Assembly: GCA_951406725.2 (NCBI GenBank)
Contig: OX597814.1
Coordinates: forward strand, 185,318,001 to 185,382,000
Origin: Octopus vulgaris
Taxonomy: Eukaryota
Direction: 5' to 3'
Length of the DNA stretch: 64,000 nucleotides
Part shown: piece by piece, positions 1 through 64,000 of the stretch
Position numbering within the stretch: position 1 is the stretch's first letter
How the letters are laid out: each line of letters begins with the position of its first letter
Notes under the pieces: generated by a model
What the model was told of the DNA's origin: nothing
What the model saw: the letters and a program-made list of their open reading frames with translations, nothing else
Databases searched by the model: none
Made by a program: the position numbers and the translations under genes

Positions 1-50
1 GTAACAAACTAAATAAAGATAAAAACAATATAGCTGTTATTAATGATTAC

Positions 51-122
<72 letters not shown>

Positions 123-131
123 AATGAGAAT

Positions 132-956
132 ATGAGCAATAGTATAACACATAGTAAAGTATACAAAAAGAGATATATTATACCTAAGAATAACAATTTA
201 ATACCGATGATGTCTACTAATAATGATAATATAAAAAATATTAAAAATAAAAAGGATATTATATGGTTAATTATTCCGTATGGGGCTCAAGTGATGACTA
301 ATGTTATTGAGACACTTAAAATAGTAAAAATGGTTTTTAAAAGAGACAATAGTTATTCAAATATATTTTCCAATAAAACCATAAGAGTGGGATACTCAAC
401 ATCGAGAAATGTAGTTAATATCATTTCCTCTATAAATAATAAGAAATTAAATAATTATTATAATAGCATAATAAATAATAGCTCTAGCCATAATATAACC
501 GATAGTGAAAGAAGTCTTAATCAACATAGAGAAAAATGTTCGTGTCGTGATAAGGCTAAATTTAAGCTCTCTAATAATTGCAACGTCGATAATATAATTT
601 ATAAATGTATAGTTAGCTCTAAGAATAATTATAAATAAGGTTTATATTGGATCAAGAGCTAATGAAATTAGAAAAAGAATATCCAAGCACTACCAGACCT
701 TTAAAAATCCCAATTTAAGTAAGTTCATAGGCTTAAATAAATATATATGGGAATTAAAATCTAGAAAAAGTACACCCTTAATTGAAGCGTTATAGGTAGA
801 GCCCACTACAATAATATTGGGAATAAAATGTGTTTATTATGCATAACAGAATTTATGAAACTACTACAGTCTAGAGATGAATTATTAAACACATATGAAC
901 GTGGAGTTAAATGTAGGCACCGAAGTAATTTTACATTTAGTAAAATGAAGCACTGA
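132..956 (+). pseudogene. Penelope-like retroelement C-terminal GIY-YIG endonuclease relic (frameshifted)
   Basis: ORF 132-638 ends ...KCSCRDK..NCNVDNIIYKCIV. A shifted frame continues KVYIGSRANEIRKRISKHYQTF..LNKYIWELK, and another gives MCLLCITE..LLNTYERGVKCRHRSNF* ending near 956. This is the IY/YIG motif plus the CxxC..E..LN..E..KCRH tail typical of PLE endonucleases. Confidence 0.85.
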
Positions 957-1577
957 ACCCCCAACACCTGAATCAAATAACCACATAATTTTATTTCTAA
1001 GCACTTGAATAGACTATATAAATAAAATAATAATGCAATAATTTAAATAAATATATGAATTAGATATTCCTAAAATTATATAATGACAAATTATATGTAT
1101 CTCCCATTATAGGTAAATTTGAAAATAATAATAGAGGATATTTTAAAATTAAAACTATCTATAGAGTAATTACCCCCTTGGTACTAATCACCTATAAATG
1201 CCCATAGTTCCCTGCTATCTTCTTCTTCTATTCACCATTTTAGTACCAGCAAACAAAGAAAAATATGTATTTGAATTTTTCTTGTTATACATCACATTTA
1301 AACACAGACATTTTTATTCTAATGTATAATTTTATATCTCACATTCAGTATCTGGCATATACTTGAATTTACATAATTGATATATATACTAATTCATATT
1401 TATAATATATAATTTATACATTTTGATTCTTAATATTACTAAGTATAATTTTAATTTGAATTTTTAATTCTTAATTTTTAATGTTTAATGTTTAATTGTA
1501 TTGCTTATTTTTTAAAGGGATGTAAAATTAGATATATAATATTTTGAAAAAGAACCTGAAGATGTGTTGGAATAATT

Positions 1578-1591
1578 GTAAATCTGATGAC

Positions 1592-1644
<53 letters not shown>

Positions 1645-1675
1645 AAATAGAAAGATGAATAATCTTGTAGCAGAT
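1578..1675 (+). ncRNA. Possible degenerate hammerhead ribozyme with (TA)n in stem II
   Basis: CTGATGA (1584-1590), a self-complementary (TA)n tract, GAAA (1644-1647), then AAGAT/ATCTT pairing and GTA. Stem I is unconvincing. It lies just 3' of the PLE ORF, where pLTR hammerheads are expected. Confidence 0.35.
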
Positions 1676-1834
1676 TAATCAAAAGTTTAACCGATACCTT
1701 GGTAGCAAAAATCACAGCAGAAGACAGCACGGTTGGAGGTACAACCATATGGTGTTGCAACCGTGCGTTGGTGCGGATAATTGAAATTAAAATATTATTG
1801 GTGAATTGAAGCTCCATTTCTTCAATTCACCAAC

Positions 1835-1878
<44 letters not shown>

Positions 1879-2738
1879 TACAGTTGTGTATATGTATATA
1901 TATTGTAATCTTCCAATACTGAAACATGTGTAGTTCCTTCATATTTAACAAATTTAAGTATTAACTAAAGTTGGAGATAACTGATGAAGTATGATATACA
2001 CCCTGCTGGTAATTTTGGTTATATTCTTTAAGTATTTTTTCGAGATATGCAAACTGATACCACGAGTTTACTTTCAGATATACTCATTACGTTATTTTTT
2101 GTATTATCTGAAATAGAATACCCGCATATCGATTAGTCCCCCAAAATTGAATTAATATTGATTTTTATCAGATACTTTGTATATTTATAGATAAATATGT
2201 AAATATATGATAAATTAGACTCCAAGATACGATATGTAGATGCATATATTGCTGAAGGGTTGTACCTGATTGATTTGGAAATTTGGTTTTCCCAAATTAT
2301 TTAAATTATATATGTGTGTGTGTGTGAATGTGTGTGTGAGTGTGTGTCTGTGCGTGTGTGTATCTATGTGTGTGTATCTTTGTGTTTGTGTTTGTCCGTC
2401 CATTGCCGCTTGTTGATGTGTTTACACCGGTGTTGGTGTGATTACGTCCCCGTAACTTTAGTGGTTTGGCAAAAACAGACCGATAGATTGAGTACAAAGC
2501 TTTAAAAAAAGTCCTAGGGTCGATTCGTTCGACTAAATCCCTCGAAGGTAGTACTCCAACATGGCCGCGATCAGATGAGAGAAACAAGTAAAAGAATAAA
2601 AGAATATAGAAATATGGAATATTAACCATATCTAAAAATTTCTATAAACACAAAATCGAGATGACTCTATATGGTTACTCGTTCTGTTAAAAATAACAGT
2701 CAAATCTCGCTTAAATCACATCCGACAGTCTTAAAGTG

Positions 2739-4255
<1,517 letters not shown>

Positions 4256-4781
4256 ACACTTATATAGTCAATTCAAATAAATAAACAATTCAAAATAAGA
4301 AAACGAAAAAAACGAACGTGAGGGCGTGCACAAGAAATGTATTAGTGTGACGCTCGGTGAAAGGAAAGTGTTTGACGTTTCGAGCATAGCACTTTGCCGG
4401 AGAGGAGAAAGGGAAAATCCAAAGTTGGACAGATTCCTTCTTTTCCAAATCATCACTTCCCTTCCCCCTTTATTCTTTTCTCCGTCCATTTATCTGATAC
4501 TTATTCTAATAGTTTTTCTTCACTCCCTTCCTCACGCCTGTACCATTCCTTTAGTGTTCTATTTGGTTATAGCCAAAAATGGCTCTGTGGAAAGTAGCAA
4601 TAATTTTCTAGGTCGTTCAATTTTTCTCAACTGATAAATGGGCCGATTGAGTAAACCAATCAATAAGGAACCTATAATGACTAGTTATAATGACCCGTCT
4701 TTTTTTGCCTGTCCTTGTCCGCCTTTGTGGTCTTCTATCTGTCCGAACGTTTTAATGCTCTTTATTGCGTTTTTGCTCCAG

Positions 4782-4817
<36 letters not shown>

Positions 4818-4871
4818 GTTTATATATTTGTTGTGCAAGATTTTTTATGTGTAGTCGTGTGTTGAAACAGA

Positions 4872-5191
4872 TATTGTTATATTTCGGAATAGTCATTTTG
4901 CCAGTTTAGCCAATAAAAACACACGCACTATATATTTGGTGTTATTTTGCTTCAGTGTTATTTATTTTTTACATTAATCTTAATCTTACTTCGGTTAGTA
5001 AAGAGAGACACAAATAAGAAAGAAGAAAACAAAGGACCACTGATGCGGTCACAGGAGTGTGACGAAAGCACTCTGGCCCAAATAAGATTAAGATTAATGT
5101 TAAAAAATAAATAACACTGAAGCAAAATAACACCAAATATATAGTGCGTGTTTTTATTGGCTAAACTGGCAAAATGACCATTCCGAAATAT

Positions 5192-5198
<7 letters not shown>
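4872..5198. repeat. ~115-bp inverted repeat with ~90-bp spacer, between (TA)n tracts
   Basis: ATATTGTTATATTTCGGAATAGTCATTTTGCCAG...TAATCTTA at 4872-4988 is matched by its reverse complement at ~5082-5198. Confidence 0.9.
5034..5078 (+). ncRNA. Degenerate minimal type I hammerhead motif
   Basis: GGACCA-CTGATGC-G-GTCAC aggagt GTGAC-GAAA-GCAC-TC-TGGCCC. Core has A to C at its last position; stems I and II are present. Confidence 0.55.
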
Positions 5199-5258
<60 letters not shown>

Positions 5259-6651
5259 GCGACGTACGTACACCCTTGCGCTCACCTTACAGAAGGTATG
5301 TATCTAAATTTTGTACGACTCTTACTCTATCTTTTATTTCCCCTCTCATGTTCCTTCCTTTTTCTAACTCCCCTCTCTCACATTTCTTGGCCCTCTCTTT
5401 CTTTAACTCCCACAATTTCCCACTCGTTTATCTCCCCTATACTTTTCTCTTTGTCTCTGATTTTTTTCTAACCCTTCAATCCCGCTGTTCTCCTCCTTCC
5501 ACGTGACCGTTGTCCGGCAGCCATGATCTTTCTTCCTTGGCCTAACTGCCGACTTTCAACACCTCTTATGTCCATCTCCCATGTTCCTGCCTTTCAGCTT
5601 TCACTTCATACACGCCAGCTCAATTTGATTCGTTCTCAGTCGAAATACACTTGTTTTTATTTCTTGTTTGTATTCGTAATTGTGTACCATGTTCTCCGTT
5701 TTTTTGTTGTTTTTTTGTTTTTGTTTTTCGGTCTTTGTTGCCGTACACATTCGCTAGCTTTCTCACAAAGGGGTCTAATGCTTTTAGCTTAAACTTTTTA
5801 GGGGGCAACCTGATAGAACCATCTCATGTGTAACTGCCTGAAATGGTCGTGACTTCAGGTAGTTGACTGATGAAAAAAAAGCCATGAATGACCCGTCTTT
5901 ATTTGACTGTCCTTCTAATTGTTGTTTCTTTTATCCGTATTTGTATCCTCTATCTGTCAGAACGATTTAATGCCCTCTATTGCATTTTTGTTCCATTTAT
6001 ATATATATATATATCGTTGCTATTATGTTAAACTGTTGTATGTCCAAATTTGGCCAAATGCGGTTTTTTTCTTTTTCAATATTTATTTTCGCTTTCAATA
6101 GCCGGTTCTTTTGGTATCTCCAGCTGCTTCAAATGCCAAGATAACAAAAACTTGTCAAAGTGCAGTAAAACGGTTTTGCTATGGAATGGTGAAACTATTT
6201 TTTCGTTATTTGAAAAATCAAAGTTTTGGACTTACGACACTTAGGCATAGCAGCAACGACATATATTTAGTTTTTCCTTGAGGCTGGCCATATTGGAGCA
6301 ATCTCAAGAATAATTAGCCGAAATTGCGAGGATAATCTGGTGCTTGACTAAGGAAAGAAAACTTCGAATGATCCGTCCTTGTTTTCTTTGTATCGTCTAT
6401 CTGGATGTTTTGTTATCCCTTTTTGTATCACCTAGCTGTCCGGATGTTTGCGTTCTTGTCCCATTTTGTATTTTATATATATATACACACATACATATAT
6501 ATATATATATTAAGGTATGTAGAAAAATACAACATGGACAAGAACGTATAACTCTTAGAAGACGATACAATAAACACGGACAGGACATTCGAAACCCTCA
6601 GTCTTCAGTCAAGAACCGGATCATCGTAGTAATTTCGGCTGATTAATCTTG

Positions 6652-6761
<110 letters not shown>

Positions 6762-7758
6762 GGACAGACAGACAGACAGACAGAGACAGAGAGGGAGATG
6801 ATGTTGATGATGATGAGGAGGAGGAGGAGGTGGAAGAGGAGGAGGAGGAGGAGGTGGTGGTGGAGGAGGAGGTGGAGGAGGAGGATATGTGGAGGAGGAG
6901 GAGGATATGTGGAGGAGGAGGATAGGTGGAGGAGGATGAAGAGGAGTAGGGGGAGAGGAGAAGGTGGGGGATAGAAGGAGGTGGGAGAGAGAGGAGGAGG
7001 AAAGAGAGGAAGGGTGAGGGAGGAGGAGGAAAGAGAGGAAGGGTGAGGGAGGAGGAGGAGGGGGAGGAGGAGGAGGAAGAAGAAGAAGAAGAAGAAGAAG
7101 AAGAAGAAGGACGACGGGAATAACAGCGATCACAATGACGACGGCGACTTCAATATGACAATGTCACATCGTCATGATCATCGTCATTTGCAGTTGGTAT
7201 TGTTGTCGTAGTTATTGTTGCTTCTGTTGTTGCTGTTGTTGTTGTTGTTGTTGTTGTCTCATCTTATTCTGCTCTGCTCTAGTAACCTCACTTCTCAACA
7301 CAGTTTAAGTGATTAAAAACATTTGGGAGTGACCACCAGACTGAGGACGACGAAGAATTCCAGATGTGTCATGCTTCACAGTCTGGCTTGAAAAAGCACT
7401 CAGGGAGCGCTGCCCTCCACCACCACCCCCGCACTCCTGACACCTCCTCCGTTGCCCTCCACCACCCCGCATTCGTGACACCTCCTCCGCCCTTGCCCTA
7501 CCGTATACCCTCTGATGATTAGGACGAGAGGATGGAGAGGGAAGTAGAGGAGAAAGACGAAGGGGGAAGATGAGGGGAAGGACGAAGGAGGAAGAGGAGA
7601 AGATAAACGAAGGGGGAAGAGGAAGAGGAGGAGGAGGAGGAGAAACAAAAAGGGGAAGAGGGCAAAGGAGGGGAAAAGAAGAATAGAAGAAAAAGAGATA
7701 GAGAGAAGAACAATAAGAATTAGTAATAGTTTATAGTAGTAGTAGTAGTAGTAGTAGT

Positions 7759-7829
<71 letters not shown>

Positions 7830-8214
7830 AAGAAGAAGAAGAAGGATGTTGTGGTTGCTGCTGCTGCTGTTGTTGTTTCCGCTGTTGTTATCGTTGGTAG
7901 TGGTGGTGGTGGTGGTGGTGGTGGTGGTGGTGGTGGTGCTTCCTGCTGTTGTTTTTGATGTTGCTGCTGCTGCTGCTGTTGTTGTTGTTGTTGTTTAATA
8001 GCCTCCTGTAACATAACTGTCGTTAACCGAAATAAAAGGTTCTGATTGGTGCTTTCGTTTGTTCATTGACACTTCGAAACAGGATCTGCCAAGATTTCCA
8101 TATTCGAAGCAGCCAATAACCTAACCGTTCTTCTCCAGACCTGCGACACTCTGGAATTAGTCTCCTTTCTCTCCCTGCCCCCTCGCTCTATCCCCTGCAC
8201 TTTCTCACTTTTTC

Positions 8215-8284
<70 letters not shown>

Positions 8285-8524
8285 CATCTATCTCTGCCAT
8301 ATTTCTTTAACACATTCATTGAAAAACAATCTGAAATTAAACGTCGATTATTTTACCCCTCCTCTTTCGAATAAATAGTGGGGGTAGAGGATTTAAAACA
8401 TATTCAAAATAGCTCGGTGGGATAGCTTCATTGGTGCAAGTTACATTGAAAACAGGAAATAAATACGATCCATACATGCACGGGTGCGGAGAACGCATGG
8501 GTCTTACTTTGCGTGTATGTGTGT

Positions 8525-8609
<85 letters not shown>

Positions 8610-8802
8610 CGTGTGTGTTCTTTTACTTATTTGACTGCGGGCATGCTGGAGCACCGCCTTTAGTCGAACAAATCGACCCCAGGACTTATACTTTGTAAGC
8701 CTAGTACTTATTCTATCGGTGTATTTTGCCGAACTGCTAAGATACGGAGGCTGTAAACATACCGACATCAGTTATCAAGTGATGGTGGGGTATATAGATA
8801 TA

Positions 8803-9322
8803 TATATTCAAAAGTATAAGGAATGGCCATAATAGGATATTCGACTCACTAGAAAGAGCAGCCAAACTCAAACCGCTAATAGTTATAATTCTGAAATCGA
8901 AAGAGAAATAAAAACGTTTACCCCTTTCATCTCTGGACTATGCATAGTTTCGGCAAACTTTGGTAAACAAATTAATTAAATTGAATTAAATTTATTTACA
9001 ACTGGCGTGCCTCGTCAGCAGAGAAGCCAAGGACGAGTATATATCCACGAGGCGATGGTAAGGAAGCCTCCAGTCTATATGCTATACATTTTCAAAATCT
9101 ACCGCAATCGCGCAGTCTTCTCAGCAGCAAATATAAACTGGTGATTTAATTTCAAAATTAGCCATAAAATCATTAATTAATAAATATAAGGGTAGCAAAA
9201 AATTCTCCGCTACCAGCGGTCCAGCGAGAAAGAAAAGATAGTCAAAGACTATATGATATACATTCAAAAATATAAGGAATGGCCATAATAGGACATTCGA
9301 CTCACTAGAAAGAGCAGCCAAA
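8803..9322 (-). mobile_element. Non-coding PLE-pLTR/retrozyme-like element with ~60-bp direct terminal repeats
   Basis: TATAAGGAATGGCCATAATAGGA.ATTCGACTCACTAGAAAGAGCAGCCAAA occurs at ~8815 and ~9271 (456-bp offset) and encloses a hammerhead. Confidence 0.7.
8930..9024 (-). ncRNA. Type I hammerhead ribozyme, intact core
   Basis: Minus strand: TCTCTG-CTGACGA-GGCA..(GTAAATAAATT/AATTTGTTTAC)..TGCC-GAAA-CTATGCATAG-TC-CAGAGA. 6-bp stem I, long stem II, palindromic stem III, GUC cleavage triplet. Confidence 0.9.
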
Positions 9323-10709
9323 TCTGCTAGTTTACCGCCCTATACTAGCATTTTATGTTGTGGACCCCGAAAGAATATAAGAGAGAAATAATCTCTGTGG
9401 TTTCGAACTCAGAGCAGAAACTACTGAAATTAATATATTAATTTATCTTGTCCACCGCTCAAGCAATTCCACTGTTATGGAGTTTTTTTTTATCGATTTT
9501 GTCTTATATCCCTTCCCTGCGGATATAAGGCAAAATTGACCTCAGCGAGTTTTGAAACCAGTACGTAGAGATCTCGAGCAAGAACAGCAAAACATTTTGT
9601 CCTATTCCCTGAAAATGCCTCTAATGCACCGTCTTGGCCTGTGTCTTATTGTATCGATTCCGAAAGAATGGAAGATAAAATTGTCGTCAATGGAATTTGA
9701 ACTCAGAACCTAAGAATCTGGAATAAATGCCAATTTTCTAACAATTCCGTCAATACAACGCCCCGGACCGGCAATGTTAATATCAGCGGGATTTGAACTC
9801 GGAACATAAAATTCTACTATTTTTGTGCTAGAAAAATCTGAAATAACACCCTGACTCATGAATGAACAAGTATCTGCTCTTTCTGAACACAATAACTGCT
9901 AGCTTGTACCTGTTGCATAGCTGAGTTTTTTAAGATGGCGGGGTTCTTTATGAAGATCGTTCTGCCGATGAAATCACGCTCTGATTATGGTTCCCTTCTT
10001 GATTGTTAACTAATCTGTTAATTAATTAATTGATTATTTTGCTCAGTTATTTATTAGCTAATTAATTAATTAATTAATTAATTTGCTTCATACTTTATTA
10101 ACTGATATATTTTTTATTAACTTAACTTTCAATTGATTATGTAATTCTCTATTAACGAATAGATAAATTAAATATATATGATAGATTATTTAATAATAAT
10201 AATAATAATAATTGAACTGCAACTAGTCTTTGTCTTATTGCAGTGTCAAGTTCCCGAAATACAACAATATCTATTCCAACAGATGCTGTCACCTCAGAAA
10301 TCTTGAGAAACAACTACAAAAGAACCATGGTTTGAATATAGTTGTACATTAAGTAGCAAAGAAAAGTGAAGTTTCTGCAGAAAACTCACATAAAATATAT
10401 TTGCTGGGCCATAATTACATCTGCTGTAGTATTTCGAATATAACTTATTAACTCATTTAATCTTCAAAGCAACAGATTGAATGAACTATCAAAAGACCTC
10501 TACGTGGTCGCTCGGTATACAATTTCCTTAAATCACATTATCTTGATATATATAGATATAGATATAGATAATTTCAAATTAATAATAAAAGGGTAGAATT
10601 AATTAAATTAATTAATTAATTAATTAATAAAATTACCAAGTAGATCGGTACGTTAAAATAACCGTTATAGGTAAAATTATACAAATATTCTACAAATTAT
10701 AGAATGTCA

Positions 10710-10787
<78 letters not shown>

Positions 10788-10794
10788 ATTAATT

Positions 10795-11430
10795 AAGGGT
10801 AGAAATTGATATTTATCAATTAAACCAGTGGTCTAGCATATTGAAAAAAGAATCCGAAGATTAAAATATTTATATATACCAATTAAGGACTGAACACGAA
10901 AAGTGGATAGTCAACATGCCAGATATAGACGTCAAATCGCCATTCTCCACAAAAGATTATGTTCTCAAATCAAACTCAGCACAAAACCGAAGCAATAAAC
11001 AAGTGAAAATATACGAAATAAAATAATTAACCATGTACTGATCAGTTTCGGCTATTATTATCCGCAAGGATAACTGTAGCCTTCATCAGCATGGCCTGTT
11101 ATAAATGCAATTTGCTAGACTAGATGCAAAAACGATACCGGAGTATCGCGTGCATGGAGTCCAACCTATTACATTCGAATATATCTTTCAAATGCCTTTA
11201 CTTTGGCGCGTTGAGACCCGAAAAAACCAGCCTGCAGCTAATAATTAGCAGCAGTCAATTTATCGGTTAGAGAAATATATTTATTTATATAAAATTAATG
11301 AAGGGTAGAAATTGATATTTATCAATTAAAACCAGTGGTCTAGCATATTAAAAAAAGAATCCGAAGATTTGACGTCTATATCTAGCATGTTGACTGTCCA
11401 CTTTTCGTGTTCAGTCCTTAATTGGTATAT
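10795..11430 (-). mobile_element. Non-coding PLE-pLTR/retrozyme-like element with direct plus inverted terminal segments
   Basis: AAGGGTAGAAATTGATATTTATCAATT...GAATCCGAAGATT at 10795 and 11301 (506-bp offset). Segment ~10874-10938 recurs inverted at ~11366-11430. Bounded by (TA)n. Confidence 0.75.
11029..11096 (-). ncRNA. Type I hammerhead ribozyme, intact core
   Basis: Minus strand: GGCCATG-CTGATGA-A-GGCTA cag TTATCC ttgc GGATAA taa TAGCC-GAAA-CTGATCAG-TA-CATGGTT. All three stems pair, stem III is palindromic, triplet GUA. Confidence 0.92.
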
Positions 11431-11949
11431 ATATATATATATATGTTGCAGCTGGACAAGGAAGACGTATTCTTGTCTGTCTCCTGTCCAACCTTGTTTC
11501 TTCGCATTCGTGACCACAACTTCGTTTAGGCTTAGCAGTCCTTCCTGTTTGTTTTCACAGTCCTGTTTTTGTCACCATTTTGACTCTCCACAAAATTCCA
11601 AATTTTATTTAATTTGCTTTGCGGGAGCAACCGTTTTATCGAAAGTGTATCTTGTCGTGAACTGCTTGAAATACGGATTAGAAAAACACCTGGCAATTGA
11701 TGAAGTGTCGTTCTTTGTGTTGTTTGTCTTGTTTTCCTTTTGTTTCTTTCGTTGTTCGCAAAAAATGTTCTTATTCCATGTCCTCGTACTTCGTATTTTT
11801 TGTTGTTTATGTGTTGTGATGCCCTGTGCCCACATATACATATGTATATACGTATACATGTAAGTATGTATGTATAGGTATGTATATATGCATATATATA
11901 TATATATTATTTATATCATACATACACACACACACATATATATATATAT

Positions 11950-12008
<59 letters not shown>

Positions 12009-12119
12009 AGTAATGAGGAAGATAAATTGAATATTAATTTAATTAATATCAATTTAAAACCAGTAGCCTGGCATACAAAAATCTGAAAAATCAGACAAAA
12101 TTCTAATACATGTGCATAT

Positions 12120-12225
12120 TTAAAGGGCTAAAAACCACTATGTAGCTAGCCATATGCTAGAAGTAGATCGTAGGTGATCTACTTCTAGCATATGGCTGGC
12201 CACATTGTGGTTTTTAGCCCTTTAG

Positions 12226-12226
<1 letters not shown>
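12120..12226. repeat. ~50-bp-arm near-perfect hairpin abutting (TA)n
   Basis: TAAAGGGCTAAAAACCAC..GCCATATGCTAGAAGTAGATC gtaggt GATCTACTTCTAGCATATGGC..GTGGTTTTTAGCCCTTTA. Confidence 0.9.
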
Positions 12227-12287
<61 letters not shown>

Positions 12288-13190
12288 GGACATAGATGAT
12301 GTGTCAGTAGCCAGCTGGAAAAGATGTTTTCCTGGGGTTAAACAGTTGTAACATCGTCCGAAGCAAGGCTGCCACTTTACATTGGACAATAGATTTTACT
12401 ATCCATATTTCTCGCTCTTTTTACGAGTTCATTGACAGTGTATTACTTTAAAATTATATACTGTAAGCGAGGGAAGTCGCTACCATCTCTGTTCAGCGAT
12501 TGTCTTGCACCGAGGAAGGGAAATAACCCAGAACTTATTGGTCTAAAAGTATCACTAATGCTGGAGAGAGAGCATTAGTTCACTTGCACACATACGGAGA
12601 CAGATGGTGTGTCGGTAACCAGCTGGAAAAGATGTTTTCCAGTTGTAACATAGTCCTAAGCAGGGCTGCCTCTTTACGTTAGTAAATATAAATATATATA
12701 TATAACGTAACGACAAACGTCGCCCTTTTCAAGCCTAGCCAGGCTCATGGGCCCGGTTTCCCGGTTTCTGTGGTCGCCAGTCCATCGCAGCGTTACTCAA
12801 GAAACAGGAAGAGAGAGTGAGAGAAAGTTGTGGCGAAAGAGTACAACAAAGGTCACCACCACCCCCTGTCGGAGACTCGTTTTCGCTCAATAAACACACA
12901 CAACGCTCAGTCTGGGAATCGAAACCACGATCCTACGACCGCGAGTCTGCTGCCCTAACCACTGGGACATATTTTTTTTTTTTTTTTTATTTATTTATTT
13001 TTTTTTAATTTATTTTATTTTATTTATTTATTTATTTTTTTTATTTATTCTTCTATCTAATTTAACACTGACTCCTTGACCACTCCCCCAAGTATGATAT
13101 TTTGCGCTATGCCTACCCCCAAAAAGTCCCCCACCAACACCCCTTTAAACCTGCCTAAATGTATAAATGCCAATACAATTCTTGTTAACT

Positions 13191-13241
13191 AGCTTCCTGA
13201 AGATTTCTCTTGAATGAAACAGTTCTAGTCCTGTAGAAGCT
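13191..13241 (+). ncRNA. Type I hammerhead ribozyme
   Basis: AGCTTC-CTGAAGA-T-TTC tctt GAA-T-GAAA-CAG ttctagtc CTG-TA-GAAGCT. 6-bp stem I, weak stem II, true stem III, triplet GUA. Confidence 0.8.
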
Positions 13242-13324
13242 CCTTCTATATAATAAATTAATTTTACTCTGCTATGTATTGAGTACCTTATTTACTGTGG
13301 TTAACCCCGAATCAACCCGGGACC

Positions 13325-13383
<59 letters not shown>

Positions 13384-13710
13384 CACCACTCCTTATTCTT
13401 ACAAACTAGCCAGCTACTAGCCTGTTGTTTACAGCCACGAACATACACACATACACACACACGCACACACACACACACGTGTCATCATTGCACACATACA
13501 CACACGCGCGCACTCGCAGACCTCCGCGCACGCACACATCCACACACATTCCCCCTCCTACATTCCTTGTCTTTGACCATAACTCTTCTGTCTTTGAAAA
13601 CATCTTTCTTCACCCTTTCTACTTCCGGTCTTTCAAAATGTGACCTCGTGTGTACCGTTGGCGATTTTTTTTCCTCTGTCTTCCCTTCTCTGGATCTTTC
13701 CTTCTCCTAT

Positions 13711-13745
13711 GTTTCCGACGAAGAGCTCCGCTCGAAACGTTAAAC
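13711..13745 (+). ncRNA. Minimal hammerhead-like motif of a dispersed repeat family
   Basis: GTTT-CCGACGA-A-GAGC tcc GCTC-GAAA-CG-TT-AAAC. Related degenerate copies at 4370-4404(-), 25429-25463(-), 30552-30589(-) and 56913-56948(+). Confidence 0.65.
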
Positions 13746-13833
13746 CCTCCTTCTTTCCTGAGCGTCTAATGTTACTATATTTGTTCCACGTCCTCGCGTT
13801 GTTGTGTTTTTTTGTGTTTTCTTGTTTGGATTA

Positions 13834-13879
<46 letters not shown>

Positions 13880-15645
13880 GCAACATGGCCGCAGTCTGAT
13901 AACTGAAACAAGTAATTGACAAAAGAAAATAGCAGTGACGACAGTACTAGCAGTGTAGTGTTTGGAGTAACAGATAAAACGCTCAAGAGTAATTCACAGA
14001 ACGAGCACATCACATACTATGCTTCGGTCTAGTGTGAAAGTGGGTCGATTGTATGAGTGGTTGGTGAAGAGCGAGTGTGCTTGTACTCAGGCATGTGAAT
14101 GGGACTCAATTCGCGAGGGGTCGCGTAAGGAGGGAATAGCCTCTTGTACGAGAGAGTATTGTTGAACCCTTTAGTTATTGCACTCCTTTATTTATCGACT
14201 TCTTGAGTTACGAAGCCACAAATTTGCACGGGCGAGGAACGACGATGTGCGATATTTAATCTTTTCTCAAGGTCATCAGTCATACAAGCGAAGCGAATTT
14301 ATATCAACTTGGAAGTGAATTCAACTTCCGAGAAACTTAGTACTTTTCTGTAGTTGATTCGTTTTTTCCGTTAATTTAGCTTGAAGTATAAGCCAAAAAA
14401 GAGTTAGATGCCTTTCCTATGTACATAAATCAATGTTAGTAGATGGGTATGAAATGAGAACCTTAGACGGATGTGTCGGCCGCATTATTTTGATTAATGT
14501 AAAGAATAAATCTCTCCAAAGCACCCAAAGACCAAAACAGCTCATAAATAAAGTTTTGGTACTTAACTCCAATTTTATGGTGTTAAAAAGATAAGAAATA
14601 AACTTGACTTTGAAATTAATCCCAATGTATTACAGATAAAATTCTTAACAGTTTTTATATATATATAGTTTGTTGAAATCAAGTACACCGAATTTGGCAT
14701 TCCATCAACAGAAATATACAACAAAACAAATGGAATCGATTTGAACTCTAAACCTACGTTATAGTAATCATTATCCTCCCGTTGATTACGTCTCTTTAGT
14801 ATGAAGCACTTAGCTCGTATCCCCTCGATCTGCTTATGTTCCCATACTTTACAAGGTTCCAGCATTTCAGAGAGAATTGTATCCGTGTTATATTCATAAG
14901 TGTCTTATTACCTTCAATTCTTCCTGGAATTTTGATGTTTGGAACCCCATATTTATTGCTTCACAAAACACGGAAACAATTCTGCTAACTTCCTTACAGA
15001 AAAAGCAACTACTCTGCGCAGAGATTTCCTTACCTAATTCCATTTTAGTCGGTGGTACAACTTATAACCCAAACGACTAGTTACTCTATCCACCACATTC
15101 TACTCAGATAACTGAACACTCTTCTGCACTGAGTTGCGTCCTATCTCCGTATGTTCTACACCATGTTTCTCTGCACATCGTGCAAATACAATAGTTTATC
15201 ACATAACCAGATTCATATCACCCGCCTCTCTTCTTGTTTCAAGTACCATGTCGCATATCAAAAGCAAACACACGCGCACGCATTCACACACAGATAAAGT
15301 GCCCTTCCCCGAGCCGTAACTACATCCTTTTAAGCATTTCGAATACTCCAAAACAGCAATCAGATCGTAGCAACAAAATGGACTTCTGCGTTGTTGCTCT
15401 AAATGCTAAAAAGAATAGCCAAGTTTTCCTAAAATTACATTATATTCTGCTCTTTTGAAAAAAAATGTATATATTGAATGTATTAACCTTAGATGTTCTT
15501 AAATAAGACGGGATAGTCACGGCTGCAACAAATTTAATTGGTATTCTGGCTGTTCAGTGGTCCAAACAATACCAATGCCAATAACATGAAAAGAGAACAT
15601 TAACCAAAGAAGCAAGCAGAAACTGAAACGATGTTGTGCTACTCT

Positions 15646-16055
15646 CTCTTTTACCCATTTACTTGTTTCAGTCATTTGACTGCGGCCATGCTGGAGCACC
15701 GCCTTTAGTCGAGCAAATTGACCCCAGGACTTATTCTTTGGAAGCCTAGTACATATTCTATCGGTCTCTTTTGCCGAACCGCTACGTTACGGGGACGTAA
15801 ACACACCAGCATCGGTTGTCAAGTGATGTTGGGGAGACAAACACAGACATAAACATATGCACATACATACATATATATGTATACATATATACGACGGGCT
15901 TCTTTCAGTTTCCGTCTACCAAATCCACTCACAAGGCTTTGGTTGGCCTGAGGCTATAGTAGAAGACACTTTCCCAAGGTGCCACGCAGTGGGAATGAAC
16001 CCAGAACCATGTGGTTGGTAAGCAAGCTACTTACCACACTGCCACTCCTGCACCT
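15646..16055 (-). mobile_element. Most abundant tRNA-derived SINE family, full-length copy
   Basis: Reverse complement of the 33494-33911 element. Other copies or fragments near 2400, 8625, 19215, 20300, 32725, 36405, 47830, 51290, 57030 and 58271. Confidence 0.9.
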
Positions 16056-16743
16056 ATGTACGATTCATGCGTACACAGATCCCTACTAGCTTATGAATTT
16101 TAAAAGAAACTCATTATTAACCATACTAAGGCGGCGAGCTGCCAAAATCTTTAACACATCGGACAAAATGCTTAGCAGCACTTCGTCCGTCTTTACGTTC
16201 TGAGTTTAAAAACCACCGAGATCGACTTTACTTTTCATCCTTTCAGGGTCGATAAAGTAAATGCCAGTCGCGTACTAGTGTTGATTTAATCGACCAATTC
16301 CCTAAAAAAAAAAAATTGCTGGCCTTATGCAAAAATATGAAGCAATTATTAACCATACTAATTTCGCCCAGACGTTATTATCTTCGAAATTAGAAGAACT
16401 ACGTGGAAGCTCGTTGGTGCTGGATTTGTTTTAAATTTGACCTGCCACCCGATTTAACATCATCACCTAGCCTTTAGCAGCTTTTAATGGAGCTTAATCT
16501 TCTTGTATATCAGGCTTCTGACCTGAGGACATTTTCCTTCTTTCCTGCCAGTAGTCTGATAACGTTAGAAAAGTGTCACGACAACCGGGTCTTCTCCTCT
16601 AAGTCATTAAAAGAAAATATTTGCAAAATAACAAAGAAAGTAAATGTTCTGTCACTACTCAATGAAGTAGCAGTTGTGACTCACGTTCAAAGATGAGTCC
16701 TAAAATTTATTAATTTCAGTCCTTCAATGCTCCTATTAGTTAC

Positions 16744-16764
16744 CTTCATCACAAAACCGACTGC
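16744..16764 (-). CDS. Candidate 21-nt in-frame microexon (phase 1: GSRFCDE)
   Basis: Minus strand cctctcatccatttctttttcacag|GCAGTCGGTTTTGTGATGAAG|gtaact. Very strong acceptor and donor; length is a multiple of 3. Confidence 0.65.
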
Positions 16765-16849
16765 CTGTGAAAAAGAAATGGATGAGAGGATACAGTAATG
16801 AGGAACGATGCTAAATTGTGAATATGGCCAGTATTTGACTTAAAATAGC

Positions 16850-17790
16850 AGTTAGAGAATTCTTACAGATATTTGAAAATATTGTGATACTTGGGAATTT
16901 TTTCATAACGGTTCCTGGTGAAAACTGTCAAAGGACTCTTTGAGATTCACAAAGCCTACTGACTGGGCCTGCCGGAACTCTAAGCCCAATTTTATGAAGT
17001 GTCTTGGTCTCAAAATTTGTTCTACAGGGACAGTTGGAACGCAGTTTGATTGTTTGCTTCGCAGTGTCCAGTATCCTGTGCAGTAATAAATGCTTAAAGC
17101 TTTTCTTGGTACGGCGAGCTTTATCATTCCTAACAAGGCGATGCAGTCTCACGTGCTTCTCTTTTTAGAAAATTCACTAAGACAGCCACTCACCACTTTT
17201 CCCCAATCATCCGTGACTTGCTGCTGTCACCAATACCCGTTGAACAGATTTTTTTATATTTATATTTCTCCTATATTTGGAGACATTTGACGGTGGTTCC
17301 TTATTGTTATTTTCTGAAAGTTACTAATGTAGACTTGGTTAATTCGTGACAGCCGTAGTTTCCTTGCACTTAACTCTGTCGGTGTTCAATCTGTTACCAT
17401 ATATGTTAACAGCCTATGACTAGAAATTAACCCAGAAAAACCGGCGTAGTTTGAAGGAGATGTATTTTGGTAGTGAGACTAAATATATATTTATCTACCG
17501 CTAAATAGACCATTGAGGCCAGTAGGGTTGAGTGGCATGTCCTTATAAGTTCTTTCTTTGGAATCAGTTTATTTCGAAAGACAATGAAGTTGGTAGCACT
17601 AGTCAACAACTGGAACGACTTCTCTAGTGTGAAATCCTGAGTTGACTGTAAAAGGATCCTGAGTTGCCCTGATGCCCGAATCCTACTCTTAGCCTCGTTA
17701 ACGTGAGCTAAAGGGGGACAGAGCCATATGTTTAGAACCAGTTTTAAGTGACAGGAATTGATGGAATAGCAGAGAGTCGAACACAAAATT
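16850..17790 (-). pseudogene. Decayed LINE reverse-transcriptase fragments
   Basis: EQILRPRHFIKLGLEFRQAQSVGFVNLKESFDSF resembles the RT DQIFTLRQI..E....FVDFxKAFDS motif. EAKSRIRASGQLR..SLTTKIHL resembles RTE-type C-terminal motifs. Confidence 0.55.
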
Positions 17791-17887
17791 GCCTTAGGCG
17801 CTCTACTCCTGATTTACTTTATAAAATACAGAGGTTACCAAACCGAATACTCACACTTACATAAATAATACCTTCTTATTTATTTCT

Positions 17888-18119
17888 TATTTCTTTAATT
17901 GCCCACAAGGGGATAAACGTAGAGGGGACCAACAAGGACAGACAAAGGGATTAAATCGATTACATCGACCCCAGTGCGTAACTGGTACTTATTTAATCGA
18001 ACCCCGAAAGGATGAAAGGCAGAGTCGACCTCGGCGGAATTTGAACTCAGAAAGTAACGGCAGACGAAATACCACTAAGCATTGCACCCGGCGTGCTGAC
18101 GTTTCTGCCAGCTCGCCGC
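17888..18119 (-). mobile_element. SINE with Meta-domain-like core
   Basis: GGCGAGCTGGCAGAAACGT..GAGTTCAAATTCCGCCGAGGTCGACT.TGCCTTTCATCCTTTCGGGG.TCGATTAAATAAGTACCAG. Further copies near 16130, 32515, 39070, 42550, 47455, 48155, 49391, 49640, 51435 and 61330-61737. Confidence 0.85.
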
Positions 18120-18618
18120 TGGTATGTATCGATCCGTAACGCTACTCCCAACCGGAGAGAGCTGAGCCTGGGTCTCGTGTCATACAAAGTCATTACACCT
18201 TGATGTATTCACTGACGTCACAAAACAAAGACATAAACGACACAATGGCTGCGTATATTTTGCCTCTTATATCTAGACTTGGACGGCGCCAGAACAAACG
18301 TTAGATGTTACATTCAGCCAGCAACGATTCTCAGTATGCTTTGCATCTAATGCTATATGGTTTGTAGATATTTTTCTAGACATATTTATAATTTTTTTTT
18401 TTTGTCAACCACAGACGCTTTAACATGCATTGCTCCACCCAAACGGTTTATGACTTAATGAAATCTCAAAGTATCTACTAAGTAAATGTCACTGACACTC
18501 TCCTGCTCTCTCTCTCTATGTATATATATGGGAAAGTAGGGTGTGGGCGTACATGTGTATATATATATATATATATGTACGTTATATATATATTATATAT
18601 ATAAGAAAGTAGGGTGTG

Positions 18619-18727
<109 letters not shown>

Positions 18728-19587
18728 CATACATACATACATACATACATACATACATACATACATACACAAACATACGCGAGAGCGTGTTCCTGGGTAT
18801 GCATATAAGTCTGTATGGCAGCACGAATTTATTTTATTTTGTGTATATGTCTATTACATATATACATATAAACACACATATCCGCACTCACATACAAACA
18901 CATACACACAAACCAGTCCCACAACACAAACGTTCGGTAATGTGTGCATATGTGTTTAGTGTGTGTGCCTGTGTGTGTGTGTATTTATATAATGCTTTTG
19001 AAATTTTGTGTATGGAAGAATATGTAAGAACGTCTATGCTTATATTTATTATTCGAGAATGCGCAGCGGCACACGTTCCTAGAGTTTCGTGCCGCTCTAA
19101 TTAATCAAGATGGCCAACAGTTGCATGTGAACGAAACTCTCCACCCTCAGGTCACTATTCCTTCGGATAATTATGTGTGTGCATGTGTGTGTTGTATGTA
19201 TACACATATACTCTTTACTCTTACTCTTTTACTTGTTTCAGTCATTTGACTGCAGCCATGCTGAAGCACCGCCTTTTAGTTGAGTAAATCGACCGTAGGA
19301 CGTATTCTTTGTAAGTCTAGTACTTATTCTATCGGTCTCTTTTGCCGAACCGCTAAGTTACGGGGACGTAAACACACTACCATCGGTTGTCAAGCGATGT
19401 TGGGGGACAAACACAAACACATAAACATATACACACGCACATACATATATATATACATATATACGAAGGGCTTCTTTCAGTTTCCGCCTACCAGATCCAC
19501 TCACAAGGCTTTGGTCGGCCCGAGGCTATAGTAGAAGACACTTGCCCAAGGTGCCACGAAGTGGGAATGAACCCGGTTGGTAAGCAA

Positions 19588-19643
<56 letters not shown>

Positions 19644-19923
19644 TCATTCCTGCGCCTACATATATATATATATATACATACATACACACACACATGTACA
19701 CATGCACACATACATACGCACATGCAGAGGGAGAGGGAGATACAGAGAAAGTGTAATGTTTGTACATAGCTTACGTTCATACACACAGATGCGTATACAT
19801 AATGACGTACGTCAATGAAACGTATGTGTACATACACACACACATACATACATACACACACACACAGCTCTTACTAGATCTATATACGCGTATATAAAGA
19901 TATATTATTAACTTGTTGATATT

Positions 19924-19979
19924 TCATGCCAGAGATGACATGGATAAACAAAAGGGGGCAACAGTTAAGTAAAGACAGC
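19924..19979 (-). CDS. Candidate alternative last exon (phase 1: GCLYLTVAPFCLSMSSLA*)
   Basis: Acceptor cctcatttgctgctctctccag|GC in a unique island. Confidence 0.35.
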
Positions 19980-20004
19980 CTGGAGAGAGCAGCAAATGAG
20001 GCTT

Positions 20005-20060
20005 TTATTTTCCATCACTTAGAAACCATGTTGAAGGGTATTCTGTGTGACATTTGTAAT
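20005..20060 (-). CDS. Candidate alternative last exon (phase 1: DYKCHTEYPSTWFLSDGK*)
   Basis: Acceptor ccctgttgttattgttgttag|AT in the same unique island. Confidence 0.3.
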
Positions 20061-20477
20061 CTAACAACAATAACAACAGGGTGGCCTAATCGTTCTAAGC
20101 TGTGAATGCACATCGCACATCGCACTGAGGCTAATTTCGTGTGCGCTATGTATGTGCATATATGAATGTATCTGTGTGTGTATGGATGGATGGATGTATG
20201 TGTGTGTATACATGTATGCATGGATGGATGGATGGATGGATGTGTGTGCATTTATGTATTATGTATGTGTGTGTGTGTGTGCATGTATGTATACTGTTAC
20301 TCTTTTACTCTTTTACTTGTTTCAGTCATTTGACTGTGGCCATGCTGGAGTACCGCCCGTAGCAAATCGACCCCAGGACTTATTCTTTGGAAGCCTAGTA
20401 CTTATTTTACCAGTCTCTTTTGCCGAACCGCTAAGTTACAGTTGTCAAGCGATGTTGGTGGGACAAACACAGACACA

Positions 20478-20580
<103 letters not shown>

Positions 20581-21414
20581 GATGGGCTTCTTTCAGTTTC
20601 TGTCTACTAAATCCACTCACAAGGCTTTGGTCGGTCTGAGGCTATAGTAGAAGACACTTGCCCAAGGTGCCACGCAGTGGGACTGAATCCGGAACCATGT
20701 GGTTCGTAAGCAAACTACTTACCACACAGCCACTCCTACGCCTATGTATGTATGTACGTACGTATGTATGTATGTATGTATGTACGTACGTATGTATCTA
20801 TGTATGTATGTATGTATGTATGTATGTATGTATGTATGTATGTATGTATGTATATGTATGTATGCATGTCGTTATTAAGTTTATTTCAAGATTTCTTGCC
20901 AATAGAGAAGGAACCGGTTTCTAACTCAGATCCAAGGCTCCCTCATTGGAATTTAACCATCAACAAAGTATGTATGTATGTATGTATGTATATATGTGTG
21001 TATGTATGTATGTATGTATTTATGTATGTATATATGTATGTATGCATGTATGTATGTATTTATGTATGAATTTGTGTGTATGTATGTATGTGGGTATGTA
21101 TATGTGTGCATGTTTGTATGTATGTGTGTATGAATGTATGTGTGTATGAATGTGTGTGTATGTATTTATGTGTATATGCATGTATGTGTGTGTATGTGCG
21201 TATGTATGTGTGAATGCGAATGTGGGTGGGTGTGTCGGTGAGTGCATGCGTGTGCATGTGTGTGTGTGTGTGTGTATGTGCGTGTGTATGGTTGTAGGTG
21301 TAGTGGTTATGAATAGGGGTCTGATTATGCTTCATATGTTCCCCATTATGTCTTTTTCGTGCAGTAACATTAGTATATCTAACTACCTTCTAACCAGCCT
21401 ATCGATTTATCTTC

Positions 21415-21493
<79 letters not shown>

Positions 21494-21528
21494 GTCTATC
21501 TGCTTATTTATCTATCTCTTTATCAGTC

Positions 21529-21587
<59 letters not shown>

Positions 21588-21710
21588 CGAAATTGCGAAG
21601 ATGATCTGGTTCTTGACTGAAGATTGAAGGCTTCGAATGTCCCGTCCGTGTTTTTAGTGTCGTCTTCTAAATGTTTCACGTTCTTGTCCCAGTTTGTATT
21701 TTTTTACTTT

Positions 21711-21754
<44 letters not shown>

Positions 21755-21813
21755 TTATTTATTCTATGTATATATTTCTATCTGCTAACCTACCTTTCTA
21801 CCGCCCTACCGCC

Positions 21814-21875
<62 letters not shown>

Positions 21876-22049
21876 GTCAGTCTGTTTTGCTGGTTGGCTG
21901 ATTTTTTGGCTACCTCTCTGTCTGTCTGTCTCTCTCTCTCTCTCTCGCTCTTTCTCTCTGTCTTTATACATTTGAGTCTTTGTGTGTGCGTATGTGTATA
22001 TGCATATACTTATATACTTTTACACACACATACGCGCGCGCGCGCACGC

Positions 22050-22121
<72 letters not shown>

Positions 22122-22181
22122 TAGTGTATGAAAATATATACGTATATTTCTGGCTATTTGCCTGTCTGTAATTGTGTGTGA

Positions 22182-22218
<37 letters not shown>

Positions 22219-22701
22219 TGCTTGTGTTTGTATATATGGAACTATGGGCACGCACGCTTTTTAGTGCGAATAAATAGAACATCTTCCAGAAGTACTGTTT
22301 ATACAAGATAAATGAATTAAAAAGCCATACAGCAACAGTTTCGTATCAAATTTATTTCGCTTACTACCCAGTCAATGGTTCACTGCATTTCTGATGGATG
22401 GAGCGACATGGGTGCGTCTATGTAACTCGGACAAAACAAACAACACCACCGGGTAATTTTGTACAAAAGCACAACTTTAATGGTTTTCTCGACGGCGATT
22501 ATTTTGAAGCCAGGACTTCATAGAGTTGTTTCATGTCAACGAAAGGTCAAAATAAATTGGGCCTCTTTTAATTATACGCTTTGAATATCTCTTAAAAATA
22601 CATAGATGATAAATGTTCGGTTTTGTCATGAATAAGTTCAGGCAAACTTATTAAGGAATTAATTTATAACATACGTATATTAAATAGGTACAATATTTGA
22701 G

Positions 22702-22893
22702 AGTTAGATATAGTCAATCAGTTAAATAATTAATGGTTAATATAGTCAATCTGTTAAATATCAAACGAGTACGTATAGTCAATCAGTCAAATAACGGTTA
22801 AATATAGTCAAGCGGTTAAATATCTGACAGTTAATATAGTCAGTCGGTTAGATATCTAACAGTTAAAAATAGTCAGTCGGTTAAATATCTAAC
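22702..22893. repeat. Degenerate ~30-bp minisatellite, about 6 units
   Basis: Recurring AGTTAA(A)TATAGTCA(A/G)TCGGTTAAATATCTAAC-like unit. Confidence 0.8.
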
Positions 22894-23475
22894 AAACTAA
22901 CTAATCGATCGTTTTTTTAATGTGTTGTGTAAACAATCAATCGGTTGACACACAAACAAACGATTCTCCAACCAACACATTAAACAAACGATCAATTAAA
23001 TTAGTAAGTTAGATACTCAGCCGATTCAATAACCATAAAGAAATTATATTGAACCAGTACGTGTGCTGTTTGCTATTATTGGAGTAATGATCTTCCCATG
23101 ATACAAGATTTGTTTCAACACACGATTTCACATTAAGAATCTTGCAAACCGTATACAAAATCAAAGTGTATATACACACACATACACGCACACACATACA
23201 CACACACACACACACATTCACACGCACACACACATACACATGCACTCACACACACACATATATATATATATGTATATATATATCGGTGTGCGGTCGCGCA
23301 TATGTAGGTATGAACATACACGCTTACGCGAATACTATGAACTTTTTTACCCCCTTACTTTTACTCCCTCCCTTCACTTAGTGGTCATTCAAATAGCTCT
23401 TTTGTCTTTTTAACGGTCAATCACACAGTAATTTGCCTTTGTATAACGGTAATTTTTCATAGTATTTTTCCGATG

Positions 23476-23545
23476 GCCAGATAACTGAAGAGATGGCGGC
23501 GTGGATTTCCACCTCGGCATCCGAAACTCGGAGTTTTATCATGGC
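23476..23545 (+). ncRNA. Type I hammerhead ribozyme motif
   Basis: GCCAGATAA-CTGAAGA-GATG..GTGGA ttt CCAC..CATC-C-GAAA-CTCGGAG-TT-TTATCATGGC. Stems I, II and III are identifiable. Confidence 0.75.
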
Positions 23546-23960
23546 TACCGAATAATTGTCACATATTACATTTACAGATAAATTCCTCTATTTACATAAT
23601 ATTGAGGTCTCTTTCTTTCTTTTGTTGTCTTACCTTTTTTATCAATATATATAATATATATATATAAATGATAAAATCATTCATGTTTTTATCAGGTGGT
23701 CAACACCAAAATAGATAAAAAAACATATAGGTAAATTTTGAGATCGGAAACAAGCCTCTCCACTTGCTGAAAATAAATGCCAAATGACGCTAAAATGTGG
23801 TTTTCAGTGTCATTTGGCGTCGATTTTCAGCACGTGGAGGTGCTTGTTTCCGATTCCTTGTTATAATTATGTATATAATTATTAATATAGTATATATATA
23901 TATTGAAAGGGAGAGATGCCTGTGTAGCGTATGTGTGTGTGTATGTGTGTGTGTGTGTAT

Positions 23961-24001
<41 letters not shown>

Positions 24002-24975
24002 TGTGTGTATGTGTATTTCTATCTATATGCACATACCCAAATCACTTTCTTTTCTTTTTTCACTTAAGTCCAGCATTTTTTCTTTCCTATCTTCTCTTTA
24101 TCTTCTCTCAACTCCCCTTCTATTCGGCCCAGAAACACATCAGTTATCTAAATGACAATTCCCTGAACACCTCATTAAGAAATCTTTTGAACTATCCCTC
24201 ATTCATAAAAAAAAATATGAATATCATAAAAAAAAAGCAAAAAATATAGCACCGAGGAACACCATCTTGCAAAACAGCCATTGTTTTGACCCACAGTTTG
24301 TTTGAAACTTATTCAAAAACGGTTGATTTATGTCACTCAAGAGATAGCAAAATTATTCAAATATATTTACTATATCTCTAGAATGAAAAGATAAGCATGA
24401 AAAGGGAAAAAAAAATCAATTGATTTACCATATATATTGTAGATTGGCTAGCACAGACAGCACAGTTCCTTAAGGGCTAAAATCTATGTCAAAATTTGGT
24501 CGAAAGACTATTATTTTCCCCCTTATTTCCTTGTTATTCAATAGTTTTATTTTTGGCATCATAACGATGTAGTGCATGATTAGTGAGTATTCTAGTGAAA
24601 ATAGTAGTTATTTTGCCAGAAAAGAAAGTTTATTTTACAATTCCTTGTAGTCATGTTTTTCTACCTCTCTCTTACCTATACTCTTCCTTCCATTCCCCTA
24701 CTCTCTGGTCTTAAGGGAGCTAATACTACTCTTTTGATTATTATCTCTTCCTTTCATAGAAATCCTGGTAATTTATGCGAATAAATTATATATATATATA
24801 TAGGCGAAGGCATGGCTGTGTGATGAGAAGCTTGCTTTCTAACTACATGGCTCTAAGTTCAGTCCCACTGTGTGACACCCGGGGAAGTGTCTTCTGCTGT
24901 AGCCTCTGTGTCTTCTGCTGTAGTGAGGCATTACTGTATGTATGTGTGTGTATGTGTGTGTGTGGAGGAAGGTGT

Positions 24976-25042
<67 letters not shown>

Positions 25043-25641
25043 TATGGATAGATATATGGATAGATACATACATACATACATAAATACATACATACATACA
25101 TGCATGCATACATACATACATACATACATACATACATACATACATACATACATACATACATACATACATACATACATAAATAGATGGTGTATGGCAAATA
25201 TAAAATTGCGTGCATGTATGTGAAATATTTTGGCTAAACACATGGCGACATTTGGATTCAAATCAGGCCAGAGCAGATTGTTCTATATCTCGTTAAGAAT
25301 CAAACAGAGGCACAAAGACGGTTAATGTGCATATATATATATATATAGTGAAAATTTACAAAATCACAAAAGACGAAGACGGGTGTGTAAACTAATGTAT
25401 TAGTTTAACGCTCAGGAAGTGTGAAAGTCTTTTACGTTTCGGGCCTAGCTCTTCCACAGAAAGGAGCACAGACATAAACAGGGAGAGAGAATAGAAAAAG
25501 GTTTAGTGGCTAGCGATCTACAATGGCAAATGCCGGACAGAGGGGTCACACAGGAGAGCTAGGGAGAAGGGGAGATAATAAAGTAGTGGTGATCTCAAAA
25601 TGAAGGTGCGCGTGCGTGTGTATGTGAGAGCGTGTATGTGC

Positions 25642-25687
<46 letters not shown>

Positions 25688-25947
25688 GTATATGTATATG
25701 TTGTGTATATATATATAAAGTCAGAATAAGCAACAGAGCATGAAGAAGTGACACAGTACAACCGTTTCAAGCGGCTCCATTTAATTGAGCAATGCAATCA
25801 TCACATCAATTTAAAAGCAAAGCTATCATGGGCTGCACAAATAATTAGAATTTTAATCAGTTGGACACATTAATATAACTTTTCGCAAATATTCTAACAG
25901 AGTAAGAAGAAATCCATGTTGTCGCTACTGTAGCTAAGAATAGATTT

Positions 25948-25985
<38 letters not shown>

Positions 25986-26678
25986 TCAGTGGTGACTCCG
26001 ACACTCGGGCTGTTCAGGCTTAGCCCGAGTATAAATTTAGTAAAGTGAACGTGTATTTGGAAGCTGATTTAATTTATGCCAACACTGACTTCAAGTATGT
26101 AATTGCAGCCAATAACTTGAGCTCCTTTTATTAAGCCTGGTCGCAGTTCATTTAATTTCGTTCAGCATTTGGCGGTCGTCTTGGTGGTGCCGTGTCAAAA
26201 AAAATCATTCGTACCAGACGTTCTCACGACATCGTTCACACGTGTTATGTATAATCGTAAAAATTAAAAGTAATTAAAATTCAATGTTTTCTTGAAACAA
26301 TAAATTTCTATAGAGTTTAGTATTTAAATTCCAATCAACGATAGTCTTAAAGGAACGAAAAATTATCTGTGGTGAGCCTGAATGACGAAATATGAGTTCG
26401 AGTGACGAAATCTGTGACAAGACCGAAAAATGTGATGACCTGGAGCTGCCTCTGATATATATATAAGGTTTAAAAAGTAACTTTAAGTAAATACGCGCTA
26501 AACACAGTATCGAAACCTTATTTCTGGGTAAGCCCCAGGTCGTATGTCCGTGGAGCACGTTCACCACTTATGGCTACCAAGCATCATCAGCGATACTTAC
26601 CAAACATTGTTGTAATAATTCCAGGAATTATATATATATATGTGTGTGTATATATATATATATATATATACATACATG

Positions 26679-26728
<50 letters not shown>

Positions 26729-27715
26729 CATACATATATATATACATACATACATATATGTATATATATACACATACATACATATATAGGTACATATATA
26801 TATATATACAAATATACAGATATATATATGCATAAATATATATGTATACACATGTACATATACATACACATATATGTATCTATACATATAAATATATACA
26901 TATATATATTCACATTCATACTTGCATACATGCACACATACACACACATTAATACATGCAAGCATACATACATACATACATACATACACACATACCTACA
27001 TACATACAAACATACATACATTCATACATACATACATACAAGCATACATACATACATAGACACGCACACACACACACACACAGACACAGACACACACACA
27101 CACACACACAGCTGTTTAAATAAAATAGAGGATGTTTTAGTAGAGTTATATTAGTTATTACTACATGTTACTAACATTGAGGAAACATTAACCTCAGCTA
27201 ATTGTGCATAACAATCTTTCAGACATCACTAATAGGATGATATATTAATAAAATTTCAAAAGGCCTTAGACTTCCTTCTTCAGCGGCCATTTTACAGGCG
27301 TAGTACTTGCTACCAAACGTACATAAGTGTAATAATAATATAATAATAGGATAAATAAAGAGTGAAATGAAAGCCAAAAGGAATTGCCACCATTATATAT
27401 ACAGATCAGAGGCCGAGATTCAGTTCTTTTTTCCTCCTATTTCACACCATTATGTATATTTGTATGTATGTCCATGTATATATCACACACACACATGCAT
27501 ACATACACGCACATACAGGCACGTACATACACACATCATACGCACGCACAAAGAACTTGTGTGTGTGTGTGTGTGCGCGTTAGTGTGTGTACATGTATGT
27601 AAATGTAAATGTGGACTCAAACTCACTTTCGTACAAACACGCAGAACATTCATGTGTATGTGTATGTATGTATGCATGTGTGTATGTGTGTATGTATGTA
27701 TGTATTTATGCACAT

Positions 27716-27772
<57 letters not shown>

Positions 27773-27783
27773 CAGACATACAT

Positions 27784-27898
<115 letters not shown>

Positions 27899-28000
27899 TA
27901 GTACTTGCTACGTTTTGTTTTTTAGTATATAACTATATCTATACATCTATATGCTTAAATGTATATGTATATATTTGACATATAGACATGTACAGACACA

Positions 28001-28045
<45 letters not shown>

Positions 28046-28139
28046 ATGTATATATGTGTGTGTGTTTATTTGTTTATTTATCTATATATTTGGATATATC
28101 TACACATACATACTTAAACATACACACTCACATATGTGA

Positions 28140-28181
<42 letters not shown>

Positions 28182-28318
28182 ATACATACATAGATACATA
28201 CATAGATACATACATGCGTAAGTGTGTGTATAATTATATATATTTCTGTTGACTTATCCCTGCAAATTACACCAGCTTGTCTTTCGTGATAATCATTGCT
28301 AGGTCCCAAAACATTAAA

Positions 28319-28353
28319 CTATGCCTTTTTCAAAACGCCTGCATTCCACAGGA
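28319..28353 (-). CDS. Candidate alternative last exon (phase 1: VLWNAGVLKKA*)
   Basis: Acceptor ctattttcgaccatttactgcccag|TC. Confidence 0.25.
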
Positions 28354-28718
28354 CTGGGCAGTAAATGGTCGAAAATAGGGTGACATGACAATCACAAAGA
28401 TTTGCTCACTTGGCAATATATAATGAATTTTGTATTTACATGACATTTTTACTTTTCTATTCCCTGCATTCTCTCTTCTACCACCACTTCCTCTGTTTTT
28501 GTCCCCCACATCCTCTCCTACTCTCAAGCTGCGGCTATAACTATTCATACGTGTATGCGAGTATATGTGAGTGCGACTATCCCTGTAAAGGCTTTCTATT
28601 ATGAATATTTCCCTATGTCTACTCAGCTGTCACTTAATCAATTGCTCTTTTGATTATTCTAACGCTCTCTTACTCTCACTTCATTGCTTTCCCCTTTGCT
28701 TTCCCCTTTTCCTCCCTG

Positions 28719-28838
<120 letters not shown>

Positions 28839-28992
28839 ATGCATATGTGTGCAGATATGTGTGTCTCGCCCTATTTCTGAGTAAACCCAACGCTATTTCC
28901 CTGCCTTCAGTTATCCTGTACAGGAATTTCTGATTATTTGATGCCATCTGTCTCTTGATATACGCATGTATTTGTGCGTGCGTACATATACA

Positions 28993-29115
<123 letters not shown>

Positions 29116-29134
29116 CATTATTATTATTATTATT

Positions 29135-29688
29135 GAGTGAGAGAGCAGTTCATGCCATCAAAGTGACACTGGGGTAAAATATACGAAGCCCAATATACCC
29201 ATCATGACTACCTGTCTGATAAAGGTACACCAGGCACATGCATCACAACCATATGTGCGCGACATGGTGATCTCATATCAAGATAAACAGCACATGACCT
29301 TGCAGGTGGGGCCCAGTTAGAATTTTCTTCTGGTTGAGTAGCCCATCCCGCTCAAACGGTCCCTGAATAAGGGTTGTTTAAGGATGTTGAAAGAACCACC
29401 CATGTTTCCAGAGGTGAATTATTCAAACCCCAAAGAATCCCTCTCAACACATGGCTATGATGCTCCCCCACTACTTCTGCTCGTGATCAGAGATGCACAT
29501 ATCGTCAGCCACTAAGGGACATGCTCAACTGGTTAAGGTCAAACAACTGACAAGCAAATCTGTGGTATTGAGCAGAATATTTGCTGTAGCCCATATTTTA
29601 TACCGAGACAAAACAATGTACATGATAACACTTCCAATCAGTTAAGATCAGAAGCCATGAGAGCCACTGCCTGGTACTGCATCAGGGC

Positions 29689-29690
<2 letters not shown>
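29135..29690. mobile_element. ~555-bp non-coding element embedded in an (ATT)n array
   Basis: Sharp boundaries with (ATT)n on both sides and higher GC than the flanks. The same target is seen for the Dong-like fragment at 58730. Confidence 0.55.
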
Positions 29691-29754
<64 letters not shown>

Positions 29755-31106
29755 CATCATCATCATCATTAGCAGTAATAGCAGCAGTAGCTGTAGCAGT
29801 AGCAGCAGTAGCTTATTCTTGAAACTTAATTTTGGGATTTGTCGTGTTTATCGATTATTCCATCGGCTGAGGCAGGAAAGAAGCGTGAGGCTACTTCAGC
29901 AAAAATATTCGCGAACATATCGAAATACGATTGTTTAATATCACATCAAGACTTGATTAATGTTGGCAAAAGGTTTTAGAAAATGCGTTTGACATTCGTC
30001 TATTCCGTTGTTATGCGCAAAATACATAATATCTGCATCTATTCACGTTCAAAAATTTGATATTTTCATATCTTTTGTATTTCGTGTATTCAACAAATAT
30101 AATCAGGGAAAGCGGCCATTGTTAATGAAGTTTTAGCTTTGATGGGTAAATGGTTTCTTTAATTACACAGCCATTTTCCAGTGAATAACAAATCCATTAT
30201 GTAGGAAGTATGCGATTTTATTCAGTAGGTGATTAGAAAGCCCTTAATTAATAGTGATAGAAGTATCCGAAGGAATTCACTCATTCTGTTCTTTTTTTTT
30301 TTTTTTGTTTTGAAAGTCGTAAATGTCTGTTGCAGACTGTTTTACATCTCTAAGAAAAAGAGATCGAATCTTCAGTGATTATTAGTGGAGGAGGATATGT
30401 GTTATACAATGAGCCAATTGTTTTATAATCGTTTGTCTTTATCCTTCTTTAAATTCCAGATGTATCTGGAGAGTAAAGTACAACTTCCCAAATTTTTTAA
30501 TATATGCTTTTGACGAACATTTTTTAGCATTTTCTCGGGAAGTGAGAAAGTCTTTAAAACGATTCGAGCCTACGCTTTTCGACAGAAAGGAACACCGAAA
30601 TAAACAGGGAAGGAAAATAGAAAAAGGTTTAGTGCCTATCTATATTGCTTATTGTTTCTTACTTATCTGCCAAAAAGAGCTCATATTTCGGAAATAAATC
30701 TATCGTTGAAGACAGAGATATGTTCTAAAAGTTTTCACTTTATTCAGCCACTTAAATCTCGCTATTAATATTGCGATGTCTTCTTCATTTGTAATGAATA
30801 ACTGGTCACGCGAAATTCTGACGTAAGTTTCGATAAGGTTCAACTTCTAATGAAATGTGCATGTTGCACTTCATCTATTGAGTATATCTTCCATGTTTCT
30901 AAACATCAACGATCACGAACATATATGCATGTGTATGCACGTGTATGTAGTTATATATATACGTGTGTATAAAGGTTAATTGAAAGCGCTCACACACCAC
31001 AAAAGAAACTTCTTCCTGATAAAAGATTTCATACCATCTTAGGAAAATAATATTTTTTAAAATCACCTTTACACTTCGAAACTGTATTAATTGTCATAAA
31101 CTTTCA

Positions 31107-31244
<138 letters not shown>

Positions 31245-31668
31245 ATAGATATTTAACAGATAGACAAAGATATCTTGGGCGAACGACTAGTCTGGTTCGT
31301 TAGAACTACTTGCGTCTAAACAGCAACAACGGAAACATACATATATACCATTCTACCTTTCTTTCTTTTTATTTCTCTTTCTCTCTCTCTTCTCTCTCTC
31401 TCTCTTTTATCGTAATAATGTGATAATGATAGTTTCAATGATATATGTAAATGTAAGATCCACGGATCGAGGTGAAGGAAGAAAGACAGCAAATAGTATA
31501 CAATGATAGAGACAGCTATGAAACATATGTAGCCAAATCTACACTCTTTCCGCATCTCTTGTATGTATATATATATATGAGTGTGTGTATACGTATATAT
31601 ATATATAAATATATATAATAGATAGATAGATAGATAGATAGAGACAGACAGATAGATGATACATAGAT

Positions 31669-31730
<62 letters not shown>

Positions 31731-31758
31731 TAACAGATAGATGGATAGATTGATATAT

Positions 31759-31870
<112 letters not shown>

Positions 31871-32104
31871 CATAGAAGAAAACATATGCCAACATATTTA
31901 ACATATTAGCATGTTGAATGAACCAATACATTTTAATCACTTAAACTTCCTTATGTGGTAAGAAGAAAACTCGTAATTTTAATGATTAATTGTTATAATG
32001 AACGACAGGTAGATAATACAGGTATTTGAATCAGTTAAGAATCATAATTAATTAAAGATAAAATACAATGAACAGTGTTGTGTTTGGTAGTATGGTGACA
32101 ACAC

Positions 32105-32142
32105 CGGATACGTTTCGGCATTATCATACCTCATCAGTGAAG
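32105..32142 (-). ncRNA. Hammerhead core with stem II, stem I not evident
   Basis: Minus strand CTGATGA-GGTAT gata ATGCC-GAAA-CG-TA. Confidence 0.55.
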
Positions 32143-33126
32143 CATATTTTAACGAGCACAACTAGACGAAAAATGAATTCGGTTATATAATTGAACTTTT
32201 AATGAATAAACACGTATTGGTATAACTTGAAATATATAGATATTGATAAATACCCAACGGCTTTATCAGCGTAAAAATCAAATTATAAAGTGGATGCTTA
32301 GAATCTTCAGTACATTATTCAACATTTCAATATATATATTTATGAAAATAGAACACTAAACATATTCCCCTACATATCAACATCTCAATCGATTGATATA
32401 TCAAATTGTCAGCATATTAGTCTGTCAACTTACCTATCTTCTAGCGTATCTATTTATCATCTACATCTCAATCTTCCAACATATTAATCTATTAATGTAT
32501 CTGACCTAGTTGACGGAGAGCTGGCAGAATCGTTAGCACGCCGGGCAAAATGCTTACGTTCCATTTTTACGTTCTCACTTCAAATTCCGCCGAGGTCGAC
32601 TTTGCCTTTCACCCTTTCAGGAACGAAAATATAATACCAGTCTAGTACCAGGATCGATGTAATCAACTTATCCCTCTCCTCAGAAATCACTGGCCTTGTG
32701 CAAAAATCTGAAAGCAATATATAGGTAGAGTCGTGGCTGTGTGGTAAGAAAGCTTGCTTTCCAACCACTTGGTTCCGGGTTCAATCCCACTGCATGGCAC
32801 CTTGGACAAGTATCTTCTACTATAGCCCCTACCCGACCAAAACCTTGTGAGTGGATTTGGTAGACGGAAACTGAAAGAAGCCCGTCAAATGTATGTATGT
32901 ATTTATGAGTGTGTATCTTTGTGGTTATGTTTTACACCTATCCCTCACATTCGCTTGACAACCGATGTTGGTGTGTTTACGTACCCGAGACTTAACGTTT
33001 TAGCAAAAGAACCGATAGAAAAGTACTAGGCTTACAAAGAATGAGTCCTGAGGTCGATTTCTTCGACTAAACCTTTTAGTACAGTGCTCCAGCATGGCTG
33101 CAGTCAAATGACTGAAACAGTTAAAA

Positions 33127-33164
<38 letters not shown>

Positions 33165-33493
33165 GCATGTCTGGTATACAAAACAGAAGTAGTATGAAAT
33201 TAGAATAGCCATCTATGAGTCATACATAATGTATATACACTGTTAACAGGCAAATGTAAGTTGGTGTGGTATTTGTCCTGAGATAACATCTCTTACGGGC
33301 ATGCTATGTTTAAAAACACTATGTATAAAGAAAGATGACGAAAACGTCACAACAACTGCAGGCAATAATGCCAGATGTATTTCGGTCTTTCCAGGTCTTG
33401 AGACTGAACCCGAAACTCTGTGGGTGGGAAGTAACCTTCTTACAACAAAGCCACGCCTGCATATATCATATATTATATATAAATATATATATA

Positions 33494-33658
33494 GGCGCAG
33501 GAGTGGCTGTGTGGTAAGTAGCTTGCTAACCAACCACATGGTTCTGGGTTCAGTCCCATTGCGTGGCATCTAGGGCAAGTGTCTTCTGCTATAGCCTCGG
33601 GCCGACCAAAGCCTTGTGAGTGGATTTGGTAGACGGAAACTGAAAGAAGCCTGTCGTA

Positions 33659-33703
<45 letters not shown>

Positions 33704-33911
33704 ATATGTTTGTGTGTCTGTGTTTGTCCCTCTAGCATTGTTTGACAACCGATGCTGGTGTGTTTACGTTCCCGTTACTTAGCGGTTCGGCAAAAGAGTC
33801 CGATATAATAAGTACTGGGCTTACAAAGAATAAGTCCCGGGGTCGATTTGCTCGACTAAAGGCGGTGCTCCAGCATGGCCGCAGTCAAATGACTGAAACA
33901 AGTAAAAGAGT
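33494..33911 (+). mobile_element. tRNA-derived SINE, full length, with internal (TA)n/(TG)n
   Basis: GGCGCAGGAGTGGCTGTGTGGTAAG (A box), GGGTTCAGTCCC (B box), conserved body GTGGATTTGGTAGACGGAAACTGAAAGAAGCC, and tail ...CAAATGACTGAAACAAGTAAAAGAG. Confidence 0.9.
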
Positions 33912-33915
33912 GAGA

Positions 33916-33958
<43 letters not shown>

Positions 33959-34667
33959 TCAATGTACCTTCTAACTTACCAACATATCAATACATTAATG
34001 TATCACTGTTAACACCATCAGTCCATTTACATATATCAATATATCTACATTTCCTTCCTGTCTCATTCCTTTTCTCTTTCCATAATCATCTCACTTTCTC
34101 TGCCTCCTCCTTCAATATCCCTACCCAATCACCAACCCCACCCACTCCACTACACAAGCTTTACTCCCCCACACACACCTCAGCTGCCATCCCTGAAAAG
34201 AAAATTGCTTAACTATCACAAGTTTCCGTTTTCCTCTCCTTTATTCCCTCTTTGTCAATAAATTATCGCTTCAGAAGGGGACACCTATTTCATCAAACCG
34301 CCCACGCAAATGGCTTTTTTTTTTTATTATTCTTTTTGTTGCTTTTTTTAAAATTTGTTATACATCCTTTCATCTGTTTGTTACATCGTGTTCCTCATTC
34401 TGTGCAGCTTCCTGTTGTCATTAAACTCTATTGTTGCCGCTGTTGTTCCTTGAGTGTACCCTTAGATCAGCTTAGGTCGAGCACACCTTTGATTCAAGAT
34501 ACTCCAGCCTTGTATACCAACGACTAATCCAACACTGTACATTTTACCTTCTTTATGTATATATACATCTTTTATCTTTTGTCTTTTACTTTTGTCAGTC
34601 ATTAGGCTGACTGAGCCTTGAATTTTTAGTCGAATAAATGAATCGACCCTAGTACTTCTTTTTCAGT

Positions 34668-34965
34668 GGAGGCACATGGCCTAGTGGTTAGAGCAGCGGA
34701 CTCGTAGTCGAGGGATCGCGGGTTCGAATCTCAGAACGGGTGATGTGTATGTTTATGAGCGAATCACCAAAGCTCCACGCGGCTCCGGCAGAAGGTAATG
34801 GCGAACTTCTGCTGACTCTTTCGCCACAACTTTCTCTCACTCTTTCCTCTTGCATCTTGCAGCTCACCTGCGACGGAACGCTGGTCCGTCGCAGGTGGGG
34901 AACCTATACGCCAAGGAAACCGGGAAAAGGGCCCTTATGAGCCAGGCACGGCTCGAAAAAGAACA
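34668..34965 (+). mobile_element. tRNA-derived SINE (second copy 62372-62668; related 12721-12966 minus)
   Basis: GGAGGCACATGGCCTAGTGGTTAGAGCAGCGGAC..GGGTTCGAATC head followed by a non-tRNA body shared between copies. Confidence 0.88.
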
Positions 34966-35092
34966 AGCCTGGTGCTTATTCAATCGGACTCTTTAGCTGA
35001 ACTTATGGGGATGCAAACACGCCAACACTGGTTGTCAAGCAGTGGGTGAAGGTGAGAGACAGATAAACAGGCACAAAGACGCACACATATAT

Positions 35093-35337
35093 ATTGGGTT
35101 GGTGCATAATTATTACGGCTTTTTTCAACAAATTTTATTCAACAAAAGCAATAACAATATCTAGCAAAATCATCTTTAAATGACGGTCTGACCATCTGCC
35201 AAGCAAATGGGAAGCAGTAATTGAAGCAGATGGTGAATATGCTCCAGAATAATCATTTAAAGATATTTTGGTTACATGTTATTGATTTTGTTGAGTAAAA
35301 TTTGTTGAAGCCGCAATAATTATACACCTACCCAATG
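35093..35337. mobile_element. Mariner-derived MITE with ~90-bp inverted arms
   Basis: ATTGGGTTGGTGCATAATTATTACGGCTT ... AAGCCGCAATAATTATACACCTACCCAAT. The centre encodes LPSKWEAVIEADGEYAPE*, a mariner transposase C-terminus. Confidence 0.8.
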
Positions 35338-35519
35338 GATAGCAAGTTTATTAAAAAGTAAGCAACGTTTTGAACCATGAAGAACTTGTACCGGATTTTT
35401 GCAGAGTTTTGAAAATTCTTTAAATATCTTTTCGTTCTAAGAGGCAACTCAAAGTTTTCTCTGATAATACAGACATAGATTTGACCAAATGCATCAATAA
35501 ATTAACATTGATATTTTTT

Positions 35520-36352
35520 TCACCGTTATTACAAAGCGCGATATTCGGGTAATTTTGCTATTCAACTTCAAAAAGGGACGTGAAGCAGCTGAAACCGTTC
35601 GCGATATCAACGAAACGTTTGGTGAGGAAATGACCAGTGAGGGGTCAGCTCGAATATGGTTTAAACGATTTTGCAGTGGAGACCTAAGCCTTGAAGATAG
35701 TGAGCGTAGAGGACGCCCATCTGTCATCGATGACGGTCAATTAAAGACCGTCATTGAGAAAGACCCACGAAAAACTATTCGAGAACTGGCAAAAGAACTT
35801 CAAGTTAGCCAGAAAACTGCTTGCAACGATTTGCATGCGATCGGAAAATGAAAAAAGCACGACAAATGGGTACCACACGGTTTGAATGAAAATCAGAAAA
35901 TGCGCAGATATGAAATTTGCTCGTCGCTTATTCTCCATAACCAGACCGATCCATTTCTCGACCGAGTTGTAACTTGCGAATTGTAACTTCGCAGTGGTTT
36001 GACTAAAGTAAAGCACTGAAAACCTTCCCTAAACCCGAGCTCTTCAAAAAGAAGGTTATGGTAACTGTTTGGTGGTGTACTGCTGGACTCATCCATTGTA
36101 ACTTCTTAAAACCTGGGAAAACCATTACTACAGAAACGTGTTGCCATAAAATTGCCAAAATGAACGAAAAACTGCTACTCCTCCGTCCCAGAGTAGTTAA
36201 CAGAAGGTGGCCAATCGTTCTTCATGACAATGCTCGACCACACGTTTCACTAATGATGCTCCTGAATTTCGGGGAATTTGACAACAAAGTTCTTCGCCAC
36301 CCAGCTTATTTCTCAGTCCTTTCTTCTCGCGGCTACCACTTTTCCAAACACA
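35520..36352 (+). pseudogene. Mariner (Tc1/mariner) transposase pseudogene, 3'-truncated by a SINE
   Basis: HTH region WFKRFCSGDLSLEDSERRGRP, WVPH motif, VVTCE, MVTVWW, LHDNARPH and HPAY..LS..YH.F motifs, with an in-frame stop at ~35849 and an internal deletion. Confidence 0.95.
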
Positions 36353-36812
36353 TTGATGCTGGTGTGTTTACATCCCGTAACTTAGCGGTTCGGCAAAAGA
36401 AACCGCCTTTCGTCGAGCAAATCGACCCCAGGACTTATTCTTTGTAAGCCTACTACTTATTCTATCAGTCTCTTTTGCCGAACCTCTAAGTTACGGGGAC
36501 GTAAACACACCACCATCGATTGTCAAACGATATTAGGAGGGACAAACACAGACACACAAACATATACACACACACATACATATATATACGACGGGCTTCT
36601 TTTCAGTTTCTGTCTACTAAATCCACTCACAATGCTTTAGTCGGCCCGAGGCTATAGCAGAAGACACTTGCCCGAGATGTCACGCAGTGGGACTGAACCC
36701 AGAACCATGTGGTTCGTAAGCAGCTACTTACCTCACAGCCACTTCTACGCCTATTATGTATGTATACATGTAAATATGTATGTACGTATGTATGCATGTA
36801 AATATATATATG

Positions 36813-36846
<34 letters not shown>

Positions 36847-37087
36847 TGTATGTATGTATGTATGTATGTATGTACGTATGTATGTGTGCATGTATGTATG
36901 TATACATGTATGTATGTATATATGTATGAATATATGTATGTATATATGTAGGTATGTATGTATATATGTATGGATATATGTATGTATATATGTATGTATA
37001 TATGTATGTATGTATATATGTATGTATATATGTATATATGTATGTATGTATGTATGTATATATGTGTGTATATATGTATGTATGTAC

Positions 37088-37118
<31 letters not shown>

Positions 37119-37203
37119 TATCGACAGGTTCTATGCTCCAGTATATTCTTCATCGTCTCCAAGTTCGTATATATCAACGCTTCTATGGTTATATTGCTGA
37201 TGC

Positions 37204-37237
<34 letters not shown>

Positions 37238-37599
37238 AAGATTATACTTATTACTACAACTGATGTTGTTGTTATCTATTTTCCTGTCCAACCTTGCCCG
37301 TTCTGCCTGCACAAATAATTAATAATCTTCCTTCAACATCCATAAAACAAATAATATAGCATTCCATTTTATTTTTTAGCATTTTTTTTTGTTTTTTCTT
37401 GTTTTTTGCTTTCAATTAACCTTAATAACCACCACCACCACCACCGCCACCATCACCATCACCATCAACATTATCATTTCTTCTCCCATCAGCGCTAAAT
37501 TATGATGTTCATCACAATGATCATAATCATTTACTAATGATGATGACAGTGACGATAAAAAGCGTTGATGACATTAATGATAATGCTGCTGATTGCTTC

Positions 37600-37965
37600 T
37601 ATGGTGGTGGTGGTGGTGGGCTGATGGTGCTGGGGCTGGTGGTGCTGGTGAGGCTGGTGGTGCTGATACTGGTGGTGGTGGTGGTGGTGATGGTGGTCTT
37701 GGTGGTGGTGGTGGTGTTGGTGGCAGTGGTAGGGGTGATGATGGTGGTGGTGAGCTGATGGTGCTGGGGCTAGTGGTGCTGGTGCTGGTAAGGCTTGTGG
37801 TGCTGATACTGGTGGTGATACTGGTGGTAGTGATGGTGGTGGACTGATGGTGCTGGGGCTCGTGGTGCTGTTGCTGGGGCTGGTGCTGGTGAGGCTGGTG
37901 GTGCTGATACTGGTGGTGGTGGTGGTGGTGGTGGTGGTGGTGGTGGTGGTGGTGGCGGCGGCGGT
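37600..37965. repeat. (GGT)n-based compound repeat with three higher-order units
   Basis: CTGATGGTGCTGGGGCT.GTGGTGCTG..GAGGCTGGTGGTGCTGATACTGGTGGT recurs at ~37621, 37755 and 37844. Confidence 0.8.
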
Positions 37966-38084
37966 AGTCGTCGTCGTACGCGTGGTGTTGATGGAGCTAG
38001 TGGTGCTAGTGGTGGCCGCGGCGGTGGTGAAACTATAAGTGGTAGCATTTGTGGTTGTTGTAGTGGTGTACTGGTGCTGAGAAT

Positions 38085-38365
38085 ATCTGAGAATATCTGA
38101 AATAAACTCGACTGCTCTCACAAACGACAATGCTAAAATTGAACCCGCCCGTCTCAAAAATTAAGTTAAAAACAGGAAAAATAATCCAGAATCCTTGTCC
38201 GGTACCGGATCGATCCCAAAATCTAATCAGTTCGTACCAGTCACGAGGTCAAACAACCCTGAAAGTTTCAGACGAATCTATTCTGGGGTTCTTGAGATAT
38301 CTTGTCCAAAGACAAACAAAAACGTGTGAAAACAATACCCTGCCTTCGCTATGGCGGAGGTAATA
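38085..38365 (+). mobile_element. Helentron/DINE-1-like non-autonomous element 3' part
   Basis: AAAGTTTCAGACGAATC..TTCTTGAGATATC..GACAAACAAAAC core followed by terminal stem-loop CCTGCCTTCGCTATGGCGGAGG then TAATAA. Confidence 0.5.
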
Positions 38366-38499
38366 ATGGCTTCTCCCATCGAAGACGATGTATGACTGTT
38401 TAGCTTTTACCGAACGACCTGCACAAATGATTTGGTTATAGTGACCAAATGTATATGCCGTACATTAGCTCACTGCCATGTTAAACACTTTTGGAAATG

Positions 38500-39000
38500 G
38501 TCCATGATCTTCGAGCCGAAGATCCTCCATAAGACCTTGAAATAGAAATTGGCAAAATGTGGAACCTTAAGACTAAAACAATACCTGTTGTCATAGCTGC
38601 CCTAGGAATGATAGCAAAAGGGGCTGATTGCTACCTATCTCAGATTCCAGGATATCCAAAAATGGAAGAAATTTTTTAAATAGTGCTCACGGGAATTGCT
38701 CATATCCTACGAAAGAAATGTATATGTAATCCACAAAACATTGTCAACAGAAGTTTTAAATGTCCATAATAGCAAACACATTTTACTGTCATTTTAAGAT
38801 CACAGTATCATCTTATAATCAAGTTATTTATAAAACTAGCTTCTAATTTTCTTAGGATTTGACAGACATTCTTGAGAACAATACTCTGTACAAAACCAAA
38901 AATATGGCACCCTAGTCATAACACCAACTTGAATTTCTAATTTGTTGTCTCTTGAGATCCCTGGGTGAGACTTGGAGTCAGCGTGTACAAATACAAAGCA
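38500..39000 (+). pseudogene. R4/Dong-like non-LTR retrotransposon 3' remnant
   Basis: Translates DLEIEIGKMWNLKTKTIPVVIAALGMIAKG..IVLTGIAHILRK, the C-terminus of a restriction-like endonuclease. Homologous to 58825-58995. Confidence 0.8.
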
Positions 39001-39062
39001 AAAGCCAATCATACGATAATCTTTTAGTAGAAAGGATTATTGTATGATTGGCTTTTGCTTTG
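38994..39062. repeat. ~31-bp-arm hairpin at the 3' end of the LINE remnant
   Basis: CAAAGCAAAAGCCAATCATACGATAATCTTT .. AAAGGATTATTGTATGATTGGCTTTTGCTTTG. Confidence 0.85.
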
Positions 39063-39685
39063 CAAGGCCTGAAATTTGGCGGGAGAGACTAATCGATTAC
39101 ATCGACCTCAGTGTTTCACTGGTACTTAATTTATCGACCCCGAAAAGATAAAAGGCAAAATCGACCTCGGCGGAATTTGAACTCAGAACGAAGCGACAGG
39201 CGAAATACCACTAAGCATTTCGTCCACAGTGCTAACGATTCTGCCAGCTCGCTGCCTTAATCAATCAATAAAATAAGAACCACTGACATATTTAGTCACC
39301 CATCTACACTACTTCTCGTCATACTAAAAACAAAGGCAGTCCTCCATTCATTGCCATCATTCACAGTAATCGTTAATCATCGTCGTTATCATTACCACCA
39401 CCACCACCATCATCATCACCATCATCATCATGATTATCATCAATATATTCTACAAATACCACCATTGTTACTACTACTACTACTACTATCATTACTACTA
39501 ATAATAAAAGAAGAAGAAGAAAAAGAAGAAGAATGATGATGATAATGATGATGATGATGATGACAATAATAATAACAACAACAATAACAATAATAATAAT
39601 AATAATAACAACAATAACAGCAATAATAATAAGAAGAAGAACAACAACAACAACAACAGCAACAGCAACAACAACAACAACAACA

Positions 39686-39746
<61 letters not shown>

Positions 39747-40119
39747 TGATGATGATGATAATTTCACTTATTTGCCACCAGGGAGAATGATGAGGGAGGC
39801 AATATAAAGACAGAAATAAAGTGTAGGGGTTGACAAATAATGAAATGATAAAATAACTAAATAAGTAACAAAAAAATGTAAGTATGCATAGTATACGATT
39901 TCTATCCCTACTGCTTCGATCATTAACCCTTCAACAGTACCCCTTTTGTCCATAAAACAAATTATATATTAAGATAAAGGCATCCACCCGCCTTAGCCAT
40001 CCACCCGGGCATTGTTACCCTTAAAAGCCTGACATGTAAAGGTCACCCAGAATGAAAAATGCCTATTACATATTGTCGTTTTACCCTTCAACATTTTTGG
40101 TTGCTGTTGTTGTTGTTGT

Positions 40120-40172
40120 TTAAGCGGGATGTGCACTCAACCGTAACTGTCTCCAACTGCCATAATGATCAT
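40120..40172 (-). CDS. Candidate alternative last exon (phase 1: DDHYGSWRQLRLSAHPA*)
   Basis: Acceptor ctatcccctctctccaatttgtccacag|AT. Confidence 0.5.
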
Positions 40173-40275
40173 CTGTGGACAAATTGGAGAGAGGGGATAG
40201 AAAGAGAGACAGACAGACAGACAGGGGAGAGGGAGTGTTGCTATGCAATCTACTGAGGTGGCGGAAAGAGAGTAC

Positions 40276-40299
40276 CTTTATTGTGATGAGTGATGTCAT
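40276..40299 (-). CDS. Candidate 24-nt in-frame microexon (phase 1: DDITHHNK)
   Basis: ccccgtacactcctaag|ATGACATCACTCATCACAATAAAG|gtactc, preceded by a long pyrimidine tract. Confidence 0.5.
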
Positions 40300-40427
40300 C
40301 TTAGGAGTGTACGGGGTGGATGGAAAATGAGGAGGAGGAGAGGGAGGAGGAGGAAGAGGAGGAGGAGGAGAGGGAAGGAGGGAGGGAAGAAGAAGAAGAA
40401 AAAGAAGGGGAGGCGGAGGGGGAGGTG

Positions 40428-40468
40428 TTATTCAGTGCTTGATGACTTGATGACTTCGTGGCAAATTT
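40428..40468 (-). CDS. Candidate alternative last exon (phase 1: EICHEVIKSSSTE*)
   Basis: Branch-like gctaac/tctaat, then ctcttgctttaaaatccag|AA. Confidence 0.5.
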
Positions 40469-40535
40469 CTGGATTTTAAAGCAAGAGATTAGAAGGTTAG
40501 CAAATTGAGAGAGACAGACAGACAGACAAACAGAG

Positions 40536-40630
40536 CTACAGCATGGTCGGTGAGGTGGGCGCTGCAGATTTAATATTTTGGAGGTGGATGGAGGAAAGTG
40601 TGCGGCGGAGTAGCGGGTGGGCTGGGGGAT
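40536..40630 (-). CDS. Candidate alternative last exon (phase 1: DPPAHPLLRRTLSSIHLQNIKSAAPTSPTML*)
   Basis: GC-rich unique island with an open phase-1 frame after gatgacag|AT. Pyrimidine tract is weak. Ends in T-M-L, a class I PDZ-ligand-like tail. Confidence 0.5.
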
Positions 40631-40806
40631 CTGTCATCATATGCATTGCAAACAGAATGTGAATGAGTATGTAGGCAACGGGGGTGATAAAAATCTCATG
40701 TGTGAAATGAGATGAGATGAGATGAGATGAGATGAGATGGGAAGAGCTGGGATGGGTTTGGAGAAAAGCAGGACAAATACTCGTTCGTACTAACAAATTT
40801 TGTCAT

Positions 40807-40835
40807 TTAAAATGCCTCCATTGATTTCAAAGAAT
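40807..40835 (-). CDS. Candidate alternative last exon (phase 1: DSLKSMEAF*)
   Basis: Acceptor ccctgaaacctttccag|AT. Confidence 0.35.
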
Positions 40836-41005
40836 CTGGAAAGGTTTCAGGGTTCATTGCCGCTCAGTCGATTATTAATATTTTATTGGTTTGTCTTTTT
40901 GTTTCGTTTCGTTTTGTTTTATTTCGCCAAGTTTTAGCCAGTTCGTTTGTTACTGTCTGTTATTCATATAATGTCAATGGTTTTTTTTTTTATGATTAAA
41001 TAGCT

Positions 41006-41040
41006 TCAGTGTAAAAGAAGGATCCAAGGTGTCACTACTT
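41006..41040 (-). CDS. Candidate alternative last exon (phase 1: EVVTPWILLLH*)
   Basis: Strong acceptor cttctctttgttgctcttgttaacag|AA. Confidence 0.45.
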
Positions 41041-41416
41041 CTGTTAACAAGAGCAACAAAGAGAAGTTTGGATGGAGGAATGTCTAAATATGTTACGTTG
41101 GTATGAGAGAGATGGGTGTTGAATATAGAAGAGCGGAGAAAATTGGAGAGAAAGAAATTAGTCGAATAATTGTCCATTAGACAGTGTATAATTGTAGACA
41201 TGATTGCTCAGATGTGTGTCCCCTCTCCGACGTTATTTCTTCATAACTTTTAGGGAAATTACTATTTTTTTATGAAAATTATCTACAAATACCTTTCAGA
41301 TGCAGTATAAACTGGTTATATCGGAATATATCGCGCAAAAAAAATTATGGGAGGGCAGGCATACTTACTGAAACACATCACATAATGTTTTCGAATTTTC
41401 AGATTTCCTTTTGTAG

Positions 41417-41468
<52 letters not shown>

Positions 41469-42903
41469 CTGCGTGAGTTTGTCTGTCTGTCAGTTTGTCT
41501 GTGCCTGTGTGCCTGTCTGTGTGCGTGTGTGTCTGTGTCTGTCTGTTTGTCTGTCTGTGTCTCAGTGTGTGTGTCTGTCTGTCTCTGTGTGTATGTCTGT
41601 CTGTCTGTGCCTGTGTATCTGTGTGTGTCTGTTTGTTTGTCTGTGCCTGTGCGCGTGCGTGTGTGTTTGTCTGGTTGTCTGTTTGTCTCTGTGTGTGTGT
41701 GTATCTGTCTCTATGTGTGTGTGCTTGTGTGTATGTGTGTGTATGTGTGTGTGTCTGCGTGTATGTCTCTGTGTGCGTATGTATGTGTAAGCACTCACCA
41801 ACTTAATTTTTTTTTCTTCCTTTTCACATTAAATTCCGGTGTAAGCGTAATCTACATCATCTAAAATTTACTTCTAAAAAATTTCATCGAAAGGTATCCA
41901 TTCTTCTGAAAGTTATGAGGAAACAAATTCGATAGGAGAGCACTTTTGTGTAGTTATGCCCAATTTTAATCTACGAGAGAGTAACAGTGTTACAAGTGTT
42001 CTTGAGAAAGTAAATGGCTGAAGCATAAAGTGATGTGTGTAAGACGCATAATTGTACTGATACGTATTGGATGGGGAAAAACAAACTGTGCTTGCGTTGA
42101 CAGTGATAGATGTCTATCTGTAGTAGAGGCAGAATGGAGAAGATATGGATCGGGAGAAACTCTTAAGTGTAGATCTGAAAATGTTTGGCTTTGCAAAGAG
42201 ACAGCAAGAAAACAAAATACACTTAATTCCATTTCGTTCCTCTCAAATCATTTGCGCTCTAGCTCAGCTGCAGATTAAATTTGTGCATCCGATGGATAGT
42301 GTTTGGTTTATTTCTTTACAGCTTTCACTGATCTATGAGTATTCGATGTCCATTGCTCTTCATTTGCGAACTGTCGACTCGTACAAACAATGACGACATA
42401 AAGCAAAAAAGCAAACAAAGAAAAACAAAAGCAAAAACAGTAAAATGACAATGATGGTGATTATTAATAACTTGCCTTCAATTGTTTCGGCTCCGAATGT
42501 TCCAAGTTCAAATCCCACCGAGGTTAAATTTTCCTTTCATCCCTCAGGAACCCACAAGGGGCTACACACAGAGAAGACAAACAAGAACAGAAAAACGGAT
42601 TTAAGTCGATTATATCAACCCCAGTGCGTAACTGGTACTTATTTAATCGACCCCGAAAGGATGAAAGGCAAAGTCGACCTCGGCGGAATTTGAACTCTGA
42701 ATGTAACGGCAGACGAAATACGGCTATGCATTTCGCCCAGCGTGCTGACGTTTCTGCCAGCTCGCCGCCTTCAACAAAATAAAATACCAGTGAAATACCA
42801 TTGCTACCAAATAGTGTTAGTCAAGTGACAGTCAAGTACTAGGGTCGATATAATTGACTTTCCCTTCCCCTTAAAATTACTGGGTATATGCCAAAATTTG
42901 TGA

Positions 42904-43238
42904 AGGCGCATGGCTCAGTGGTTAGAGCGTCGATCTTACGATCGTGAGGTTGTGAGCTCGAATCCCGGACCGGACTGCGTGTTGTTTTCTTGAGCAAGAC
43001 ACTTTATTTCACGTTGCTTCCAGTTCACTCAGCTGTAGAAATGAGTTGCGACGTCACAGGTGCCAAGCTGTATCGGCCTTTGCCTTTCCCTTGGATAACA
43101 CTGGTGGCGTGGAGAGGGGAGGCCGGTATGCATGGGTGACTGGTAGTCTTCCATAAACATCCTTGCCCAGATTTGTGCCTGGGAGGGTAACTTTTTAGGT
43201 GCAATCCCATGGTCAGTGTCGTGACCGAAAGGGGTCTC
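42904..43238 (+). mobile_element. tRNA-derived SINE (partial inverted copy at ~45480-45682)
   Basis: GGCGCATGGCTCAGTGGTTAGAGCG..GCTCGAATCCC head followed by body CTTGAGCAAGACACTTTATTTCACGTTGCT.CCAGTTCACTCAGCTG. Confidence 0.88.
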
Positions 43239-43721
43239 AGATATGCCAAAATTTAAAACAATTATTGTTGTTATTGTTTTTGTTTTTGATTTTGATGTTG
43301 TATTTTCGTAGTAGGAAGGTGCCTTTTCTTTTTAGTTTCCCTACCAAAATACTATCACTTCAAGAATTTCCAAATCAAAATTCCATTGGAGTACTTTGTA
43401 CAAAAATTTATTATTGTCCAAGAAAGAGCGACCCTTAGTGCTCAGGTACAGACAACAGAAAATAGGGATTTACTTCACGAACTTATAACATTTTATTCGA
43501 AGAGATTAGTTTCATATCCAAAATGGCTACCACACACAATTATGCTTCATGTCAATACATCGCAAAGGTTAAAAAGCACACAAGATCAAAACACACTACT
43601 AAATACACAAAACAAAGAAAGAAATATCTCAAATAAGTAATTTAGAAGTCACAGTAATAGCAACAACAACAGTAACGACTCTTACATTTCCAGACACTAC
43701 GGCTGATATGTATATATGTAT

Positions 43722-43839
<118 letters not shown>

Positions 43840-43976
43840 GTGTGATGGGTAAACTGCCGCCATTTTATATTTCTAATTTCGTGCATGCGCATTGTTCGTT
43901 TTTGATTTTGACGACTACACAGTATAGTACACTCAGATGGTTACCGTCTGTGAGAAAAACAGCATTATCATAATCA

Positions 43977-44076
43977 CCTTCATCGGGTGTCGTGGGGAAA
44001 TTTCGAACCCGGGTTCGATATTTCCCCCAAGACATCTGATGAAGGCTGGAGGGTATATCAACAGAAACGTTGTGTT
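43977..44076 (+). ncRNA. Hammerhead motif (44031-44076) preceded by its own fold-back copy
   Basis: GACAT-CTGATGA-A-GGCTGG..TCAACA-GAAA-CG-TT-GTGTT, with a decayed stem II. Segment 43977-44045 is a near-perfect palindrome centred at 44010/44011. Confidence 0.7.
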
Positions 44077-44703
44077 AACAACAAACAAGATGAGGACAAA
44101 TATCCGTCAAATCTAAATAATGTAAATAATGTGCATAATTCTTTATCTCTTAAATATAGGACTGTATTACAGCATATATATTTTTTTTATCGGAAAGTGT
44201 TAGTTTTACAAATTTTACACTTGTTTGCCATGAGCTCAAAAATAATTTTACCGCGCATGATAAAGTGTTGAATTAAAAGATCAACCTACTAAAGCCATCA
44301 TATATTTAAAGAGTGAGAGTTTGAAATTAATCATAAAACAAAATAATTAATTAGTTAAACATTAAAAAGTGAATGATAATTCAAATTAAATATATTTGTT
44401 TGTTGTTAGCAAAGATATCTCTTTTGAAATAAGCATTTGTTTTAGTAGAAAACAGAGATACCGCTTAGCAATAGCGATACTGATAGCCGATGTACATATA
44501 CGTAAAATAAACCGTCAGATTAAAACAGGGCACATCATTTAGTGAATGAAATCAAAACACGAGCCATGTATTCACGTTCGTTTGCTTATAGATGTTTCTG
44601 CTATAAATAAGTATGCACCGAGAGCTGGGCGGCAATTAGACATCTTCTAGCTACTTCAGAGCCATTTCAACGAAGGGCTTCTTATATATATATATATATA
44701 TAC

Positions 44704-44869
44704 TTATAAGCATAATTATAATTAGGGTTCAGCAAAATGCTTCACGACATACCAAAATTTAATTTTTCTCTTTACCTACGTAAATTGGGATAGTATTTAA
44801 CTGCTATTTCTAAATTTTGGTATGTGGTGAAGCAATTTGCTGAACCCTAATTATAATTATGCTTATAAT
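44704..44869. repeat. ~58-bp inverted repeat adjacent to (TA)n
   Basis: TTATAAGCATAATTATAATTAGGGTTCAGCAAA..CATACCAAAATTTA and its reverse complement at ~44812-44869. Confidence 0.88.
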
Positions 44870-45679
44870 TATAGAATTTTTGTTCAAGGTTTTCAATAAT
44901 GGTCTTTTTAACATACCAAACTACTTGATAAAATGATTAATTATCAATTAATTTTACCCTTTATTATATTTATATATATATATATATATATAAGAGAACA
45001 AAGTGTACGCACGCCGCTATATACATATATATATATATATAATACAAAATGGGACAAGAACGCAAAACATCCGGACAACTAGGTGATACAAAAAGGTACA
45101 ACAACACATCCAGATAGACGATACAAAGAAAACAAGGACGGGTCATTCGAAATTTTCTTTCTTCAGTCAAGCACCAGATTATCTTCGCAATTTCGGCTCA
45201 TTATTCTTGAGATTGCTCCAATCTGGTCAGCCCCAAGGAAAAACTAAGCTAAGAGCATTAGATTCCTTGAAAGAAAGCAGCGAATGTATACAAAAACAAG
45301 GACGGAAAAAATGGACAATGTTACGCAAATACAATAAAAGTAATAACAGGACATAACAACAGGTACCTTTCGACTAAGGACGAATTGAATTAAGCTGGCG
45401 CAAGAGGAAATGAAGCCCTACGGCAGAGATACAAAAGTTTAACAAACCCATGGAAGAATATCTCCTATGCATACCGGCCTTCCCTCTCCAGGCCACCAAA
45501 GGAAAGACAAAGGCCGATACAGCTTGGCACCTGTGACGTCACAACTCATTTCTACAGCTGAGTTAACTGGAGCAACGTAAAATAAAGTGTCTTGCTGAAG
45601 AACACAACACGCAGCCCGGTCCGGGATTCGAACTCAACCTCGCGATCGTAAGCTCGATGTTCTAACCACTGAGCCATGC

Positions 45680-45727
<48 letters not shown>

Positions 45728-45732
45728 TATAT

Positions 45733-45804
<72 letters not shown>

Positions 45805-46237
45805 TATGTATGTATGTGTGTATATGTATATGTATTGGTATATAACTTTACATATACCAATTTATATAACAAAAAGAATATTTTTTCGTATATAAATCGT
45901 TCAGAAATTAGGTTTTTATTAGTATATTTATTAGTACATTTTTATTAGTATATTTTTTAAAAAGGAAACAAGAAAGAAACCATAGAAATAGCATAAAAAT
46001 TGTGCATCAGAAAAGAGAAAATTGTATTTTAAAAAATATGTATAAACAGTATTTGTAAAAATAATTATAAATTATATTTACACACACCCCGCACATTACA
46101 CTCATAGACACACACACACACACACACACACATGTACACACTCACATACATACGTACACACATACATACAGACAAAGAACAATCAAAAGAAACGTAATCA
46201 TTGCCAAGAAACCATATTCATAATAATAATAGTAGTA

Positions 46238-46327
<90 letters not shown>

Positions 46328-46955
46328 TATGCTAAGTATCAATAAAAGAGACAACAATGATAAAGACTATTGTTGTAAACTAAATGTTGTTGTTGTTGTT
46401 GTTGTTGTTCGCTTCATGAATAAAATCTGATTCTGAAATGTTGTTGTTGTTTCATTTTGAGGTTTCCTTTCATTTTGTTTTTAATCAAATACTTTTTCTT
46501 TTTTATTTATATATTTATATATTTCTTTTTTTTGCTCCACTAACTTGAACCTTAATATCATCATATCGATAACAAAAGAATTATTTTTAATAAACAATTA
46601 AACGAATAATTTTTTTTTTTAAAACACACACACACACACACACACACAAAAGCGAAAAGTAAAAAGAAATCAAAAATATATTTATATTTTAGAAAATAAT
46701 TTTTTGTTATTTTAACGATAACAATAGTGATATTAGTATTATTTATTCATTCTAAGTTTTTGCTACAAAACTAGTAATTTTGATGGGAGGGGCAAGCGGA
46801 TTACAAAGTCCTCCAGCACAAGTACATGACTGGAATATGTATGAGTGTAAATTTGAATAGCAGATTCATGAATATGTGTGTAGATCGTCGAAATACAAAG
46901 AGATACAGCACAGGCATGGATGAAAAATATGTGATCTTCTATCTCAGGGGAGGGG

Positions 46956-47146
46956 CTACAGAGAATTATATAGAAAGTCCCTTTGATAGTCAGGACCTGA
47001 TAGACTCGACTTGTATTCCAAAGTGGCCTCCGCAGGTGGTTGCTCGGGTACTGGAAGAAAGGAACTTCTATCATATAATGGACTCCTTCTAAAAAGGAAG
47101 AGTACAGATCTTGTGTATGGGCCCCCAACTTGCGGCTGCGGAATGC
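46956..47146 (-). CDS. Candidate terminal coding exon (phase 1: GIPQPQVGGPYTRSVLFLFRRSPLYDRSS...DFLYNSL*)
   Basis: Branch-like ccttaat plus ctttcttgtctcctgcag|GC. 62 open codons in the phase left by exon 55906-56047. Unique, GC-balanced island. Confidence 0.7.
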
Positions 47147-48674
47147 CTGCAGGAGACAAGAAAGTTTATTAAGGACTCATTTATGTAATAGGTTTATCAC
47201 CTTATTAAATTGTTTTTAATTTTTAGTCCATAAAGTGCTATAAAATTGTAAGAGGGTTAATACCTCATTCAGTGTTTTTAAAAAAGAACAATGTTTTAGC
47301 GAAGCAAAAGTCGGCGGGCGCTTTTCGTCTTCTCCTCCCATCCTTATCATCCTTGTATCATTATCATTCACCTCATTAATGTCCGTGTCCAGCCCGCAAG
47401 CTACATTACTCTATGTACTGCCTTTAGGGCAAATTTGATAAAATAAAATAAAGAAGCGACGAACTGGCAGAAACGTTAGTACGCCGGGCGAAATGCTTTG
47501 CGGTATTTCGTCTGCCTCTACGTTCTCAGTTCAAATTTCGCCGGGTCAACTTTGCCTTTCATCCTTTCGGGGTCGATTAAATAAGTACCAGTTACGCACT
47601 GGAGTCGATATAATCGACTTAATCCGTTTGTCTGTCCTTGTATGTCCCCTCTATGTTTAGCCCCTTGTGGGCAATAAAGAAATAAGCTTGTTTCCCAACC
47701 ACATGGTCCCACGTTCCGTATATGTGTGAGTGTGTATGTATGTATGTGTGAGTGAATGTGTGTGTGCGCATATGTGTGTCTGTGTGTGTATGCTTGTGTG
47801 TGTGTATTTATGAGTGTGCATCTCCGAGTTTATATTTGTCCCCCTCCCCCACCATCGCTTGGCAACCGATGCCGGTGTGTTGACGTCCCCGTAACTTAAC
47901 GGTTCGGCAAAAAAAAGACCGATAGAATAAGTACCAGGCTTTCAAGGAATAAGTCCTAGAGATGATTTCTTCGACTAAATCCTTTTGAGGCGGTGCCCCA
48001 GCATGGCCGCAGTCAAATGACTGAAACAAGTAAAATAATAAAAGAACACATACATAAACACGTGCCCCCACCCACCCACACACACACAAATACATATTGT
48101 TGAAGGCATAAGAATTCAGAAACCTCCGAGAGAACGTGAAATAATTACTTCAGGCCTATTTTATCGATTTCGAAAGGATGAAAGCCAAAGTCGGCACTCG
48201 GTGGAATTTTGACTCAGAACATAAAAACGCCGGCGGAAATGTCGCTAAATATTTTGTCCGACGCACTAATGATTTTGCTTTTTCTAGCTTGCTGCCTTTT
48301 GTCGTACTATTAATTATAACATCGATAATGAAAAAAATAATGGAGGAAGAGATAGCTACTATGTTGTTAAGCAGTTCGACTCTTAACCATGCAATCCTGA
48401 AGCCGATTCCACTGCGCGTCACTTTGGGCCTTAAGGGGCTTTTTTTATCTAGCTTTTGTTTTTGTTTTGTTTTGTTTTGGTTTTTGCTTAGTATTTGTTA
48501 CCAGGAAAACTGCATAAGCTCTGGAAAATTTCTAAATCATTATGACCTCAACATGTGTGTGTGTGTGTATGAGTGTATGTGTGTACGTGTGCGTATGAAC
48601 GTGAGCGTGCGTGGTAGTGGTGGCGGCGGCGGCGGCGGAAGAAGAAGAAGAAGAAGAAGAAGAAGAAGAAGAAG

Positions 48675-48706
<32 letters not shown>

Positions 48707-48868
48707 GAAAACGAAGAAAAAGAAGTGGAGGAGGAAGAGGAGGAGGGGAAAAGGAGGGAGATGAGGAGGAGGGGGAGGAAGAAGAGGAGGAGAAGGAGGG
48801 GGAAGGGCGGAGGAGGAAGAAGAGGAGGAGAAGGAGGGGGAAGGGCGGAGGAGGAAGAGGAGGAGGAT

Positions 48869-48930
48869 TTATTGTATTGTGGTTGTCACTGTTGTAGATG
48901 TCATTAGTGTTGGTGCTGAGGTTGTTTGCT
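48869..48930 (-). CDS. Candidate alternative last exon (phase 1: EQTTSAPTLMTSTTVTTTIQ*)
   Basis: Acceptor gacctcacttgtgtgtgcag|AG. Confidence 0.4.
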
Positions 48931-51716
48931 CTGCACACACAAGTGAGGTCACCATCCCAAAATCAGAACAACAACAACAACAACAACAACGACAACGATG
49001 TCAACGACGACGACGATGACGACGGCAATAATTATAGCAATGATAAAAACATGAAAAGGAACAGAAAAAGAGAGAACAAAAAAAAAACGAAAAATAATTG
49101 TTATTCATAATATGCAGTCGGTGCAAATTTTTGTGATGAGTGGAGAGATTGTGTAATTGAAGATGGAGGGGCAAAGTAATTCATTGTCTTCTTCCACTCT
49201 AACAACCCCACCGTACAAACACACACTCACACACATACACACACATACACACACACTCGCACACACTTTCCTAAATTCTCACACTCTTTTACTGTCACTC
49301 TCTCCCCCCTCCCCGTCTCTCTCTCTCTCTCTCTCTCTTTCGATTGTAGCTAGATTAAACTTTGGGTAATAGAGGTACTCCTTCGAAAGCATCGAGCTGG
49401 CAGAATCGTTAGAACGCCGGGCGAAATGCTTTGCGATATTTCGTCTGCCGCTACGTTCTGAGTTCAAATTCCGCCGTGGTCGAATTGCCTTTCATCCTTT
49501 CGGGGTCGATAAATTAAGTACCAGTTACGCACTGGGATCTATATAATCGACTCAATTCCTTTGTCTGTCCTTGTTTATCCTTGTTTGTCCCCTCTATGTT
49601 TAGCCCCTTGTGAGCAGTAAAGTAATAAGAATTATTAAAAAGGCGGCGAAGTGGCAGAATCGTTAGCACTCCGGGCGAAATGCTTAGCGGTATTTCGTCT
49701 GCCGTTACGTTCTAAGTTCAAATTTCGCCAAGGTCAGCTTTGCCTTTCATCCTTTCGGGGTCGATTAAATAAGTACCAGTTACGCACTAGGGTCATTAGG
49801 CCAATAATAAAACATGTACTGGTTCAATTTCACTTCTTTCTTCAATGTCGTGTTCTCTCTACTTCAGGTCAGCCTTGTATCTGTCTCACTATAAACGTAT
49901 ATTATACTCTGTCGGGGTCGATAAATTAAGTACCAGTTACGCACTGGGGTCGATGTGTGTGTGTCTGTCCTTGTTTGTCCCCTCTATGTTTAGCCCCTTG
50001 TAGGTAGTAAAGAAACGTATATTATACTCTGTGTGTGTGTGTGTGTGTGTGTGATGCATGTCTTTGCTAGCTACGTATTCTTTTATTGATTTCGGTAATT
50101 GGGTATTACCTGTTGTTGTACCAACCACAGAAGTATAATAGGCGGAATTTAAACCCATTAACTAAAGGAACATAACTAAATATTTCTAGGTATATTTCCC
50201 GATTTTGCCATAGTCTTCAAAACGTATGACGTATGCTCCCCTTTGATTTGAGCCCTGTAAATGGAATTGTGGGGCACCATTCTGACCTTCTTTGTCTATA
50301 TCTAAATCTAGCAGAAGCTGTCTTTTTTTAGATATGACCTTAGCTAGTTTCTTCTACAAAGGAATAGAGAGATCAGCTCCAGTTCCTAACTGGTATTTTA
50401 TACATCAACCCCAGCTAAATGGAAAGCAAAGCTGAGTTGATCTCGGTGTAATTTGATCTCAAAGAGCAAAGAGCTGGAGTATATACCACCAGACACTCTG
50501 TTCGACACCTCTAACGACTTTCTCACTTGGTCGTCTTGACATATGTATATATATCTGGACGTATCATCGAAGCTGTAAATTAAACAAGCGAGACACAAAC
50601 CAGCAAGAACGTACGTGCATGCGTGCGTGCGTATGTGTCTGCCTGTATCGTAGTGTGTTTGCGCATGCGTATGTGAGTATTTCTAGAGATGTTGCCTGAT
50701 TTGGTGTCAATGAATGCACATATCAATGCGCAATACAACCACATACATATGCATAAGATGAGTGCATGCCTGTAGTATTTGCATGCATTTTGCTTGTATT
50801 TATGTGTATGTATTCGGATGTCTTCATGGGAGATGCTGCATAATTTAGTCTGAATGTATATGTACGTGTGTATGTGTTTTGTATCTATGTTTCTATGCAT
50901 GTTTATGATTGCTTACTCAACACATTTACATATATATGTGTGATAGTAGCCAGATACATTCCACTTTAAAATGTATGTGTTTTTTTCATGTACAGCTTGT
51001 ATGTGTGAGTACTTGCGTGTAGTCCCAATGCTCATGTGTACTGTGGTTTATATGTGTGTTTGTTGATGTGTACATGTGCGTGTATGTGTGTGTAACAGAG
51101 TTTTGGAATGAGGATAGCTGTTGGGGTACTGGTGTGTTTGTGACGTTTATGTACGTCGATGTGTATTTGTATGTGCAAGCATTTGTGGTTGAGCAATACC
51201 ATTATGGATATATATATATATGTGTGAGTGTTTGATATAATGGTAAAAGTAGTGGGTGGCCATGTTGCTGTAGGGAAATCTATTAGTATATAGGCGTGGC
51301 TGTGTGGTAAGAAGCTTGTTTCCCAATCAAATGGTTCCGGGTTCAGTCCCATTTTGTCTTTTACTATAGCCTTGGGCCGACCAAAATCTTGTGAGTGGAT
51401 TTTGTAGACAGAAACTGATATATAAGAAGAATTAAGGCAGCGAGCTGGCAGAAATGTTAGCACACCGGGCAAAATTATTGACGGTATTTCGTCCGCTGTT
51501 ACGTTCTGAGTTCAAATTCCGTTGAGGTCGACTTAGCCTTTCATCCTTTCGGAGTCGATAAATTAAGTACCAGTTACGCACTGGGGATCGATGTAATCGA
51601 CTTAATCCCTTTGTCTATCCTTGTTTGTCCCCTCTATGTTTAGCCCCTTCTGGGCAATAAAGAAATTAGAAACTGAAAGAAGCTCGTCCTATATATATAT
51701 ATATATATATATATAT

Positions 51717-51793
<77 letters not shown>

Positions 51794-52318
51794 TTGTATC
51801 AGTGGTTGTCCCCCACCATCGCTTGACAACTGGTGTTGAAGTGTTTACGCCCCCTTATCTTAGTGATAAAATAAGTACTAGGCGTTAAAAAGATTAAGTC
51901 CTGGAGTCGATTTGTTTATCTAAAACCCTTCAAGGCGGTGCTCCAGCATGGCTGCAGTCAAATGCCTGAAAAGTAAAATAATGAAATAATAAAAGAATAT
52001 ATAAACAGATATATGATTGAAAATTTCTACTTGTAAATCTCTCAACGAGAAACAGTCAGTGACATTACTCTAGAGTAAAGATTATTTGCCAATATAACGT
52101 AGCAGTCGAATGTTACTGTTATTTAGCTCCAAGAAACATCGTCTCCAGCTGGAGGCGATATTTACTGGGCAAATAATCTTTACAGTAAATAGATATATAA
52201 ATATATCTATATACGCACATACATACATACATACATACATACATACATACATACATACATGCATACATACATACATACATACATACATACATACATACAT
52301 GCATGCATACATATATTT

Positions 52319-52386
<68 letters not shown>

Positions 52387-52395
52387 ATATGTATG

Positions 52396-52460
<65 letters not shown>

Positions 52461-52749
52461 TCTAATATGAGACGTCACGAAACGTATATAATCTAATGAT
52501 TATATAAATGTATATAATCTAACGTATATAATCTAATGCTCTTAGCTTAGTTTTTCCTTGGGGCTGGCCAGATTGGAGCAATCTCAAGATTAATCAGCCG
52601 AAATTGCAAGGATGATCCGGTTCTTGACTGAGGATAGGAATCTTCGAATGACGCGTCTTTGTTTTTTTTGTATCGTCTATCCGGATGTTCTGTTGTCCCT
52701 TTTTGTATCACCTAGTTGTCCGGATGTTTTGCGTTCTTGTCCCATTTTG

Positions 52750-52814
<65 letters not shown>

Positions 52815-54072
52815 CTATATTAAATTTCTGAGCGAGATATAAACAGTAGCAATACGGAATCGTAACATACAATTGCCAACCAACAGTGGCGTCCCACACG
52901 GGACAGTGCTACTGACGTTTATAGCCCCAGGAAGACATCTCTTCCAGTTGGCCAACGACACACATTCTATGTCTGATTAGTATTTGTGAAGGGATGTCAT
53001 CGCTACCATCCCTAGCCTTACGTGATACACATGGACTCGAGTTTCTGAGTGGTTACCCGTCCTCAGCGTGTGTTAATCACCAGCTAGAGATGAAAACTCG
53101 CCTCACTCGCAAAATGATATATGTTTGGGCTATAAATGTCAGTAGCACTGACCCGTGTGGGACGCCTCACTTGGTTGGCAATTACCTGATGAAGGGTTGT
53201 TCTTTATGTTGTTTGTCTTGTTTTCCATTTGTGTCTTTCATTTTTCGAAAAAAATAGTTCATATTCCATGTACTCGTACTTCGTATTTTTTGTTGTACAC
53301 GTTTTGTGACGTCCTGTGCCCACATATGCATACACATATATGTATATATATATATATGTGTGTGTCTATGTGTGTTTGTGTGTATGTATGTATGTATGTG
53401 TATATATATATACGTGTAGATGTAAGTATGTACATATACGGATATATAGATGCATATATATATATATATATTATTTGTATTATTATATGACTGAACGCTA
53501 CGCATCCTCTTCTATGTAAGTTTTATCGTAATACTTCTGATGCGCACTCTATACGGCCTTTTTCTTTCGTTTTTCTCTTTGTCTCTCTCTTATTTTTTTA
53601 CCTCCTCTTCTCCTACTATTCTATCCAATTACTCTGTCACTCTCTCTCCCTCACACCTCCTCCCTTTCTCACGTGGCTCCCACTTGACCATCGGCCATCT
53701 TTCTTTCTTATCCTAACTTATATTTCTTCCTTTCTCTCCGTTGTAGCTGGAACAAGGAAGACGTGTTCTTGTTTGTCTCCTGTCCTAGCTTGATTTACGC
53801 GTACACCACCACGACCTCGTTTAGGCTTAGCAGCCCTTCCTGTATCTTTTCACTGTCCTGTTTGTGTTACCTATTTTGTTACCGCAAAATCCCAATATAG
53901 TAGGGTGTACAATGGTATATGTGTGTGGTTTAAGTACATGTGTGTATGTGAATGCGTTGTTGTACTCTGGTATAAGCAAATGCCTGTATGTATGAGGGTG
54001 TGTATATTATACTAATGAGCATATGTGCGTGTGAGTGTATGTCTATATATGTGTGCGTCTGTATGTGTGTAT

Positions 54073-54277
54073 ACAGTAATCCCTCACCATTTCGCGGTTC
54101 ACCTATCGCGGTTTATTTAAGCTTACGGCGATTCCTCCGTGTGTTGTTTTGCATTTATAATAAAATATATACATATATATATATATAGTACAGTACTGTT
54201 TCTACTTCGCGGATTTTCACTTATCGCGGGTGGTTTTGGAACGTAACATCCGCGATAGTCGAGGTGTTACGTTCTGT
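54073..54277. mobile_element. Pogo/Tigger-like MITE
   Basis: TA-CAGTAATCCCTC..TTCGCGG at the left end; CCGCGATAGTCGAGG..CTG-TA at the right end; internal TCGCGG repeats. Confidence 0.6.
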
Positions 54278-55096
54278 ATGTCTATATGTGTATGTGTGTG
54301 TGTTGTGTCTATATGTGTGCGTGTGTGTGCGCGCGCGTATGTAGTGGAGCATTGGTGTGTGCGCGGTATATGGGACGTAGTGTGTTGCGTGATTAAATAC
54401 CCCGTTTTTTATATTCCATATTTGCTTCTGTCAAAAACGATTCCAATTGAAATAATTGAATGAATAACAAATTACAAACTATTATACAATAAACCAACAC
54501 GGTGGAGGCGGCGGTGGTGGTGGTGGTGGTGGAGGAGGAGGGGTGGAGGAGGGGTGGAGGAGGGGTGGAGGAGGAGGAGGAGGAGGAGGAGGAGGAGGAG
54601 GAGGAGGAGGCAGAGGAGGTGGAGAAGGAAGGGGAGGTGGAAGAAGAAGAGGTGGTGGAGGAGGAAGGGGAGGTAGAGAAGGAAGAGGAGGAGGAGAAAG
54701 GGGAGGTGGTGGTGATGGTGGTGCTGGTGGTGATGGTGATGGCGGTGGAGGAGGAGGAGACGGCGGTGGAGGTGGCGGACGGGGGTGGTGGCAAAGATGT
54801 TGGTGGTACGTAATGACATTTGTGCCGCTTGGTGGTGATAGTGGTGGTGGTGGTGGTGGTGGTGGTTGTGGCGGTGGTGGTAGCTGTGGTGATGTTGGGG
54901 TAAGTGGTTTAGTGCGGTGGTGGTAAGGAGCTGGTGGTGAGTAATGGCATTTGTACATCTTGTGTGGTGGTGGTGGCTTTGGTGGTGGCTTTGGTGCTAT
55001 TGTTGATAGTGATGTAGTTGCGGTGATGGTAGCGGCCGTAGATTTTTTGCTGGTGATAGTGGTGGAATAGGTGTTGGTGGTGGTTGTGGTGGTGAC

Positions 55097-55142
<46 letters not shown>

Positions 55143-55388
55143 GTGATGGTGGGTGGTGGTGGTGGTGGTAGGTGGTGGTGGTGGTGGTGGTGGTGGTGGT
55201 GGTGGTTGTGGCGAAGCTCATGTAGTGGTGTTGCTGTTGCTAACGATATTTATAACGTTATTTGTTGTTGTTGTTGTAGTGGTGGTGGTGGTGGTGGTGG
55301 TTGTGGTGGTGTTAGTGGTGATCGTCGTCGTCGTTGTAATAACGTAAAAGAGAAAATGGTCTTAGTATATCTATGTGCATGTGTGAAC

Positions 55389-55427
<39 letters not shown>

Positions 55428-55480
55428 TGTGTGTGTGCGTATGCGTGTGTATATATATATACATACATACACACACATAC

Positions 55481-55549
<69 letters not shown>

Positions 55550-55591
55550 GTATATACATATATACATATATATACATATATATATATACAG

Positions 55592-55638
<47 letters not shown>

Positions 55639-55905
55639 CACACACACACATTACACTACACACATGAATGCTAACGGAAGAGGGTGTCTACAGATTGTTT
55701 GGTTGGGTTGTGTCATATAATGAGTAAGGAGGAGGAGAGTAAGGAGGAGGTGGTGGAAGGAAGAGACGGTAGTGGGTGGATGGGTGGATGGGTGGACAGT
55801 GAAGTGAGATTGTTACAGTCTGTGTTATTGTGGTTTCTTTTGTGAAAGAGACTCAGTTCAAGACCTCGTGTGAATAATCCGTTGCTAAGGGGAAATTACA
55901 AATAC

Positions 55906-56047
55906 CGCCATTGTGCTGCTCGATGTGTACGGTAAAACGATGTTGTGCAACTGGAGAAGAAGACTTGGGAGTTTTAGCGAAAATCTCTTGCTTCTTGAGC
56001 GCAGCCTCCTCTTCTGCTTCGTATCTTTTTTTTTTTTTTTCTATTTC
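55906..56047 (-). CDS. 142-nt internal coding exon of an unidentified gene (EIEKKKKRYEAEEEAALKKQEIFAKTPKSSSPVAQHRFTVHIEQHNG)
   Basis: gcctttctccag|GAA...GGC G|gtattt. Open frame, phase 0 to 1, protein-like charged helix followed by an SP-rich linker. Confidence 0.8.
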
Positions 56048-56567
56048 CTGGAGAAAGGCTTTTTGTAGATTTTGTCTTTTGTTTTTTGTTTTTGTTTGTT
56101 TTTTGTTGTTATTTTTTTGCTTTGATCGACAAGTTTCAGTCGAACGAAATCGGCCCCATGACTTAATTTTTAAAGCCTGTTACTTATTCTATCCACCCTT
56201 TTGCCGATCCGCTATGTCACGGGAACGTAAACAAACCAAACAAGCAGTGGCGGGTGGCAAACACAAAGACATACACGGGCACACACGCATATGTATGTAT
56301 GTATATATATATATATATATATATATCAATGCGCCCTTTTAAAGCCTATCCAGGCTCATGGGCCCGGTTTCAATGCCGTATGTGTTCCCCAGCTGGACGG
56401 GACTCTAGTCCATCGCACCGTTACTCATTTTTGCAAGCTGAGTGAACTGGAGCAACGTGAAATGAAGTATTTTGCTCAAGAACACAACGCGTCGCCAAAT
56501 CCAGGAATCGAAACCACAATCTTACGATCATGATGCTGACACCCTAACCACTAATCCACGCCCCCCC

Positions 56568-56648
<81 letters not shown>

Positions 56649-56729
56649 ATACACATATATATTTTTTTTTTCGTAATGAGATAAAAAAAAACCAAGGCTG
56701 TGTAGATTTTAGAACATTTATAGATAGAA

Positions 56730-56779
56730 GGTCTTACAGCTGTTTCCAGGATACTTATTATATCCCCTCATCGGAAACG
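56730..56779 (-). ncRNA. Type I hammerhead motif with one core substitution
   Basis: Minus strand GTTT-CCGATGA-GG-GGATAT aataa GTATCC-TG-GAAA-CAGCTG-TA-AGAC, with palindromic stem III. Confidence 0.75.
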
Positions 56780-57670
56780 GTGATAGAAATACTTAATTTA
56801 GATAAGATATAAAATAGAGAGTGAGGTGGAGGAAATAAAAGAAAATAGTCCTGAGATATGTAGGGATATTGCATTTGTAGATTCCTTTTTATATATTTAT
56901 ACTCAACAATTCCTTTCTGTCGAAGAGCTTAGGCTCAAAATGTGAAAGACTTTCTCACTTTCCGAGCGTTAAACTAATACATCTGTTTGTTGTTTACACA
57001 GCCGTCTTCGTCTTTTGCAATATAATTCTTTAAGGCGGTGCTCCGGCATGGCCACAGTCAAATGAACGAAACAAGTAAAAGATAAAAAATAGAAGAAGCG
57101 CAGGAGTGGCTGAGTGGTAAGTAGCTTGTTTTGCTTACCAATCACATGTGTGTGTGTGTTTCTGTGTTTGTCTCCCCAACATCGCTTGACAACCGATGCT
57201 GGTGTGTTTACGTCCCCATCACCTAGCGGTTCGGTAAAAGAGACCGATAGAACAAGTACTAAGCTTACAAAGAATAAGTCCTTGGATCGATTTGCTCGAC
57301 TAAAAGGCGGTGCTCCAGCATGGCCGCAGTCAAATGACTGAAACAAATAAAAGGATATAAGCATTGCACCAGGTTTTGAATATCTAAGTTCTAAAAACAA
57401 CAGCATCACCACTACTCTAAAAACCCAGAACAACCTTGGGAACTAACACCATTAACACCAATCAGCAGAAAACATAACTAATGTTTCGCCATGGTCCCAC
57501 GCGATTTTGTTATATAAACCTTCACATTTTCTAGTAACACCACCCCTAAGTGGGCGTTACATTCCAGGTTAACAACTACTGCTATAAACCATAATCCTAC
57601 GCACCAGTTTCAATTTTAATTCACCCTCTCCACTATTAACTTGTTCTCTTCTCTTTTCCTCTTTCCTTAC

Positions 57671-57683
57671 CTGACAGGACGAG
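57671..57683 (-). CDS. 13-nt microexon (phase 2 to 0: xSSCQ)
   Basis: catttatattttgcag|CTCGTCCTGTCAG|gtaagg. Consensus acceptor and donor; joins in frame to the exon at 56047. Confidence 0.7.
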
Positions 57684-58694
57684 CTGCAAAATATAAATGC
57701 TGGTAACAGGGTATGAATTTACGACTCTTCCTATTTGGTTTCTTAATCCTTTCATAATCCTTTCCTTAATCCTTTGGTAAAGCTCAGGTGTCCATTGTTT
57801 GAACCGGTTGTTTATCTTTGGCCTTATTATTTTCGGTGGTGTTGGTCGTGGTGGTTGTTGCTGTTGTTTGTTTGTTTGTTGTTGTTGTTGTTGTTGTTAG
57901 CGTTTAGCTCGCTGGTTAGCCCTGATCGAGCAGACCTATTATCAAAGGTTTTCCAGTCGTGACTATCTTGTCGATTTCTGTATCCGGCACATAGCCACTC
58001 CTACGCCTGCGCTTATAGATTGTAGAAAATATTTTTTCATTAAGCCACGCTATATAGGATCGAACCTGAAACTCCTTAGGTATGTAGTCCTGCCAGTGCT
58101 CACAAATTAGCGAACAATTCTGGTGTGAAATTGCTAAAAGAGGCCATAACCATTTTACTTATGAATCCATATTGTGAGAAACAAGTAGACGAAGTGGCCT
58201 AGCAGAACAGAAGGCGTTTGCCTCAGTAAAGGTGTGCTCAAAGCAAAGGTGGAAAAGACTCAACGTACATAGGCGTAGAAGTGGCTGTGTGGTAAGTAGC
58301 TTGCTTACGAACCACTTGGTTCCGGGTTCATTCCCATGACGTGGCACCTTGGGCAAGTGTCTTCTACTATAATCTCGGGCCGACCAAAGCCCTGTAAGTG
58401 GATTTGGTAGACGGAAACTGAAAGAAGCCCGTAAATATATATGTGCGTGTGCGCGCGTGTGTGTGCGTGCGCGCACGTGTGTACATGTGTATGTTTGTGT
58501 CTGTGTTTGTCCCCCCAACATCGCTTCACAACTGGTGTGTTTACGTCCCCGTAACTTATCGGTTCTGCAAAAGTGACCGATGGAATAAGTACTAGGTTTT
58601 ACAAAGAATAAGTCCTGGGGCTGATTTGCTCGACCAAAGGCGGTGCTCCAGCATGGCCACAGTCAAATGACTGAAACAAGTAAAAGAGTAAAAG

Positions 58695-58729
<35 letters not shown>

Positions 58730-58730
<1 letters not shown>

Positions 58731-58998
58731 CAGTTTTATTTTTATAGCGTGCTTTCACTTCACTACCGAGCACAGCTCTGTGTGCCTTGGGTATGTGCTG
58801 TGATTTGTTGTGATGCTCTGATGGTTATTGTATGGAAAGTGTTCTGCGTAGGATGTGTGCAGTGCCTAGTAGTGCAATTTTCTGTATGTTATATGTGTTT
58901 GTAAGTCCTGGTGTTTTTGTTATGTATTCGTCTGAATATTTTTTTATCATGCCTAATGCACCTACTATGATAGGAATTGTTTCTGTTTTTAGATTCAA
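58730..58998 (-). mobile_element. 5'-truncated R4/Dong-like LINE 3' end inserted in (TAA)n
   Basis: NLKTETIPIIVGALGMIKK..IQKIALLGTAHILRRTLSIQ* plus short 3' UTR, flanked on both sides by (ATT)n. Confidence 0.88.
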
Positions 58999-59009
58999 CA
59001 TTATTATTA

Positions 59010-59055
<46 letters not shown>

Positions 59056-59056
<1 letters not shown>

Positions 59057-59338
59057 AAAAGGATTGAGGTAACTCCTCCTGAAGATATAGAGTCAAAATT
59101 AAAAGAAGAGTGCCATTGTTATCTAGTGAACGATATTTCGACATCTTGTATGTCTTTAACTGGTTCAAAAAATAATTTTGTCAATCTTTTAATTTTGACT
59201 CTATGTCTTCAGGTGGAGTTACCTGAATCCTTTCTATATTAACCAAAATGAAGTAGATTGACAAAATTATTTTTAGAACCAGTTGAAAATACACAAGTTG
59301 TCGAAATATTGTTCACAAGACAACAATGGCACTCTTTT
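59056..59338. repeat. Interlocked inverted repeats (A-B-A'-spacer-B')
   Basis: A = GGTAACTCCTCCTGAAGATATAGAGTCAAAATTAAAAGA (59068-59106), inverted at ~59185-59223. B = GAGTGCCATTG...TTTGTCAATCT (59108-59187), inverted at ~59255-59334. Confidence 0.88.
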
Positions 59339-59344
59339 ATTTTG

Positions 59345-59423
<79 letters not shown>

Positions 59424-59448
59424 TATTATTATTATTATTATTATTATT

Positions 59449-59507
<59 letters not shown>

Positions 59508-59508
59508 T

Positions 59509-59621
<113 letters not shown>

Positions 59622-59896
59622 CATTATTATTATTATTATCATTATTATTATTATTATTATTATCATTATTATTATAATTTTTTTATTATTATTATTATTA
59701 TTGTTATTGTTATTTACCCCATTAATGACCCCCTTTTTCTGATGTTCATCGCAGATTAAAGGGATTTTATAAGAAGAATTAAATGAAAGGCGTAAAAGCA
59801 TCCCACAACAACTAGAAACGGCAAGTGAGGCAAGGGGGGAGGTTTAAAGGAGTTCACATGGCTGCACACTTCTTTCCTCCTTTCTTTCTTTCTCAC

Positions 59897-59984
59897 CACG
59901 TCATCAAAGGGGAGAGGTGACGCTGGTGGTAGCGGGGTTGGAGTGGGGGCGGAGAGGAGCTTCCACTGACGCATTAGCGGGCCC
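59897..59984 (-). CDS. 88-nt cassette exon (phase 2 to 0: [29 protein letters not shown])
   Basis: gtttgcctacacttgcccgactag|G...GAC GTG|gtgaga. Proline-rich open frame joining exon 56047 in frame. Confidence 0.65.
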
Positions 59985-60183
59985 CTAGTCGGGCAAGTGT
60001 AGGCAAACAAACAGACATGAATGTAAAGCAAAGGGACGATACTGGAGATACTGGTGGCGTGGGGGTGAGGGGTGGCGCGGACGTGATGGGGATAGGGCGG
60101 GGGTCAGCGACGGTGGCGCTGATGGTGGCGGCTGTGGTGACGCTAATGCTGATTAATATGGTATGTGCATGCATATATGCATG

Positions 60184-60214
<31 letters not shown>

Positions 60215-60451
60215 ATAGACATATATGTATATATATATATGTATATATATACATACATAAAGATACATATAGATATATACATAAAGATATGTAGGTATAT
60301 ATATATATATATGCACATATGTATATGTATATATGTATATATATATATTTATATATATACATATATATACATATGTATGCATATATATATATATATATGG
60401 ATATGGATATATATATATGTATATGCATATATATACATACATGTATATATG

Positions 60452-60482
<31 letters not shown>

Positions 60483-60644
60483 ACATATATATATATACAT
60501 ATGTATGCATATATATATATATATGGATATATATATGTATATGCATATATATACATACATGTATATATGTATATGTATATATCATACATATACATAAATA
60601 TACATACATACACGCATTTATGTATATTTATAAGTAGATATGAT

Positions 60645-60708
<64 letters not shown>

Positions 60709-60732
60709 CAGAGAGATAGAGAGGGAGATCAC

Positions 60733-60802
60733 CGTAGGAAACAACACTTGTTTAGTCAGAGAACAAACGACTGAACGGCAAGTTATAAGCAACAAAGCAT
60801 TC
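60733..60802 (-). CDS. Possible 70-nt cassette exon (phase 2 to 0: NALLLITCRSVVCSLTKQVLFPT)
   Basis: tctcttgtgatgttcag|G...ACG|gtgatc. Same phases as the 88- and 13-nt exons; donor is weaker. Confidence 0.35.
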
Positions 60803-61750
60803 CTGAACATCACAAGAGATATGACTTTTCATTGGTCATTAAGCTGATATGCTGGGAATGTCGTAATTGAACAATATTGCAGAGAAATTTTCCCGGATCT
60901 TCCTCACTTGTTAGGCCCGAGTTTCTACGTATATTTTTTTTTAGTTTGCTTGCTTTTCATTTTTTTTGTATCGTTATTGTTTTTGTTCTTGTTTTAGTTT
61001 TTCTTGTTGTTGTTGTTGTTGTTGTTGTAGCTCCTGGTGGTGGTTTCAAATGCTGTTGTCGTTGCTGTTGTTATCTTCGTATCTTTGTTTATTTCTGTTG
61101 CACTACTTTTCTTTCTTGACGATCGGGATGACGACGATGATGATGATGATGATAATAATAATGGCGATGATGATGATGATGATGATGATGATGACGACGA
61201 TGATGATGACGACGACAACGATGATCACACTGACGATAGCGAGGATACGACGACAATGATGATGATGATGACAATAATGAACAATGGTGTTAATAGAAGC
61301 TATTATGGTGGTGATCAAGATGTTTATTATTTCTTTATTGCCCACAAGGGGTTAAGCATAGAGAGGATAAACAAGGACAGAGAAAGGAATTGAGTCGATT
61401 ATATAGACCCCAGTGCGTAACTGGTACTTAATTTATCGACACCGGAAGGATGAAAGGCAAAGTCAACCTCGACGGAACTTGAACTCAGGACGCAACGGCA
61501 GACGAAATACCTATTTCTTTACAACCCATAAGGGGCTAAACACAGAGGGGACAAACAAGGACAGACAAACGGATTAAGTCGATTATATCGACCCCAGTGC
61601 GGAACTGGTACTTATTTAATCGACCCCGAAAGGATGAAAGGCAAAGTCGACCTCGGCGGAATTTGAACTCAGAACGCAGCGGCAGACAAAATATCGCAAA
61701 GCATTTCGCCCGACGTGCTAACGTTTCTGCCAGCTCGATGTTTATGTTAC

Positions 61751-61775
61751 CATGCAGTGCCACGGGATGTCATAT
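61751..61775 (-). CDS. 25-nt microexon (either xMTSRGTA, phase 1 to 2, or xYDIPWHCM, phase 2 to 0)
   Basis: ttgttgtccgtttttgcag|ATATGACATCCCGTGGCACTGCATG|gtaaca. Strong splice sites. Confidence 0.7.
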
Positions 61776-62190
61776 CTGCAAAAACGGACAACAATATGCA
61801 ACACTGAAGCAAATTCTTCAAATTGTACCCTTTCTATGTTTATATGTATGTATATATGTATGTGAGTAAGTTCTCTTCTCTTTTACTTATTTGATTTCTT
61901 ACTCTGTGAAAGGGACTAGTTCCCAACAAAAGTTAAAAGTTCCTTCGTTGAATATAGATAACAAAGCAGATTCACATTTTGAACTTGAGATAAGCCTTAC
62001 ATATTTTTATTGTTCCACTTATAGGTTACATTTATAACATTAACTGGTTGATTTCTTTTTCTGGAAACACTATATCATTCAGATTGTCACTTCGTCATTT
62101 ATTCGCAAAAACCAAGTGCACCAGTTATCACATCTATAAATGTGAATTATTATCTAGCTTTAAAATATAGAAGTTTCGAAGGAGTTGTCC

Positions 62191-62242
<52 letters not shown>

Positions 62243-62699
62243 TTTTTGGAATGATATTCGCATCAACAGGATATATGACTTATATAATGGTACATACTTC
62301 TTGTCTGTCCCAAACAACAATATCCTGTCTCTTACGTTTACACTAGACAGAAGTTTTGATAGGTATACCCGTGGAGGCACATGGCCTAGTGGTTAGAGAA
62401 GCGGACTCGCGGTCGAGGGATCGCGGGTTCGAATCTCATACCGGGCGATGTATGTGTTTATGAGCGAAACACCTAAGCTCCACGCGGCTCCGGCAGAAGG
62501 TTATGGCGAACTTCTGCTGACTCTTTTGTCATAACTTTCTCTCACTCTTTCCTTCTGCATCATGCAGCTCACCTGCAACGGACCGGCGTCCCGTCCAGGT
62601 GGGGAACCTATACGCCAAGGAAACCGAGAAACCGGCCCTTATGAGCCAAGCATGACTCGAGAAGGAACATAGGTATGCCCACCAAAATTCCTTCTGTTG

Positions 62700-63530
62700 A
62701 TGTTTAAGCATTTATTCAATAGCGAAAGATTCTCTAAATTTATTGCAGAAAAGTCTTTTTTCCGAGTGACTTTGTATACAACTTTAGTGACAACGTCGCG
62801 GTGCAAAGGGCTGTAGTACCTTGATGATATTTGGAGAGGACTAATAATATGTGACGTTTTCCGCAGAAATATGACATAATCTATATTTCCTGTTGCATCT
62901 TCGGCTTCCAAGGACTTCTTTGTCTCTTTTGTTCACAAGGTATTAAATAGCAATCCCCGCTTCTTGGATATCAAATGAGTAACCTTCGAAGTGTGATGGG
63001 ATGTAACGGTCACGAGCCCATGAGAAACGTCAATGTTACCATCTTCGTATTGATACCACTGTCTTCTTGAAGTCTTCACAAAGCATACCCGTGCATAGCC
63101 TTTTTTTGGTATGCTAAACGTTTCACATCCAGGCCTTCTTTGAGGCGTGTCACTCCGGCTGTTTTGTTTCCTGAAGAGCTCACCACCGATACGCAAGATA
63201 TTGTTCTTTTCGCTGCTGTTGTTTAGCAGGGACTGACAGACACTATACGACATTTGAAGGCCATCTGCATTGATCACAATCTTCTATTTCTTTCATTCCT
63301 TCTTAGGTGTACTCTGTCAATATCACTGTTTCTATAGACGTTTCCAGTTGATGTCAGCATTTTGCGGGTTTTAATGTCTATGAAGTGGATTTCTTCTATA
63401 AACCAGTCAAATATGCCAAATATTGGAATCAGCACTGGTACTGCAAATGCATTGAGGGTTCCGGTTGCCATATTTTTCTAAGCATCTTCGTATATGTTTT
63501 CATAAATTCGTAAGTATTTGTAGCATTCTT
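62700..63530 (-). pseudogene. Decayed R4/Dong-like non-LTR retrotransposon ORF fragment
   Basis: NAFAVPVLIPIFGIFDW..EIHFIDIKTRKMLT..NSDIDRVHLRRNE (post-RT region) and SRYYSPLHRDVVTKVVY (RHD-like motif), with frameshifts. Confidence 0.8.
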
Positions 63531-63784
63531 TGTGAGGAAGAGACGAGATAGTGTGGCCGTTGATTCATAAGCTCTGTGTTTGTGGTGGGAACGATTTTGT
63601 ATGCATGTATGCAGTGCATGAATAAATGCGTGTATGTGTGCGTGTATGTATGCATGTATGCATGTATTTATATATATATATGTGAACATGTGTATGTCTG
63701 TGTGACACAAGGAGAATATGAAGGTGGCAAGCAAAAAAGGCCCAGAGGTGAGGTGGGATGATGGAGGAAGTAGCAATAGTGTTG

Positions 63785-63881
63785 CTATCTTGAGCATCTG
63801 CAATTCCTCCAGTGGCGGTAACAGCTGTGTATTAGTGCCGTTGTGGCTGGGATACAAAAGGGCGGTAGGGGGTGCTGGAGG
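63785..63881 (-). CDS. Candidate upstream alternative terminal exon (frame uncertain)
   Basis: Acceptor gttaatactttgttccag|CC in a unique GC-rich island, with no donor seen. Phase 2 gives LQHPLPPFCIP..RCSR*; phase 1 gives SSTPYRPFVSQPQRH*. Confidence 0.4.
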
Positions 63882-64000
63882 CTGGAACAAAGTATTAACG
63901 GAGATTATCTTATAATAATTTAACAAGAGACATTCCTCACTAACTCTCTCTCCTTCTCTCCTCTCTCTCCCTCTCTCCTTGTTTCTCCTTTCTTTAATCT

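Follow-up and report, generated by a model that had tools for sequence, protein, structure and literature searches.

A candidate array of alternative last-exon acceptors on the minus strand of an Octopus vulgaris locus

The putative upstream exon and its surroundings

The window (the whole stretch of Octopus vulgaris DNA analysed, 64,000 nt) has the look of animal DNA, is rich in microsatellites and contains a putative upstream exon, hereafter the anchor exon, whose donor lies 14-16 kb from a group of candidate acceptors on the same minus strand. The upstream features are as follows.

61751-61775, minus: short candidate exon upstream of the anchor exon, length 1 mod 3, phase 2 to 0
59897-59984, minus: short candidate exon upstream of the anchor exon, length 1 mod 3, phase 2 to 0
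57671-57683, minus: short candidate exon upstream of the anchor exon, length 1 mod 3, phase 2 to 0
55906..56047, minus: putative upstream (anchor) exon, 142 nt, 47 aa; open frame, entered in phase 0 and left in phase 1

The anchor peptide has a helix-like charged start, a Ser/Pro linker and an RFTV motif. Its composition was protein-like (top 1.7% of 3554 stop-free windows), and its donor is weak (85th percentile); were this donor skipped, the frame would run on to a stop at the end of 64 codons. The three short upstream exons all fit exon 56047 in phase and could be mutually exclusive exons or first exons; the 13-nt exon at 57671-57683 had the second-best splice-site pair on the minus strand. 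A 24-nt AG-GT unit at 54404-54427 (minus) is in phase 1, contains an internal ATG and shares its donor hexamer with the anchor exon; it is possibly a microexon or a first exon. When acceptor and donor scores were combined, the top unit of the window was a 21-nt AG-GT unit at 16744-16764 (minus), inside an apparent decayed LINE.

Relatives of the anchor peptide were searched for in the PDB, Pfam, protein collections, the ESM Atlas and metagenome contigs, collections that may lack this animal, and none was found. The protein searches covered lengths of 84-2000 and 25-83 aa, plus 1.84 billion representatives. The PDB returned one irrelevant match (E 3.8), none of 599 pattern matches in metagenome contigs was confirmed, and a separate search of such contigs gave 0 exact matches. 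In the literature, supplements aside, we found no description of this locus and no paper for the two peptide motifs.

The RFTV motif of the anchor peptide resembles, in our view, the RFxV motif bound by SPAK/OSR1, and the pattern KKQE..K..S..RFTV may resemble the segment that joins the CBS domains in ClC-2 channels of invertebrates. None of the 282 ORFs of the window contained a ClC transmembrane or CBS domain, and such domains could lie outside it. Passages of PMC2442181 describe, for CLH-3b of C. elegans, an insert introduced by splicing to which a SPAK-like kinase binds.

Pfam was run on 135 minus-strand ORFs of at least 42 aa across the window and gave no host-gene domain. This ORF set was low in repeats and omitted a handful overlying a single simple-repeat tract in the island described below. 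Together with 147 plus-strand ORFs, the search returned only a mariner transposase, a weak GIY-YIG match and two low-complexity matches. Because no Pfam domain was found in the minus-strand ORFs, a recognisable downstream exon appears to be absent within 40 kb. This modestly favours a terminal position for the candidate acceptors, in a search that misses short or disordered exons. The GIY-YIG match lay at 613-792 (plus; E 0.006) in very AT-rich DNA and is presumably the remnant of a Penelope-type retroelement. At 7300-7520, a GC-rich unique stretch held protein-like frames on both strands (69 aa on plus, at least 42 aa on minus) that were among the top scores of the window and had no Pfam match.

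Candidate acceptors, tails and surrounding DNA

The preliminary description had placed seven minus-strand acceptors between 41040 and 40028. All seven coordinates proved to be an AG on the minus strand, and the peptides given for them were reproduced in phase 1, that is, when the final G of the putative exon 55906-56047 fills in the opening codon. To score their strength, we applied an acceptor model to all 6678 AG sites on both strands. The model is a rough one, built on approximate frequencies and untrained on this organism, and it holds no term for the bases after the AG. The named sites and the further candidates are listed together.

46956..47146, minus: separate strong acceptor with a 63-aa phase-1 frame; score 6.8; unique DNA; protein-likeness in the top 8%
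41990..42117, minus: candidate acceptor with a 42-aa phase-1 tail; score 7.1, the highest of the region
41966..41970, minus: candidate acceptor leading to Asp and then a stop; score 3.5
41874..41905, minus: candidate tail EEWIPFDEIF and stop; acceptor score 3.8
40974..41083, minus: candidate TAG acceptor with a 36-aa phase-1 tail, first residue Asp; AG-free zone 121 nt, 7 UCUC/CUCU
41006..41040, minus: candidate tail EVVTPWILLLH and stop; good acceptor (score 5.0), AG-free zone 41 nt, UCUC tract, UGC
40807..40835, minus: candidate tail DSLKSMEAF and stop; weak acceptor, score 0.9
40536..40630, minus: candidate 31-aa tail ending PTML and stop; score -2.3, without a pyrimidine tract; AG-free zone 62 nt, UGC
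40428..40468, minus: candidate tail EICHEVIKSSSTE and stop; score 0.9; AG-free zone 65 nt, UCUC tract, UGC, CUAAY branch point
40276..40299, minus: candidate 24-nt in-frame microexon; AAG acceptor, score 0.6; AG-free zone 136 nt
40120..40172, minus: candidate tail DDHYGSWRQLRLSAHPA and stop; top-scoring named acceptor (6.3); AG-free zone 66 nt, 10 UCUC/CUCU
40021..40028, minus: candidate tail GF and stop; weak acceptor, score 1.4

The named sites fell between the 80th and the 99.5th percentile of the 6678 AG sites, and their strength was uneven: three or four were weak, one was an AAG and one lacked a pyrimidine tract. We regard 40835, 40630, 40299 and 40028 as doubtful. The 24-nt unit at 40299 ends at AAG/GTACTC, with a weak donor (92nd percentile); its other boundary is the AAG scoring 0.6. 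Site 40468 was the only one to combine an AG-free zone, a UCUC tract, UGC and CUAAY. Two sites that had gone unnamed, 40252 and 40746, score as high as or higher than most of the named ones.

Further sites extend the set on the upstream side. The 41083 unit shares DNA with the 41040 unit in a different frame. The tail peptide of 42117 was not protein-like, with 80% of null scores above it, and a weaker AG at 42174 enters the same frame. The best candidates for real acceptors are 42117, 41905, 41083, 41040, 40468 and 40172. The frame at 46956..47146 is possibly a further alternative last exon; a homologue search for it was blank, in collections that may lack this animal.

Each stop-ending alternative gives a distinct in-frame tail, which carries little weight because any AG yields one (median random tail, 16 aa). 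When the seven phase-1 peptides were pooled, their amino-acid composition was equalled by 14% of random sets, whether drawn from the window or the island, and protein-likeness of the tails was similar in the other two phases. One tail had been singled out for a PDZ-ligand-like end and an RRxxS site. Neither holds up as evidence: a class I PDZ-like end occurred in 4.4% of 2788 random tails, and RR..S/T was present in 7% of the 345 tails that were 25-35 aa long. We therefore rejected the combination of PDZ ligand and kinase site as support for an array, as it is at chance level among six tails.

The DNA around the named sites includes the following features.

41418..41788, no strand: microsatellite dividing the acceptor-rich region into two parts
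39763..41417, no strand: island lacking dispersed repeats and long tandem arrays; minus strand poor in G and rich in C; 17% short simple repeats
40882..40923, minus: two AATAAA (40923, 40887) and an A-rich stretch, downstream of the 41083 and 41040 tails
35501-36444, plus: broken mariner transposase (HTH_48, E 1.6e-15; Transposase_1, E 5.4e-18)

Self-BLAST assigned 19.5% of the window to dispersed and 24.5% to tandem repeats, and among the 32 stretches with neither kind the island ranked second in length. The description of the island as transposon-free thus stood to the extent that self-BLAST found no dispersed repeat in it; as a distinction it did not, since 23 runs of at least 800 nt are likewise free and 17% of the island is simple repeat. 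Self-BLAST also overlooks single-copy elements, as is seen from one of the 'repeat-free' runs, which is a mariner fragment. The strand skew of the island was the strongest of 72 bins in its direction, and three bins were stronger the opposite way. The strongest strand skew in the window, of opposite sign to that of the island, was in unique DNA at 33521-35000.

Searches for shared elements gave little. In the spans tested for tandem duplication of units, 40420-41410 and 41790-42550, only short two-copy matches were found. The 7-mers common to the upstream flanks of the seven sites were mostly simple repeats, YCAY clusters were not raised (34 versus 32.8 in shuffles), and Rfam had no match in 36000-60000. 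By eye we spotted CTCTC(C)AATTT at 41150, 40511 and 40191 (minus), 19-110 nt upstream of named acceptors; these three copies in the island are the only ones in the window on either strand. Besides the two AATAAA listed above, the minus strand has AATAAA at 40282 and ATTAAA at 40574; between 40280 and 38000 there is neither hexamer, that is, none behind the last three units. Part of 39900-41400 was present in 4 of 24 sequencing runs listed, at shares of 0.30-0.80 under three organism labels, with one run guessed to be RNA and none listed as such, and with no control stretch for comparison; we gave these runs no weight as evidence.

Site number and junction signals

Clustering and orientation had been two of the three grounds for proposing a selected array. 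Scoring of both strands bore out the excess of minus-strand over plus-strand sites (12 versus 2 at a score of at least 0.5; 4 versus 0 at a score of at least 3), and the orientation is attributable to base composition. At a score of at least 0.5 the interval originally described was the top of 124 bins; at a score of at least 3 it was matched by 14 of 124 bins, or by 6 of 124 when sites in dispersed repeats were set aside. Clustering beyond chance was not upheld, as dinucleotide shuffles of the island attained the observed count in 128-470 of 500 cases across eight settings. Seven sites, taken as a number, were attained by 169 of 500 shuffles of the G-poor strand. The count and the orientation of the sites thus follow from the G-poor minus strand (13% G). 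The AG exclusion zones of 25-136 nt at the named sites were also as many in shuffles (424 of 500). The dinucleotide shuffle is a conservative test, because real tracts would create the skew themselves.

When the region was widened to 40001-42200, its minus strand was the top of 56 bins in four of five acceptor settings, with for example 9 sites versus 2 on the plus strand at a score of at least 3; in the fifth setting, 6 of 56 bins equalled it. The number of sites was attained by 79 and 70 of 500 shuffles. Local base composition by itself accounts for how many sites exist.

The bases that follow the AG gave a different result. In the 40001-42200 region (minus), 10 of the 19 sites scoring at least 0.5 begin with AA or AT. 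The same start was seen at 69 of 387 sites elsewhere, and at 14 of the region's 94 other AGs. The probability was 0.01-0.02 once the choice of bases was corrected for, and the bias was attained by 1 of 500 shuffles, or by 0 of 500 at a score of at least 3. UCUC/CUCU tracts, a feature adopted from PMC8797185 and examined at YAG sites with an AG-free zone of at least 25 nt, were present at 7 of 19 such sites of the region versus 52 of 498 elsewhere. A UCUC count of 7 was attained by 63 of 1000 shuffles. All seven UCUC sites of the region start with A, versus 16 of 52 elsewhere, a result attained by 1 of 1000 shuffles, and the next-best bin had three such A-starting sites. The sites are:

42117, 41970, 41905, 41083, 41040, 40468 and 40172, minus: UCUC sites, all starting with A (Asp or Glu in phase 1)

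Just three of these seven had been named in the preliminary description. Other acceptor-side elements were not enriched: UGC near the acceptor was found at 6 of 19 sites versus 108 of 498 (p 0.22), a CUAAY branch point at 1 of 19 versus 45 of 498, and a looser branch motif at 2 of 7 named sites versus 64 of 178 controls. The A-start bias and the UCUC tracts at the better sites exceed the shuffles, and this fits a terminal acceptor array wider than the one first noted. The A-start was first spotted in the sites originally picked, and the region edge and the thresholds were set after looking; the signal is therefore partly chosen post hoc.

Competing explanations and known systems

Our best explanation, about evenly balanced in our judgement, is that some of the minus-strand sites at 40.0-42.2 kb genuinely compete as acceptors and open alternative last exons at the 3′ terminus of a putative animal gene. 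The sequence shows the sites with their frames and stops, and the motif statistics; that splicing takes place, which exon is the partner, that the position is terminal and that selection acts are inferred. A weak phase-1 donor, likely that at 55906, would be joined to one of several acceptors, and the split codon (G, then AN) would place Asp or Glu first in the tail. A stop would follow 1-42 codons on, with the sequence behind it forming the 3′ UTR. Acceptors that are weak and combined with long AG-free zones and UCUC tracts may leave the choice among sites to tissue-specific splicing factors. The idea of an array of alternative tails thus draws on the A-start bias, the UCUC tracts and the lack of a downstream Pfam domain, while the grounds on which it was first put forward (clustering, orientation and freedom from insertions) fail alone. 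The more ambitious proposal that at least 10 phase-1 acceptors in 2.2 kb constitute one selected switchboard, with Asp/Glu junctions, a tail of its own for each unit, combinations multiplied by the microexon and a microexon-like UCUC code, until now familiar from internal neural exons, that selects the last exon cell type by cell type, seems to us improbable.

A simpler account, which we consider possible although on the unlikely side, is that the sites lie within an intron or between genes, in DNA poor in G and rich in pyrimidines and simple repeats, and that they are acceptor-like through composition and unused. Much of the evidence is as this account would have it: shuffles attain the count, some bins are more skewed on the other strand, the tails, the PDZ-like end and the RR motif are all at chance level, the upstream words in common are mostly simple repeats, and repeat-free stretches are frequent. 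It does not explain the A-start of the UCUC sites (7 of 7 versus 16 of 52; 1 of 1000 shuffles) unless post-hoc selection produced it. The A-start and UCUC statistics would serve equally well if the sites were real and belonged to internal or unproductive exons, with the microexon and stop-containing cassettes lying in a long intron of a gene that extends past the window. The donor of the 24-nt unit, further moderate donors at 40085, 40019, 40005 and 39988, and the ClC-2 linker that the anchor peptide may resemble would all fit such a gene; nevertheless, most units are missing a good donor, the 282 ORFs contain no CBS or ClC domain and the anchor has no PDB match, and we judge this arrangement quite unlikely.

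No more credence can be given to the island as promoter, 5′ UTR and alternative first coding exon, in which an ATG at 40094 and phase-1 donors at 40085 or 40019 would replace the N-terminus before 55906. That ATG is in an A-rich context with both donors in phase 1 from it, a similar unit of ATG and phase-1 donor occurs at 54421-54404, and each of the three short candidate exons ahead of 56047 finishes in phase 0. However, the shared downstream exon would be more than 40 kb off, and the acceptor-side motifs would go unexplained. The donors concerned were at the 94th percentile, and this alternative is weak because the window has 49 comparable ATG-donor pairs and CpG is not raised (observed/expected 0.62), on which account a CpG-island promoter was rejected.

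Alternative last exons competing for one donor, the reading that we prefer, can be compared with several known systems. Neural exons dependent on the eMIC domain have weak acceptors, long AG-free zones, UGC, UCUC tracts and CUAAY, according to passages of PMC8797185. As far as those passages describe them, the eMIC/SRRM4 exons resemble the candidates in their weak acceptors and UCUC-rich tracts, and the candidates also have long AG-free zones, of which shuffles give as many; they differ in that UGC and CUAAY are not enriched here and in that most units here end in a stop, whereas the known exons are short and internal. Dscam-type clusters hold many mutually exclusive alternatives in a row, in one phase. 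The candidates are likewise a row of alternatives in one phase, but in the spans compared here we found no homology between units and no docking-site pairing. Docking/selector pairing was rejected after duplexes of -12 to -27 kcal/mol were compared with a null mean of -24 (60 sites; the 215 nt behind the 55906 donor).

The closest parallels are genes with many tails. In OPRM1, according to passages of PMC8534031, a constant exon is spliced to many downstream exons to give unique tails of 1-88 aa with predicted kinase sites, and the C-terminal variants number 22 in mouse and 12 in human. One exon joined to many distinct stop-ending tails is the feature in common with what those passages describe, here as a candidate read from sequence alone; OPRM1 junctions were cloned and their function shown, whereas the present locus has candidate acceptors within 2.2 kb. 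For GluN1, the passages of PMC8257547 describe alternative last-exon acceptors that shift the frame and the tail, with a cassette exon upstream. SynGAP, in the partial account used here, is similar in having tails with or without a PDZ ligand. Unlike the present locus, GluN1 and SynGAP have two to four tails, not ten, in these partial accounts.

Multi-tail genes are already familiar from OPRM1, GluN1 and SynGAP, so another case would be unsurprising in kind. Octopus splicing is described, in passages of PMC9699675, as showing no major departure from that of other invertebrates, and for this reason a dense array would be a useful counter-example to the extent of that account. Should the gene turn out to encode a neural channel, transporter or scaffold, some 10 tails packed so closely would offer an easy minigene for studying last-exon choice in an invertebrate nervous system. 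If real, the array would join OPRM1 and the other multi-tail genes as a further case, notable for its compactness.
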